A DNA stretch of 40,487 nucleotides from a virus. Lineage: Duplodnaviria > Caudoviricetes. A program made the position numbers and the translations under genes. A model generated the notes under the pieces. That model was not told where the DNA came from and ran no database searches. It saw only the letters and a list, made by a program, of their open reading frames with translations. Shown here piece after piece: positions 1 to 40,487 of this stretch; the first letter of the stretch is position 1, and each line of letters opens with the position of its first letter. Location: the IMG/VR virus record IMGVR_UViG_3300043411_000841, positions 1 through 40,487 of that record. One strand, 5' to 3'.

Positions 1-29
1 AATACAACACCCTTGTGTTAGCTTTATCC

Positions 30-1025
30 GTGGAGATACCGGCATCATATACGATTTCTAAATTTAGGCAGTATTGTGGAAAAACTGTTCAGACTTCAAA
101 ATATCTGAACGGTTCATGTCCTATTTGCAGGGAAGGAAAATCTTGGGGAAGAAAAAGAAGATTGTATTATATGTTTCAGGGTGATTATCTATACTGCCAA
201 AACTGTTCTGGCAGTTGGACACCATATTTTTGGATAAAAGAAGTGACTGGAATGTCATGGTCTGATATAAAAAAAGAGGTGGAAGAATATACTGGTGATC
301 AAATAATATTCACCGATTTTTCACAACCTAGTGCTGAATATTCACCTGATATTCCGGTGCTCCCTGGTGAATGTGTTAATATAGGCGATCCAAATCAATT
401 ACGGTATTATATTGAGAACCCGGTCATAAACAAGGCTATTGATTATATTCGCAAAAGACGGTTGGATACCGCACTATTTTCACCAAAGACCTATTATGTA
501 TGTCTGAACGACAAATATAATAAGAATCGGCTGATTATTCCGTATTTTGATGAATATGGTCGGATTGAAACATATATTGGTCGAACGTTCTTACCAAATG
601 ATGAACGACGAAAATATCAATTGAAGTTTAATAGTCCAAAAGGAGTTTTTAATCTTAATAAAATTGATATTGATTTCCCTTATATATTTCCAATTGAAGG
701 CCCTATTGATACCATGTTTTTGAGAAACGGTGTCGGAATATCCGGCACATCAATGACTACAAATCAAGAAGAACGAATAAATGCGGTTCATCCTGAGCAC
801 AAAAAAATATGGGTATTTGACAACCAACGAACTGAAGGTGAAGAAGTTCGGAATAAAATAGTGGATAAAATCAAAGAAGGAGAAACTGTTTTTATGTGGG
901 AAGAAGAATTTGAAAATTATAAAGATCTTAATGTCTATTGTGTAGAAAAAAAGCTGGATCAGGTAGATCCAGCTTTAATTGAGAAATATAGTTATTCGGG
1001 TGAACGAGCGTTACTTAGACTTTAG
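30..1025 (+). CDS. gp61: T4-like DNA primase
   Basis: N-terminal Zn finger (CPICREG...CQNC), RLIIPYF, Toprim motifs IEGPIDTMF and WVFDN. The ORF track starts at 15, but GTG at 30 lies 5 nt after a TG-T-TAGCTT -10-like box, matching other starts in the window. Confidence 0.9.
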   Translation: MEIPASYTISKFRQYCGKTVQTSKYLNGSCPICREGKSWGRKRRLYYMFQGDYLYCQNCSGSWTPYFWIKEVTGMSWSDIKKEVEEYTGDQIIFTDFSQPSAEYSPDIPVLPGECVNIGDPNQLRYYIENPVINKAIDYIRKRRLDTALFSPKTYYVCLNDKYNKNRLIIPYFDEYGRIETYIGRTFLPNDERRKYQLKFNSPKGVFNLNKIDIDFPYIFPIEGPIDTMFLRNGVGISGTSMTTNQEERINAVHPEHKKIWVFDNQRTEGEEVRNKIVDKIKEGETVFMWEEEFENYKDLNVYCVEKKLDQVDPALIEKYSYSGERALLRL

Positions 1026-1578
1026 AGTGCTGTGCATTTTTATTTGGCACAGGACCATCTTCAGATGGTGCGGAAACGTCACCGATAAAATCCGTAATCT
1101 TGGCTTTAAGTGTCGCAAATTTACCTTCTAGTTCTTCAACAGCAGTCGTAAACTCTGCAAGTTCAGAATGAAGTTTTTCAAAGGCCGAATTTTTAGCCGG
1201 ATCGGTCGCAATAGTCATTGCAATAACAGCAGGTGCATCGTTTGAAAGTTGATCAAGTTTAGCACCTTTATAGGTGTTAACCTTATCAATTTCTTTGAAA
1301 ATTGTGCCAACATTCCCTTTGATCTGACCAAAGGTTGAGGTCTTGACTGCATCAGGTGCAAGTTTATTTGCAAAACCTTGGATTTGATCCATGAAACGCT
1401 TCACAATCGCATCTTTGTGTTGAGAAATCCCTTCAACATCAAATGCATCTGGATCAGTGTCATCATCAGCAAAATCTGCGACTCCTTGATCCATATCCAT
1501 ATTATTAGCTGGACCAGGAAGCATAGGATTTTCTAACAGCACGCGATCAAAAGTTTTTTTCCAAAATGAATTTGACAT
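1015..1578 (-). CDS. acidic hypothetical protein, probable internal head protein
   Basis: TAAATA 7 nt before ATG 1578; N-terminus MSNSFWKKTFDRVLLE resembles a capsid-targeting propeptide ending in LLE; acidic low-complexity stretch. Confidence 0.5.
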   Translation of the reverse strand: MSNSFWKKTFDRVLLENPMLPGPANNMDMDQGVADFADDDTDPDAFDVEGISQHKDAIVKRFMDQIQGFANKLAPDAVKTSTFGQIKGNVGTIFKEIDKVNTYKGAKLDQLSNDAPAVIAMTIATDPAKNSAFEKLHSELAEFTTAVEELEGKFATLKAKITDFIGDVSAPSEDGPVPNKNAQHSKV

Positions 1579-1611
1579 ATTCATTTATTTATCAAAAAAG
1601 AAATAAAGTTG

Positions 1612-1640
1612 TTGACTCGTATATCACTATCTGTTATAAT
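1612..1640 (+). promoter_or_regulatory. sigma70-type early promoter
   Basis: TTGACT-N17-TATAAT with extended -10 TG; ATG 5 nt downstream. Confidence 0.8.
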
Positions 1641-1645
1641 GGTGA

Positions 1646-2365
1646 ATGTTAGTAGTTGTAGCCACACCAAAAAATAGCGAAGAATACTGGAATAGTGTTC
1701 CAGGTAGATGTTTATCTACGATTGCAAACAAAAATCACAATTTTAAGACCAAAATAGTATATAATAATACTGACGGACTTCCATATGTGTATAACAATGT
1801 TGCTGGAGACTTAGAAGAAGACATTGCCTTCAACTATTGCTTCAATGATAATATTTGTGTATTCATACACGATGATGTTGAAATACATGACCTATTCTTT
1901 TATGAAAAGTTAAAGAAAGCGCATGAAACATATGATATCGTGGGTGTAGCAGGCGCAACAAAACAGGTTTATACAAAAGATAAACCGTCTTTATGGCACA
2001 TGGCGTGTGATAATTTTATATGGGGAACAAACGGAAGACCCGGAGATGGTAGAGGATTTATCACAACTCCATCAAATGGGTTTTTAACCCAAACCTTTTT
2101 TGGCCCAACTCCTGCGGAAACTGCGATGATTGACGGTTGTTTTATGTCAGTCAATATAAAACGTGCTAAAGAAGTCGGATTGACTTTTGATGAAGATTTT
2201 GACTTTCACCACTATGATTTACAACTGGCCCTTGACTCTATAAAATTGGGATTGAAAATTGGTGTATATCCTATATATGTGATTCACCACAGTCCAGGAC
2301 TACTGAGTTTGCAGGACGAAAAGTTTGTAAAAAGCGATAAAAAATTTAAAGAAAAAGTATTATGA
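1646..2365 (+). CDS. GT-A fold (GT2-like) glycosyltransferase
   Basis: VFIHDDV (DxD-like), DIVGVAG, IDGCFM and FDEDFDFHHYDL motifs. Confidence 0.75.
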   Translation: MLVVVATPKNSEEYWNSVPGRCLSTIANKNHNFKTKIVYNNTDGLPYVYNNVAGDLEEDIAFNYCFNDNICVFIHDDVEIHDLFFYEKLKKAHETYDIVGVAGATKQVYTKDKPSLWHMACDNFIWGTNGRPGDGRGFITTPSNGFLTQTFFGPTPAETAMIDGCFMSVNIKRAKEVGLTFDEDFDFHHYDLQLALDSIKLGLKIGVYPIYVIHHSPGLLSLQDEKFVKSDKKFKEKVL

Positions 2366-2568
2366 ATAAAGTATTATATACATGGGACCATATAATTGAT
2401 GAGAACGGTAAGACATATCAGGAATGGATCACTGAGGAAGAAGCAGTCGCAAATAATAAGATTAAGAGCGATATGTTGGAAACCTTGTCCAAACTTTCAG
2501 CACAACATCAGAAAAGAATGGAAGAATGGAAGAGTTGTATGACGCCCAACAATGAAAACAATATTTGA
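2362..2568 (+). CDS. hypothetical protein
   Basis: ATGA overlap with upstream gene; overlaps next start. Confidence 0.6.
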   Translation: MNKVLYTWDHIIDENGKTYQEWITEEEAVANNKIKSDMLETLSKLSAQHQKRMEEWKSCMTPNNENNI

Positions 2569-2935
2569 TGTAATTGATCAGATTGTCTCGGATAAAAAGC
2601 CTTATCAATTAAAACCTGATGATGAATTTTCACCTTATGTAGTCCAACGTGGATTTTCCATGATAAATCCGCAGACCGCAGATATTCTCAATCAGACGAC
2701 GAATATTCTACATAAAAGCGCGGATAATCAAATGTTTTTTGATCTGTGCCGAATGTTGACTCCTAAAGTAAAGGGTAGAATTCCGTGGATAAAAAAGACA
2801 CCAAAAGAGGGGTCGAAGAATATTTCGCCTTCTAAGATAAAGGAGTTAGCTATTATATTGGAACGAAGTGAGACTACGATTCGATCATATCTGGAAGTTG
2901 ATCCTAATTTTTTAGATCAATATTTAGAAAAATGA
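2552..2935 (+). CDS. gp62: clamp loader small subunit (gp62-like)
   Basis: IFDVIDQI...FSPYVVQRGFSM...PWIKK pattern typical of T4-like gp62; size fits. Confidence 0.7.
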   Translation: MKTIFDVIDQIVSDKKPYQLKPDDEFSPYVVQRGFSMINPQTADILNQTTNILHKSADNQMFFDLCRMLTPKVKGRIPWIKKTPKEGSKNISPSKIKELAIILERSETTIRSYLEVDPNFLDQYLEK

Positions 2936-3228
2936 ATACTGTTGTTAATATAAAAACCGGAAAACCATATGATTTATATATTGGACGGGAAAACAGATCA
3001 TATGGTTTAAAGGCATCAAAATGGGCAAACCCGTATATAATAGGAAAATATACGAGAGATGAATCATGTGATTTATATATTAAATATGTGAGAGAAGGAC
3101 CCCTGTGGAATGATTTAGAAGAACTTGAGGGATTGGTATTAGCATGTTGGTGTAACACGATAGAACGCTGCCACGGCAAAGAATTGATAAAATTGTTAGC
3201 AGAAAAAAAGTATAACGAAATATCTTGA
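2932..3228 (+). CDS. DUF4326-family protein
   Basis: YDLYIGR, SKWANPY, LEGLVLACWC and CHG motifs. Confidence 0.85.
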   Translation: MNTVVNIKTGKPYDLYIGRENRSYGLKASKWANPYIIGKYTRDESCDLYIKYVREGPLWNDLEELEGLVLACWCNTIERCHGKELIKLLAEKKYNEIS

Positions 3229-3258
3229 AAAGGGTTAAAATGATTTTAAGTAAAGATC

Positions 3259-3657
3259 ATGGCAGACAACCCGAACGAATTAGTAAATTACAACATAGAT
3301 TATAAAAATTGGAATATCAAACAATGTCAAGGTCCATGGCTATGGCTTTTGATGGTGGATGAACCGGACTCTGAGTATATTACACTTGGAAGCGGACTCC
3401 AGGTTAAGACCCAAGAACATGTAAAAAATGCATTTCGTGTTGTAAAAGTTATTAAGAGTGGTCCTGATTGTAAAGTTGCAAAAGAAGGTGATTTCGTGTT
3501 GATTCCGCCCGGTAATTTTATGGCAGGGCATAAAACAAAGGACGGTCATAAAACAGCATTCATCCGCGAAGAAATGATTTTGGGAACTTTGGAGTTCGAT
3601 GGAACTAAAGATGAAATGATTCGTGCAATCAAAGAACAACTACAGACTGGAATATAA
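3259..3657 (+). CDS. groES: GroES-like co-chaperonin (functional analogue of T4 gp31)
   Basis: TLGSGL mobile-loop-like segment, VIKSGPDCKVAKEGDFVL and FIREEMILG; TAAGTA 6 nt upstream. Confidence 0.7.
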   Translation: MADNPNELVNYNIDYKNWNIKQCQGPWLWLLMVDEPDSEYITLGSGLQVKTQEHVKNAFRVVKVIKSGPDCKVAKEGDFVLIPPGNFMAGHKTKDGHKTAFIREEMILGTLEFDGTKDEMIRAIKEQLQTGI

Positions 3658-3659
3658 TA

Positions 3660-3912
3660 ATGTCACGTTTTGGTCCAAAAAATAACAGAATTAGATATCC
3701 AAATCGCATTGTGGAAAGACCTTCAATCAAGTCGCGATCTGGTAATGCCAAATTATACGCCTAAAAAGTGGTTTGAGTGCGATGTGATGGCGGTCACAAA
3801 AGCAGGATATCTGGAGGAATATGAGATAAAATTATCAGCCAGTGATTTCAAAGCAGATGCCAAAAAATGTGCGGTTGATGGATATTGTATTGATTTTAAT
3901 TCAATCCATTAA
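3660..3912 (+). pseudogene. truncated PD-(D/E)XK (MmcB-like) nuclease gene disrupted at the IS607 left end
   Basis: FECDVMAVTKAGYLEEYEIKLSASDFKAD motif, then a stop just before tnpA. ATG 3660 (MSRFGPK) is out of frame by one base at an A6 run (3677-3682). Confidence 0.6.
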
Positions 3913-3939
3913 AAGGAATTAGAAAAATTTAACAGAAAG

Positions 3940-3947
3940 TATAAATA
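3940..3947 (+). promoter_or_regulatory. T4-type late promoter before tnpA
   Basis: TATAAATA, 6 nt before ATG 3954. Confidence 0.55.
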
Positions 3948-3953
3948 GTTTTT

Positions 3954-4568
3954 ATGACTTCCAAAGAAGTATTGAAACTATTAAAGGTTACTAGACCGAC
4001 TCTGACTTCCTATGTAAAAAACGGAAAAGTCAGAGTTGAACCATTACATAATGGTTATTATAATTATAATAAGGAAGATGTGTTTAAATTGTTGAGCAAA
4101 GATGTTGTTAGAAAAAATATCATATATTCCAGAGTTTCCACTAAAAAACAGAAAAATGATTTAGCAAATCAAGAACAAACATTAATACAATTTTGTAATA
4201 AGTCAGGCTATACCATTCATGATTCGTATAAAGATATTTCTTCTGGAATGAATTTTGAAAGAAAAGGTTTTAATCAAATTTTAGATGATTTGTTTGAATT
4301 TAAAATAGATAAACTTTTTATAACATATAAAGATCGTTTATCCAGACTATCGTTTGATATGATCAAAACTGTTTTTAAAGAATTTGGATGTGATATAGTC
4401 GTTATTAACGATATTGATGATCCAAAGACTGTTGAAAAGGAAATATTCAATGAAATTATTTCAATAATACATTGTTTCTCAATGAAATTATATTCCAGTA
4501 GAAGAAGAGAAAAATTTAAACTTCTTGAGAAAGATCTACAAATGGAAGAGGATGCAATTAGTTTATAA
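3954..4568 (+). CDS. tnpA: IS607 transposase (N-terminal HTH plus serine recombinase)
   Basis: N-terminal MerR-like HTH; IYSRVSTKKQKNDL catalytic Ser motif; DISSGMNFERKG; YKDRLSR. Confidence 0.95.
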   Translation: MTSKEVLKLLKVTRPTLTSYVKNGKVRVEPLHNGYYNYNKEDVFKLLSKDVVRKNIIYSRVSTKKQKNDLANQEQTLIQFCNKSGYTIHDSYKDISSGMNFERKGFNQILDDLFEFKIDKLFITYKDRLSRLSFDMIKTVFKEFGCDIVVINDIDDPKTVEKEIFNEIISIIHCFSMKLYSSRRREKFKLLEKDLQMEEDAISL

Positions 4569-5817
4569 ATTTAATCATTATAAAAATAATGAAAAGCTGG
4601 ATATATTATCTAAAACGTGTAATGATCTATATAATCAAACACTGTATTTGATTAAAAACCACTTTGAGAAAACTGGAAAATATTTGTCGGCATTTGAAAT
4701 GGATAAAATAATGAAAGTAACTCCTAATTTGGATGGGGAAATAAATTATAAATTGTTGAAAGCACAATCTTCTCAACAAGTTTTAAAGATACTAGATAAA
4801 AATTTTAAATCATATTTTAAATCAATAAAGGATTGGAAGAAAAATCCATCAAAATATAAAGGAATGCCAAAACCGCCAAGTTTTAAGAAATCTGGAGACA
4901 GATCAATCATTTATTACACCAATCAAAATTGTAAAATTAAAGGTAATCTATTGATTTTAGACAAAGATTTGATTATAAATTTACCACAAAACAAAGAATT
5001 TAAGCAATTCAATCAAGTTAGAATTATGCCAAAGAAAAATTATTATGAAATAGAAATTGTATACGAAAGAATGGAAGCGCCAAAGATTGATTCCGGTAAT
5101 GTTGCCAGTATTGATTTTGGCATCAATAACATAGTAACTATGATTTCTAATTTAGAAAGACCAATAATTATCAATGGTAAACAAATAAAAGACTTTAATC
5201 AGTTATACAATAAACAAAAAAGTAGGTTGGTTAGCATTAAAGATAAAATGAAAGTAAAAGGATATACGAAGAAATTATATGAAATAGAAACCAAAAGAAA
5301 CAATAAAATGAAAGATATGATGCATAAAATTAGTGCATTTATAGTTAATTACTGTAAAGTAAAGAATGTAGGTAAATTAGTTGTAGGTTATAATAAATCG
5401 TGGAAGACCCACATTAATCTTGGAAACAAGACAAACCAGACATTTACACAAATTCCTTTTGCTAAACTTTTACAGATGTTAAATTATAAATGTAAATTGA
5501 TTGGATGCGAATTAGTAGAAACAGAAGAATCATATACATCTAAATGCGATCATTTAGCAGATGAAGAAATGAAACACCACAAAGAATATAGAGGTAAACG
5601 CATTAAAAGAGGTTTATTTCGTTCCAGTATTGGTAAAGTATTGAATTCAGATGTAAACGGTGCATTAGGAATTATGAAAAAAGTAGTTGATAAATCTTTC
5701 GTAAGAAAAATAATCAATAGTGGGTTCTTGTTTAACCCAGTTAAGATAAGGAATGTGTTTGAAATAAACAGATTTAATCTCTTGACAAACAGTTCTAATT
5801 GTGTTAATATCCTTTAA
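4552..5817 (+). CDS. tnpB: TnpB RNA-guided nuclease with rearranged RuvC-II
   Basis: RuvC-I SIDFGINN; RuvC-II LVVGYN with downstream EESYTSK; RuvC-III NSDVNGA. Likely start is ATG 4552, overlapping the end of tnpA. Confidence 0.92.
   Translation: MQLVYKFNHYKNNEKLDILSKTCNDLYNQTLYLIKNHFEKTGKYLSAFEMDKIMKVTPNLDGEINYKLLKAQSSQQVLKILDKNFKSYFKSIKDWKKNPSKYKGMPKPPSFKKSGDRSIIYYTNQNCKIKGNLLILDKDLIINLPQNKEFKQFNQVRIMPKKNYYEIEIVYERMEAPKIDSGNVASIDFGINNIVTMISNLERPIIINGKQIKDFNQLYNKQKSRLVSIKDKMKVKGYTKKLYEIETKRNNKMKDMMHKISAFIVNYCKVKNVGKLVVGYNKSWKTHINLGNKTNQTFTQIPFAKLLQMLNYKCKLIGCELVETEESYTSKCDHLADEEMKHHKEYRGKRIKRGLFRSSIGKVLNSDVNGALGIMKKVVDKSFVRKIINSGFLFNPVKIRNVFEINRFNLLTNSSNCVNIL
5680..5780 (+). ncRNA. putative TnpB omegaRNA (reRNA) scaffold region
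   Basis: Expected by family knowledge at the tnpB 3' end; short hairpins TGGGTT..AACCCA (about 5721-5740) and TGTTT..AAACA (about 5756-5770). Boundaries are inferred. Confidence 0.35.
5782..5810 (+). promoter_or_regulatory. sigma70-type promoter
   Basis: TTGACA-N17-TAATAT with extended TG; ATG 5817 is 6 nt downstream. Confidence 0.65.
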
Positions 5818-5912
5818 TGGAAATTAATACAATGAATAGAAAAGATAACATGGATAAATGTGTTAAACGTGAATTACGAAGGATAGAAACCTATAATAAA
5901 TATCTGAAGTGA
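5817..5912 (+). CDS. 31-aa small protein (not in ORF track)
   Basis: MEINTMNRKDNMDKCVKRELRRIETYNKYLK; directly follows a promoter; GTGA overlap with next gene. Confidence 0.4.
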   Translation: MEINTMNRKDNMDKCVKRELRRIETYNKYLK

Positions 5913-6454
5913 ACAATGCACAACTACAGCACATAATTGGAACACACGTAGTTGAATTAGAGTTTACTAGGCGTCATCCAAAATTAGGATGGTCAGATAT
6001 AAGAGGTTTGTTTGGAACAACAAATCCGCAATTATTAAACAGTGATTTTGGATTTCAAGTGCTAAGATTTAGTCCTCCATCTGGAGCCGGAATGTCATAT
6101 GATTATAAATCTAAAGGGTTGTGTGTTGCATGGGATATCTTTAGACAAGATTTTCGAGTATTTGGATCAGAACAGATAAGTTGGCATAGAAAATGGCCGT
6201 TAACGACCGAAGAAGAGATTGAGGAATTTAAGCAATATTTTTATGATTATATCATAAATTTAAGTCAAGATAATAGGCTCAAATTTATGGGATATACTGG
6301 AATGGAAGCTGCACAACCAAAACCAGGAATTCCATCAACTCCATCCGCCCAATCTAAATGGAAAAAAGTGATGAATTTTCTTCAAAACAAAGTGGAAGGG
6401 TTTAAATCTGGTTGGAAAAAGTTTTTCAAAAAATCTAGAACTGGTATTAATTAA
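5909..6454 (+). CDS. WYL_2/DUF2693-like Sm/SH3-fold protein
   Basis: VVELEFTRR..RGLFGTTNP..VAWDIFRQDFR pattern; TAAATA 6 nt before GTG. Confidence 0.5.
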   Translation: MNNAQLQHIIGTHVVELEFTRRHPKLGWSDIRGLFGTTNPQLLNSDFGFQVLRFSPPSGAGMSYDYKSKGLCVAWDIFRQDFRVFGSEQISWHRKWPLTTEEEIEEFKQYFYDYIINLSQDNRLKFMGYTGMEAAQPKPGIPSTPSAQSKWKKVMNFLQNKVEGFKSGWKKFFKKSRTGIN

Positions 6455-6471
6455 TTCTAAATATTCTTCAC

Positions 6472-6843
6472 ATGGTAGAAAATGAATTAGAATCTATATT
6501 AAAACGATATTTCCAACAAAAAATAGAGATTCGTATAGGAGAAGAATTGATAAAATCCGGACAATTTTTATTGTTCCAAAACTCGTTAGATAACAGTAAT
6601 TATTTTTTTGCCCTGAGTATAAAACGTAAAGATAAAATAGATTTGATTAAAATTCCATATCCCTATGCAATAGATGAATATGAAGACGAGGGGTTGCTTT
6701 ATTTAGATTATAGAACACAGACATTGGTTAAAAACAATGTGGAGCTTCTGGCAAAATTAAATGCATATACTGCCACACAATTAGAAGAAAAAAGTAAATT
6801 TTTTGATAAAATAGTAGAAATTCAATTCACCGATGCAAAATAA
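6472..6843 (+). CDS. hypothetical protein
   Basis: 123-aa ORF, TAAATA 8 nt upstream. Confidence 0.7.
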   Translation: MVENELESILKRYFQQKIEIRIGEELIKSGQFLLFQNSLDNSNYFFALSIKRKDKIDLIKIPYPYAIDEYEDEGLLYLDYRTQTLVKNNVELLAKLNAYTATQLEEKSKFFDKIVEIQFTDAK

Positions 6844-7090
6844 TAAATGGTTCTTTTCACTTAAATCTGGAGAAATATATGAGATTCCGCTGGAAGATAC
6901 TCAGTATCTTGATAACTGGCAAATTCCGCTAAAGGAAAAACCCGGTAAATGTAATAAATGTGATGGAAAGGTCAGAACCAACTATTATATTACAGGTCAA
7001 CGATTTGAAATGTGTAATAAATGTGCCAAGAAATATATTGATCATGAATATATAAAGATGAGAAATCATGGAATCCCCCAAAATCAATAG
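6833..7090 (+). CDS. Zn-ribbon hypothetical protein
   Basis: CNKC...CNKC pair. Confidence 0.6.
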   Translation: MQNNKWFFSLKSGEIYEIPLEDTQYLDNWQIPLKEKPGKCNKCDGKVRTNYYITGQRFEMCNKCAKKYIDHEYIKMRNHGIPQNQ

Positions 7091-7388
7091 TTTTATCTAT
7101 CGTAAAAAACATAAGTATGGTTATCAATACTTTTATGTGGATTTGATTACAGAAAAACAAAAAGAATTATCTAGTCAAGTCGAGGGATTTGTTCATGCAG
7201 ATGATGAAGTTACTTTAACTGATATCGAAAATCTTGGTGACGGAAAATACAAGGTTTTGCCTATTGCAGTATCAAACATAACCTTTGATGGATCACCTAT
7301 ACCAGCAGCCAGCATAACAGTTGATTCACTTATTGATATTGTTTTACGTGCAGCCGCACTCACATTAAAACGTAATAAGATTGGCTAA
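7068..7388 (+). CDS. hypothetical protein
   Basis: 106-aa ORF overlapping upstream gene. Confidence 0.6.
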   Translation: MESPKINSFIYRKKHKYGYQYFYVDLITEKQKELSSQVEGFVHADDEVTLTDIENLGDGKYKVLPIAVSNITFDGSPIPAASITVDSLIDIVLRAAALTLKRNKIG

Positions 7389-7940
7389 GATAGTTGAATT
7401 ATCATAGTAGAAATCAACTATATTTTTTGCACTAAGATTGATGTTCATGGTAGATACATTATTGGAAAAAGTCCATTGTGTTCCCCATCCGGTTATACTA
7501 ACACTTGATGTTGGAGAGGTCTTAACCAATATTTTACCATATTGGCCGTCAACAATATTTGAAATATTATTAAAGAATCCATTTGCAGTGACCGTCACCA
7601 CCACATTAGAATTATTGTTCGTAAAATCATAACTAATCGTTCCGTCTGTTGCCTGATATATTGTGTTACGGGTAAACGACGGTGTATTTGCCGATACTCC
7701 AGTGATATAACTATATAATGTTGCACTAGCAGAATTTAGTCCAGATGATACAAAACTAGTTTTGGTGTCTATAGAGGTTGATAAAAATGTGGTCTGTGTA
7801 TAGATATCCGAAAATTTGTCAACCGCATATGCTGACAAATTATATAAATTATTGTCCAGTGCAGATGCATTTAGATTAAAAGTTGAGAGCGTATTCCCTA
7901 CACAATTCGTATTAGCCACTATATCAACAAAATAAGTCAT
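7365..7940 (-). CDS. Ser/Thr/Asn-rich virion protein, tail-fibre-like
   Basis: Beta-rich composition, WGTQWTF-type C-terminal domain, TAAATA 7 nt upstream. Confidence 0.5.
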   Translation of the reverse strand: MTYFVDIVANTNCVGNTLSTFNLNASALDNNLYNLSAYAVDKFSDIYTQTTFLSTSIDTKTSFVSSGLNSASATLYSYITGVSANTPSFTRNTIYQATDGTISYDFTNNNSNVVVTVTANGFFNNISNIVDGQYGKILVKTSPTSSVSITGWGTQWTFSNNVSTMNINLSAKNIVDFYYDNSTILANLITF

Positions 7941-7964
7941 TTGGAATTATTTAATGGGGGAAAA

Positions 7965-7998
7965 CAAAAAAGCCACTAGTAATATAGTGGCTTTTTTG
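7965..7998 (-). terminator. rho-independent terminator
   Basis: CAAAAAAGCCACTA-gtaata-TAGTGGCTTTTTTG inverted repeat downstream of the 8019-8759 gene. Confidence 0.8.
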
Positions 7999-8018
7999 GT
8001 TAGTATTTTATGTATGTA

Positions 8019-8759
8019 TTAGAAGAGATCTTCGCCTTTACCACGGCCAAATCCAGTTTTGTTTTTACCAAAATCTGCATCACCGTTACCCTTTACCAAA
8101 TTAGAAGGTGATTGTTTACCTGCTTTTCCGTCACGTTTGTCTTGAGCGCCCTTGTGAGCACCTTCACCGTTATGGCCTTTAGTTGGCTTACCACCGACTT
8201 TCACTTTATCCTTTTTGATATTTCCATTTGCATCTACCAAATCAGTTTTAGGAAGGAGTCCTGCTTTACCAGAATAATCAGCCTGGGCACCTACATGAGC
8301 ACCCGCACCATCAAATCCATAGGATTCAAGTGGGATATCATTCACATCATCTTCACCTTCATCGCCAACATATTCACCATCCAGATCACCAATAAGTGCC
8401 TGAAGTTGGTCAATTACAGCCTGAAGAGATGCTTTCGAAACAGTAATCTGTTCACCTTCATCATCAAATCCCATAGTGTCGTCACCCACACCATCTCCAA
8501 TATCAGCAGCACCATCAAAATCTTCGTTAAAAGTTTTAATTATATCACCAAAAATACTGGAAAACTGTGTAGAATCATTATACATGTCGGGAGTCCATTC
8601 GCCCTTGGTTTTTTTCTTTTTATCCTTTTCCTTTTTATCTTTTTCTTTCTTATCGTCAGATTCGGTTACAACAATAGCTTGCTGTTCAGTCACAGTTGGA
8701 GCACCAACGATGTATTTTTCCATATAAAGGTCACTAAGATTTTTGTCTGTTTTTTCCAT
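8019..8759 (-). CDS. acidic/Gly-rich probable internal head protein with internal repeat
   Basis: LYME, VTE and PLES putative protease sites; duplicated GAHxGAQxxxxGKAG..LVxxNG module; TAAATA upstream. Confidence 0.55.
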   Translation of the reverse strand: MEKTDKNLSDLYMEKYIVGAPTVTEQQAIVVTESDDKKEKDKKEKDKKKKTKGEWTPDMYNDSTQFSSIFGDIIKTFNEDFDGAADIGDGVGDDTMGFDDEGEQITVSKASLQAVIDQLQALIGDLDGEYVGDEGEDDVNDIPLESYGFDGAGAHVGAQADYSGKAGLLPKTDLVDANGNIKKDKVKVGGKPTKGHNGEGAHKGAQDKRDGKAGKQSPSNLVKGNGDADFGKNKTGFGRGKGEDLF

Positions 8760-8836
8760 AGATAAGTTTTATTTATTATAGAATGAATTTTTTCTTAAAT
8801 TGAGGAAACAATTCTTTATTTGTAAGTAATTTTATA

Positions 8837-10561
8837 ATGGCTGTAGAAAAAGGAAAAAAAAGAAGAAAAGATGTATATCTGAAAAACAATAAGGAACTTC
8901 CAATTGATGTGCAAGTGGATTATGAACCTTGGCAAATTGAAGAAATCAGAAAATGTAGGGAAGATATCATATACTTTGCACAAAATTATTTTTATATTGT
9001 GCATCTAGATCGGGGTAAGGAACTAATGCAGTTATATGATCCACAAATTAGAGCGATCAAAAAAATAGTAGAGAATCGTAACACTATAGTTTGTGCATCA
9101 AGACAATGCGGAAAAACCAGTTTTATGACGGTAGTATGTCTGTGGTATGCACTATTCAACAGTAATTATAACATTGCTATTCTTGCAAACAAGGAAAAAA
9201 TGGCAATGGAAATTTTACATAGAATAAAATTGGCATATCGCGGCTTGCCAACTTGGTTAAAATCCGGTGTTCCAGAATATACCAAGGAAAGTGTGGTTTT
9301 TTCCAATGAATCTAAAATATTTTCATCAACCACGTCCGCAGATTCTATCCGTGGACAATCAATCAATTTATTGTTCCTTGACGAGTTCGCATTCGTTCCA
9401 CCTGAAATTGCAGAAGAGTTCTTTGCATCTGCGGTCCCAACAATTTCATCATCAAAAAAATCGAAAATTGTCATAGTATCAACACCTTTCGGTGCAACAG
9501 GACTATATTATAATATTTTTTCTAAGGCAGAAAAAGGCGAAAATGGATGGGCATGGGAAAAAATGTATTGGTATGAGTTGCCTGATAGGGACGAGCAATG
9601 GAAGAAAGATCAATTAAAAATGATCAACCATGACATGGATAAATGGAATCAGGAATACGAACTCCAATTCTTGAATAATGGTCAGACAGCATTGAATGCC
9701 ATTTTGATCAAACGAATGAAGGAAGCATGTTTACCAGCACCTGAATCATTTGATGATGGAACATATCTATTATGGGAAGAACCTAAACCAAATAGAATTA
9801 TTACAATAGGGGTTGATATTTCTGAAGGTGTTGGTCAAGATTATTCGGTATCCCAAATATTAGACATTACTAACCCCACAGACATCAAACATTGTGGTGT
9901 TTTTGCAACCAATACTTTGAAACCATATGAATATGCAGAAAAATTAAATCAAATTGTTCGTTCATGGGGAAGACCCTTTTTATGTATTGAACGTAATGGA
10001 CCGGGTGGACAAGTTGTGGATGCAATGTTAAATGTCCATGGTTATGACAACATAGTATCAGTATCTAAAGTTGATGATGCGGCAGGTAGATATAAGGAAC
10101 AGATAGGAATAATATGTCATCAGAACAATAAACTGGCAGGCAATACCAACATGCGCTATTATCTCGAAACATTGGAATGTGTTCATTTAAGAGATATAAA
10201 AACCGTAACCGAATTCGAAACATATGTTAGGAAAACTAATGGTCGTTCATGGGGTGCAATGAAAGGGTATAATGATGATCGAATTATGGCACTAATATGG
10301 GCATTATTTTTATTAGAAAAAACTGTTGCTAACAAATACCTAGATATATTAGAATATGATGAAACGGGACAAGTGATTTCCATTGCTGATCCAAATCAAG
10401 ACATTGCGAATCAACTATTGGAATCATCTGGACCTAAAAAAATTGCATATGCAAGACTAGGCAATCAGCCACCACCATCATTATTCCAGTTTGGATCAAT
10501 GCCAAGTTATAGGGATGCCGAAATATCAGATTATATGAGTAGCGGATTCAAATTTGTCTAA
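8837..10561 (+). CDS. gp17: terminase large subunit
   Basis: Walker A ASRQCGKTS, Walker B LLFLDEFAF, IVSTPFG, nuclease IGVDISEG and DDRIMAL. Confidence 0.97.
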   Translation: MAVEKGKKRRKDVYLKNNKELPIDVQVDYEPWQIEEIRKCREDIIYFAQNYFYIVHLDRGKELMQLYDPQIRAIKKIVENRNTIVCASRQCGKTSFMTVVCLWYALFNSNYNIAILANKEKMAMEILHRIKLAYRGLPTWLKSGVPEYTKESVVFSNESKIFSSTTSADSIRGQSINLLFLDEFAFVPPEIAEEFFASAVPTISSSKKSKIVIVSTPFGATGLYYNIFSKAEKGENGWAWEKMYWYELPDRDEQWKKDQLKMINHDMDKWNQEYELQFLNNGQTALNAILIKRMKEACLPAPESFDDGTYLLWEEPKPNRIITIGVDISEGVGQDYSVSQILDITNPTDIKHCGVFATNTLKPYEYAEKLNQIVRSWGRPFLCIERNGPGGQVVDAMLNVHGYDNIVSVSKVDDAAGRYKEQIGIICHQNNKLAGNTNMRYYLETLECVHLRDIKTVTEFETYVRKTNGRSWGAMKGYNDDRIMALIWALFLLEKTVANKYLDILEYDETGQVISIADPNQDIANQLLESSGPKKIAYARLGNQPPPSLFQFGSMPSYRDAEISDYMSSGFKFV

Positions 10562-10570
10562 ATAGATATC

Positions 10571-10903
10571 ATGTATGAATATAATGCCAAAATTTTGCGC
10601 GTGGTTGATGGTGATACCATTGAAGTAGAACTAGATTTAGGATTTCATCTAAAATATAAAAATATGATTCGTCTTGCCCGAATAAATGCGGACGAATTAC
10701 GTGATGGCGATCCTGAAAAACGGAATAATGCAAAAAAAGCAAAAGAATATCTAACAGTATTGTTACCTAAAGATACATCCGTGGTAGTACTTAGTAAGGC
10801 ACTTGATAAATATGGCAGAATTTTAGGTGAAATCCTGGTCAATCAACTCAATGTTGTGGATAAATTATTGGAAGAAAAGTTAGTAAATTTATATGGCAAA
10901 TAA
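10571..10903 (+). CDS. thermonuclease (SNase-like)
   Basis: RVVDGDTI, IRLARINADE and DKYGRILG. Confidence 0.9.
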   Translation: MYEYNAKILRVVDGDTIEVELDLGFHLKYKNMIRLARINADELRDGDPEKRNNAKKAKEYLTVLLPKDTSVVVLSKALDKYGRILGEILVNQLNVVDKLLEEKLVNLYGK

Positions 10904-11507
10904 AATTCCAACCAAACCTACAATTCCAGATAGTTGTCCGGTTCAACCAGCAGAATCAGAAGGATATTATACTGAATTACAAAGCCATACTAATGTTGCA
11001 CGGCGCGATAAATTTAGGCTGACATTGGATGTTCCTTGTTTGTTGAAACCGTTGTTAAAAAAAGAAAATAGATTCTGTCATGGTGGTTCATTGGACAGAC
11101 TATCATTTTCCGTCTGGGGATATGTAGTTCCTGAAGTGTCTGTTCCTGCCGAAGAAATATCTTATGGTGGGGAAGTTTTTCAATATTCATCTAATTCCAA
11201 ACCATCTTATGGTGCAGTAAACGTGAACTTTACGGTTGATAATAAATTTGATAATTATTTTATACTATGGAAATGGTTGGAACTACAGAAGAATAATGAA
11301 GACCAATGTTTTTCATCCATGCCAGATTATATGACGACGATCACAGTTCATGCACTTGATGAATATAATAATCCGCTTGCCGAATGGAATTATACAAATG
11401 CATTTATATCCTCATTAGGTAGTTTAGAACCTGCTAGTCGAGACACATCTGAACTGGAATCAACCTTTGCATTCAATTTTTCACAACTTGAAATGCGATT
11501 GATTTAG
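10893..11507 (+). CDS. gp19: tail tube protein (gp19-like)
   Basis: VNFTVD..WKWLE..LDEYNNPLAEWNYTNAFISSLG..FAFNF pattern; next to the sheath gene. Confidence 0.7.
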   Translation: MANKIPTKPTIPDSCPVQPAESEGYYTELQSHTNVARRDKFRLTLDVPCLLKPLLKKENRFCHGGSLDRLSFSVWGYVVPEVSVPAEEISYGGEVFQYSSNSKPSYGAVNVNFTVDNKFDNYFILWKWLELQKNNEDQCFSSMPDYMTTITVHALDEYNNPLAEWNYTNAFISSLGSLEPASRDTSELESTFAFNFSQLEMRLI

Positions 11508-11514
11508 AAAAAAC

Positions 11515-11543
11515 TTGACATCTGATCATAAGTAGATTAATAT
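11515..11543 (+). promoter_or_regulatory. sigma70-type promoter
   Basis: TTGACA-N17-TAATAT, ATG 5 nt downstream. Confidence 0.75.
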
Positions 11544-11548
11544 ACGAT

Positions 11549-11989
11549 ATGAAAACAAAATTTCTTTCTCTACTATTGGTGCTGGCCTTTACATCTTGTG
11601 CTAGCAGAACTACTCCATTTGGCAAAGACGTAACTGTTGGAACTGACACTAAAGGTTATGTTGCGGCAAGCGGTAATGCTGAATTTTCTATCAATGGAGG
11701 CTCATTAAAAGCAGATAAAATTCTGCTAATTGATGATGAAAATCAAAGTGCCTCGTTTTCAAAAGCAGTTGGTCTTGGACAAACCATTGTTAGATGGTAT
11801 ACTGCGGCAGGTGCTATCAAGTCTCTGGGTAAAGTAGGTGGCAGTGTGCTGCGTTCGAAAGAAGCAACTGCCCGGACGGTCAGTAACAATGCGGCATCTG
11901 TTGAACAAGCTAAGATTGCGGCTGATGTGTCCAAGACGCAAATTGAAGCTGATGCCGCAACATCACAGTTACAGATAACAAATCCATAA
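11549..11989 (+). CDS. lipoprotein (moron-like)
   Basis: Signal peptide MKTKFLSLLLVLAFTS-C with lipobox. Confidence 0.75.
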   Translation: MKTKFLSLLLVLAFTSCASRTTPFGKDVTVGTDTKGYVAASGNAEFSINGGSLKADKILLIDDENQSASFSKAVGLGQTIVRWYTAAGAIKSLGKVGGSVLRSKEATARTVSNNAASVEQAKIAADVSKTQIEADAATSQLQITNP

Positions 11990-12004
11990 TTAATAAAATA
12001 TATT

Positions 12005-12038
12005 TAAGAAACCGGTTCAAAACTGAACCGGTTTCTTA
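12005..12038 (+). terminator. terminator hairpin
   Basis: TAAGAAACCGGTTCA-aaac-TGAACCGGTTTCTTA, 15-bp stem. Confidence 0.75.
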
Positions 12039-12096
12039 TTTAGTAGTATATAATACACGGTTCTATAAATTGCCAGATTTTTATAAATAATGAAAT

Positions 12097-15000
12097 ATGG
12101 CATCATTACCTACGCATTTAAGTCCCTCGGTAGAAATTCGAGAAAACGACCTCACCACACAGCAAACAACTCCGGTTGGAACAACTGTATTAGTTCCAGG
12201 GTTCGCTGAACAGGGACCAACTGAACCGACCTATGTTTCATCTATTCAAGAATTTGAAGAACTGTTTGGACTTCCAACATGTCCTGCAACAAGATATTCA
12301 TATAATAGTGTAAGACAAATTTTGACCACTAGCCCTGGTAACGTGTTGTTCACCAGAACACCTTTTGGTAGTGGTGGTGGTTATGGATATAGTTCTGAAT
12401 ATTCTGCACTAGTATATCCTGTAATTGGTGTTTCAGCAGTAGAAAAAAATGTTTGTGAATACTATAGAAATGTGGATGAAGAAACCTGTAAAGTGGATTT
12501 CCCTGCACTATATAATGCATACTTTGTAAGTTCGGCCATTTGTTATGGTTCGTCTAATCTGGAATGCCCCCTTAATAGTCAAGATGAGACCGCAGGTAGA
12601 TTATATATTCATGATCATCCAGTAGAATATAATTCTATTTGGACTGGTTTTAAATTTGTTGTTGATTCTGATACAACAGCAGAAAATCTTAGGGTTTTTC
12701 AATTAAGACCCGATACGACAAGTGGTGTTACTACTTATACTATCGTGACCTCAATAAATCTATCAGCAATTTATGCTAACATTGATGAAGACCAAAGTCA
12801 TTTGTCTAATGATAGTAAGCGTCTGATTGTTGATATCTCAACCTCACCATTTGCAAGTGATTATTCGATCACAACTGGTTTATTGAGTGGACAAACTGTT
12901 GCAGGTATCGGTGTTAGTGCAGGTGATATTTTTGGAACATATTCAACCGATGCTGTTCTGAAATATTATAATGCAGATGCATCAGTTGCAGGAACTTATA
13001 ATACTGGTTTGACTACCCTTGCTCAACTATCGGCAGGTAGGACATTTACTGCATATGCATCTTCTGTGTCTGCGGTTACACAAGATTTCTTGATTTCTTT
13101 CTGTGCAACTCCTGTTGAAGCAGGTCTTAGTTGCTCAACGATCACGGCACTTGGACTGACAGTTCCAGACGAAGATAAGTATGACTTCTATCCTATTGCT
13201 GGTGATGCACAATTAAATGATGCCAATTTCTATGTATTTGGTGAACCGATTGTTAAGAACCTGAATGCGGGTGAATATGAATTACTACAGAATGGTCAAT
13301 TTAACTGGCAGTGTGGAACATTTGACAATGTTGAACCTGCACTTGATGTGGTGAACAACAATGTTCGTGGTGGTATAATCGTGGTAAACGACCTTCAATC
13401 TACACAGGGAGAAGATTTCACAGGTTATTACCTTGCACTGAACGACAATCTTAATATCAACCCTGCAACTGATTTTGATGCACTTACAGGTGTTGCTGGA
13501 TATTATAGCACAACATGCCCTGGTGTTTCTGGTGCATGGATAGATGTTCCATCAGATCGTTGGAACTTCAAAGTGTCTGAGATTTTTAGTGGGACCGGTG
13601 GTTCTATTTCTGAAATTGTTGAGAATACTGTTGGTCCTAAATTTGCAGCAAAAGACTTTAATGATTCTCTTGCAGTATCGTTGTTCAAACTCAAACCTTC
13701 TAGAATGACTGAGACCATTAATAAACTTAATGCGAGCTTGGTGGAAAAATATGTTGGCTCATTGAATAAAAACAAGAAAATCAATGACGAATTTGGTGGT
13801 CCTCCACGTTCAGGATTTATTGAAGATGCGGTTAATACTTCACGTCGAATCAAAATGTTTGTCAACCCATATCTATCTGAAAATAATTGCTGGAATGACA
13901 ATTCTGGAGTTCCACAAAAAACAGTAAGAATGTATAGGGAAAAAACCGCAACAGTGTTTGATAATTTTGATGCACAGGCAACACTTAATGCATATGGTAA
14001 TAAACTATATGGAACGGGTTCTTACAATGGTAACTGTCGCGATGAGTTATTCACACTCTGCCAGAAAAAAGATATTGGTAATCTTCCGCTCAAGATAGAG
14101 CGTGCATTGATGGCGGTTGAAAATCCTTTGGATTATCCTATTGATATAGTTGTTGATGGTGGTTTATCTACTATTTGGGCAACTCGTCAATCAGTCACTA
14201 CTAATGATTGCATCACCGATCCATCAATTTGTTATTACTATGATGATACATATTTTGTTGATACCGATGCACTTAGTCCTTTCAATGGAATTAATATGAT
14301 TTCTACACTTGAACAAGCATGGACGACTGTTGCAAATGTGTTAAACAATTTCAACTTCACTCGTAAAACTGCGGGAGATGCCGGTGTTTTTGTCGTGCTT
14401 GATCCACTTCGCCAAACACTGGTCAATGGTAAAGATTATAAGATTGGTAATCGTCAAAAGAATATTATGCTTGATCCTACAACTGGTCAACCTACAGAGA
14501 AATATACAACTTTTGCACGTAATATCTTTGCACCTCTTAAAAATCTGACTGAAAACATTAATAGTTCGTATGCTACCTGTGCAGGTAACTGGATTAAATC
14601 TTATGATTCTAGTTCAGATTCTTATAGCTGGTATGGTCCTTCGTCATTCATTGCAGCCAAGGAATGCCGTAAAGATGGTAATGCATATCCATGGACTCCT
14701 GGATTTGGTCAAACCTATGGTGGTTTGTCCAATGTTATTGACCTTGCATATAATCCTAACCTAAAGGAACGTGATCTGCTTTCTCGCATTTCATTGAACC
14801 CAATCGTTCGATTCCCTGAAGGATACTTGGTATATAACTGCCTGACTCTGAATAAATCTTCGTCATCTGCACTAAACAAAGATTATATCCGTCGTGGTCT
14901 TCTATGGTTAGAAAAAGCACTGATCGTAACTTCCAGACCATTTATTGGACTCCCTAATAATATAACAACCCGCACACGCTTGAAAAACGTGACAACCAAT

Positions 15001-15174
15001 GTCTTGCAATATATGAAAGATAATAGTGGTCTGAAAGATTATCAGGTTATTGTCAAAGGATCTGGCAGCAATATTCAACTGAGTGTATATGTGAACTTTG
15101 TTCAAGGCGTTGAACATATATTGATTGATGTCAATATATATGACGATTCACTGAGTATCAACGAATTGGTATAA
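12097..15174 (+). CDS. gp18: contractile tail sheath protein with large insertion
   Basis: SPSVEIRENDLT..GFAEQGP..EFEELFGLP N-terminus; YPWTPGFG, LNPIVRFP, YIRRGLL and PNNITTR C-terminal motifs; TATAAATA 7 nt upstream. Confidence 0.95.
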   Translation: MASLPTHLSPSVEIRENDLTTQQTTPVGTTVLVPGFAEQGPTEPTYVSSIQEFEELFGLPTCPATRYSYNSVRQILTTSPGNVLFTRTPFGSGGGYGYSSEYSALVYPVIGVSAVEKNVCEYYRNVDEETCKVDFPALYNAYFVSSAICYGSSNLECPLNSQDETAGRLYIHDHPVEYNSIWTGFKFVVDSDTTAENLRVFQLRPDTTSGVTTYTIVTSINLSAIYANIDEDQSHLSNDSKRLIVDISTSPFASDYSITTGLLSGQTVAGIGVSAGDIFGTYSTDAVLKYYNADASVAGTYNTGLTTLAQLSAGRTFTAYASSVSAVTQDFLISFCATPVEAGLSCSTITALGLTVPDEDKYDFYPIAGDAQLNDANFYVFGEPIVKNLNAGEYELLQNGQFNWQCGTFDNVEPALDVVNNNVRGGIIVVNDLQSTQGEDFTGYYLALNDNLNINPATDFDALTGVAGYYSTTCPGVSGAWIDVPSDRWNFKVSEIFSGTGGSISEIVENTVGPKFAAKDFNDSLAVSLFKLKPSRMTETINKLNASLVEKYVGSLNKNKKINDEFGGPPRSGFIEDAVNTSRRIKMFVNPYLSENNCWNDNSGVPQKTVRMYREKTATVFDNFDAQATLNAYGNKLYGTGSYNGNCRDELFTLCQKKDIGNLPLKIERALMAVENPLDYPIDIVVDGGLSTIWATRQSVTTNDCITDPSICYYYDDTYFVDTDALSPFNGINMISTLEQAWTTVANVLNNFNFTRKTAGDAGVFVVLDPLRQTLVNGKDYKIGNRQKNIMLDPTTGQPTEKYTTFARNIFAPLKNLTENINSSYATCAGNWIKSYDSSSDSYSWYGPSSFIAAKECRKDGNAYPWTPGFGQTYGGLSNVIDLAYNPNLKERDLLSRISLNPIVRFPEGYLVYNCLTLNKSSSSALNKDYIRRGLLWLEKALIVTSRPFIGLPNNITTRTRLKNVTTNVLQYMKDNSGLKDYQVIVKGSGSNIQLSVYVNFVQGVEHILIDVNIYDDSLSINELV

Positions 15175-15186
15175 TAGTATAAAACG

Positions 15187-15220
15187 AAACCGTGGATAAC
15201 ATTGTTATCCACGGTTTTTT
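15187..15220. terminator. bidirectional terminator
   Basis: AAACCGTGGATAACA-t-TGTTATCCACGGTTT plus T run, between convergent genes. Confidence 0.8.
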
Positions 15221-15228
15221 GTGTTCTT

Positions 15229-15480
15229 TTAACGATATACTTTACTAGGGAAATACGGTCCAATACTATTGTGTAATCTTTTCATTTCTGATGTTTGGTT
15301 ATCACCAAATTGTTTAAAGAAATCAGCTAATTGCCCATCACCAGATGCAGTGAACATTGCTTCTAATGACATGCACACGCCATGTGCTGCCGATAAATGT
15401 GACCGTAAGACATCTAATTTATCCACAATCTTTGCACTCGGATCATCCCTTTCTAAGTATAATTTTTGTAATTTATCCAT
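15229..15480 (-). CDS. small protein, possible internal head protein
   Basis: Starts MDKLQKLYLE; coupled to the upstream lipoprotein gene. Confidence 0.55.
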   Translation of the reverse strand: MDKLQKLYLERDDPSAKIVDKLDVLRSHLSAAHGVCMSLEAMFTASGDGQLADFFKQFGDNQTSEMKRLHNSIGPYFPSKVYR

Positions 15481-15734
15481 TATCGTATTTTATTCAGATT
15501 CTTCCATTCACTGATTTTGTCAACAAATTTTTTATATTTCAGTGAATTCTCTACAAATTCGTCAGACACCACAAAATTGTTTGCTGTTGCTGCAATGATT
15601 GGTTTTCTACTGTATTCTTTGGTTGTTGGTAATATCGGAAATGGTGATAACGCTCTCTCCTTTTCTATCACTTGTGGTTCTGGTATAGAAACACAGCTTG
15701 ATAACAGAATACATAATATAAAATTTCTGACCAT
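15480..15734 (-). CDS. late lipoprotein, possible o-spanin
   Basis: Lipobox LSS-C followed by a Pro-rich linker; TAAATA 6 nt upstream. Confidence 0.5.
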   Translation of the reverse strand: MVRNFILCILLSSCVSIPEPQVIEKERALSPFPILPTTKEYSRKPIIAATANNFVVSDEFVENSLKYKKFVDKISEWKNLNKIR

Positions 15735-15740
15735 AAACCG

Positions 15741-15753
15741 TATTTAATAAATA
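15741..15753. promoter_or_regulatory. back-to-back late-type promoters
   Basis: TATTTA-a-TAAATA in a 24-bp gap, 6 and 5 nt from the two divergent starts. Confidence 0.65.
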
Positions 15754-15758
15754 CCTAG

Positions 15759-16463
15759 GTGAACAATTTCAAACACCATTTTCAACTTTTTCTGGAACGA
15801 AAATATTTTTCTGATAACTTAGTGTTGTTCAGAAATATGGTATCACAACTGAAGATGCAACTAAAGGATTCTATTGATATCGTGGATGATGAGTTTTATT
15901 TAGATTTTGATGAAGATTCAACCGTAAGAATGAAGATACTGATGAGCCCACCAAAATCCATTAGTAAAAAACATTTTGGTGATGATGCGATTTATAATCC
16001 TTCAGACGAAACTATATATTTGTTTCTTAAAAATATATTTGATGATATCCCCGTGGATAAAATAATCCCATATACAAGGAAAATGCCAGTAAGATTGGAA
16101 GAAGTAGTTATTCATGAATTATCTCATGCATACGAACATATAAAAAGGGAGCTTGATGACGATACTAAATTACCATCTGTTGCACATTACACTGGACCTG
16201 AAGACGAGACTATACGAAGTAGCAGCAAAAGATATATAAATAATCTTGCAGAAATAAATTCATATTTACACCAATGGATAGGACGGGAACTTAAAACACG
16301 TAGTTTGATTTATTATATGTCTACAGGAGATGTCACTGGTGCTGCTAAATACTTGTTTAATAAAATACGAATTGAGCCGCATTTTAATAATTTATTTGAC
16401 AAAAATAAAAAATGGTTTTACAAAACAATTTATACTACATTGGATCATTTAATCGCTAAATAA
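15759..16463 (+). CDS. zincin-like (HExxH) protein, probably virion-packaged
   Basis: VVIHELSHAYEH and YINNLAEINSY; N-terminus FKHHFQLFLE. Confidence 0.6.
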   Translation: MNNFKHHFQLFLERKYFSDNLVLFRNMVSQLKMQLKDSIDIVDDEFYLDFDEDSTVRMKILMSPPKSISKKHFGDDAIYNPSDETIYLFLKNIFDDIPVDKIIPYTRKMPVRLEEVVIHELSHAYEHIKRELDDDTKLPSVAHYTGPEDETIRSSSKRYINNLAEINSYLHQWIGRELKTRSLIYYMSTGDVTGAAKYLFNKIRIEPHFNNLFDKNKKWFYKTIYTTLDHLIAK

Positions 16464-16471
16464 GGAACGAA

Positions 16472-17077
16472 ATGTCTGATATAAATGAATTACTGGCTGC
16501 ACTAAAAAGTAACTTAGGTTCTGCTGAAGAAATAATCGAAACCCAATCGCTCTTGGAAAAGCGCAAAGATTTACAAGAACAATTCAAACAATCTCCTATT
16601 GATGCGACCATTGAACAACTGGTTAAGAATATTGATGCAAACGAAAAAATATTACAAGCAACCAAAAATCTGGTCGAACAAACTGATCAACCAGAATATA
16701 TTGAAAGTTTCTCCAATGTATCAAAAGCTAATTCCGAAAATCTAAAAATATTGTCATTGTTGATAACTGAACGAGAAAAAATCAGATCGCAAGAAGAACT
16801 AAAGAAAAAAGAAATGGAAGAAAAAGAAAAACTGGCAAGGCTTCAGATTGAAAGTAAAGAAAAAATTGCCAAAATGAATATTGAAAGTAAAGAAAAAATA
16901 GCAGAAGGTAAAAAGGTTGAACAACCTAAATTACAACAGAATAATATGATGGTTCTGACTGCCACAAGGGATCAATTATTTGATGCCCTGTTCTCTGATA
17001 AAAAAGAAGAGAAAATGAAAGAATTGTTAAAGGATAATGGATTAATTCAAGATGCAGAAGTTGTAGAAAGTGTTTGA
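16472..17077 (+). CDS. gp16: probable terminase small subunit (gp16-like)
   Basis: Helical; QPEYIESFSNVSKANSENLKIL and QNNMMVLTATRDQLF resemble the gp16 HPRAYEV..NNLFVGST.EL segments. Confidence 0.55.
   Translation: MSDINELLAALKSNLGSAEEIIETQSLLEKRKDLQEQFKQSPIDATIEQLVKNIDANEKILQATKNLVEQTDQPEYIESFSNVSKANSENLKILSLLITEREKIRSQEELKKKEMEEKEKLARLQIESKEKIAKMNIESKEKIAEGKKVEQPKLQQNNMMVLTATRDQLFDALFSDKKEEKMKELLKDNGLIQDAEVVESV
16847..16899 (+). repeat. direct repeat with 33-bp period
   Basis: ATTGAAAGTAAAGAAAAAAT at 16847 and 16880 (IESKEKIA twice). Confidence 0.8.
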
Positions 17078-17100
17078 TTCCGGAAATAAGTATTTTTCAT

Positions 17101-17547
17101 ATGAAGATAACTATAACAAACAGCAGAAAAATAGAAAACACTGATATAAAATCTTCAAATCTATTTTTAGAGGTAGGGATTACATTGATAGTTGAAAATG
17201 ATCGTTTGGTGACAGCACAAGGATATGAAATATTGGATGCTAAAGGCACCAAGCATTTAGGTCCTATTGATGTATACGAAGATAATAAACATGTAGGATA
17301 TAATTGTCAAATAGATGGAAAACCTTTCTTGCGATACAATTGGATTGATGGCATACAATATGTTAAATCGTATGAAAAAGATGGAACTATTAGAGAGTTT
17401 GAACACAATCCGCCGTGGTATTCAGAAGAAGATTCAATAAAACGATATAATACGTTTTATAATGAATTTGTTGAAAAAGGTCGGATCGACATAGATAATA
17501 TATATGATCTGGTTGATATGTGGGGATGGAAAAGACGTGGAATTTAA
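17101..17547 (+). CDS. hypothetical protein
   Basis: ATG 17101 is 8 nt after TAAGTA. Confidence 0.6.
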   Translation: MKITITNSRKIENTDIKSSNLFLEVGITLIVENDRLVTAQGYEILDAKGTKHLGPIDVYEDNKHVGYNCQIDGKPFLRYNWIDGIQYVKSYEKDGTIREFEHNPPWYSEEDSIKRYNTFYNEFVEKGRIDIDNIYDLVDMWGWKRRGI

Positions 17548-17560
17548 GAGTTAAATTTAC

Positions 17561-17589
17561 TTGACACCCATCTAGCTGAATGCTATGAT
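17561..17589 (+). promoter_or_regulatory. sigma70-type promoter
   Basis: TTGACA-N17-TATGAT with extended TG; ATG 5 nt downstream. Confidence 0.8.
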
Positions 17590-17594
17590 GGTGG

Positions 17595-18272
17595 ATGACA
17601 AAAACGTATTCAACATTATATGCACGAGCAACCACAGGTAAAATTCTTGAATGGTTTGTAGAACAGGAAGGGGGAAAATACAGAGTTATATCAGGCCAAC
17701 AAGATGGTAAAAAAGTTGTGAGTGAATGGTCATTAGCAAGTCCTAAAAACGTGGGAAAGGCGAATGAGACTACAGATGTTGAACAGGCAACAATAGAAAT
17801 TGAGGCACTATATACAAAGAAAAAGAAACAGAAATATAAAGATAAGGTAGAAGACATTGATGTGCAAACATACTTCAAACCAATGTTGGCAAAGAAGTAT
17901 GTTGATTACAAAGATAAGATTAATGTCTTTGATGGCAATTGGTTGGCACAATTGAAATTTAATGGGTGTGTTTCGGGTGATACCATGATTCAACTGAAAG
18001 GTATTAAAGATCCAGTGTCCATAAAAAAAGTCGTGGATGAACATATGGAAGGTAAAGTGTTATCTTTTAATTTCAAAAAAAACCGTAAAGAATATAAAAA
18101 AATATTAAATCGCAAATCTTCATTATTTCCTGACGGAAATTGGTTGGAAATAACGTTAGAAAACGGGTCCACTATACAAGTGACTGATAATCATCCTTTT
18201 TTCATGCCAACATTGAAATGTTGGAGAATGGCCGGAGAATTAGTAATTGGTGATGAACTATATATTCACTGA
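17595..18272 (+). CDS. ATP-dependent DNA ligase N-extein fused to split intein N-half
   Basis: KNVGKANETT, KPMLA and QLKFNG ligase motifs, then CVSGDT..TDNHPF intein blocks A and B. Confidence 0.92.
   Translation: MTKTYSTLYARATTGKILEWFVEQEGGKYRVISGQQDGKKVVSEWSLASPKNVGKANETTDVEQATIEIEALYTKKKKQKYKDKVEDIDVQTYFKPMLAKKYVDYKDKINVFDGNWLAQLKFNGCVSGDTMIQLKGIKDPVSIKKVVDEHMEGKVLSFNFKKNRKEYKKILNRKSSLFPDGNWLEITLENGSTIQVTDNHPFFMPTLKCWRMAGELVIGDELYIH
17967..18269 (+). mobile_element. split intein N-fragment (101 aa)
   Basis: Starts with Cys (CVSGDTMI), TxxH motif, ends GELVIGDELYIH followed by TGA TAG. Confidence 0.9.
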
Positions 18273-18287
18273 TAGCATGGCTGTCAG

Positions 18288-18314
18288 TATAAATACAATG
18301 GATGGTATCCATTG
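18288..18314 (+). promoter_or_regulatory. late promoter plus start-codon hairpin
   Basis: TATAAATA 18288-18295; CAATGGAT-ggt-ATCCATTG hairpin includes ATG 18302. Confidence 0.55.
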
Positions 18315-19243
18315 ATGACATAATTATAGAACATATTTATACCCCTGAAATACACGCCGCAATAGAGTTGGTGAAAACTTTAACACAAAATGATGTTAGA
18401 ATAACTGTTTGCTTACATACAATAATAAGCAAACAGTTATTATCAAAACTGATCACATATTATTCTAATAATTACATAGCATTGAGATTGCAACACCATA
18501 TTAAAAAACGGATACATGCTGCAACAATAATTAAGTTCAGAAAAGACTACGGATTACCCGCATCATCTTTTAGTGATTCAGCGAAGCTGAATACGGTCAA
18601 AGACCGGAAAAAACATACCCTTCTACAAATATATGGCGTAGATCATCCGTCTAAATCAGAAAAAATTAAAAGACAGAAGGTTGAAAAATCTATAGCTAAA
18701 TACGGGACCGTGAATGTCTTTCAAGCAGAAGAAATAAAAAAGAAATCCAAACAATCAATGTTTGAACGTTATGGGGTATACCATACCATTGATCTACCAC
18801 ATTTTACACAAAACAATGGCAGAAGAAGTAAACTTCAACAGAAAGTAGAAAAAATTTTAGGAGATTATAACATACCATTTGAAACCGAAATAGGGAAGAT
18901 ATTTAGAAAGTTTGATATAGAACGAAACGAATTTTATTCACCTATAGTAGACATTTTAGTGGAAAATCTCAAACTAGTGATTGAAGTAAATGGTGATCTA
19001 TGGCACGCAAATCCTTTAATATATAAAGAAACAGATATTATCCAAAGATTTAGAGGTGAAATGGACGCTAAAACGATTTGGCATTTGGATAAAAAAAGAT
19101 CTTTACAAATAGAATCTTTTGGATATACTGTATTAGTAGTATGGGAAAGCGATATTAAAAAACCAACCTTTGTGAAGGAATTTATAGAAAACATAAAACT
19201 ACATGAAAATAAAATACATAAAGAAAATACCCCCACAAATTAA
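18302..19243 (+). CDS. free-standing Vsr/DUF559-like homing endonuclease
   Basis: YG-type repeats (YGVDHPSKSEKIK, KYGTVNVFQ, RYGV); VDILVENLKLVIEVNGDLWH and GYTVLVVWE. Confidence 0.85.
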   Translation: MVSIDDIIIEHIYTPEIHAAIELVKTLTQNDVRITVCLHTIISKQLLSKLITYYSNNYIALRLQHHIKKRIHAATIIKFRKDYGLPASSFSDSAKLNTVKDRKKHTLLQIYGVDHPSKSEKIKRQKVEKSIAKYGTVNVFQAEEIKKKSKQSMFERYGVYHTIDLPHFTQNNGRRSKLQQKVEKILGDYNIPFETEIGKIFRKFDIERNEFYSPIVDILVENLKLVIEVNGDLWHANPLIYKETDIIQRFRGEMDAKTIWHLDKKRSLQIESFGYTVLVVWESDIKKPTFVKEFIENIKLHENKIHKENTPTN

Positions 19244-19304
19244 ATATGACATCGAAGTCGAAACAACTAGTAACTTCTTTGCTAATAGAATACTGATTCA
19301 CAAT
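19203..19304 (+). mobile_element. split intein C-fragment (34 aa)
   Basis: Block F YDIEV, block G His-Asn followed by Ser+1. Confidence 0.9.
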
Positions 19305-20054
19305 AGTCGATGTATAGCAACAAAAGATGGATTGTTTACCCGAACAGGCGAACGCTATATAACCGTTCCACATTTGGAAAAGGATATGGAACCTTGGTTT
19401 GAAAAATATCCCGATTCTGTGTTAGACGGCGAACTATATTCACATGAACATAGACAACAATTAAATGAATTAATAAAGTTGGTTAGAAAGACTGTGCATA
19501 TTACTAATCAAGATTTAATTGATAGTGAAAACATAGTCCGTTATTATGTATATGATGGGGTGTTCCAGGACGGCCAATCATATACAGAACGAAAGGCTTT
19601 TATAGATAATAATCTGATGAACATAACACAGTATTGTGCATCTGTTGCCGATGTCCCACTTTCAAATGAATCAAATTTGCATAATTTCTATAATTCGGTC
19701 CTTGAACTAGGAGAAGAGGGTATAATGATACGAAATAAAAACTCTTTGTATGAAAATAAAAGAAGCAAGAACTTGCTCAAACTTAAACCTGAAGATGATG
19801 ATACTTGTATTATCTTGGCTGTGAAAGAAGGTGAAGGAAATTGGAGTAATAAGTGCAAGACATTCACCGTTGAATGGGAAGGCCGAGTTTTTGATGCAAG
19901 TCTGAAAGGATCAATGGAAGATGCAATAGATATTTGGAATAACCAAGATCAATGGATTGGAACACGACGAACCTTTTTATATATGGGGCTGACCGGACTT
20001 GGGACGCCTTCGTATGCACGAATTGATTATAATAACTGTATTCCATCTATATAA
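19203..20054 (+). CDS. split intein C-half fused to DNA ligase C-extein
   Basis: MKIKYIKK..YDIEV..IHN then SRC; ligase motifs LDGELY, YYVYD, EEGIMIR, YENKRSKNLLKLK. Confidence 0.92.
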   Translation: MKIKYIKKIPPQIKYDIEVETTSNFFANRILIHNSRCIATKDGLFTRTGERYITVPHLEKDMEPWFEKYPDSVLDGELYSHEHRQQLNELIKLVRKTVHITNQDLIDSENIVRYYVYDGVFQDGQSYTERKAFIDNNLMNITQYCASVADVPLSNESNLHNFYNSVLELGEEGIMIRNKNSLYENKRSKNLLKLKPEDDDTCIILAVKEGEGNWSNKCKTFTVEWEGRVFDASLKGSMEDAIDIWNNQDQWIGTRRTFLYMGLTGLGTPSYARIDYNNCIPSI

Positions 20055-20057
20055 TTT

Positions 20058-20312
20058 ATGAACCTGAACTACGAAGCAACATATAAAATTAGACCGTTGA
20101 AATGGGAATTGTCCTCTGCGGACTGGCAGACGACATCCACTATATTTGGATTACTCAAAGTGGTGAACTTTAATGGTGGGTGGGGGTGGACGTATTGTTT
20201 TGATGAATTTTATGATGGTGAATTTACTTGGTACGAGTCCGAAAAAGAATGTAAACTAAAAGCCGAAGAATTTTATTTGTCTAGATTGAAAGAATTACTA
20301 ATTGAATTATGA
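20058..20312 (+). CDS. hypothetical protein
   Basis: Part of a tightly packed operon. Confidence 0.65.
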   Translation: MNLNYEATYKIRPLKWELSSADWQTTSTIFGLLKVVNFNGGWGWTYCFDEFYDGEFTWYESEKECKLKAEEFYLSRLKELLIEL

Positions 20313-20707
20313 AAACCCAACAATTTAAAGAGATACTAAAATATCGTTTAATCAAAACCAAACGACGTATAACATTTGAAATTATTTTCCAAGATATGGA
20401 TTTATTTTGTGGTAGAACTGATGATGATTATGATGTCTTCAAAGCGTGTAATGGAATAGAAATTATTTCTAGGAGCCGCATGGATGTTCAGACGGATAGA
20501 CTATGGTTATTAGGATGTGGTCCAGATGAACGTTCGGGAAGTATGGTATTCTCTTCAGATGAAAAGCGGGATAGAATGTTTATTTTGTTCCAGGATGCTC
20601 TCGTAGAGTGGGGTCAATATATAGCCACTTCAGGTGATCAAGTGATGTATAATACTTCCGAGTTGCATATTCTGGACAAAGACACCTTTCAAATAGTTTT
20701 ATCATAG
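20309..20707 (+). CDS. hypothetical protein
   Basis: ATGA overlap. Confidence 0.65.
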   Translation: MKTQQFKEILKYRLIKTKRRITFEIIFQDMDLFCGRTDDDYDVFKACNGIEIISRSRMDVQTDRLWLLGCGPDERSGSMVFSSDEKRDRMFILFQDALVEWGQYIATSGDQVMYNTSELHILDKDTFQIVLS

Positions 20708-20708
20708 T

Positions 20709-20912
20709 ATGACATTAAAAGAAAGGGTTGATAAATTAAAAGAATTGGCAACCCGAACACATTATACATGTGAAGACCCGTGGTATAGCTGTCCACTTTC
20801 ACATGATGGATGTGCAGATGATAGATATGATAAAAACGTCTGTAATTGTGGTGCCGATATTTTTAATCGTATGGTAGAAGAATTATATCAGGAGATTTTG
20901 AAAGATTTATGA
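20709..20912 (+). CDS. small Cys/His-rich protein
   Basis: HYTCEDPWYSCP..GC..CNCGAD. Confidence 0.65.
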   Translation: MTLKERVDKLKELATRTHYTCEDPWYSCPLSHDGCADDRYDKNVCNCGADIFNRMVEELYQEILKDL

Positions 20913-21244
20913 ATGCCAAATTTAAATTGGAACCCAGAGAAAATTTGGCACTGCAAAAAATATTGGACACCCATCCAACTGATTATAAATTTGAAGTTGA
21001 TGTAATATATGGAAAGCCCACATTTTTAGGCGGACCACCAGCAGTATATGCTATTCCAGGAAAAATTAAGGGCTTTGAAAAGTCATTTGATTTGTCCAAG
21101 GAGGAATTTTCTTGGATTAGACTGGGGGATTATATGAAAAGTTTTTCGTTTAATGGTGTGAAATATAATATGTGTGTCGGAATACGGGAAATGAGTTGGA
21201 ACGATGCGAAAGAAGAATATAGTATAGATCTAGTTTTTAGTTGA
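20909..21244 (+). CDS. hypothetical protein
   Basis: ATGA overlap. Confidence 0.6.
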   Translation: MNAKFKLEPRENLALQKILDTHPTDYKFEVDVIYGKPTFLGGPPAVYAIPGKIKGFEKSFDLSKEEFSWIRLGDYMKSFSFNGVKYNMCVGIREMSWNDAKEEYSIDLVFS

Positions 21245-21269
21245 CAAAACAAAAAATCTGATGTAGGTT
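21241..21269 (+). promoter_or_regulatory. sigma70-type promoter
   Basis: TTGACA-N17-TAGGTT. Confidence 0.5.
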
Positions 21270-21298
21270 AAGATCAAATCAAAAATAAAATATAAATT

Positions 21299-22027
21299 AT
21301 GTGCATGTTTACTCAACCTGTTTTAGATGTATCAAATACCAAAATCTTTGCTCGTCTAGATGAAGGATATCAATACTTAGCATATCAAATGGACTTTAGT
21401 TCTGAAGATGATGTTGCTATGATTTTACCGCTCCCAACTCCTGCAAATTCAGGAGAAGATGTAATTCAGTTCATTGATTTTAAGAAACATGATCGTTTCT
21501 TTGAAGACCTACATCAGTTGTTTGTTGAACAAACAAGATCAATGTATCTTAGTCTTACTAAGAGTTTGTCACCTGATTTGAAAGTTCATGATGTCGGAAA
21601 TTTTAAGGCTACTTTTGTTCCAACTCTTACTGATTTTGATCGGGTTGATAAACAATTTAAATTTGATGACACAGTGTGGGACAAATTACCACAATATAAA
21701 GATTGGAGTTTCGTCGTATTCAAGTTAAAACCTGGAACAGTCAAAGTCCATCCAATGGTATTTAAATTTCCGTCCAGATTTACCGACAGAGTGTATTTTC
21801 CTACTATGCACATCCATGATGGCGAAATTCATGATGAAGAAATGTTTAATCATAAATTATATTATCAACCCGAATGGATTAAATCTGGTGATCCCCGAAT
21901 AAATGGATGGAAGACCGCAACTACTGGATACCAAAATTATTCTGGTGTCTTGAAAGAAAGATTTCCAATTTTACAAAAGGAAATTAATGGAATGCTAGAA
22001 AACAATGATCATTGGATTATGATTTAA
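21299..22027 (+). CDS. conserved hypothetical protein (DUF2330-like)
   Basis: MCMF..TKIFA..AMILPLP..FVVFKL..HPMVF..FPTMHIHDG. Confidence 0.55.
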   Translation: MCMFTQPVLDVSNTKIFARLDEGYQYLAYQMDFSSEDDVAMILPLPTPANSGEDVIQFIDFKKHDRFFEDLHQLFVEQTRSMYLSLTKSLSPDLKVHDVGNFKATFVPTLTDFDRVDKQFKFDDTVWDKLPQYKDWSFVVFKLKPGTVKVHPMVFKFPSRFTDRVYFPTMHIHDGEIHDEEMFNHKLYYQPEWIKSGDPRINGWKTATTGYQNYSGVLKERFPILQKEINGMLENNDHWIMI

Positions 22028-22299
22028 ATGGATATACCACATACATTTCCAGAATTAATAGAATATTTCGCACATACTATGATGAACTAAACGGAGAATA
22101 TTATTCCCATAGTTTTATTTCCAAATCAGATTTATCAAAATGTTTGATGAGCGATTCACGGAAGAAGCAGATTGATGCAAATATATGTCAGTGTGGTGGT
22201 ATGTTGAATGATAAAAATCATTTGGATATGGGTGAAATAGATTTGAAGTATTGTGGAATATGTGGTTGTATTTATGTGATGAAAATAATTGAGAAATAA
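22012..22299 (+). CDS. Zn-ribbon hypothetical protein
   Basis: CQCGG...CGICG. Confidence 0.5.
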   Translation: MDYDLNGYTTYISRINRIFRTYYDELNGEYYSHSFISKSDLSKCLMSDSRKKQIDANICQCGGMLNDKNHLDMGEIDLKYCGICGCIYVMKIIEK

Positions 22300-22300
22300 G

Positions 22301-22351
22301 TTGACAACCGAATTGGTTCGGGCTATTTTAGTATTAAATAGCATATAGCCC
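22301..22351 (+). promoter_or_regulatory. sigma70 promoter, TAAATA box and hairpin before endonuclease genes
   Basis: TTGACA-N17-TATTTT; TAAATA 22335-22340 lies between GGGCTAT and ATAGCCC arms that abut ATG 22352. Confidence 0.5.
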
Positions 22352-22765
22352 ATGAAAAAGAAAACGACAGCACTAATAGTAACAGAACTCCGATCAATCT
22401 TCCCAGACTATGATTATAATTTAGTCGAATACAATACCTTCAAAAGTCCGATTAAGGTTGGATGTCCAAAACACGGAGTATTTGAAACAACGCCTCGAAA
22501 TATGATTGAGCGGAAAAAAGGATGTCCATTGTGTGGTGGATACACTGTGACCACTGAAACCTTTATTGTAAAGGCTAGATCCATTCATGGCGATAGATAT
22601 GACTATTCTAAAGTTGATTATCAAGGCAGTAGCATTAAGGTAGAAATTGGTTGTAAGATCCATAATACATTTTTTCAAATGACACCACATAATCACACAA
22701 TTAATAAACAAGGATGTGTATTATGTCGGAATGATAGTTTCCGTAAAAGGGAGGGTGAACAATAA
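22352..22765 (+). CDS. Zn-binding repeat protein (homing-endonuclease DNA-binding repeats, no nuclease domain)
   Basis: Two YDY..V.Y..CxxH..GCxxC repeats. Confidence 0.7.
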   Translation: MKKKTTALIVTELRSIFPDYDYNLVEYNTFKSPIKVGCPKHGVFETTPRNMIERKKGCPLCGGYTVTTETFIVKARSIHGDRYDYSKVDYQGSSIKVEIGCKIHNTFFQMTPHNHTINKQGCVLCRNDSFRKREGEQ

Positions 22766-22766
22766 T

Positions 22767-24638
22767 ATGGGACGCGGAAAAAAATTATCATGTGAAGGTT
22801 TTCGTGCTAATGCACAGGAAAGATTCAAAGATCAAGAACATCTATCATTTGAAATTACAAATTATGTAAATGCTGCAACTAAAATTGATTTCACTTGTTT
22901 ATACCACGGTGTCATCAGTGTTGCACCGGGTGAATTGATGCGTAGTGCAGGTTGTCCAAAATGTTCAAATGAAAATAAAAAACAACCCTGGTCATATTGG
23001 ACTAAAATATATGATGAAGTTCATGGAAATAAATTCAAATATTATCCAGAAAAATATGTAAATTCTAAAACAGTTATGCCAATTGATTGTCCTGTGCATG
23101 GGCAGTTCATGCAAACTCCCGCAAATCATAAAATTCACGGATGTCAAGAATGTGGACATGAAAAACGTGGATATGATAAAAGACTTACTTTTGACGATTT
23201 TAAACAACAATGTGAATCAATTAATCCTGGTAAGTTTGAATTTATTGATGATAATTATCAAGGATATAATTATCGTATTGGGATGAAATGTAAAAGATGT
23301 GATCAGCCGTTTTTAGCATTGGTTAAAAATTTATTGGATTCTACTGGATATGGATGTCCGCATTGTAAGAATACTGTTATTGGTGAAAAGAATTCTTTAA
23401 CATCTGAAGAATTTTATGCCAGTATTGGAACAAGACATAATAATTTCTATAGTTATCCAAAGAAAGATTTTAATGGTCTGTATAAACCATTTACCTTTGA
23501 ATGCCCATTGCACGGTGAAAAAACTACAAAGGCGATTAATCATTATATTGGACAGAAATGTAATGAATGTGGCCTTAAAGCTATCGGTGATGCATCTAGA
23601 TATACATTGGCAGATTTTCTTAGAATCAGTAGTGAAAAGCATGAACCTGGAAGATATAATTATGATAGATCTGTTTATGGAACTTCTATAACAAAAATTG
23701 AAATTGGTTGTAATAAATGTGGAACATATTTCCATCAAATTGCAGATGTTCATATGAAAGGTCACGGTTGTCCACATTGCTTCACACCAGATTCTAAATG
23801 GGAAATAGAAATCAAAGATTTTATTACCAGTCTCGGCATACCATCAGAGAAAAATAATTCCATATTAAAAGGTAAGGAAATTGATATTTTTATACCAACA
23901 AAAAAATTAGGAATTGAATGTAATGGGATTTATTTCCATTCAACCAATGGCGGAAACAAAGATCCAAATTATCATTTCAATAAGACCGAGATGTGCATAG
24001 CATCTGGTATCCAGCTATTGCATATATGGGAAGATGAATGGAGAGATCGAAAAGAAATTTTAAAGTCTTTAATATCATCTAAATTGGGAATTATATCAAA
24101 TACTGTATATGCACGTAAATGTTATATAAAAGAAGTGAGTGTGGAAGATGCTAATAAGTTCATTGAGGCCAACCACATTCAAGGATTTGTGGGAAGTTCA
24201 GTGAAACTGGGGATGTATTACCTAGATGAACTAGTTTCGTGTATGACGTTTCGAACACACGAAGATCATCAATGGGAATTGAATAGATTCTGCACCAAAA
24301 TCAATACCAGAGTTATTGGTGGAGCTAGTAAACTGTTAAAATATTTTATAGATACCTACAATCCTGAACAAATCGTTTCATTTGCAAATAGACGTTATAG
24401 TGATGGAAAATTATATGATACTTTGGGATTCGCTTTTATTCATGTAACTGCTAAGTCTTACTATTACACCGATTATAAACATACATATCCAAAGAATGGA
24501 TTTAGGTTGGAGAAGTTAAAACGGAAATATCCAGATTTTGATCCAAATAAAACTGAGAACGAAAATGCAATAGCATTAGGATTTGATAGATTATATGATA
24601 GTGGATTAAAAAAATATCTTTGGTCAAAGCATTCGTAA
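22767..24638 (+). CDS. Hef-like homing endonuclease
   Basis: Five C..HG/C..GCxxC repeats; EIDIFIP..GIECNGIYFH..LLHIWEDEW nuclease; C-terminal YARKC..NHIQG..ELNRFC..GGASKLL domain. Likely start is ATG 22767. Confidence 0.8.
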   Translation: MGRGKKLSCEGFRANAQERFKDQEHLSFEITNYVNAATKIDFTCLYHGVISVAPGELMRSAGCPKCSNENKKQPWSYWTKIYDEVHGNKFKYYPEKYVNSKTVMPIDCPVHGQFMQTPANHKIHGCQECGHEKRGYDKRLTFDDFKQQCESINPGKFEFIDDNYQGYNYRIGMKCKRCDQPFLALVKNLLDSTGYGCPHCKNTVIGEKNSLTSEEFYASIGTRHNNFYSYPKKDFNGLYKPFTFECPLHGEKTTKAINHYIGQKCNECGLKAIGDASRYTLADFLRISSEKHEPGRYNYDRSVYGTSITKIEIGCNKCGTYFHQIADVHMKGHGCPHCFTPDSKWEIEIKDFITSLGIPSEKNNSILKGKEIDIFIPTKKLGIECNGIYFHSTNGGNKDPNYHFNKTEMCIASGIQLLHIWEDEWRDRKEILKSLISSKLGIISNTVYARKCYIKEVSVEDANKFIEANHIQGFVGSSVKLGMYYLDELVSCMTFRTHEDHQWELNRFCTKINTRVIGGASKLLKYFIDTYNPEQIVSFANRRYSDGKLYDTLGFAFIHVTAKSYYYTDYKHTYPKNGFRLEKLKRKYPDFDPNKTENENAIALGFDRLYDSGLKKYLWSKHS

Positions 24639-24643
24639 CTTAC

Positions 24644-24683
24644 AAAAAGAAACCCCGTAAGGAATCAACCTTACGGGGTTTTT
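24644..24683. terminator. bidirectional terminator
   Basis: AAACCCCGTAAGG-aatcaa-CCTTACGGGGTTT flanked by A and T runs, between convergent genes. Confidence 0.85.
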
Positions 24684-24704
24684 GATTTTATATACTAATA
24701 GCTA

Positions 24705-26249
24705 TTAGCTGAAATAGCGAACGGCTGTAGCAGCAGGTGCATAACTTGTGCAATCGGTCAGAGCGCGATTAAGTTCCTTGACTAGGATCAAGTGATAGTA
24801 GTTTTCACTACCAAATAGATTATCCATAACCGCATAACGGGTGAGCAAACCAACGCGAGGCTCAAACGAATTTGGGGTGATTGTGCGCTGCACGAGAACA
24901 GGAATATAAGGGCAATAAACCAATCCAGTATCCCAGTATTCACTACCCTTATAACCAAGTAGCGCATATTCTACAGGTTCTGCACGCATACCGGCCAAAT
25001 ACTGTGCTTCAGTTCTGGTATCACGATAGATATTAAACTGACCAGCAAGGCTACCGACACGAGCAACACCATTAGGATGTGCCATCACATCAGAACTTAC
25101 ACTAAATGGGTTGAACTCTTTAAGGAGTTGAAGAATAGTGCAAACTTTAGGTGTTGCGATAATGAAGTTAGCAGGACCTCTACGGTTTTTGATTGCCATA
25201 CGGTTTGCTTCGGTAACGATCTTAGCATAGAAATCTACGCCACGTTCACCCAACCAACGAGCATCAGCAAGTGATGGACGCCAGATAGAATAACCGTTAT
25301 TGATACCCGCATTAAGTGCAATCTGAATCATACGCATTACCATTTCACGGTCGATTTCGGACTGAATTTCATATGACATGACGTTAGTCATTTCGGCATC
25401 AATATCAATACCGTTCATATTCATCAAATCCTGTTCGACTTCCATTGACCAACCGCTTGCAAGTCTACGAGTTCCAGCTTCAACAGCTTTCTTCTCGATC
25501 TTGAGAGACATAGTTGGGATGTTTGAAGAGGCTTCGAAGTGACTTAGAAGCTGTGCAACACCAGTGTCATAACCAGGAACGAAGTCAAAGCAAGAACCGC
25601 TAGTAGAATTACTAGTAGTTGATCCCAAACCACTTAGACCAGCAGCAGTAATACCAGTATGAGCAGTATTAAGTTTCTGATAACCAGCTTCAGTATTAAC
25701 TAGATGTCCGGTAGGGAAGGTCTTAGAACGATCACAGTCGGAATCAGTATAAGGACTACATGCAAGAGGATCAGTATCATAGAAGTAACGCATTGCAAAT
25801 GCCAGACCAACAGGACCGCTCATAGGTTGAACACCTACGATTTCATGAGTGATAAGCTCAGGGAAAGTTCTGCGAATCATTGGAATCAATGTCTTAGGAA
25901 GACGTGCATCACCAGGAGCATACCAATCTGAGGACTTGAGTGCATTACCATACTGACCATTAGTAGTAGGAGCAGAACCAGGAGTTCCACCGCCCCAAGG
26001 AGCAGATGCAAGAGTTCCGCCACCAAGAATAGGGGATTCTTGTAACAGACCTTTATCTTTAAACCATTTTTCCTGTTGTTCAAGCACCATTGCGGTTGCA
26101 AGGCGTTTGTGATGACCGGTAACAGGGGCCGTTTGTGCGTCTTCGAAATCGAGCATTGCGCTCCATTTATTCATTAGACCTTGAGCACGATCCTGAGTCA
26201 TAAGACTAGGAGCAGACTCGACGAAATTAGATGGGTGTAATTGTGCCAT
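24705..26249 (-). CDS. gp23: major capsid protein
   Basis: LIPMIRRTFPELIT, VGVQPMSGPVGLAFAMR, EIQSEIDRE, NRRGPANF, YCPYIP and SFEPRVGLLTRY. Confidence 0.98.
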   Translation of the reverse strand: MAQLHPSNFVESAPSLMTQDRAQGLMNKWSAMLDFEDAQTAPVTGHHKRLATAMVLEQQEKWFKDKGLLQESPILGGGTLASAPWGGGTPGSAPTTNGQYGNALKSSDWYAPGDARLPKTLIPMIRRTFPELITHEIVGVQPMSGPVGLAFAMRYFYDTDPLACSPYTDSDCDRSKTFPTGHLVNTEAGYQKLNTAHTGITAAGLSGLGSTTSNSTSGSCFDFVPGYDTGVAQLLSHFEASSNIPTMSLKIEKKAVEAGTRRLASGWSMEVEQDLMNMNGIDIDAEMTNVMSYEIQSEIDREMVMRMIQIALNAGINNGYSIWRPSLADARWLGERGVDFYAKIVTEANRMAIKNRRGPANFIIATPKVCTILQLLKEFNPFSVSSDVMAHPNGVARVGSLAGQFNIYRDTRTEAQYLAGMRAEPVEYALLGYKGSEYWDTGLVYCPYIPVLVQRTITPNSFEPRVGLLTRYAVMDNLFGSENYYHLILVKELNRALTDCTSYAPAATAVRYFS

Positions 26250-26274
26250 ATTTTTTGTATTTATTGTAATCGAA

Positions 26275-27177
26275 TTATTTTCTGAATTTCAAACCTTCTG
26301 AATACATTGCCATTACAGGGTCTGTATAAGATTCGGTTTGAATTTCATTTTGTTTTCTTGTCTCATCAGCAACAAGTTGCGCACGATCAACAATCACGTT
26401 TTTATGTTCACTTAGAAGTGTAGACTTTTCAGTTTTTTCCTTACGAGCATACATTTCTAGGACATACGAAATATTTCGCTCAATATAATCAGGTGATTTA
26501 CCTTCTAATTGAGCTTTTACAAATTTGGCCTGTTCGATTGGTAGATTTGCAGTTTTTTCAACAATCAGTGCCTTTGATTCTGCAAGTAGTTTCTGTCTTT
26601 CTAGTTCCAGATTTTTCTGTGCAAGGGCTTCATATTGAGTCTTCCCTTCTACAATTCCTTGTTTGAGGCTTTCAGAAATATATTTTTTATCAATACCCAG
26701 AACTTTACGAGCTTCGTCAAGTTGCTTCTGAACATAAGTATTTTTAGCCGCTTCTTCTACGATCTTTTGTGGGATTGCTTTTTCTAGATAATCGTCAAGA
26801 TAGGTATTAATAGATTCGACTAGTGTATCACGATGTTGAACCGCTTCTTTTTGAATTGCATTGTCATACAAATTTTTTACCATCAACAGTTTTTTACCAT
26901 AAGATTCTTCCAATGTGGTTTTTACCTGAAGCATTTTCTTACAGTGATCTTCATCTACTGATTTACGATAATCATTGAATGTGCTTTCCATTCTTTCCAG
27001 AATAGTCTTGGTTTGTTCTGCATGTGTTTCATCCATTTGCTGAAGTTCAAGATCTACACGTTCAGTAACTTTTTTATCCACTGCTTCAGCAATTACGCCT
27101 GAAATTGTGGTTTTAAGTTCGTCAGTGAAGATTTCTTTGTCCAGACTTTCAAAAATTGAATTTAATTCTTTATCCAT
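26275..27177 (-). CDS. gp22: prohead scaffolding/core protein
   Basis: Acidic coiled coil, LVESINTYLDDYLE, directly upstream of gp23. Confidence 0.85.
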   Translation of the reverse strand: MDKELNSIFESLDKEIFTDELKTTISGVIAEAVDKKVTERVDLELQQMDETHAEQTKTILERMESTFNDYRKSVDEDHCKKMLQVKTTLEESYGKKLLMVKNLYDNAIQKEAVQHRDTLVESINTYLDDYLEKAIPQKIVEEAAKNTYVQKQLDEARKVLGIDKKYISESLKQGIVEGKTQYEALAQKNLELERQKLLAESKALIVEKTANLPIEQAKFVKAQLEGKSPDYIERNISYVLEMYARKEKTEKSTLLSEHKNVIVDRAQLVADETRKQNEIQTESYTDPVMAMYSEGLKFRK

Positions 27178-27201
27178 GATAAGTTATTTATTATAAAGTA
27201 A

Positions 27202-27525
27202 TTATTTCTTAAAAACTGATATATTAACACCTTCTGCATTAGCTAGTGCTTCGGCAAGATCTCCCATAGCAGGCATGGTGTGATGAACACGTTCCCTTTC
27301 ACCTGTGATAACACCACCATGATCATCTACGTGTATGACCTTTACTATCCAGTTAGCCAAATCCGTCATTTGAAAATCCAACACCTTATCTTTACCAACA
27401 TATCCATCTACAATATTACCTGGTTGGAAATATATTTGTAGTGCTTTTTTGAGTTGTTTAGGTGTTAATTTGAAGGTTCCTGGTCTGGCATACCTATATT
27501 TTCCTTCAGAAACTATTTTTTTTTT
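27202..27525 (-). CDS. domain lacking its own good start, reachable by frameshift from the 27506-27682 gene
   Basis: KKIVSEGKYRYARPG..YFQPGNIVDGY..; the listed 27588 start lies inside another gene. Confidence 0.5.
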   Translation of the reverse strand, partial: KKKIVSEGKYRYARPGTFKLTPKQLKKALQIYFQPGNIVDGYVGKDKVLDFQMTDLANWIVKVIHVDDHGGVITGERERVHHTMPAMGDLAEALANAEGVNISVFKK

Positions 27526-27682
27526 CGTTGGTCGATTCTTTAATCGCATTATATGCCGCATCAAATCGTTCTTGATGTTTGAGATCAATCACCTTTTGTA
27601 GATCAGTATTTGCAGCAGCCCAGTCTTCGTTACTGAGATTGAATAAAAATTTTTGAATATATTGTTGAACTTCGCCAGCCAT
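27506..27682 (-). CDS. 58-aa probable prohead core protein (gp67/gp68 position; not in ORF track)
   Basis: MAGEVQQYIQKFLFNLSNEDWAAANTDLQKVIDLKHQERFDAAYNAIKESTNEKKNSF; TAAATA 8 nt upstream; upstream of the scaffold gene. Confidence 0.7.
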   Translation of the reverse strand: MAGEVQQYIQKFLFNLSNEDWAAANTDLQKVIDLKHQERFDAAYNAIKESTNEKKNSF

Positions 27683-27714
27683 AATCTAATTATTTACAAA
27701 AATAAAGATTTTTG

Positions 27715-27742
27715 TTGACCAAGTAAAATATGGTGATATTGT
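27715..27742 (+). promoter_or_regulatory. sigma70-type promoter
   Basis: TTGACC-N16-TATTGT with extended TG; ATG 27748 is 5 nt downstream. Confidence 0.6.
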
Positions 27743-27747
27743 TCAGC

Positions 27748-28473
27748 ATGTATTTTGAACAACTAACAACACCGACCATATATGGTTTAGGTGATACTCA
27801 CGACCTGGGAATATGCCGTAGAATCATAGAAAAATATGATTTAACAGACTGTGTATTGATCGGTGTTGGTGATCATGGTGAGGGTTTCGGCCAAAATCCG
27901 ATTGAGCGTGATGCACCAGTATTATTCAATTTATTAAATCCGACGTTGGTTGAAAGAAATATTAAATTTCTGGTTATAAGAGGGAACCATTCTAACCCCG
28001 ATTATTTTATACCTGACCATTATTTTAATACAAATCTATCAAACATTGAGTTTGTTCAGGATTATTCATATAAAACTATCAATGATAAAGCCTTTTTATT
28101 TGTTGGTGGTGCAACATCTATTGATAGACAAACTAGAACATCTGGTATAGACTATTGGAAAAACGAAGAGTTTGTCTTGCCCTCTGATTTATCAACATTG
28201 AAACCAGTAGATGTGTTAATAACACATTCTACTGCTACTGAATGTCCGCCGTATGGTTTTGCAAATATTACTGGTTGGTTTACAGACGATCCGACTCTAA
28301 AAAACGAATTGATTACTGAACGGCAAAATATATCAAAATTGATTGAGCACGTTAATTGTTCACAAGTATATTTTGGCCATTTTCATCAAACTATATCTGA
28401 ACGGATAGACAACATTTTTTATCGCGGTCTTGATATAAATGAAGTAATATCCATCTCTAACTATCTACAATGA
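27748..28473 (+). CDS. calcineurin-like metallophosphoesterase
   Basis: GDTHD, GDHG, RGNHS, ITHS and FGHFH motifs. Confidence 0.9.
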   Translation: MYFEQLTTPTIYGLGDTHDLGICRRIIEKYDLTDCVLIGVGDHGEGFGQNPIERDAPVLFNLLNPTLVERNIKFLVIRGNHSNPDYFIPDHYFNTNLSNIEFVQDYSYKTINDKAFLFVGGATSIDRQTRTSGIDYWKNEEFVLPSDLSTLKPVDVLITHSTATECPPYGFANITGWFTDDPTLKNELITERQNISKLIEHVNCSQVYFGHFHQTISERIDNIFYRGLDINEVISISNYLQ

Positions 28474-28820
28474 ACACACCTAAAGAACAAACATATATAG
28501 ATCAGGAAGCATCAAAATTAGCAAATTTGTTGTTAAAACGTATTGCGGATTATGTTGAAGAGACATACGATGGTGTGTTATCCCCGACTGACTCAATAGA
28601 TTTGGATATTGAATATCGGGCGGTAAACAATCAGCAAAAGTTTAATGAATATGCACTACCCATAACCAAGGCAGTTGTTAAAAAAATTAAACATATGATG
28701 TATGATGACCGAAAGGTTTTGGTATCTACTATAAAGGATAATCTCTGGCAGGACCTGTCCTCAACGACAATCAATCTGATTATTAGGCCATATACATTTT
28801 GGGAAAGAATGTTTAAATGA
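28470..28820 (+). CDS. hypothetical protein
   Basis: ATGA overlaps at both ends. Confidence 0.65.
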   Translation: MNTPKEQTYIDQEASKLANLLLKRIADYVEETYDGVLSPTDSIDLDIEYRAVNNQQKFNEYALPITKAVVKKIKHMMYDDRKVLVSTIKDNLWQDLSSTTINLIIRPYTFWERMFK

Positions 28821-29281
28821 AAGTAAACAATATAACACGAAAACATGCACGGTATTGGGATTCACCTGTTGATCCTGATAAAGATATTTGGATTTCTATT
28901 GAAGAACCGGGTTTAGAAGAATCTGTGGTTAGGGATTCTCCGTTAGAAAAACTACCACATCTTCGTATTGCATTCTGGGATATTGTTAAAATAACTCAGG
29001 GATTTGGATTAGACGAATATTTTTATCCACCCACAGAAGACGATGCAAAACAAATAGTTGATTTTATATTAGCTCATCCAAATAAGAACGTGGTAGTGAA
29101 CTGTAAGGCCGGGGTCTCCCGCAGTTCAGCTATTTCACGATTTTGTTCAGAATATTTAGGATATGAATGGGATGCCGAAGGATTTACACGAGCAGTTCCA
29201 AATCAATTGTTATATGATATGATGGTAAAATATCATAATAAACCAAAGAAAACTGTTATCAACGACAAAAGGAGAAAATAA
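28817..29281 (+). CDS. CX5R (PTP/dual-specificity) phosphatase
   Basis: IAFWDI acid loop, VNCKAGVSRS P-loop, PN motif. Confidence 0.85.
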   Translation: MKVNNITRKHARYWDSPVDPDKDIWISIEEPGLEESVVRDSPLEKLPHLRIAFWDIVKITQGFGLDEYFYPPTEDDAKQIVDFILAHPNKNVVVNCKAGVSRSSAISRFCSEYLGYEWDAEGFTRAVPNQLLYDMMVKYHNKPKKTVINDKRRK

Positions 29282-29282
29282 C

Positions 29283-29636
29283 ATGGAAGAAACTAGACAT
29301 CATGGATGGTATTGGTGGGAAGGACATGCACCAGAAAAGAATGTATTCGGACACCAATATACTGCTAAATCAAATTGGGTGGTGAAATGCTGGACATTTG
29401 AAGGAGAAGGATATGCGACCTCTGCAAATTGGAGAGAGCCAATGAGACAACAGGATATGTCGAAAAATGGAAAATGGGGACCACAAGTTATATGGGATAA
29501 AACTAAAAAAGATATCCAACAAGTTCCTATATGTTTGGATAGTATTCTGAAAAAAGTTAATCAATCCAATATTGGTCAATATTGGATTGATGGTGTCCCT
29601 AATTATGAAGAATGGGGGTATCAGAACCAAGATTAA
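29283..29636 (+). CDS. Trp-rich hypothetical protein
   Basis: Operon position. Confidence 0.55.
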   Translation: MEETRHHGWYWWEGHAPEKNVFGHQYTAKSNWVVKCWTFEGEGYATSANWREPMRQQDMSKNGKWGPQVIWDKTKKDIQQVPICLDSILKKVNQSNIGQYWIDGVPNYEEWGYQNQD

Positions 29637-29643
29637 AAATCAA

Positions 29644-29928
29644 ATGAGAAAGTTAATTTACAATAACATCGTATGGGAATATAGTGTTGGTAAAAAGTTT
29701 GTTCTTGTTAGAACCAAGACATTGCGCAAAAGAATCTTAATTGAGAAACACCGCTGTCCACATTCTGCATATTATGCATGTGAGTGTTGCGGATTTCAAT
29801 TCTGGAAAGGTAGTATTGAAGAAACTCAACTTTTATCGGATGGTTGGGATCACGGATTATATCTAAAAATCGCAATAAAGCCGCACCACATTAAACAATT
29901 AATAGAATATCACACTAAAAAGATATGA
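29644..29928 (+). CDS. hypothetical protein
   Basis: Likely start is ATG 29644; CECCG motif. Confidence 0.6.
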   Translation: MRKLIYNNIVWEYSVGKKFVLVRTKTLRKRILIEKHRCPHSAYYACECCGFQFWKGSIEETQLLSDGWDHGLYLKIAIKPHHIKQLIEYHTKKI

Positions 29929-29956
29929 AAGACTTAGAAATAGCAGAATTTTAACT

Positions 29957-30403
29957 ATGAGAAAACAACAAACCGGAAAACTAGCAAGCAAGGAATTAAA
30001 TGCTGTGATAACATCACACAAAAACTATGATACATATAGTAATATCAGCAACATCAAAGAAATTGGGATTTTACTTAAAATGTATCGTTCCATTTATAGT
30101 GGTCACAAAAAAAGAGCATCGAAATTATTTGGACAGTTGCCTACATTTACCAGATCTCAATTACCTAAATGGGTAATAAATTATTTTGTGTCTGAAAATG
30201 ATATGATGACATACGAACAGTGGAAACTGTTTGGGCGTCATGTGCGCAAGGGAGAAAAATCATATATCAGAAATCCCGCAGGACAATGTTTGTTTTCAAA
30301 GAAACAAACTAATGAATATAAAAATAAAAACAGATATCCAGAAGAAGAGGATGAATTGATTGAAGCATATGGTTCTACCGGACAATATGAAGGACAATGG
30401 TAA
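29957..30403 (+). CDS. hypothetical protein with ArdC-N-like motif
   Basis: TYEQWKLFGRHVRKGEKS resembles the T-Y/F-x-Q-W..G.V.KGEK motif of ArdC ssDNA-binding domains. Confidence 0.5.
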   Translation: MRKQQTGKLASKELNAVITSHKNYDTYSNISNIKEIGILLKMYRSIYSGHKKRASKLFGQLPTFTRSQLPKWVINYFVSENDMMTYEQWKLFGRHVRKGEKSYIRNPAGQCLFSKKQTNEYKNKNRYPEEEDELIEAYGSTGQYEGQW

Positions 30404-30410
30404 AATTGAT

Positions 30411-30439
30411 TTGACAACGCACATCAGATGGAGTATAAT
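30411..30439 (+). promoter_or_regulatory. consensus sigma70 promoter
   Basis: TTGACA-N17-TATAAT, ATG 5 nt downstream. Confidence 0.85.
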
Positions 30440-30444
30440 AAAAC

Positions 30445-31797
30445 ATGTTAACAAAATCTAAAAATCACAATACAAATTATTTGGCTTCAATCGTAAAAAT
30501 CGAGTCTTTTAGGCCACATCCGAATGCAGATAAACTTAAAATTGCGACATTGCACGGCAATAATGTAATTACTGGTATTCAGGCAGAACCTGGAATATAT
30601 TGTTATTTTCCGTTGGAATGTGCGCTCTCTAAGGAGTTTCTTTCGTATACCAATTCATTTAGAGAATCTGTCCTAAATTTGGATAAAACTAAGAAGGGAA
30701 TGTTTGAACAGTCTGGTAGGGTAAAGGCCCTCCGCTTACGTGGGGCTCCTAGCGAAGGATATATTATTCCGGTTTCGGTTCTAGAAGACTTTAGTTTAGG
30801 CTTTCTGAAAGCACCAATATCTATTACCGATAAATTCTATGGAATAGATTTTGACCAAATTGGTGATCATCAGATTTGTCAAAAATATATTCCTAGAGGA
30901 CAGAGAACCCCTGGCATACCAGGAAAGAAATCAAAGGGAAATACCAAACGATATGAATCTAAGTTGGTAGAAAATCAGTTTAAATTTCACTATGATACTG
31001 CACATTTAAAACGTGAGGTGAATAATATTCAACCAAATGATTTAATTGCAATCACAAACAAAATTCATGGGGCGAACTTCATTGTAGCCAATGTATTGAC
31101 TAAGAGACATCTTGGTTGGAAAGATAAGATCGCTAAGTTTTTTGGTGTGAAAGTCCAGGAAACTGAATACGGTATGCTTTACAGTTCGAGAGCAGTTATA
31201 AAAAACGCGACATTCAATGATGAAAAAGAAAACAATCATTTTTATGATGCCGATATTTGGAAGATAGTGGCAGATCGACTATTTCCGTGCTTGAAGGAAG
31301 GTATTACTGTGATTGGTGAAGTTTATGGTTATACTCCATCAGGCAGTTTTATCCAGAAGAATTATGATTATGGTTGCGCTCCTGGACACCTTGATTATGT
31401 GGTATTCCGCATGACCTATACAAATCCAAAAGGTGATGTATTTGAATTCAGTCATAAACAAGTTCAAGAATATTGTGCTCGTTTTGGAATCAAGACACCA
31501 GAAACATTTTATCATGGATTTGCAAAAGATTTATTTGATCTGGATATTGAAAATCATTGGCATGAAAACTTTTTGAATAAAATGATAGAGACTTATTTGG
31601 AAAAGGATTGTCATCTTTGTAAGTCTGTTCCTGGGCTACCATCAGAGGGTGTAATCTTGCGTAAAGATTCAAATGTTGATTGGGAAGTATATAAATTGAA
31701 GAGTTTCCGCTTCTTACAGAAGGAGAGTGAACAACTGGATACTGGTGTGATTGACATAGAAACTCAAGAAGCAAATAACGAAGATATCAATGAATAA
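30445..31797 (+). CDS. RNA ligase (DRB0094/Rnl2-like, N-terminal OB-fold domain)
   Basis: HPNADKL N-domain, LRLRGAPSEG, motif I KIHGAN, GEVYG, EGVILR and KLKS. Confidence 0.88.
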   Translation: MLTKSKNHNTNYLASIVKIESFRPHPNADKLKIATLHGNNVITGIQAEPGIYCYFPLECALSKEFLSYTNSFRESVLNLDKTKKGMFEQSGRVKALRLRGAPSEGYIIPVSVLEDFSLGFLKAPISITDKFYGIDFDQIGDHQICQKYIPRGQRTPGIPGKKSKGNTKRYESKLVENQFKFHYDTAHLKREVNNIQPNDLIAITNKIHGANFIVANVLTKRHLGWKDKIAKFFGVKVQETEYGMLYSSRAVIKNATFNDEKENNHFYDADIWKIVADRLFPCLKEGITVIGEVYGYTPSGSFIQKNYDYGCAPGHLDYVVFRMTYTNPKGDVFEFSHKQVQEYCARFGIKTPETFYHGFAKDLFDLDIENHWHENFLNKMIETYLEKDCHLCKSVPGLPSEGVILRKDSNVDWEVYKLKSFRFLQKESEQLDTGVIDIETQEANNEDINE

Positions 31798-32089
31798 AGA
31801 ATCGAGAAATCGTCTAGGTGAAAAGGACACCGCTAGAATTAGTGGAAACGTTGGTTTGAGTCCAACTTTCTCGACCATATCAAAGAAGAAAAAAGCTGTT
31901 CTTTGGTCCCGACTTAGAAAAGTGGATAGACAGATATCTAAATTGTTGGGACATTCATGTTCAATAAAATATATGTTGGATTCTGACTGGTATCACAAAG
32001 TTTGGCCAGAAAGAATTGGTAAATTAATAAAATTGGATCTGAAGAGAAAACAGATTAGAAATCAATTAAAAGGGTATGGAAAAGTTTGA
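31790..32089 (+). CDS. basic hypothetical protein
   Basis: Overlapping operon gene. Confidence 0.5.
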   Translation: MNKESRNRLGEKDTARISGNVGLSPTFSTISKKKKAVLWSRLRKVDRQISKLLGHSCSIKYMLDSDWYHKVWPERIGKLIKLDLKRKQIRNQLKGYGKV

Positions 32090-32273
32090 ATTACCTACAT
32101 TTGAATTGACTTCTGATGAACATGGAAGTATCTTGTTGGAAGAAAAACCAGAGCACTATATGGCACGGATAGTTCGTTATCATATGGAAACCAAAAATGA
32201 ATTAATTAGAAAAGCCTTGATCCTACAAGGATGGACACCTCCAGGTGGATTAACAGAAGAAGACTTGAAATAA
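32076..32273 (+). CDS. hypothetical protein
   Basis: LIRKALILQGWTPP C-terminal motif. Confidence 0.6.
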   Translation: MEKFELPTFELTSDEHGSILLEEKPEHYMARIVRYHMETKNELIRKALILQGWTPPGGLTEEDLK

Positions 32274-32274
32274 T

Positions 32275-32682
32275 ATGAATAAAGAATTGCCAAAAGATTT
32301 GACCAAAAATGTTTGGACCGAAAAAGCAAAGGAAGAAGCTAGTCGTGTCGTGATGGATGCATTATCCGGTGGATTGACATATAAACATGAAAAATTAAAA
32401 AGTGATGAAGATATTCTACGAGAATGTCTTAGGCTTTTACCGTGTGGCTATATTCCTTATCATACCAAAGATAAAATTCCACGTATGATTCAAGACCTGC
32501 TCGAAGAAATAAAACCTCAATGGACATATCATGATATTATTTTAGATTTATTGATTGGTATTGAAGATTGGTATAATCGAGGAAACCCCCTTCCAGATGA
32601 AATAAAAAAACCTTATTTAGAAGCCACTAGGTTTTTATATGGCGAAGAAGATTATCAAAAAGAATTAGAAAAACTAAAATAA
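32275..32682 (+). CDS. hypothetical protein
   Basis: TAATATG coupling. Confidence 0.6.
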   Translation: MNKELPKDLTKNVWTEKAKEEASRVVMDALSGGLTYKHEKLKSDEDILRECLRLLPCGYIPYHTKDKIPRMIQDLLEEIKPQWTYHDIILDLLIGIEDWYNRGNPLPDEIKKPYLEATRFLYGEEDYQKELEKLK

Positions 32683-32683
32683 T

Positions 32684-32969
32684 ATGAAAGAAATAAACGA
32701 ACAAAATAAAGAACATATCCTAAAAGGTAAAAAAGTAGTAGTAAAATTTGGCGCACCCTGGTGCAATTCCTGCAAAATGTACGATCAAGTATTAGATATA
32801 CTTTATTCACATGAAATATATTTCATGTGATGTTGACACGAACACTGATTGGGCCAATAAATTGTCAATTCGTGCAGTTCCAACCACTATTTTATTTGAC
32901 AATGGTGTGGAAGTCCGTAGATTGACAGGCATCCAATCAAAAGAAACAGTATTAAAATTATTTGAATAA
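32684..32969 (+). pseudogene. trxA: thioredoxin split by a one-base frameshift (not in ORF track)
   Basis: 32684-32830 encodes KFGAPWCNSCKM; 32811-32969 (+1 frame) encodes CDVD..IRAVPTTILFDNGVEVRRLTG. Confidence 0.8.
32807..32830. repeat. perfect 24-bp palindrome
   Basis: TCACATGAAATA TATTTCATGTGA at the thioredoxin frameshift. Confidence 0.9.
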
Positions 32970-32970
32970 T

Positions 32971-33297
32971 ATGCAAATAGATAAAACCGAAAAAGAGTTT
33001 AAAGAGTTTCTAACTACCGCATTGCCAGACGTTATATGTGATTATCTGAAATCACAACAAATCAGATTTGAATACGATAATGATCTATTAGCAATAGAAC
33101 ATCAGGAATTCCTTAAAAAGGAATATTTCGCTTTTGGTTGCAAAGAATGCTGCTTGGATGAAAATAATCAAGAATATTCACACCAAGAAATGCGTTGGAT
33201 GTGGAATTGTTTGTGTGGTAAACATGAACGATTAGTAGATATCCGTGTTTGTAAAAAATGTGGCCACGAAATACCAACAATTATACTTTGCGCATAA
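32971..33297 (+). CDS. Cys-rich (Zn-binding) hypothetical protein
   Basis: CKECC, CLCG and CKKCG. Confidence 0.6.
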   Translation: MQIDKTEKEFKEFLTTALPDVICDYLKSQQIRFEYDNDLLAIEHQEFLKKEYFAFGCKECCLDENNQEYSHQEMRWMWNCLCGKHERLVDIRVCKKCGHEIPTIILCA

Positions 33298-33300
33298 ATT

Positions 33301-34008
33301 ATGGAACTACTAAAAATTCAAGAACTACTATACCAAGCATTTGATTTCTTCAATAAAGAACTGTCTGACAATTCTTTACCAAAACCTGTGATCACTGTTC
33401 TTTCAAGAGGAACTAAAAAGCGAGCACTGGGTTGGATGTGGCGAGATAAATGGCAAGTTGGGTCTGATATTCAACATGAAATTTCAATCTCTGCTGAAAC
33501 ACTAGATCGTCCATTCGAAGAACTGTGCCACACATTATTACATGAAATGGCACATTTATATAATGTTCATGCCAATATAAACGACTGTAATCCTGCTGGC
33601 AGGCACAATAAAAAGTTTAAGAAAACCGCAGAAAGTGTTTTCAAACTAGAAGTTCATAATGATCCAAAATTAGGATGGGCATACACTAATCTAACTGATG
33701 AAAGTCGGGCACTGGTAGATCAGTTCAAACAACAGGCTGTTATCAAAGAATGGTCGTTAAAACGGCTTGATCCACAAAAACCAGTGGTAGAAAAAGTTCA
33801 TACAATTCAACTTACACAAGATCATAAAGAATGGTTAAAAGAACAGGCTGAAGAAGAAGGTATTAAACCCCGTGAATTACTTGCCAAAATTATTGAACAA
33901 TATAAATATAAACTTGAAAATGATGGACTACTGGGAGAAGATGCGGTTGATGGCAGAGCTACCACTGAAAGCATTGCCGATCAGGAAGACAATCAAAATG
34001 ATAGTTGA
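33301..34008 (+). CDS. SprT-like metalloprotease with C-terminal ribbon-helix-helix-like domain
   Basis: TLLHEMAHL and RHNKKF; C-terminal TIQLTQDHKEWLKEQAEEEGIKPRELLAKII. Confidence 0.75.
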   Translation: MELLKIQELLYQAFDFFNKELSDNSLPKPVITVLSRGTKKRALGWMWRDKWQVGSDIQHEISISAETLDRPFEELCHTLLHEMAHLYNVHANINDCNPAGRHNKKFKKTAESVFKLEVHNDPKLGWAYTNLTDESRALVDQFKQQAVIKEWSLKRLDPQKPVVEKVHTIQLTQDHKEWLKEQAEEEGIKPRELLAKIIEQYKYKLENDGLLGEDAVDGRATTESIADQEDNQNDS

Positions 34009-34061
34009 TTCACAAACAGAAGCGGTTACATTAGAAGAAGCAAGAGAACAAGTTAAAAAAT

Positions 34062-34517
34062 ATGGAAAATATGGTTCGTAAATTTATTCATCTATTATTC
34101 CCCACAGCATCATCACATAAAACTGTATGGGTTGGATATTATAATTTACAAATTGAGTATGATACACCATTTCAAGGAAAATGGAAAGAACACAAAACTT
34201 GTAGATTGTATGAAGTCCGTGAATCGTATTCACCGGACGAAAATCGGTTTACTGATCCAGACAAATATCTTATACGTGATGTATATTGCATGTATGTTGA
34301 ACCGTGTGATGTTGAGAATATGCGGTTTCAAGATAATAGAATTTATTTTGATGTTGAGAAATATAAGTCCGGTGTATTAGAAATGTATTCGTCTATACGA
34401 CCTTTAACTGGTCCAGTAGGTCTTTCATTTGCAATGAGAGAATTCTATGATATAAAAGAATTACCACTAGAATGTGATAAATTGATTAACCAGAATTTTG
34501 AAAAATTAACACTATGA
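34062..34517 (+). CDS. hypothetical protein
   Basis: 151-aa ORF in operon. Confidence 0.6.
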   Translation: MENMVRKFIHLLFPTASSHKTVWVGYYNLQIEYDTPFQGKWKEHKTCRLYEVRESYSPDENRFTDPDKYLIRDVYCMYVEPCDVENMRFQDNRIYFDVEKYKSGVLEMYSSIRPLTGPVGLSFAMREFYDIKELPLECDKLINQNFEKLTL

Positions 34518-34963
34518 ATGAAAATAATACTGAAAGCGTTAAAGAATACGGTCCCTATTGCGGAACCTTTGATCCAGTCGTGGAAAAGACTTATATGATG
34601 CATACGGATTTGGAATCTGGTAAATTAGTATACACCAAAGAAAACCCTGAAGATGATGAATTAGTTCGAAACAAGATATTAAGTCTACAGAAAGAAAACA
34701 AAAAATTACATGAAATGTTGACGGAAGCTAAATCTATCACATTAGATTCTGATGGGTTTTATAAGAAATATGTGCCGTGTAAAGTTTTGAATAAATATTA
34801 TAAACCAGGATTTTTCACAAGAAAGTATTATTTTACAATTGAAATATGCGGTGATGTGCAAGATATTAGAGTAAATGCGAAAAACTTTTACAAAGATTTT
34901 GAAATGGATAAAATTTTGATGAAATCAGAAGATCAAAAGACGTGGTATATTGCATATAATTAA
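34514..34963 (+). CDS. hypothetical protein
   Basis: ATGA overlap. Confidence 0.65.
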   Translation: MNENNTESVKEYGPYCGTFDPVVEKTYMMHTDLESGKLVYTKENPEDDELVRNKILSLQKENKKLHEMLTEAKSITLDSDGFYKKYVPCKVLNKYYKPGFFTRKYYFTIEICGDVQDIRVNAKNFYKDFEMDKILMKSEDQKTWYIAYN

Positions 34964-34966
34964 ACT

Positions 34967-35320
34967 ATGAGTGAAGAAAAAGAACAAACAACTGAACTAC
35001 CAGAAATCATACCAATCCAATTAGAATTGGTGCCTCTGCCTTATCGTAAAGCATGGAAGAAAATCTTGACGAAGGAAAAAGAGGTGATTGCGGACTCAAC
35101 TATTGTTGGACCTTCAAAAGTATTTGCCGATCTTTCTTATCCTTTTTGTATCAGCCTTATCAGCCCTGATCAGATGGTAATCATTTTTAAAATGGTGAAA
35201 AAAAGTCAATTGGAGGGAGGGCAAGACGAAATTAAACAATTCGGATTTCCGATTTCCCGTAAGACATGGAGAAAAGATATTTTGAAACTAGCTAAAAAAG
35301 TGGATGGAAAAGGTGAATAA
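34967..35320 (+). CDS. hypothetical protein
   Basis: Operon position. Confidence 0.65.
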   Translation: MSEEKEQTTELPEIIPIQLELVPLPYRKAWKKILTKEKEVIADSTIVGPSKVFADLSYPFCISLISPDQMVIIFKMVKKSQLEGGQDEIKQFGFPISRKTWRKDILKLAKKVDGKGE

Positions 35321-35537
35321 TAAATTGAAGGTGAGTATGATAAACAAACTTAAAATGGTTGGTTGGATATTATGGTATTTCTTTTGTATGGTTTTGATCA
35401 TAATGCTGTTCATTACTACTTTGGGAATATTAATGGCCCTAGCAGGACCATACATTAAATGGATAATATTGATACTATTGTTAACAATTATCGGCAATTT
35501 TTCGTATCAATTAGCAAAACATAAACTAGGTAAATAG
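35304..35537 (+). CDS. small membrane protein (2 TM)
   Basis: Two hydrophobic segments; start uncertain. Confidence 0.55.
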   Translation: MEKVNNKLKVSMINKLKMVGWILWYFFCMVLIIMLFITTLGILMALAGPYIKWIILILLLTIIGNFSYQLAKHKLGK

Positions 35538-35754
35538 TTATACAATCAATATACTGTGTATGGTGTCGGACACAAGACAATCAAATTTGTGAACTTAAAA
35601 AAGGTAACTATCTAGATTGTTTATCAGAATTTTATAATTGTGAAGAAACATCAATGATAGATGTTGCGTTATTCGGTCCAATTGGTTACGATTATCACCA
35701 TATTTTGAAAAATAATATAGACCTCTCCCAAAATCCTAATATCGAGGTATATTG

Positions 35755-35967
35755 TTAATCAAACAAATTTCTAATCCAACTGGTTTTTGGTATATCTTCT
35801 AAATTTTTATCAGCCCGTTCTTTTGCCCTTTTCAATTCAAAATCGGTGAAAAGTAAAGGAACTTCAGTTTCGTCTTCTAGTTGAACACGAATATAATTAT
35901 AATTAGTGTTCGCCGCAAAATGTGGATTTTTATTTCCCACGGTTTTTAGATCAGATATTCTTGCCAT
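35755..35967 (-). CDS. hypothetical phage protein
   Basis: LLFTDFELKRAKERADKNLEDIP; coupled to upstream gene. Confidence 0.7.
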   Translation of the reverse strand: MARISDLKTVGNKNPHFAANTNYNYIRVQLEDETEVPLLFTDFELKRAKERADKNLEDIPKTSWIRNLFD

Positions 35968-35968
35968 A

Positions 35969-36460
35969 TTATCGAAGTCCGATAGACTGTTTAATGTATT
36001 GTAACTTATTCTGGATCAGCATTTTAGCCCTGCTAATTTCATCTGTGGGGTCATCTCCTACTGGAAGATTTTGTAGTGCGATCATCAATTTTTTATAATC
36101 ATGTTTCATCTCTTCGATTTCTGACGGAGAAGGTTTATATATGTGTGATTCACCAACTGGCTCTACTACTTCTATCTCTGGATGCATGTCCAATAGCTTT
36201 TTGGCTAAGTCTTGGATTTTTCCTGCACGATAATAAGTGTCTTCGCCAATTTGTTTACGAAGTTTTTTGATGTGGTTTATGATCTTAGTCGCAATCTCAG
36301 TCTCTGTAATTTCGTCTTCAATGGTTTCTTGTTCACCACAATCACCTTCACAGTCAGGCGGCTCAGTAGCAACCGTAATCGGCCCTACTGGTGTAAGCGT
36401 TGCAGATGATGCAAGATCGCTCAAAATATTTTCATAAAGGGTATCAAAATTTTTAGTCAT
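35969..36460 (-). CDS. probable internal head protein
   Basis: MTKNFDTLYENIL N-terminus, acidic, ITE and VGES putative cleavage sites. Confidence 0.55.
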   Translation of the reverse strand: MTKNFDTLYENILSDLASSATLTPVGPITVATEPPDCEGDCGEQETIEDEITETEIATKIINHIKKLRKQIGEDTYYRAGKIQDLAKKLLDMHPEIEVVEPVGESHIYKPSPSEIEEMKHDYKKLMIALQNLPVGDDPTDEISRAKMLIQNKLQYIKQSIGLR

Positions 36461-37353
36461 TTGTTTTTATTTATTGAAACACAATTATTGACTCGTTTTC
36501 CGTTTTTTATCTTAGTCCCCTGTTTTTTATAACCAGACCAACATTTTATTTCAGTCATTATCTGATTATAAATAGATTCAAATTTAGGAAAATTTGTGGC
36601 AATACTTTCACGAATATCATCTGATTTATCATTAAATCTTTTTGATAAAGGAATAATATTGCTTTCATTGTCATAAGTCACTGGATCAGCAGATTTGATT
36701 TGATTTGTATAGAATAACGCCATGTTATTTATGCCATCTTCTTTAACATAAAGTCCATCAAATTTTAACGATCTGATAGCTTGTAATGTGGCGGTGTCTT
36801 CCAGTCTTTCCCATACACCACTTTTTATCGCTTGGATACCAATTTTTCCTAGACTGGTTGCTATTGCTAATTTCTTAATATGTGCATTATTTGTATAATC
36901 AAATAAATTCGCGGATTTAATGAAAAGTTTTTTTATTTTTGCATCTGGATTATTTTCAATCCATTTTTTGGCCCACACATAACTTGGTGTTACAAAAAAT
37001 ACACCTTTTTTGTTTAAATTGAATTGTGTAAATCTATTCAGTGTCGCATGATAAACATAGTCGTTAGCATAACCATTAGATTTTGCCACCATATCTACCA
37101 TTTTTTGCACAGTTTCCATATCACCACGGTTTACCGCATGCAAATATTGGTCGTCTATATTAGAAACAGATTCTTCCATTTTATTTAACTTTGTATAATA
37201 TTTAGGATCTTCTTTTAAATGAGATGCCGCTATTTTAGCCGTCATTTGGGCATCGCCGTGAGTCACATCCTGATGTTCTTTTTCTACATCCATTCCCATC
37301 TTTGCTTGTTTTTTATCGAACTTTTTTAACTGTTTGGGAATTTTTGAAGACAT
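36457..37353 (-). CDS. multidomain protein: DUF5661-like + ART-PolyVal-like ADP-ribosyltransferase + CWxGY peptide
   Basis: GMDVEKEH..KIAASHLKEDPKYYTKL; VYHAT..F..F..GVFFV..FDGL..QIKSADPVTYD..IPLSKRF; KCWSGYKKQGTKIKNGKRVNNCV. Confidence 0.7.
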   Translation of the reverse strand: MSSKIPKQLKKFDKKQAKMGMDVEKEHQDVTHGDAQMTAKIAASHLKEDPKYYTKLNKMEESVSNIDDQYLHAVNRGDMETVQKMVDMVAKSNGYANDYVYHATLNRFTQFNLNKKGVFFVTPSYVWAKKWIENNPDAKIKKLFIKSANLFDYTNNAHIKKLAIATSLGKIGIQAIKSGVWERLEDTATLQAIRSLKFDGLYVKEDGINNMALFYTNQIKSADPVTYDNESNIIPLSKRFNDKSDDIRESIATNFPKFESIYNQIMTEIKCWSGYKKQGTKIKNGKRVNNCVSINKNK

Positions 37354-37375
37354 ATAAGATTATTTAACTTTTTGT

Positions 37376-37404
37376 TTGACATGGAAAACCAAATGTGGTA
37401 TGTT
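37376..37404 (+). promoter_or_regulatory. sigma70-type promoter
   Basis: TTGACA-N17-TATGTT with extended TG; ATG 37414 is 9 nt downstream. Confidence 0.7.
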
Positions 37405-37413
37405 ACACAACTT

Positions 37414-37671
37414 ATGATAACATCACCAATACAACCAGCAAGTGAAGTAAAAACTATGACAATGAATTATTATCTATCTGGAGAATATGCCAAATACATT
37501 AACCATGAAATTGAAGTTAATAAAAAATGCGGTAAAAATGCATTTCTCACGGAAATTCCCAACTCACTTTTTGTTACATTTTCCGAAAAAATAGCCTTGT
37601 TGGGATATAAGACGATCTCGATTAAAGAATACGATTCCTTTACAAAGTTTATTATTTCTTGGGATATTTGA
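37414..37671 (+). CDS. hypothetical protein
   Basis: Start reassigned to the first ATG downstream of the promoter. Confidence 0.55.
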   Translation: MITSPIQPASEVKTMTMNYYLSGEYAKYINHEIEVNKKCGKNAFLTEIPNSLFVTFSEKIALLGYKTISIKEYDSFTKFIISWDI

Positions 37672-37719
37672 TTGATACGGAATACCCACTAAAAGAATTA
37701 GATGCATTTAATGAATTTT

Positions 37720-37884
37720 ATGACTAAAGAAATATTTTGGATAAATGATACAGGATGTCAAACCTTATTGGGCTTTTGTAATATTGAATATCCTGCTAAA
37801 AGAGGTAATAACATAAGTTACGGTGAAAAGAAACTGTGTAATCTAAATGCCGAAAATCTACATTATTTGTTGAAAACCAAATAG
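37720..37884 (+). CDS. short ORF, possibly the frameshifted N-terminus of the next ORF
   Basis: The frame of the next ORF is open from 37842 and overlaps this one. Confidence 0.4.
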   Translation: MTKEIFWINDTGCQTLLGFCNIEYPAKRGNNISYGEKKLCNLNAENLHYLLKTK

Positions 37885-37925
37885 TAGAATTTCCGATCAA
37901 ATGTGAGATCGAAGATGATCAGACT

Positions 37926-38132
37926 TTGATGTGTGTAGATGAACGAATCCCCACAGAGTTTTTGATTGATACTAGGAAAGACGATGCAGAATGGAGAAAA
38001 CATGCGGTTCATCAATTTACATTGAGTGGAGACGATTACATTCTAAATGGGTATAAAATTACCCAAACATGGGATGAAGGAATTGTATGGTGTCCGTATA
38101 TTCCAAAAATAAAGAATATTGGAAATGAATAA
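37926..38132 (+). CDS. small protein carrying a major-capsid (gp23) C-terminal segment
   Basis: DYILNGYKITQTWDEGIVWCPYIP vs gp23 EYALLGYKGSEYWDTGLVYCPYIP, 14/24 identical, ungapped. Confidence 0.7.
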   Translation: MMCVDERIPTEFLIDTRKDDAEWRKHAVHQFTLSGDDYILNGYKITQTWDEGIVWCPYIPKIKNIGNE

Positions 38133-38346
38133 AGAAGAATTTATACAACAATTTGTATGCAATTATACGGCAGATTACATGGTTAATCGAACAACCACTG
38201 GTTTTGTCGTTCCATCAGATTTAACAGATAAAGCCATTGATATGGCTAAACATGTTTGGCGGTCTTTAGAAAACACTAAACATTCACATAAAAGGACATC
38301 ACCGGTGACTGGTGAAGAAATGGATATGTTTGGATGGGCAAATTAG
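38125..38346 (+). CDS. hypothetical protein
   Basis: ATG overlapping the end of the upstream gene. Confidence 0.55.
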   Translation: MNKEEFIQQFVCNYTADYMVNRTTTGFVVPSDLTDKAIDMAKHVWRSLENTKHSHKRTSPVTGEEMDMFGWAN

Positions 38347-38936
38347 AAATGAAGGCGTTTAATATCATCCAAAAATTCTTGTGTATAATCACCTTTGTAT
38401 TTGGTATCCATCATATGTTTAAATGATGGAAAATCTGTGTAAACGTCAATTTTATGCGATGGCACCTTTATTTTCTGTGAACTTCCATATATAGCGATAT
38501 ATTGATCATCCGATTGCTCGTTGTAGTGATTGCGTTCTTCGTCCGTCAACGAACGATAATCTTTGGCTAAAAGGAATGGTAGACCATTCCATCTTGCGCT
38601 TGAAAGAAGCATGGTAGTGGTTGGCGACGGTGGGTAATTAGGGTCGGAATCTGGAAACCATTCAGAATCTAATAAACTATATTTGGATGGATCTTGTTGA
38701 GTTCCAAAGACAAATTTTTCTATTTTCACACTTTGATCTTGAGAAAAGTGTGAACCTATGCATAATATTCTATTTGGAGTAGGTTTTCCCGCCTTATCTA
38801 CAATATAGTTCTTTCCCTTAAAAGATGTATCACCGTCTCCATGAAAAACAAAATTACGGTTTACAGGAATAACGGTATTTGCTAATGATACTAAGGGTGT
38901 CGATAATGCGGCTTTGATGAACGATCTTTTTGTCAT
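38343..38936 (-). CDS. hypothetical protein with Tat-like signal
   Basis: MTKRSFIKAALSTPLVSLA; TAAGTA 7 nt upstream. Confidence 0.55.
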   Translation of the reverse strand: MTKRSFIKAALSTPLVSLANTVIPVNRNFVFHGDGDTSFKGKNYIVDKAGKPTPNRILCIGSHFSQDQSVKIEKFVFGTQQDPSKYSLLDSEWFPDSDPNYPPSPTTTMLLSSARWNGLPFLLAKDYRSLTDEERNHYNEQSDDQYIAIYGSSQKIKVPSHKIDVYTDFPSFKHMMDTKYKGDYTQEFLDDIKRLHF

Positions 38937-38973
38937 ATCAAATTACTTATATGAAACTCGGGAACAAATCAAA

Positions 38974-39666
38974 TTAGATCATCTGCATGAGACGTTGGAA
39001 TCCTTCTAGAATATGCTTGTTTATCGCATCTCTGTGATGCGTTGGATATTTAGAAAGATGTTTTTCAAATTTTGCAAAGGCTTCTGCAACATGACCATCA
39101 TCTGCGATAATGAATTCTTTATTTTCTAAAATACCTTTTACGAAACCCGTATCAGGGTTATTAAGAGAACCACCTATGCTCGGGTCATATACGCAGTCAA
39201 TTGAGCACAGGGTCAAATTCCTTACTCGGGACACACCTGCTGATTCTTCTACATTCCCAACCGCCCGACTTGACATTCCCAAAGAAAAGCCGTCATTTAT
39301 CAGTGATTCCATAATGCGACCACTAGGAGTAGATGCAACCAAGGATTTTCCAATATATAGTTTCCCTTCCTTTTTGAGGCTCAGGATGCGGTGGCAAATT
39401 TTTGAAAGATCAATTTCTGGAGATGCTTCATGATTAAGTGTTCCACCAGCACGTTGACGATTAATGAAATTTTCGGTAAAGATTTCCACTGCTGGTGCTA
39501 GATCTTCTTCTTCATAAATTCTGTTATTTTTGTTACGTTCGCCGGTGAGCAAGTAACTTCCCTGCACATACAATCTTTTCTCCGAATCTCTGTTTGTTTG
39601 TTCATATACGAATTCCAGGTCATAGCTAGCTGATTCGGCTTCAGTAATAAGTTTCAATTTACGCAT
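38974..39666 (-). CDS. gp21: prohead core protease
   Basis: RNKNNRIY, GTLNH, STPSGRIM, LGMSSRAVG and DCVYDPS. Confidence 0.95.
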   Translation of the reverse strand: MRKLKLITEAESASYDLEFVYEQTNRDSEKRLYVQGSYLLTGERNKNNRIYEEEDLAPAVEIFTENFINRQRAGGTLNHEASPEIDLSKICHRILSLKKEGKLYIGKSLVASTPSGRIMESLINDGFSLGMSSRAVGNVEESAGVSRVRNLTLCSIDCVYDPSIGGSLNNPDTGFVKGILENKEFIIADDGHVAEAFAKFEKHLSKYPTHHRDAINKHILEGFQRLMQMI

Positions 39667-39740
39667 ATATTATATTTATTGAATAGAATCAAAATTTCTA
39701 AGAGTTCCCACATCATGTCCACGGGCTTTCATAAAATTCA

Positions 39741-40082
39741 TCAATCTTCCTTTTTTTGCTTTTGTTCATCCATATGTTCAGTTGTTGCTAAAAAGTTAAG
39801 CATCAGTCTCTCGTATAAAAATCCGGTAGTTGCTCCAACAAAAGGCATAGTAATCACATAAAACAAAAACCAATCATTTAATGCCAACCACACACAAACC
39901 AATCCATATGTCCAACCGACATGTGTGCCAGTGCAGAAGCCACATCCACCTAACTCTTTCAAAAATTGTGATCTCTCCCACAATGGTCTGAGTCCGATTT
40001 TATCCATAATCGTAGCTTGAACAAAAGTCCAAACCACACCACTGACCGCCAGTAAAATAATAATCAATTTAACGATATCCAT
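39741..40082 (-). CDS. DUF1360-like membrane protein
   Basis: Hydrophobic helices flanking ELGGCGFCTG. Confidence 0.55.
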   Translation of the reverse strand: MDIVKLIIILLAVSGVVWTFVQATIMDKIGLRPLWERSQFLKELGGCGFCTGTHVGWTYGLVCVWLALNDWFLFYVITMPFVGATTGFLYERLMLNFLATTEHMDEQKQKKED

Positions 40083-40118
40083 GTATATAATTTAATAAAA
40101 GGAAAAATGCTTTTCAAC

Positions 40119-40147
40119 TTGATAAACTGTTCACCATAGGCTATATT
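40119..40147 (+). promoter_or_regulatory. sigma70-type promoter
   Basis: TTGATA-N17-TATATT, ATG 6 nt downstream. Confidence 0.65.
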
Positions 40148-40153
40148 CTAAAG

Positions 40154-40487
40154 ATGAACATCAAACAAATTCTTAAAGAACTGGGCATCCCATCGAACGA
40201 AATTAAATCTCGTTTGTCAAACAAACAGATCAAATTAAATGGTGAAAATTTTGATTATTCTACAGATTTGAATGTTGATGAAAAACATGTAGAACTGGGA
40301 GATTTCATTTATGATAATATTCAACTTTTTGGTCATCCATTAATGTCATTATATTTGGGTGATATTCAATATCTATTTGATGTGCCGCTTAATTGGAAGC
40401 GAACTACTGATCAATCCAGACAATTATGCGAACTGCTGGAATCCCATATTTGTATATCCACGAGTAAAAAACACCATTGGGTCTTTA
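40154..40487 (+). CDS. partial ORF with S4-like RNA-binding motif (runs off the window)
   Basis: ILKELGIPSNEIKSRLSNKQIKLNG resembles the S4 consensus. Confidence 0.45.
   Translation, partial: MNIKQILKELGIPSNEIKSRLSNKQIKLNGENFDYSTDLNVDEKHVELGDFIYDNIQLFGHPLMSLYLGDIQYLFDVPLNWKRTTDQSRQLCELLESHICISTSKKHHWVF

What the first reader, a model, noticed from the sequence alone, without database searches (positions are those of the whole stretch)
37720..38132. Stand-alone copy of a major-capsid segment in a predicted early operon: candidate capsid mimic or immune decoy
Seen: the ORF ending at 38132 contains DYILNGYKITQTWDEGIVWCPYIP (38034-38105). This aligns without gaps to the phage's own gp23 segment EYALLGYKGSEYWDTGLVYCPYIP (about 24900-24971, minus strand) at 14/24 identities, and both have a DTR tripeptide shortly upstream. 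Seven of the 13 identical non-Trp residues use different synonymous codons, so the match is conserved at protein level and is not a recent DNA duplication. The gene lies on the opposite strand, 12 kb from gp23, downstream of a sigma70-type promoter (37376) and without a late TAAATA box. It is 68 aa, or about 137 aa if joined to the 37720 ORF by a one-base shift near 37840, which is too small to be a gp24-type vertex protein. The first gene of the same operon also contains ALLGYK, identical to gp23, which may be chance. Established: capsid proteins trigger host defences such as Lit (T4 Gol peptide) and CapRel. Inference: an early-made capsid fragment could titrate or block a capsid-sensing defence protein, poison head assembly of competing phages, or regulate this phage's own assembly.
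Basis: partly seen in the sequence, partly recalled or inferred. Interest (0 to 1): 0.78.

Follow-up and report, generated by a model that had tools for sequence, protein, structure and literature searches.

The report
Broken capsid-peptide-tailed phage accessory gene
The 68-residue "capsid fragment" is the back half of a phage gene broken by a one-base deletion; intact relatives join a small predicted domain to a conserved tail copied from the capsid protein, which likely acts as bait for a protein that reads new capsid chains.

Summary
The capsid match is real: 38034-38105 matches gp23 at 14/24 residues (tblastn E 1e-5). It is not a stand-alone 68-aa gene. 37720-38132 is one 137-aa gene that lacks one A in the run at 37873-37876 (not near 37840). 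Three contigs of other strains carry the extra A, and six 134-144-aa intact alleles exist.

The intact protein is an ~85-aa carrier domain (predicted small beta-barrel, no clear PDB match, also in KVP40, BF and CBB) plus a low-confidence tail copying T4-gp23-equivalent residues 432-455. The carrier is under purifying selection (11 synonymous, 6 non-synonymous changes). All 12 close relatives keep the tail core, while the linker before it drifts. Fifteen of 72 distant relatives carry this or other gp23 pieces (shuffles: about 0). A sigma70-type promoter and the lack of the phage's late box point to early expression.

Best reading: peptide bait for a chaperone, protease or sensor that reads nascent gp23 (0.4, untested). 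The window's allele is likely null. A second ORF (34062-34517) carries a different gp23 piece. This scan has noted carrier-plus-capsid-peptide genes on other DNA; seven literature searches found no description.

The parts
37376..37404 (+). sigma70-type promoter (TTGACA, 17 nt, TG-extended TATGTT); in-frame ATG 38 nt downstream at 37414, the spacing seen at other plus-strand TTGACA sites
37414..37671 (+). first ORF of the unit (85 aa from ATG 37414, 71 aa from ATG 37456); holds ALLGYK at 37594-37611, probably chance
37720..37884 (+). 5' piece of the broken gene: first 51 codons of the carrier domain, then a premature TAG at 37882-37884 (54 aa)
   Evidence: carrier-domain HMM 49.5 bits
37873..37876 (+). 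A4 run, one base shorter than in intact alleles: the frameshift lesion
   Evidence: table 4 (X3, X5, X12 have the extra A; X1 and X2 match the window)
37926..38132 (+).
38034..38105 (+). gp23-derived segment, equal to window gp23 aa 427-450 and T4 gp23 about 432-455
   Evidence: 38.9 bits
38125..38346 (+). overlapping downstream ORF of the same unit, unknown function; its N-terminus resembles the gene just upstream of the orthologue in L009/L010
24705..26249 (-). resident gp23-type major capsid protein (514 aa); source-like segment at 24900-24971; late TAAATA box 14 nt before its ATG
34062..34517 (+). second small ORF (151 aa) ending in a different gp23 piece (34392-34478 = gp23 aa 139-165, T4 about 113-139)
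   Evidence: (25.3 bits, 0 in shuffles)

Best explanation
37720-38132 is a frameshifted, likely null allele of a 137-aa accessory gene whose intact product is a predicted small folded carrier domain with a likely flexible tail copied from a conserved C-terminal stretch of the gp23 capsid protein; it is likely made early and likely acts as peptide bait for a protein that reads nascent gp23. Shown: the lesion, the intact alleles, the two-part anatomy, purifying selection on the carrier, retention of the tail core (GYK...YCPYIP) across 42-62% identical relatives while the linker drifts, and repeated attachment of gp23 pieces to the same carrier in distant phages. Predicted: carrier fold and a tail that does not pack on it.
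For: Intact alleles: 6 of 7 members of the 90% cluster are 134-144 aa, the seventh is the window's 67-aa piece; 3 of 5 contigs spanning the site carry the extra A. Selection: carrier 11 synonymous vs 6 non-synonymous variants, pN/pS 0.13, p 4e-5. Tail retention: 12 of 12 close-subfamily proteins hit the gp23 C-terminal segment HMM; majority-residue fraction 0.83 for GYK and 0.82 for the last eight motif residues against 0.36 for the linker. Not a fresh copy: codons differ from the resident gp23 in the window, L003 and L005 (same codon at 7/14, 4/10, 7/12 identical residues), and the L005 tail has YAPY where its own gp23 has YCPY. Recurrence: 15 of 72 distant members carry one of three gp23 pieces at 8 bits or more, about 0.02 expected from shuffled tails; 10 of 68 still do after requiring a carrier-only hit; Pfam Gp23 hits in P0026, P0031, P0055, P0058. 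The copied window ranks 23 of 491 in conservation among 31 gp23. AlphaFold2: carrier pLDDT 83-98, tail 52-68. Promoter class. Capsid proteins are known triggers, including T4 gp23 via the chaperone CmdC (10.1101/2024.02.24.581662, passages) and the 29-residue Gol peptide via EF-Tu/Lit (PMC3014915, passages).
Against: No partner is identified and no reader of this particular segment turned up in the papers I read. The Avs7 sensor recognises the whole HK97 fold, burying 3,700 square angstroms (PMC13581612, passages), which a 24-residue tail cannot present. A trigger-like peptide could activate rather than block a defence. Among close strains the segment shows 3 non-synonymous and 0 synonymous changes, all in its variable middle, too few to show selection at that scale. 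57 of 72 distant members and 5 of 5 cultured-phage homologues have no gp23 piece at threshold, so the carrier has a job without the tail. Low tail pLDDT may reflect few aligned tail sequences. Only copies of conserved gp23 stretches are detectable, so their choice may be detection bias.
Confidence: 0.4

Rival explanations
1. The tail was picked up from gp23 by illegitimate recombination and is kept for a role unrelated to mimicry (a structural hairpin or stabilising end); the gene's function is that of the carrier alone.
For: The carrier exists without gp23 pieces in most distant members and in KVP40, ValKK3, D479, BF and (only 3.5 bits) S13. Orthologues lie 35 nt (L003) and about 1 kb (L005, L006, L011) from the 3' end of gp23, convergently, a position that could favour capture. 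The model shows a beta-hairpin at 98-113. Close members lack the CxxC found in 61 of 72 distant members, so the tail might replace that module.
Against: Three different gp23 pieces, far apart in sequence, recur on this carrier, sometimes two in one protein (P0026, P0027, P0031), scattered over the tree (14 label changes, though starred branches force only 2). The most gp23-like residues are the best kept.
Confidence: 0.27
2. The protein binds gp23 or its folding and assembly partners through the copied strands, tuning the phage's own head assembly or poisoning a co-infecting T4-like phage.
For: The copied pieces are core gp23 stretches (T4 about 432-455, and the strand and helix at window gp23 250-312). 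Tails can resemble gp23 types other than the resident one (L005). The phage encodes a GroES-like co-chaperonin.
Against: An early product that poisons a stretch conserved in the phage's own gp23 would harm its carrier. The gene is patchy: carrier matches in 3 of 26 related records, 1 of 3 near-complete ones, and it is broken here, so it is not needed for assembly.
Confidence: 0.18
3. It is a minor late virion protein that uses the gp23-like tail to be built into or onto the head.
For: It sits among late head genes in the window and next to gp23 or the prohead protease in L003, L005, L009, L010.
Against: No late TAAATA box, which precedes gp23, scaffold, protease and sheath; sigma70-type promoter instead; cultured homologues lie in strings of small hypothetical genes or among tRNAs.
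Confidence: 0.07
4. The window's split allele is itself functional: the 68-aa 3' piece is translated from 37926/37929 as a stand-alone capsid mimic.
For: The split allele occurs in contigs of two studies (X1, X2) and the 3' frame is open.
Against: The internal start is an ordinary Leu-Met of the carrier domain; the piece begins inside a confidently predicted domain; all other alleles are joined; an A4 run is not a recognised slippage site (own knowledge).
Confidence: 0.05
5. The likeness to gp23 is chance or convergence.
For: The match is short and under Pfam's cut-off.
Against: E 1e-5 within the window; orthologues score up to 44 bits; 0 hits in five shuffled sets of 2,635 ORFs; the family profile finds gp23 itself at E 2e-4 to 9e-4 in 9 genomes.
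Confidence: 0.03

Closest known systems
T4 gp23 major capsid protein and its paralogue gp24 (Pfam PF07068, PHROG 138; PDB 6uzc, 5vf3, 1yue)
   Same: The tail is homologous to gp23 residues about 432-455.
   Different: Only 24 of about 500 residues; no HK97 fold; fused to an unrelated domain; not under the late promoter; dispensable.
Gol peptide of T4 gp23 with EF-Tu and the e14 Lit protease (PMC3014915, passages)
   Same: Precedent that a 29-residue linear piece of gp23 is read by host proteins.
   Different: Gol lies in the first quarter of gp23 and acts within gp23 as a trigger; this tail is from the last fifth and is a separate gene. The 34062-34517 ORF carries a piece from the Gol end of gp23 (overlap with Gol rests on recalled numbering).
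Capsid-sensing defences: CmdTAC (gp23 binds chaperone CmdC), Avs7/Avs8/Avs10, CapRel, Thoeris
   Same: They supply the selective pressure that a capsid-peptide bait would answer (passages; listings).
   Different: They are host systems; Avs7 reads the whole fold; I found no phage-encoded capsid-peptide decoy against them in the searches named.
PHROG 23380 / PHROG 14054 (unknown function): KVP40.0227, Serratia phage BF_0471, Pectobacterium phage CBB A0A1L2CVH5
   Same: Share the N-terminal carrier domain (36-55 bits for five cultured homologues; Foldseek E 7e-4 to the CBB protein).
   Different: They have cysteine-containing extensions and no gp23 tail at threshold.
Phage mimic-type anti-defence proteins (DNA mimics such as Ocr; passages of 10.1101/2025.06.06.658234)
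   Same: Small accessory proteins that work by imitating a ligand of a defence protein.
   Different: They imitate DNA or an antitoxin, not the phage's own structural protein; the word capsid does not occur in that paper's main text.

Membership tests
gp23/gp24 capsid proteins (PF07068) | Pfam Gp23 score above the curated cut-off over most of the model | tested here: not met
   17.8 bits vs 24.4, model positions 297-324 of 376
gp23/gp24 capsid proteins (PF07068) | Complete HK97 fold (about 400 residues or more) | tested here: not met
   137 aa, of which 24 are gp23-like; the model's confident part is an 85-residue domain
gp23/gp24 capsid proteins (PF07068) | Late expression | tested here: inconclusive
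   No late box, sigma70-type promoter; sequence signals only
Gol peptide (Lit/EF-Tu trigger) | Derived from the 29-residue region in the first quarter of gp23 | tested here: not met
   Tail maps to T4 gp23 about 432-455 of 521; 0 of 84 family tails hit the Gol-region HMM
Gol peptide (Lit/EF-Tu trigger) | Binds EF-Tu and activates Lit | not testable with these tools
   Needs biochemistry
Decoy for fold-reading sensors (Avs7 type) | Presents the A-domain, P-domain and E-loop surface of the HK97 fold | tested here: not met
   24-residue piece only; sensor interface from PMC13581612 passages
PHROG 23380/14054 carrier-domain family | Profile match over the N-terminal 85 residues | tested here: met
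   Transitive: the subfamily profile finds 76 distant proteins at E 0.001 or better, 59 of which hit PHROG 23380 or 14054 at E 0.01 or better; P0001 itself hits neither, and 5 of 15 rows of A4 hit 14054 weakly (best E 0.013)
PHROG 23380/14054 carrier-domain family | CxxC just after the carrier domain (61 of 72 distant members) | tested here: not met
   Absent from the close subfamily
OB-fold / SH3-like small beta-barrels | Significant structural match to a solved barrel | tested here: inconclusive
   Best Z 3.4, rmsd 4.6, 57 aligned (6ok1_D), many OB/Tudor rows tied; Foldseek PDB no match at E 0.001
Phage anti-defence proteins | Rescues phage from a named defence system | not testable with these tools
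   Needs plating assays

The most novel reading that the evidence does not exclude
Large T4-like phages use a widespread, uncharacterised carrier domain as a display platform for short copies of the least changeable stretches of their own capsid protein, gaining, swapping and switching off these peptide baits to blind host proteins that read nascent capsid chains; the pieces chosen would map the capsid epitopes that bacteria watch.
Probability: 0.3. Interest if true: 0.85.

Novelty: new variant of a known kind. Interest (0 to 1): 0.5.

Why it matters
Capsid proteins are common immune triggers and are hard to mutate. A family that hangs conserved capsid peptides on a small carrier would be a route to immune evasion by self-mimicry that my searches did not find described, and it names a specific gp23 stretch (T4 432-455) as a candidate host-read epitope. 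Natural tail-bearing, tail-less (KVP40, BF) and broken alleles give ready controls. For the window itself the result is modest: its copy is a broken allele.

Tried and rejected
Complex prediction of the L003 orthologue with its own gp23 (aa 70-500): no verdict, score 0.00, controls not run; no evidence either way. No RNA holder listed for 36500-39500. Runs X4, X6, X7 do not span the lesion. Foldseek PDB: no match at E 0.001; VIA-align best Z 3.4; PDB sequence search with A4 gave only E 0.36 or worse. ESM Atlas: P0001 best 0.75, unnamed; P0031 best 0.91, unnamed, mostly viral clusters. Bacillus phage BpSp hit (E 0.2) lies in a 287-aa hypothetical gene and was not pursued. tblastn of P0073 and P0031 against cultured phages: no match. 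DTR and ALLGYK as further gp23 signal: rejected. Frameshift near 37840: rejected. Assembly error unique to the window: unlikely, X1 and X2 of two studies both match it with 0 differences, although each is flagged as a possible source. The careful tree did not finish; the quick tree is mostly unresolved (54 of 84 inner branches open), so one origin with losses versus repeated capture is not settled. The 151-aa ORF has only one 90% identical relative among 83-265-aa proteins, so selection on its gp23 piece could not be tested.

Full report
Setting. The window is a linear virus record of 40,487 bases, about 17% complete, from a T4-like phage whose 514-aa gp23 is at most about 31% identical to cultured phages. 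It holds primase, terminase, tail tube, sheath, ligases, scaffold and prohead protease.

Observation. The alignment reported is right: 38034-38105 against gp23 aa 427-450, 14/24 identical, 7 of 13 non-Trp identities on different codons, tblastn E 1.35e-5. Pfam Gp23 and PHROG 138 both give E 0.0023. By counting in the phmmer alignment to 6uzc the segment equals T4 gp23 about 432-455, far from the Gol region, which lies in the first quarter of gp23 (PMC3014915, passages).

The gene is broken, not small. The open 3' frame found one relative, 137 aa and 89% identical. Its 90% cluster has 7 members: 6 of 134-144 aa and the window's 67-aa piece. Of 8 runs laid, 5 have a contig spanning the site: X3, X5 and X12 (three studies) carry one more A in the run at 37873-37876; X1 and X2 match the window exactly. 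The lesion is therefore a one-base deletion present in a strain, giving a 54-aa N-terminal piece and an orphan 3' frame. Variants listed in those two calls (23 of 26 differences for X12, 12 within the gene for X3) give 11 synonymous and 6 non-synonymous changes in the carrier, pN/pS 0.13, p 4e-5; the linker has 2 and 1; the gp23 segment 0 and 3, all between its two conserved cores.

Anatomy of the intact protein. A five-sequence profile found 13 clusters at 90% and 82 representatives at 50%, most matching only positions about 10-85. AlphaFold2 on an 83-row alignment gives pLDDT 83-98 in blocks over 1-90 (short strands and a helix) and 52-68 over 91-137. No solved structure matches clearly; the only Foldseek hit under E 0.001 is an uncharacterised protein of Pectobacterium phage CBB. 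59 of 76 distant members hit PHROG 23380 or 14054, both of unknown function. The carrier occurs in 64 cultured-phage records through P0089, among them KVP40, BF, fHe-Yen9-04 and S13; five of these, translated, score 36-55 bits on the carrier HMM and at most 3.5 bits on gp23-segment HMMs. 61 of 72 distant members have CxxC right after the carrier; the close subfamily does not.

gp23 pieces on the carrier. I built four segment HMMs from 31 gp23 sequences and scored the part of each family protein after the carrier, with 100 shuffles each. Of 88 proteins, 4 with tails under 12 residues were dropped. 27 of 84 score 8 bits or more: 24 on the C-terminal segment, 3 on the strand before the long helix, 3 on that helix, 0 on the Gol region; shuffles give 0.01 or less per segment. 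That is 12 of 12 close and 15 of 72 distant members. Since the search profile included the tail, I rescored with the carrier alone: 68 of 76 distant proteins still pass, 10 of them with a piece, so the bias is modest. In 12 close members the majority residue holds 0.66 of rows in the carrier, 0.36 in the linker, 0.83 at GYK and 0.82 over the last eight motif residues. The tails are old: they differ at codon level from the resident gp23 in three phages, and one has YAPY against YCPY in its own gp23. On a quick tree the 11 close members included form a clade (SH-aLRT 97); other piece-bearing proteins are scattered but the backbone is unresolved.

Context and timing. 18 of 45 TAAATA sites precede an ATG by 10-17 nt (background 2-4%), including gp23, scaffold, protease and sheath; none lies in 37354-38132 on +. 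5 of 17 plus-strand TTGACA precede an ATG by 32-39 nt (background 3.3%), 37376 among them. A short, low-depth contig in X5 has promoter-like letters resembling 37388-37400 directly before this gene, a hint only. Early expression is inferred, not measured. Orthologues lie convergent to gp23 (35 nt in L003, about 1 kb in L005, L006, L011) or to the prohead protease (L009, L010). True carrier matches occur in 3 of 26 related records, 1 of 3 near-complete ones; most records are fragments.

Mechanism. A conserved, gp23-derived tail with low predicted order on a dispensable, probably early protein fits bait for something that reads gp23 as a linear chain. T4 gp23 triggers CmdTAC through the chaperone CmdC, with the binding region unknown (10.1101/2024.02.24.581662, passages), and Gol shows a 29-residue piece can be read. 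Fold-reading sensors such as Avs7 are poor candidates (PMC13581612, passages). I put bait at 0.4, capture kept for an unrelated or structural role at 0.27, action on capsid assembly at 0.18, virion protein at 0.07, a functional 68-aa piece at 0.05 and chance at 0.03. No partner is shown.

Known and new. It is not a gp23/gp24 member and not a Gol copy. Searches found no description of capsid-peptide tails on phage accessory proteins; I read passages of PMC7824862, 10.1101/2025.06.06.658234 and PMC13728456 without finding one, and saw CapRel (10.1101/2022.05.30.493996) and Thoeris (PMC11312562) papers only as listings. The library lacks most subscription papers and I read no supplements, where such genes could be listed. 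Earlier notes of this scan report similar designs on other DNA, none by sequence for this family; they are unchecked leads, not support. Gol's residue numbers (about 94-122) and the remark on slippage sites are recalled.

Verdict. Observation partly confirmed, interpretation partly supported at family level, window allele likely null. New variant of a known kind (mimic-type accessory proteins), interest 0.5.

Noticed in passing
window 34062-34517 (+): 151-aa ORF ends in a second gp23 piece (gp23 aa 139-165, the Gol end); one 90% identical relative keeps it.
   Followed up: partly
L009 3353-3700 (+): 115-aa ORF with an N-terminal KRDFFK motif and a 16-residue copy of the gp23 long helix (17.1 bits, 0 in shuffles), on the same contig as an orthologue of the gene studied.
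   Followed up: partly
window 38343-38936 (-): 197-aa ORF begins with a similar KRSFIK motif (twin-arginine-like, recalled label); no Pfam or PHROG match.
   Followed up: no
window-wide: Promoter motifs sit right against start codons (TAAATA 12-17 nt, TTGACA 34-39 nt before ATG), suggesting leaderless or very short-leader transcripts for both classes.
   Followed up: partly
window 36457-37353 (-): 298-aa late gene joins DUF5661 to an ART-PolyVal ADP-ribosyltransferase-like domain; the L010 orthologue is 188 aa and matches only its two ends.
   Followed up: no
window 3954-5817 (+): Resolvase plus transposase-like pair (PHROG 6620, 506), IS607-like by recall, inserted behind a late TAAATA box.
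   Followed up: no
G019:C1:121435-121515: 80-aa frame with a gp23 helix piece (PF07068 169-195, E 1.5e-4) in a complete related genome that lacks the carrier gene.
   Followed up: no
window 3259-3657 (+): GroES-like co-chaperonin (PHROG 3188, E 1.4e-4).
   Followed up: no
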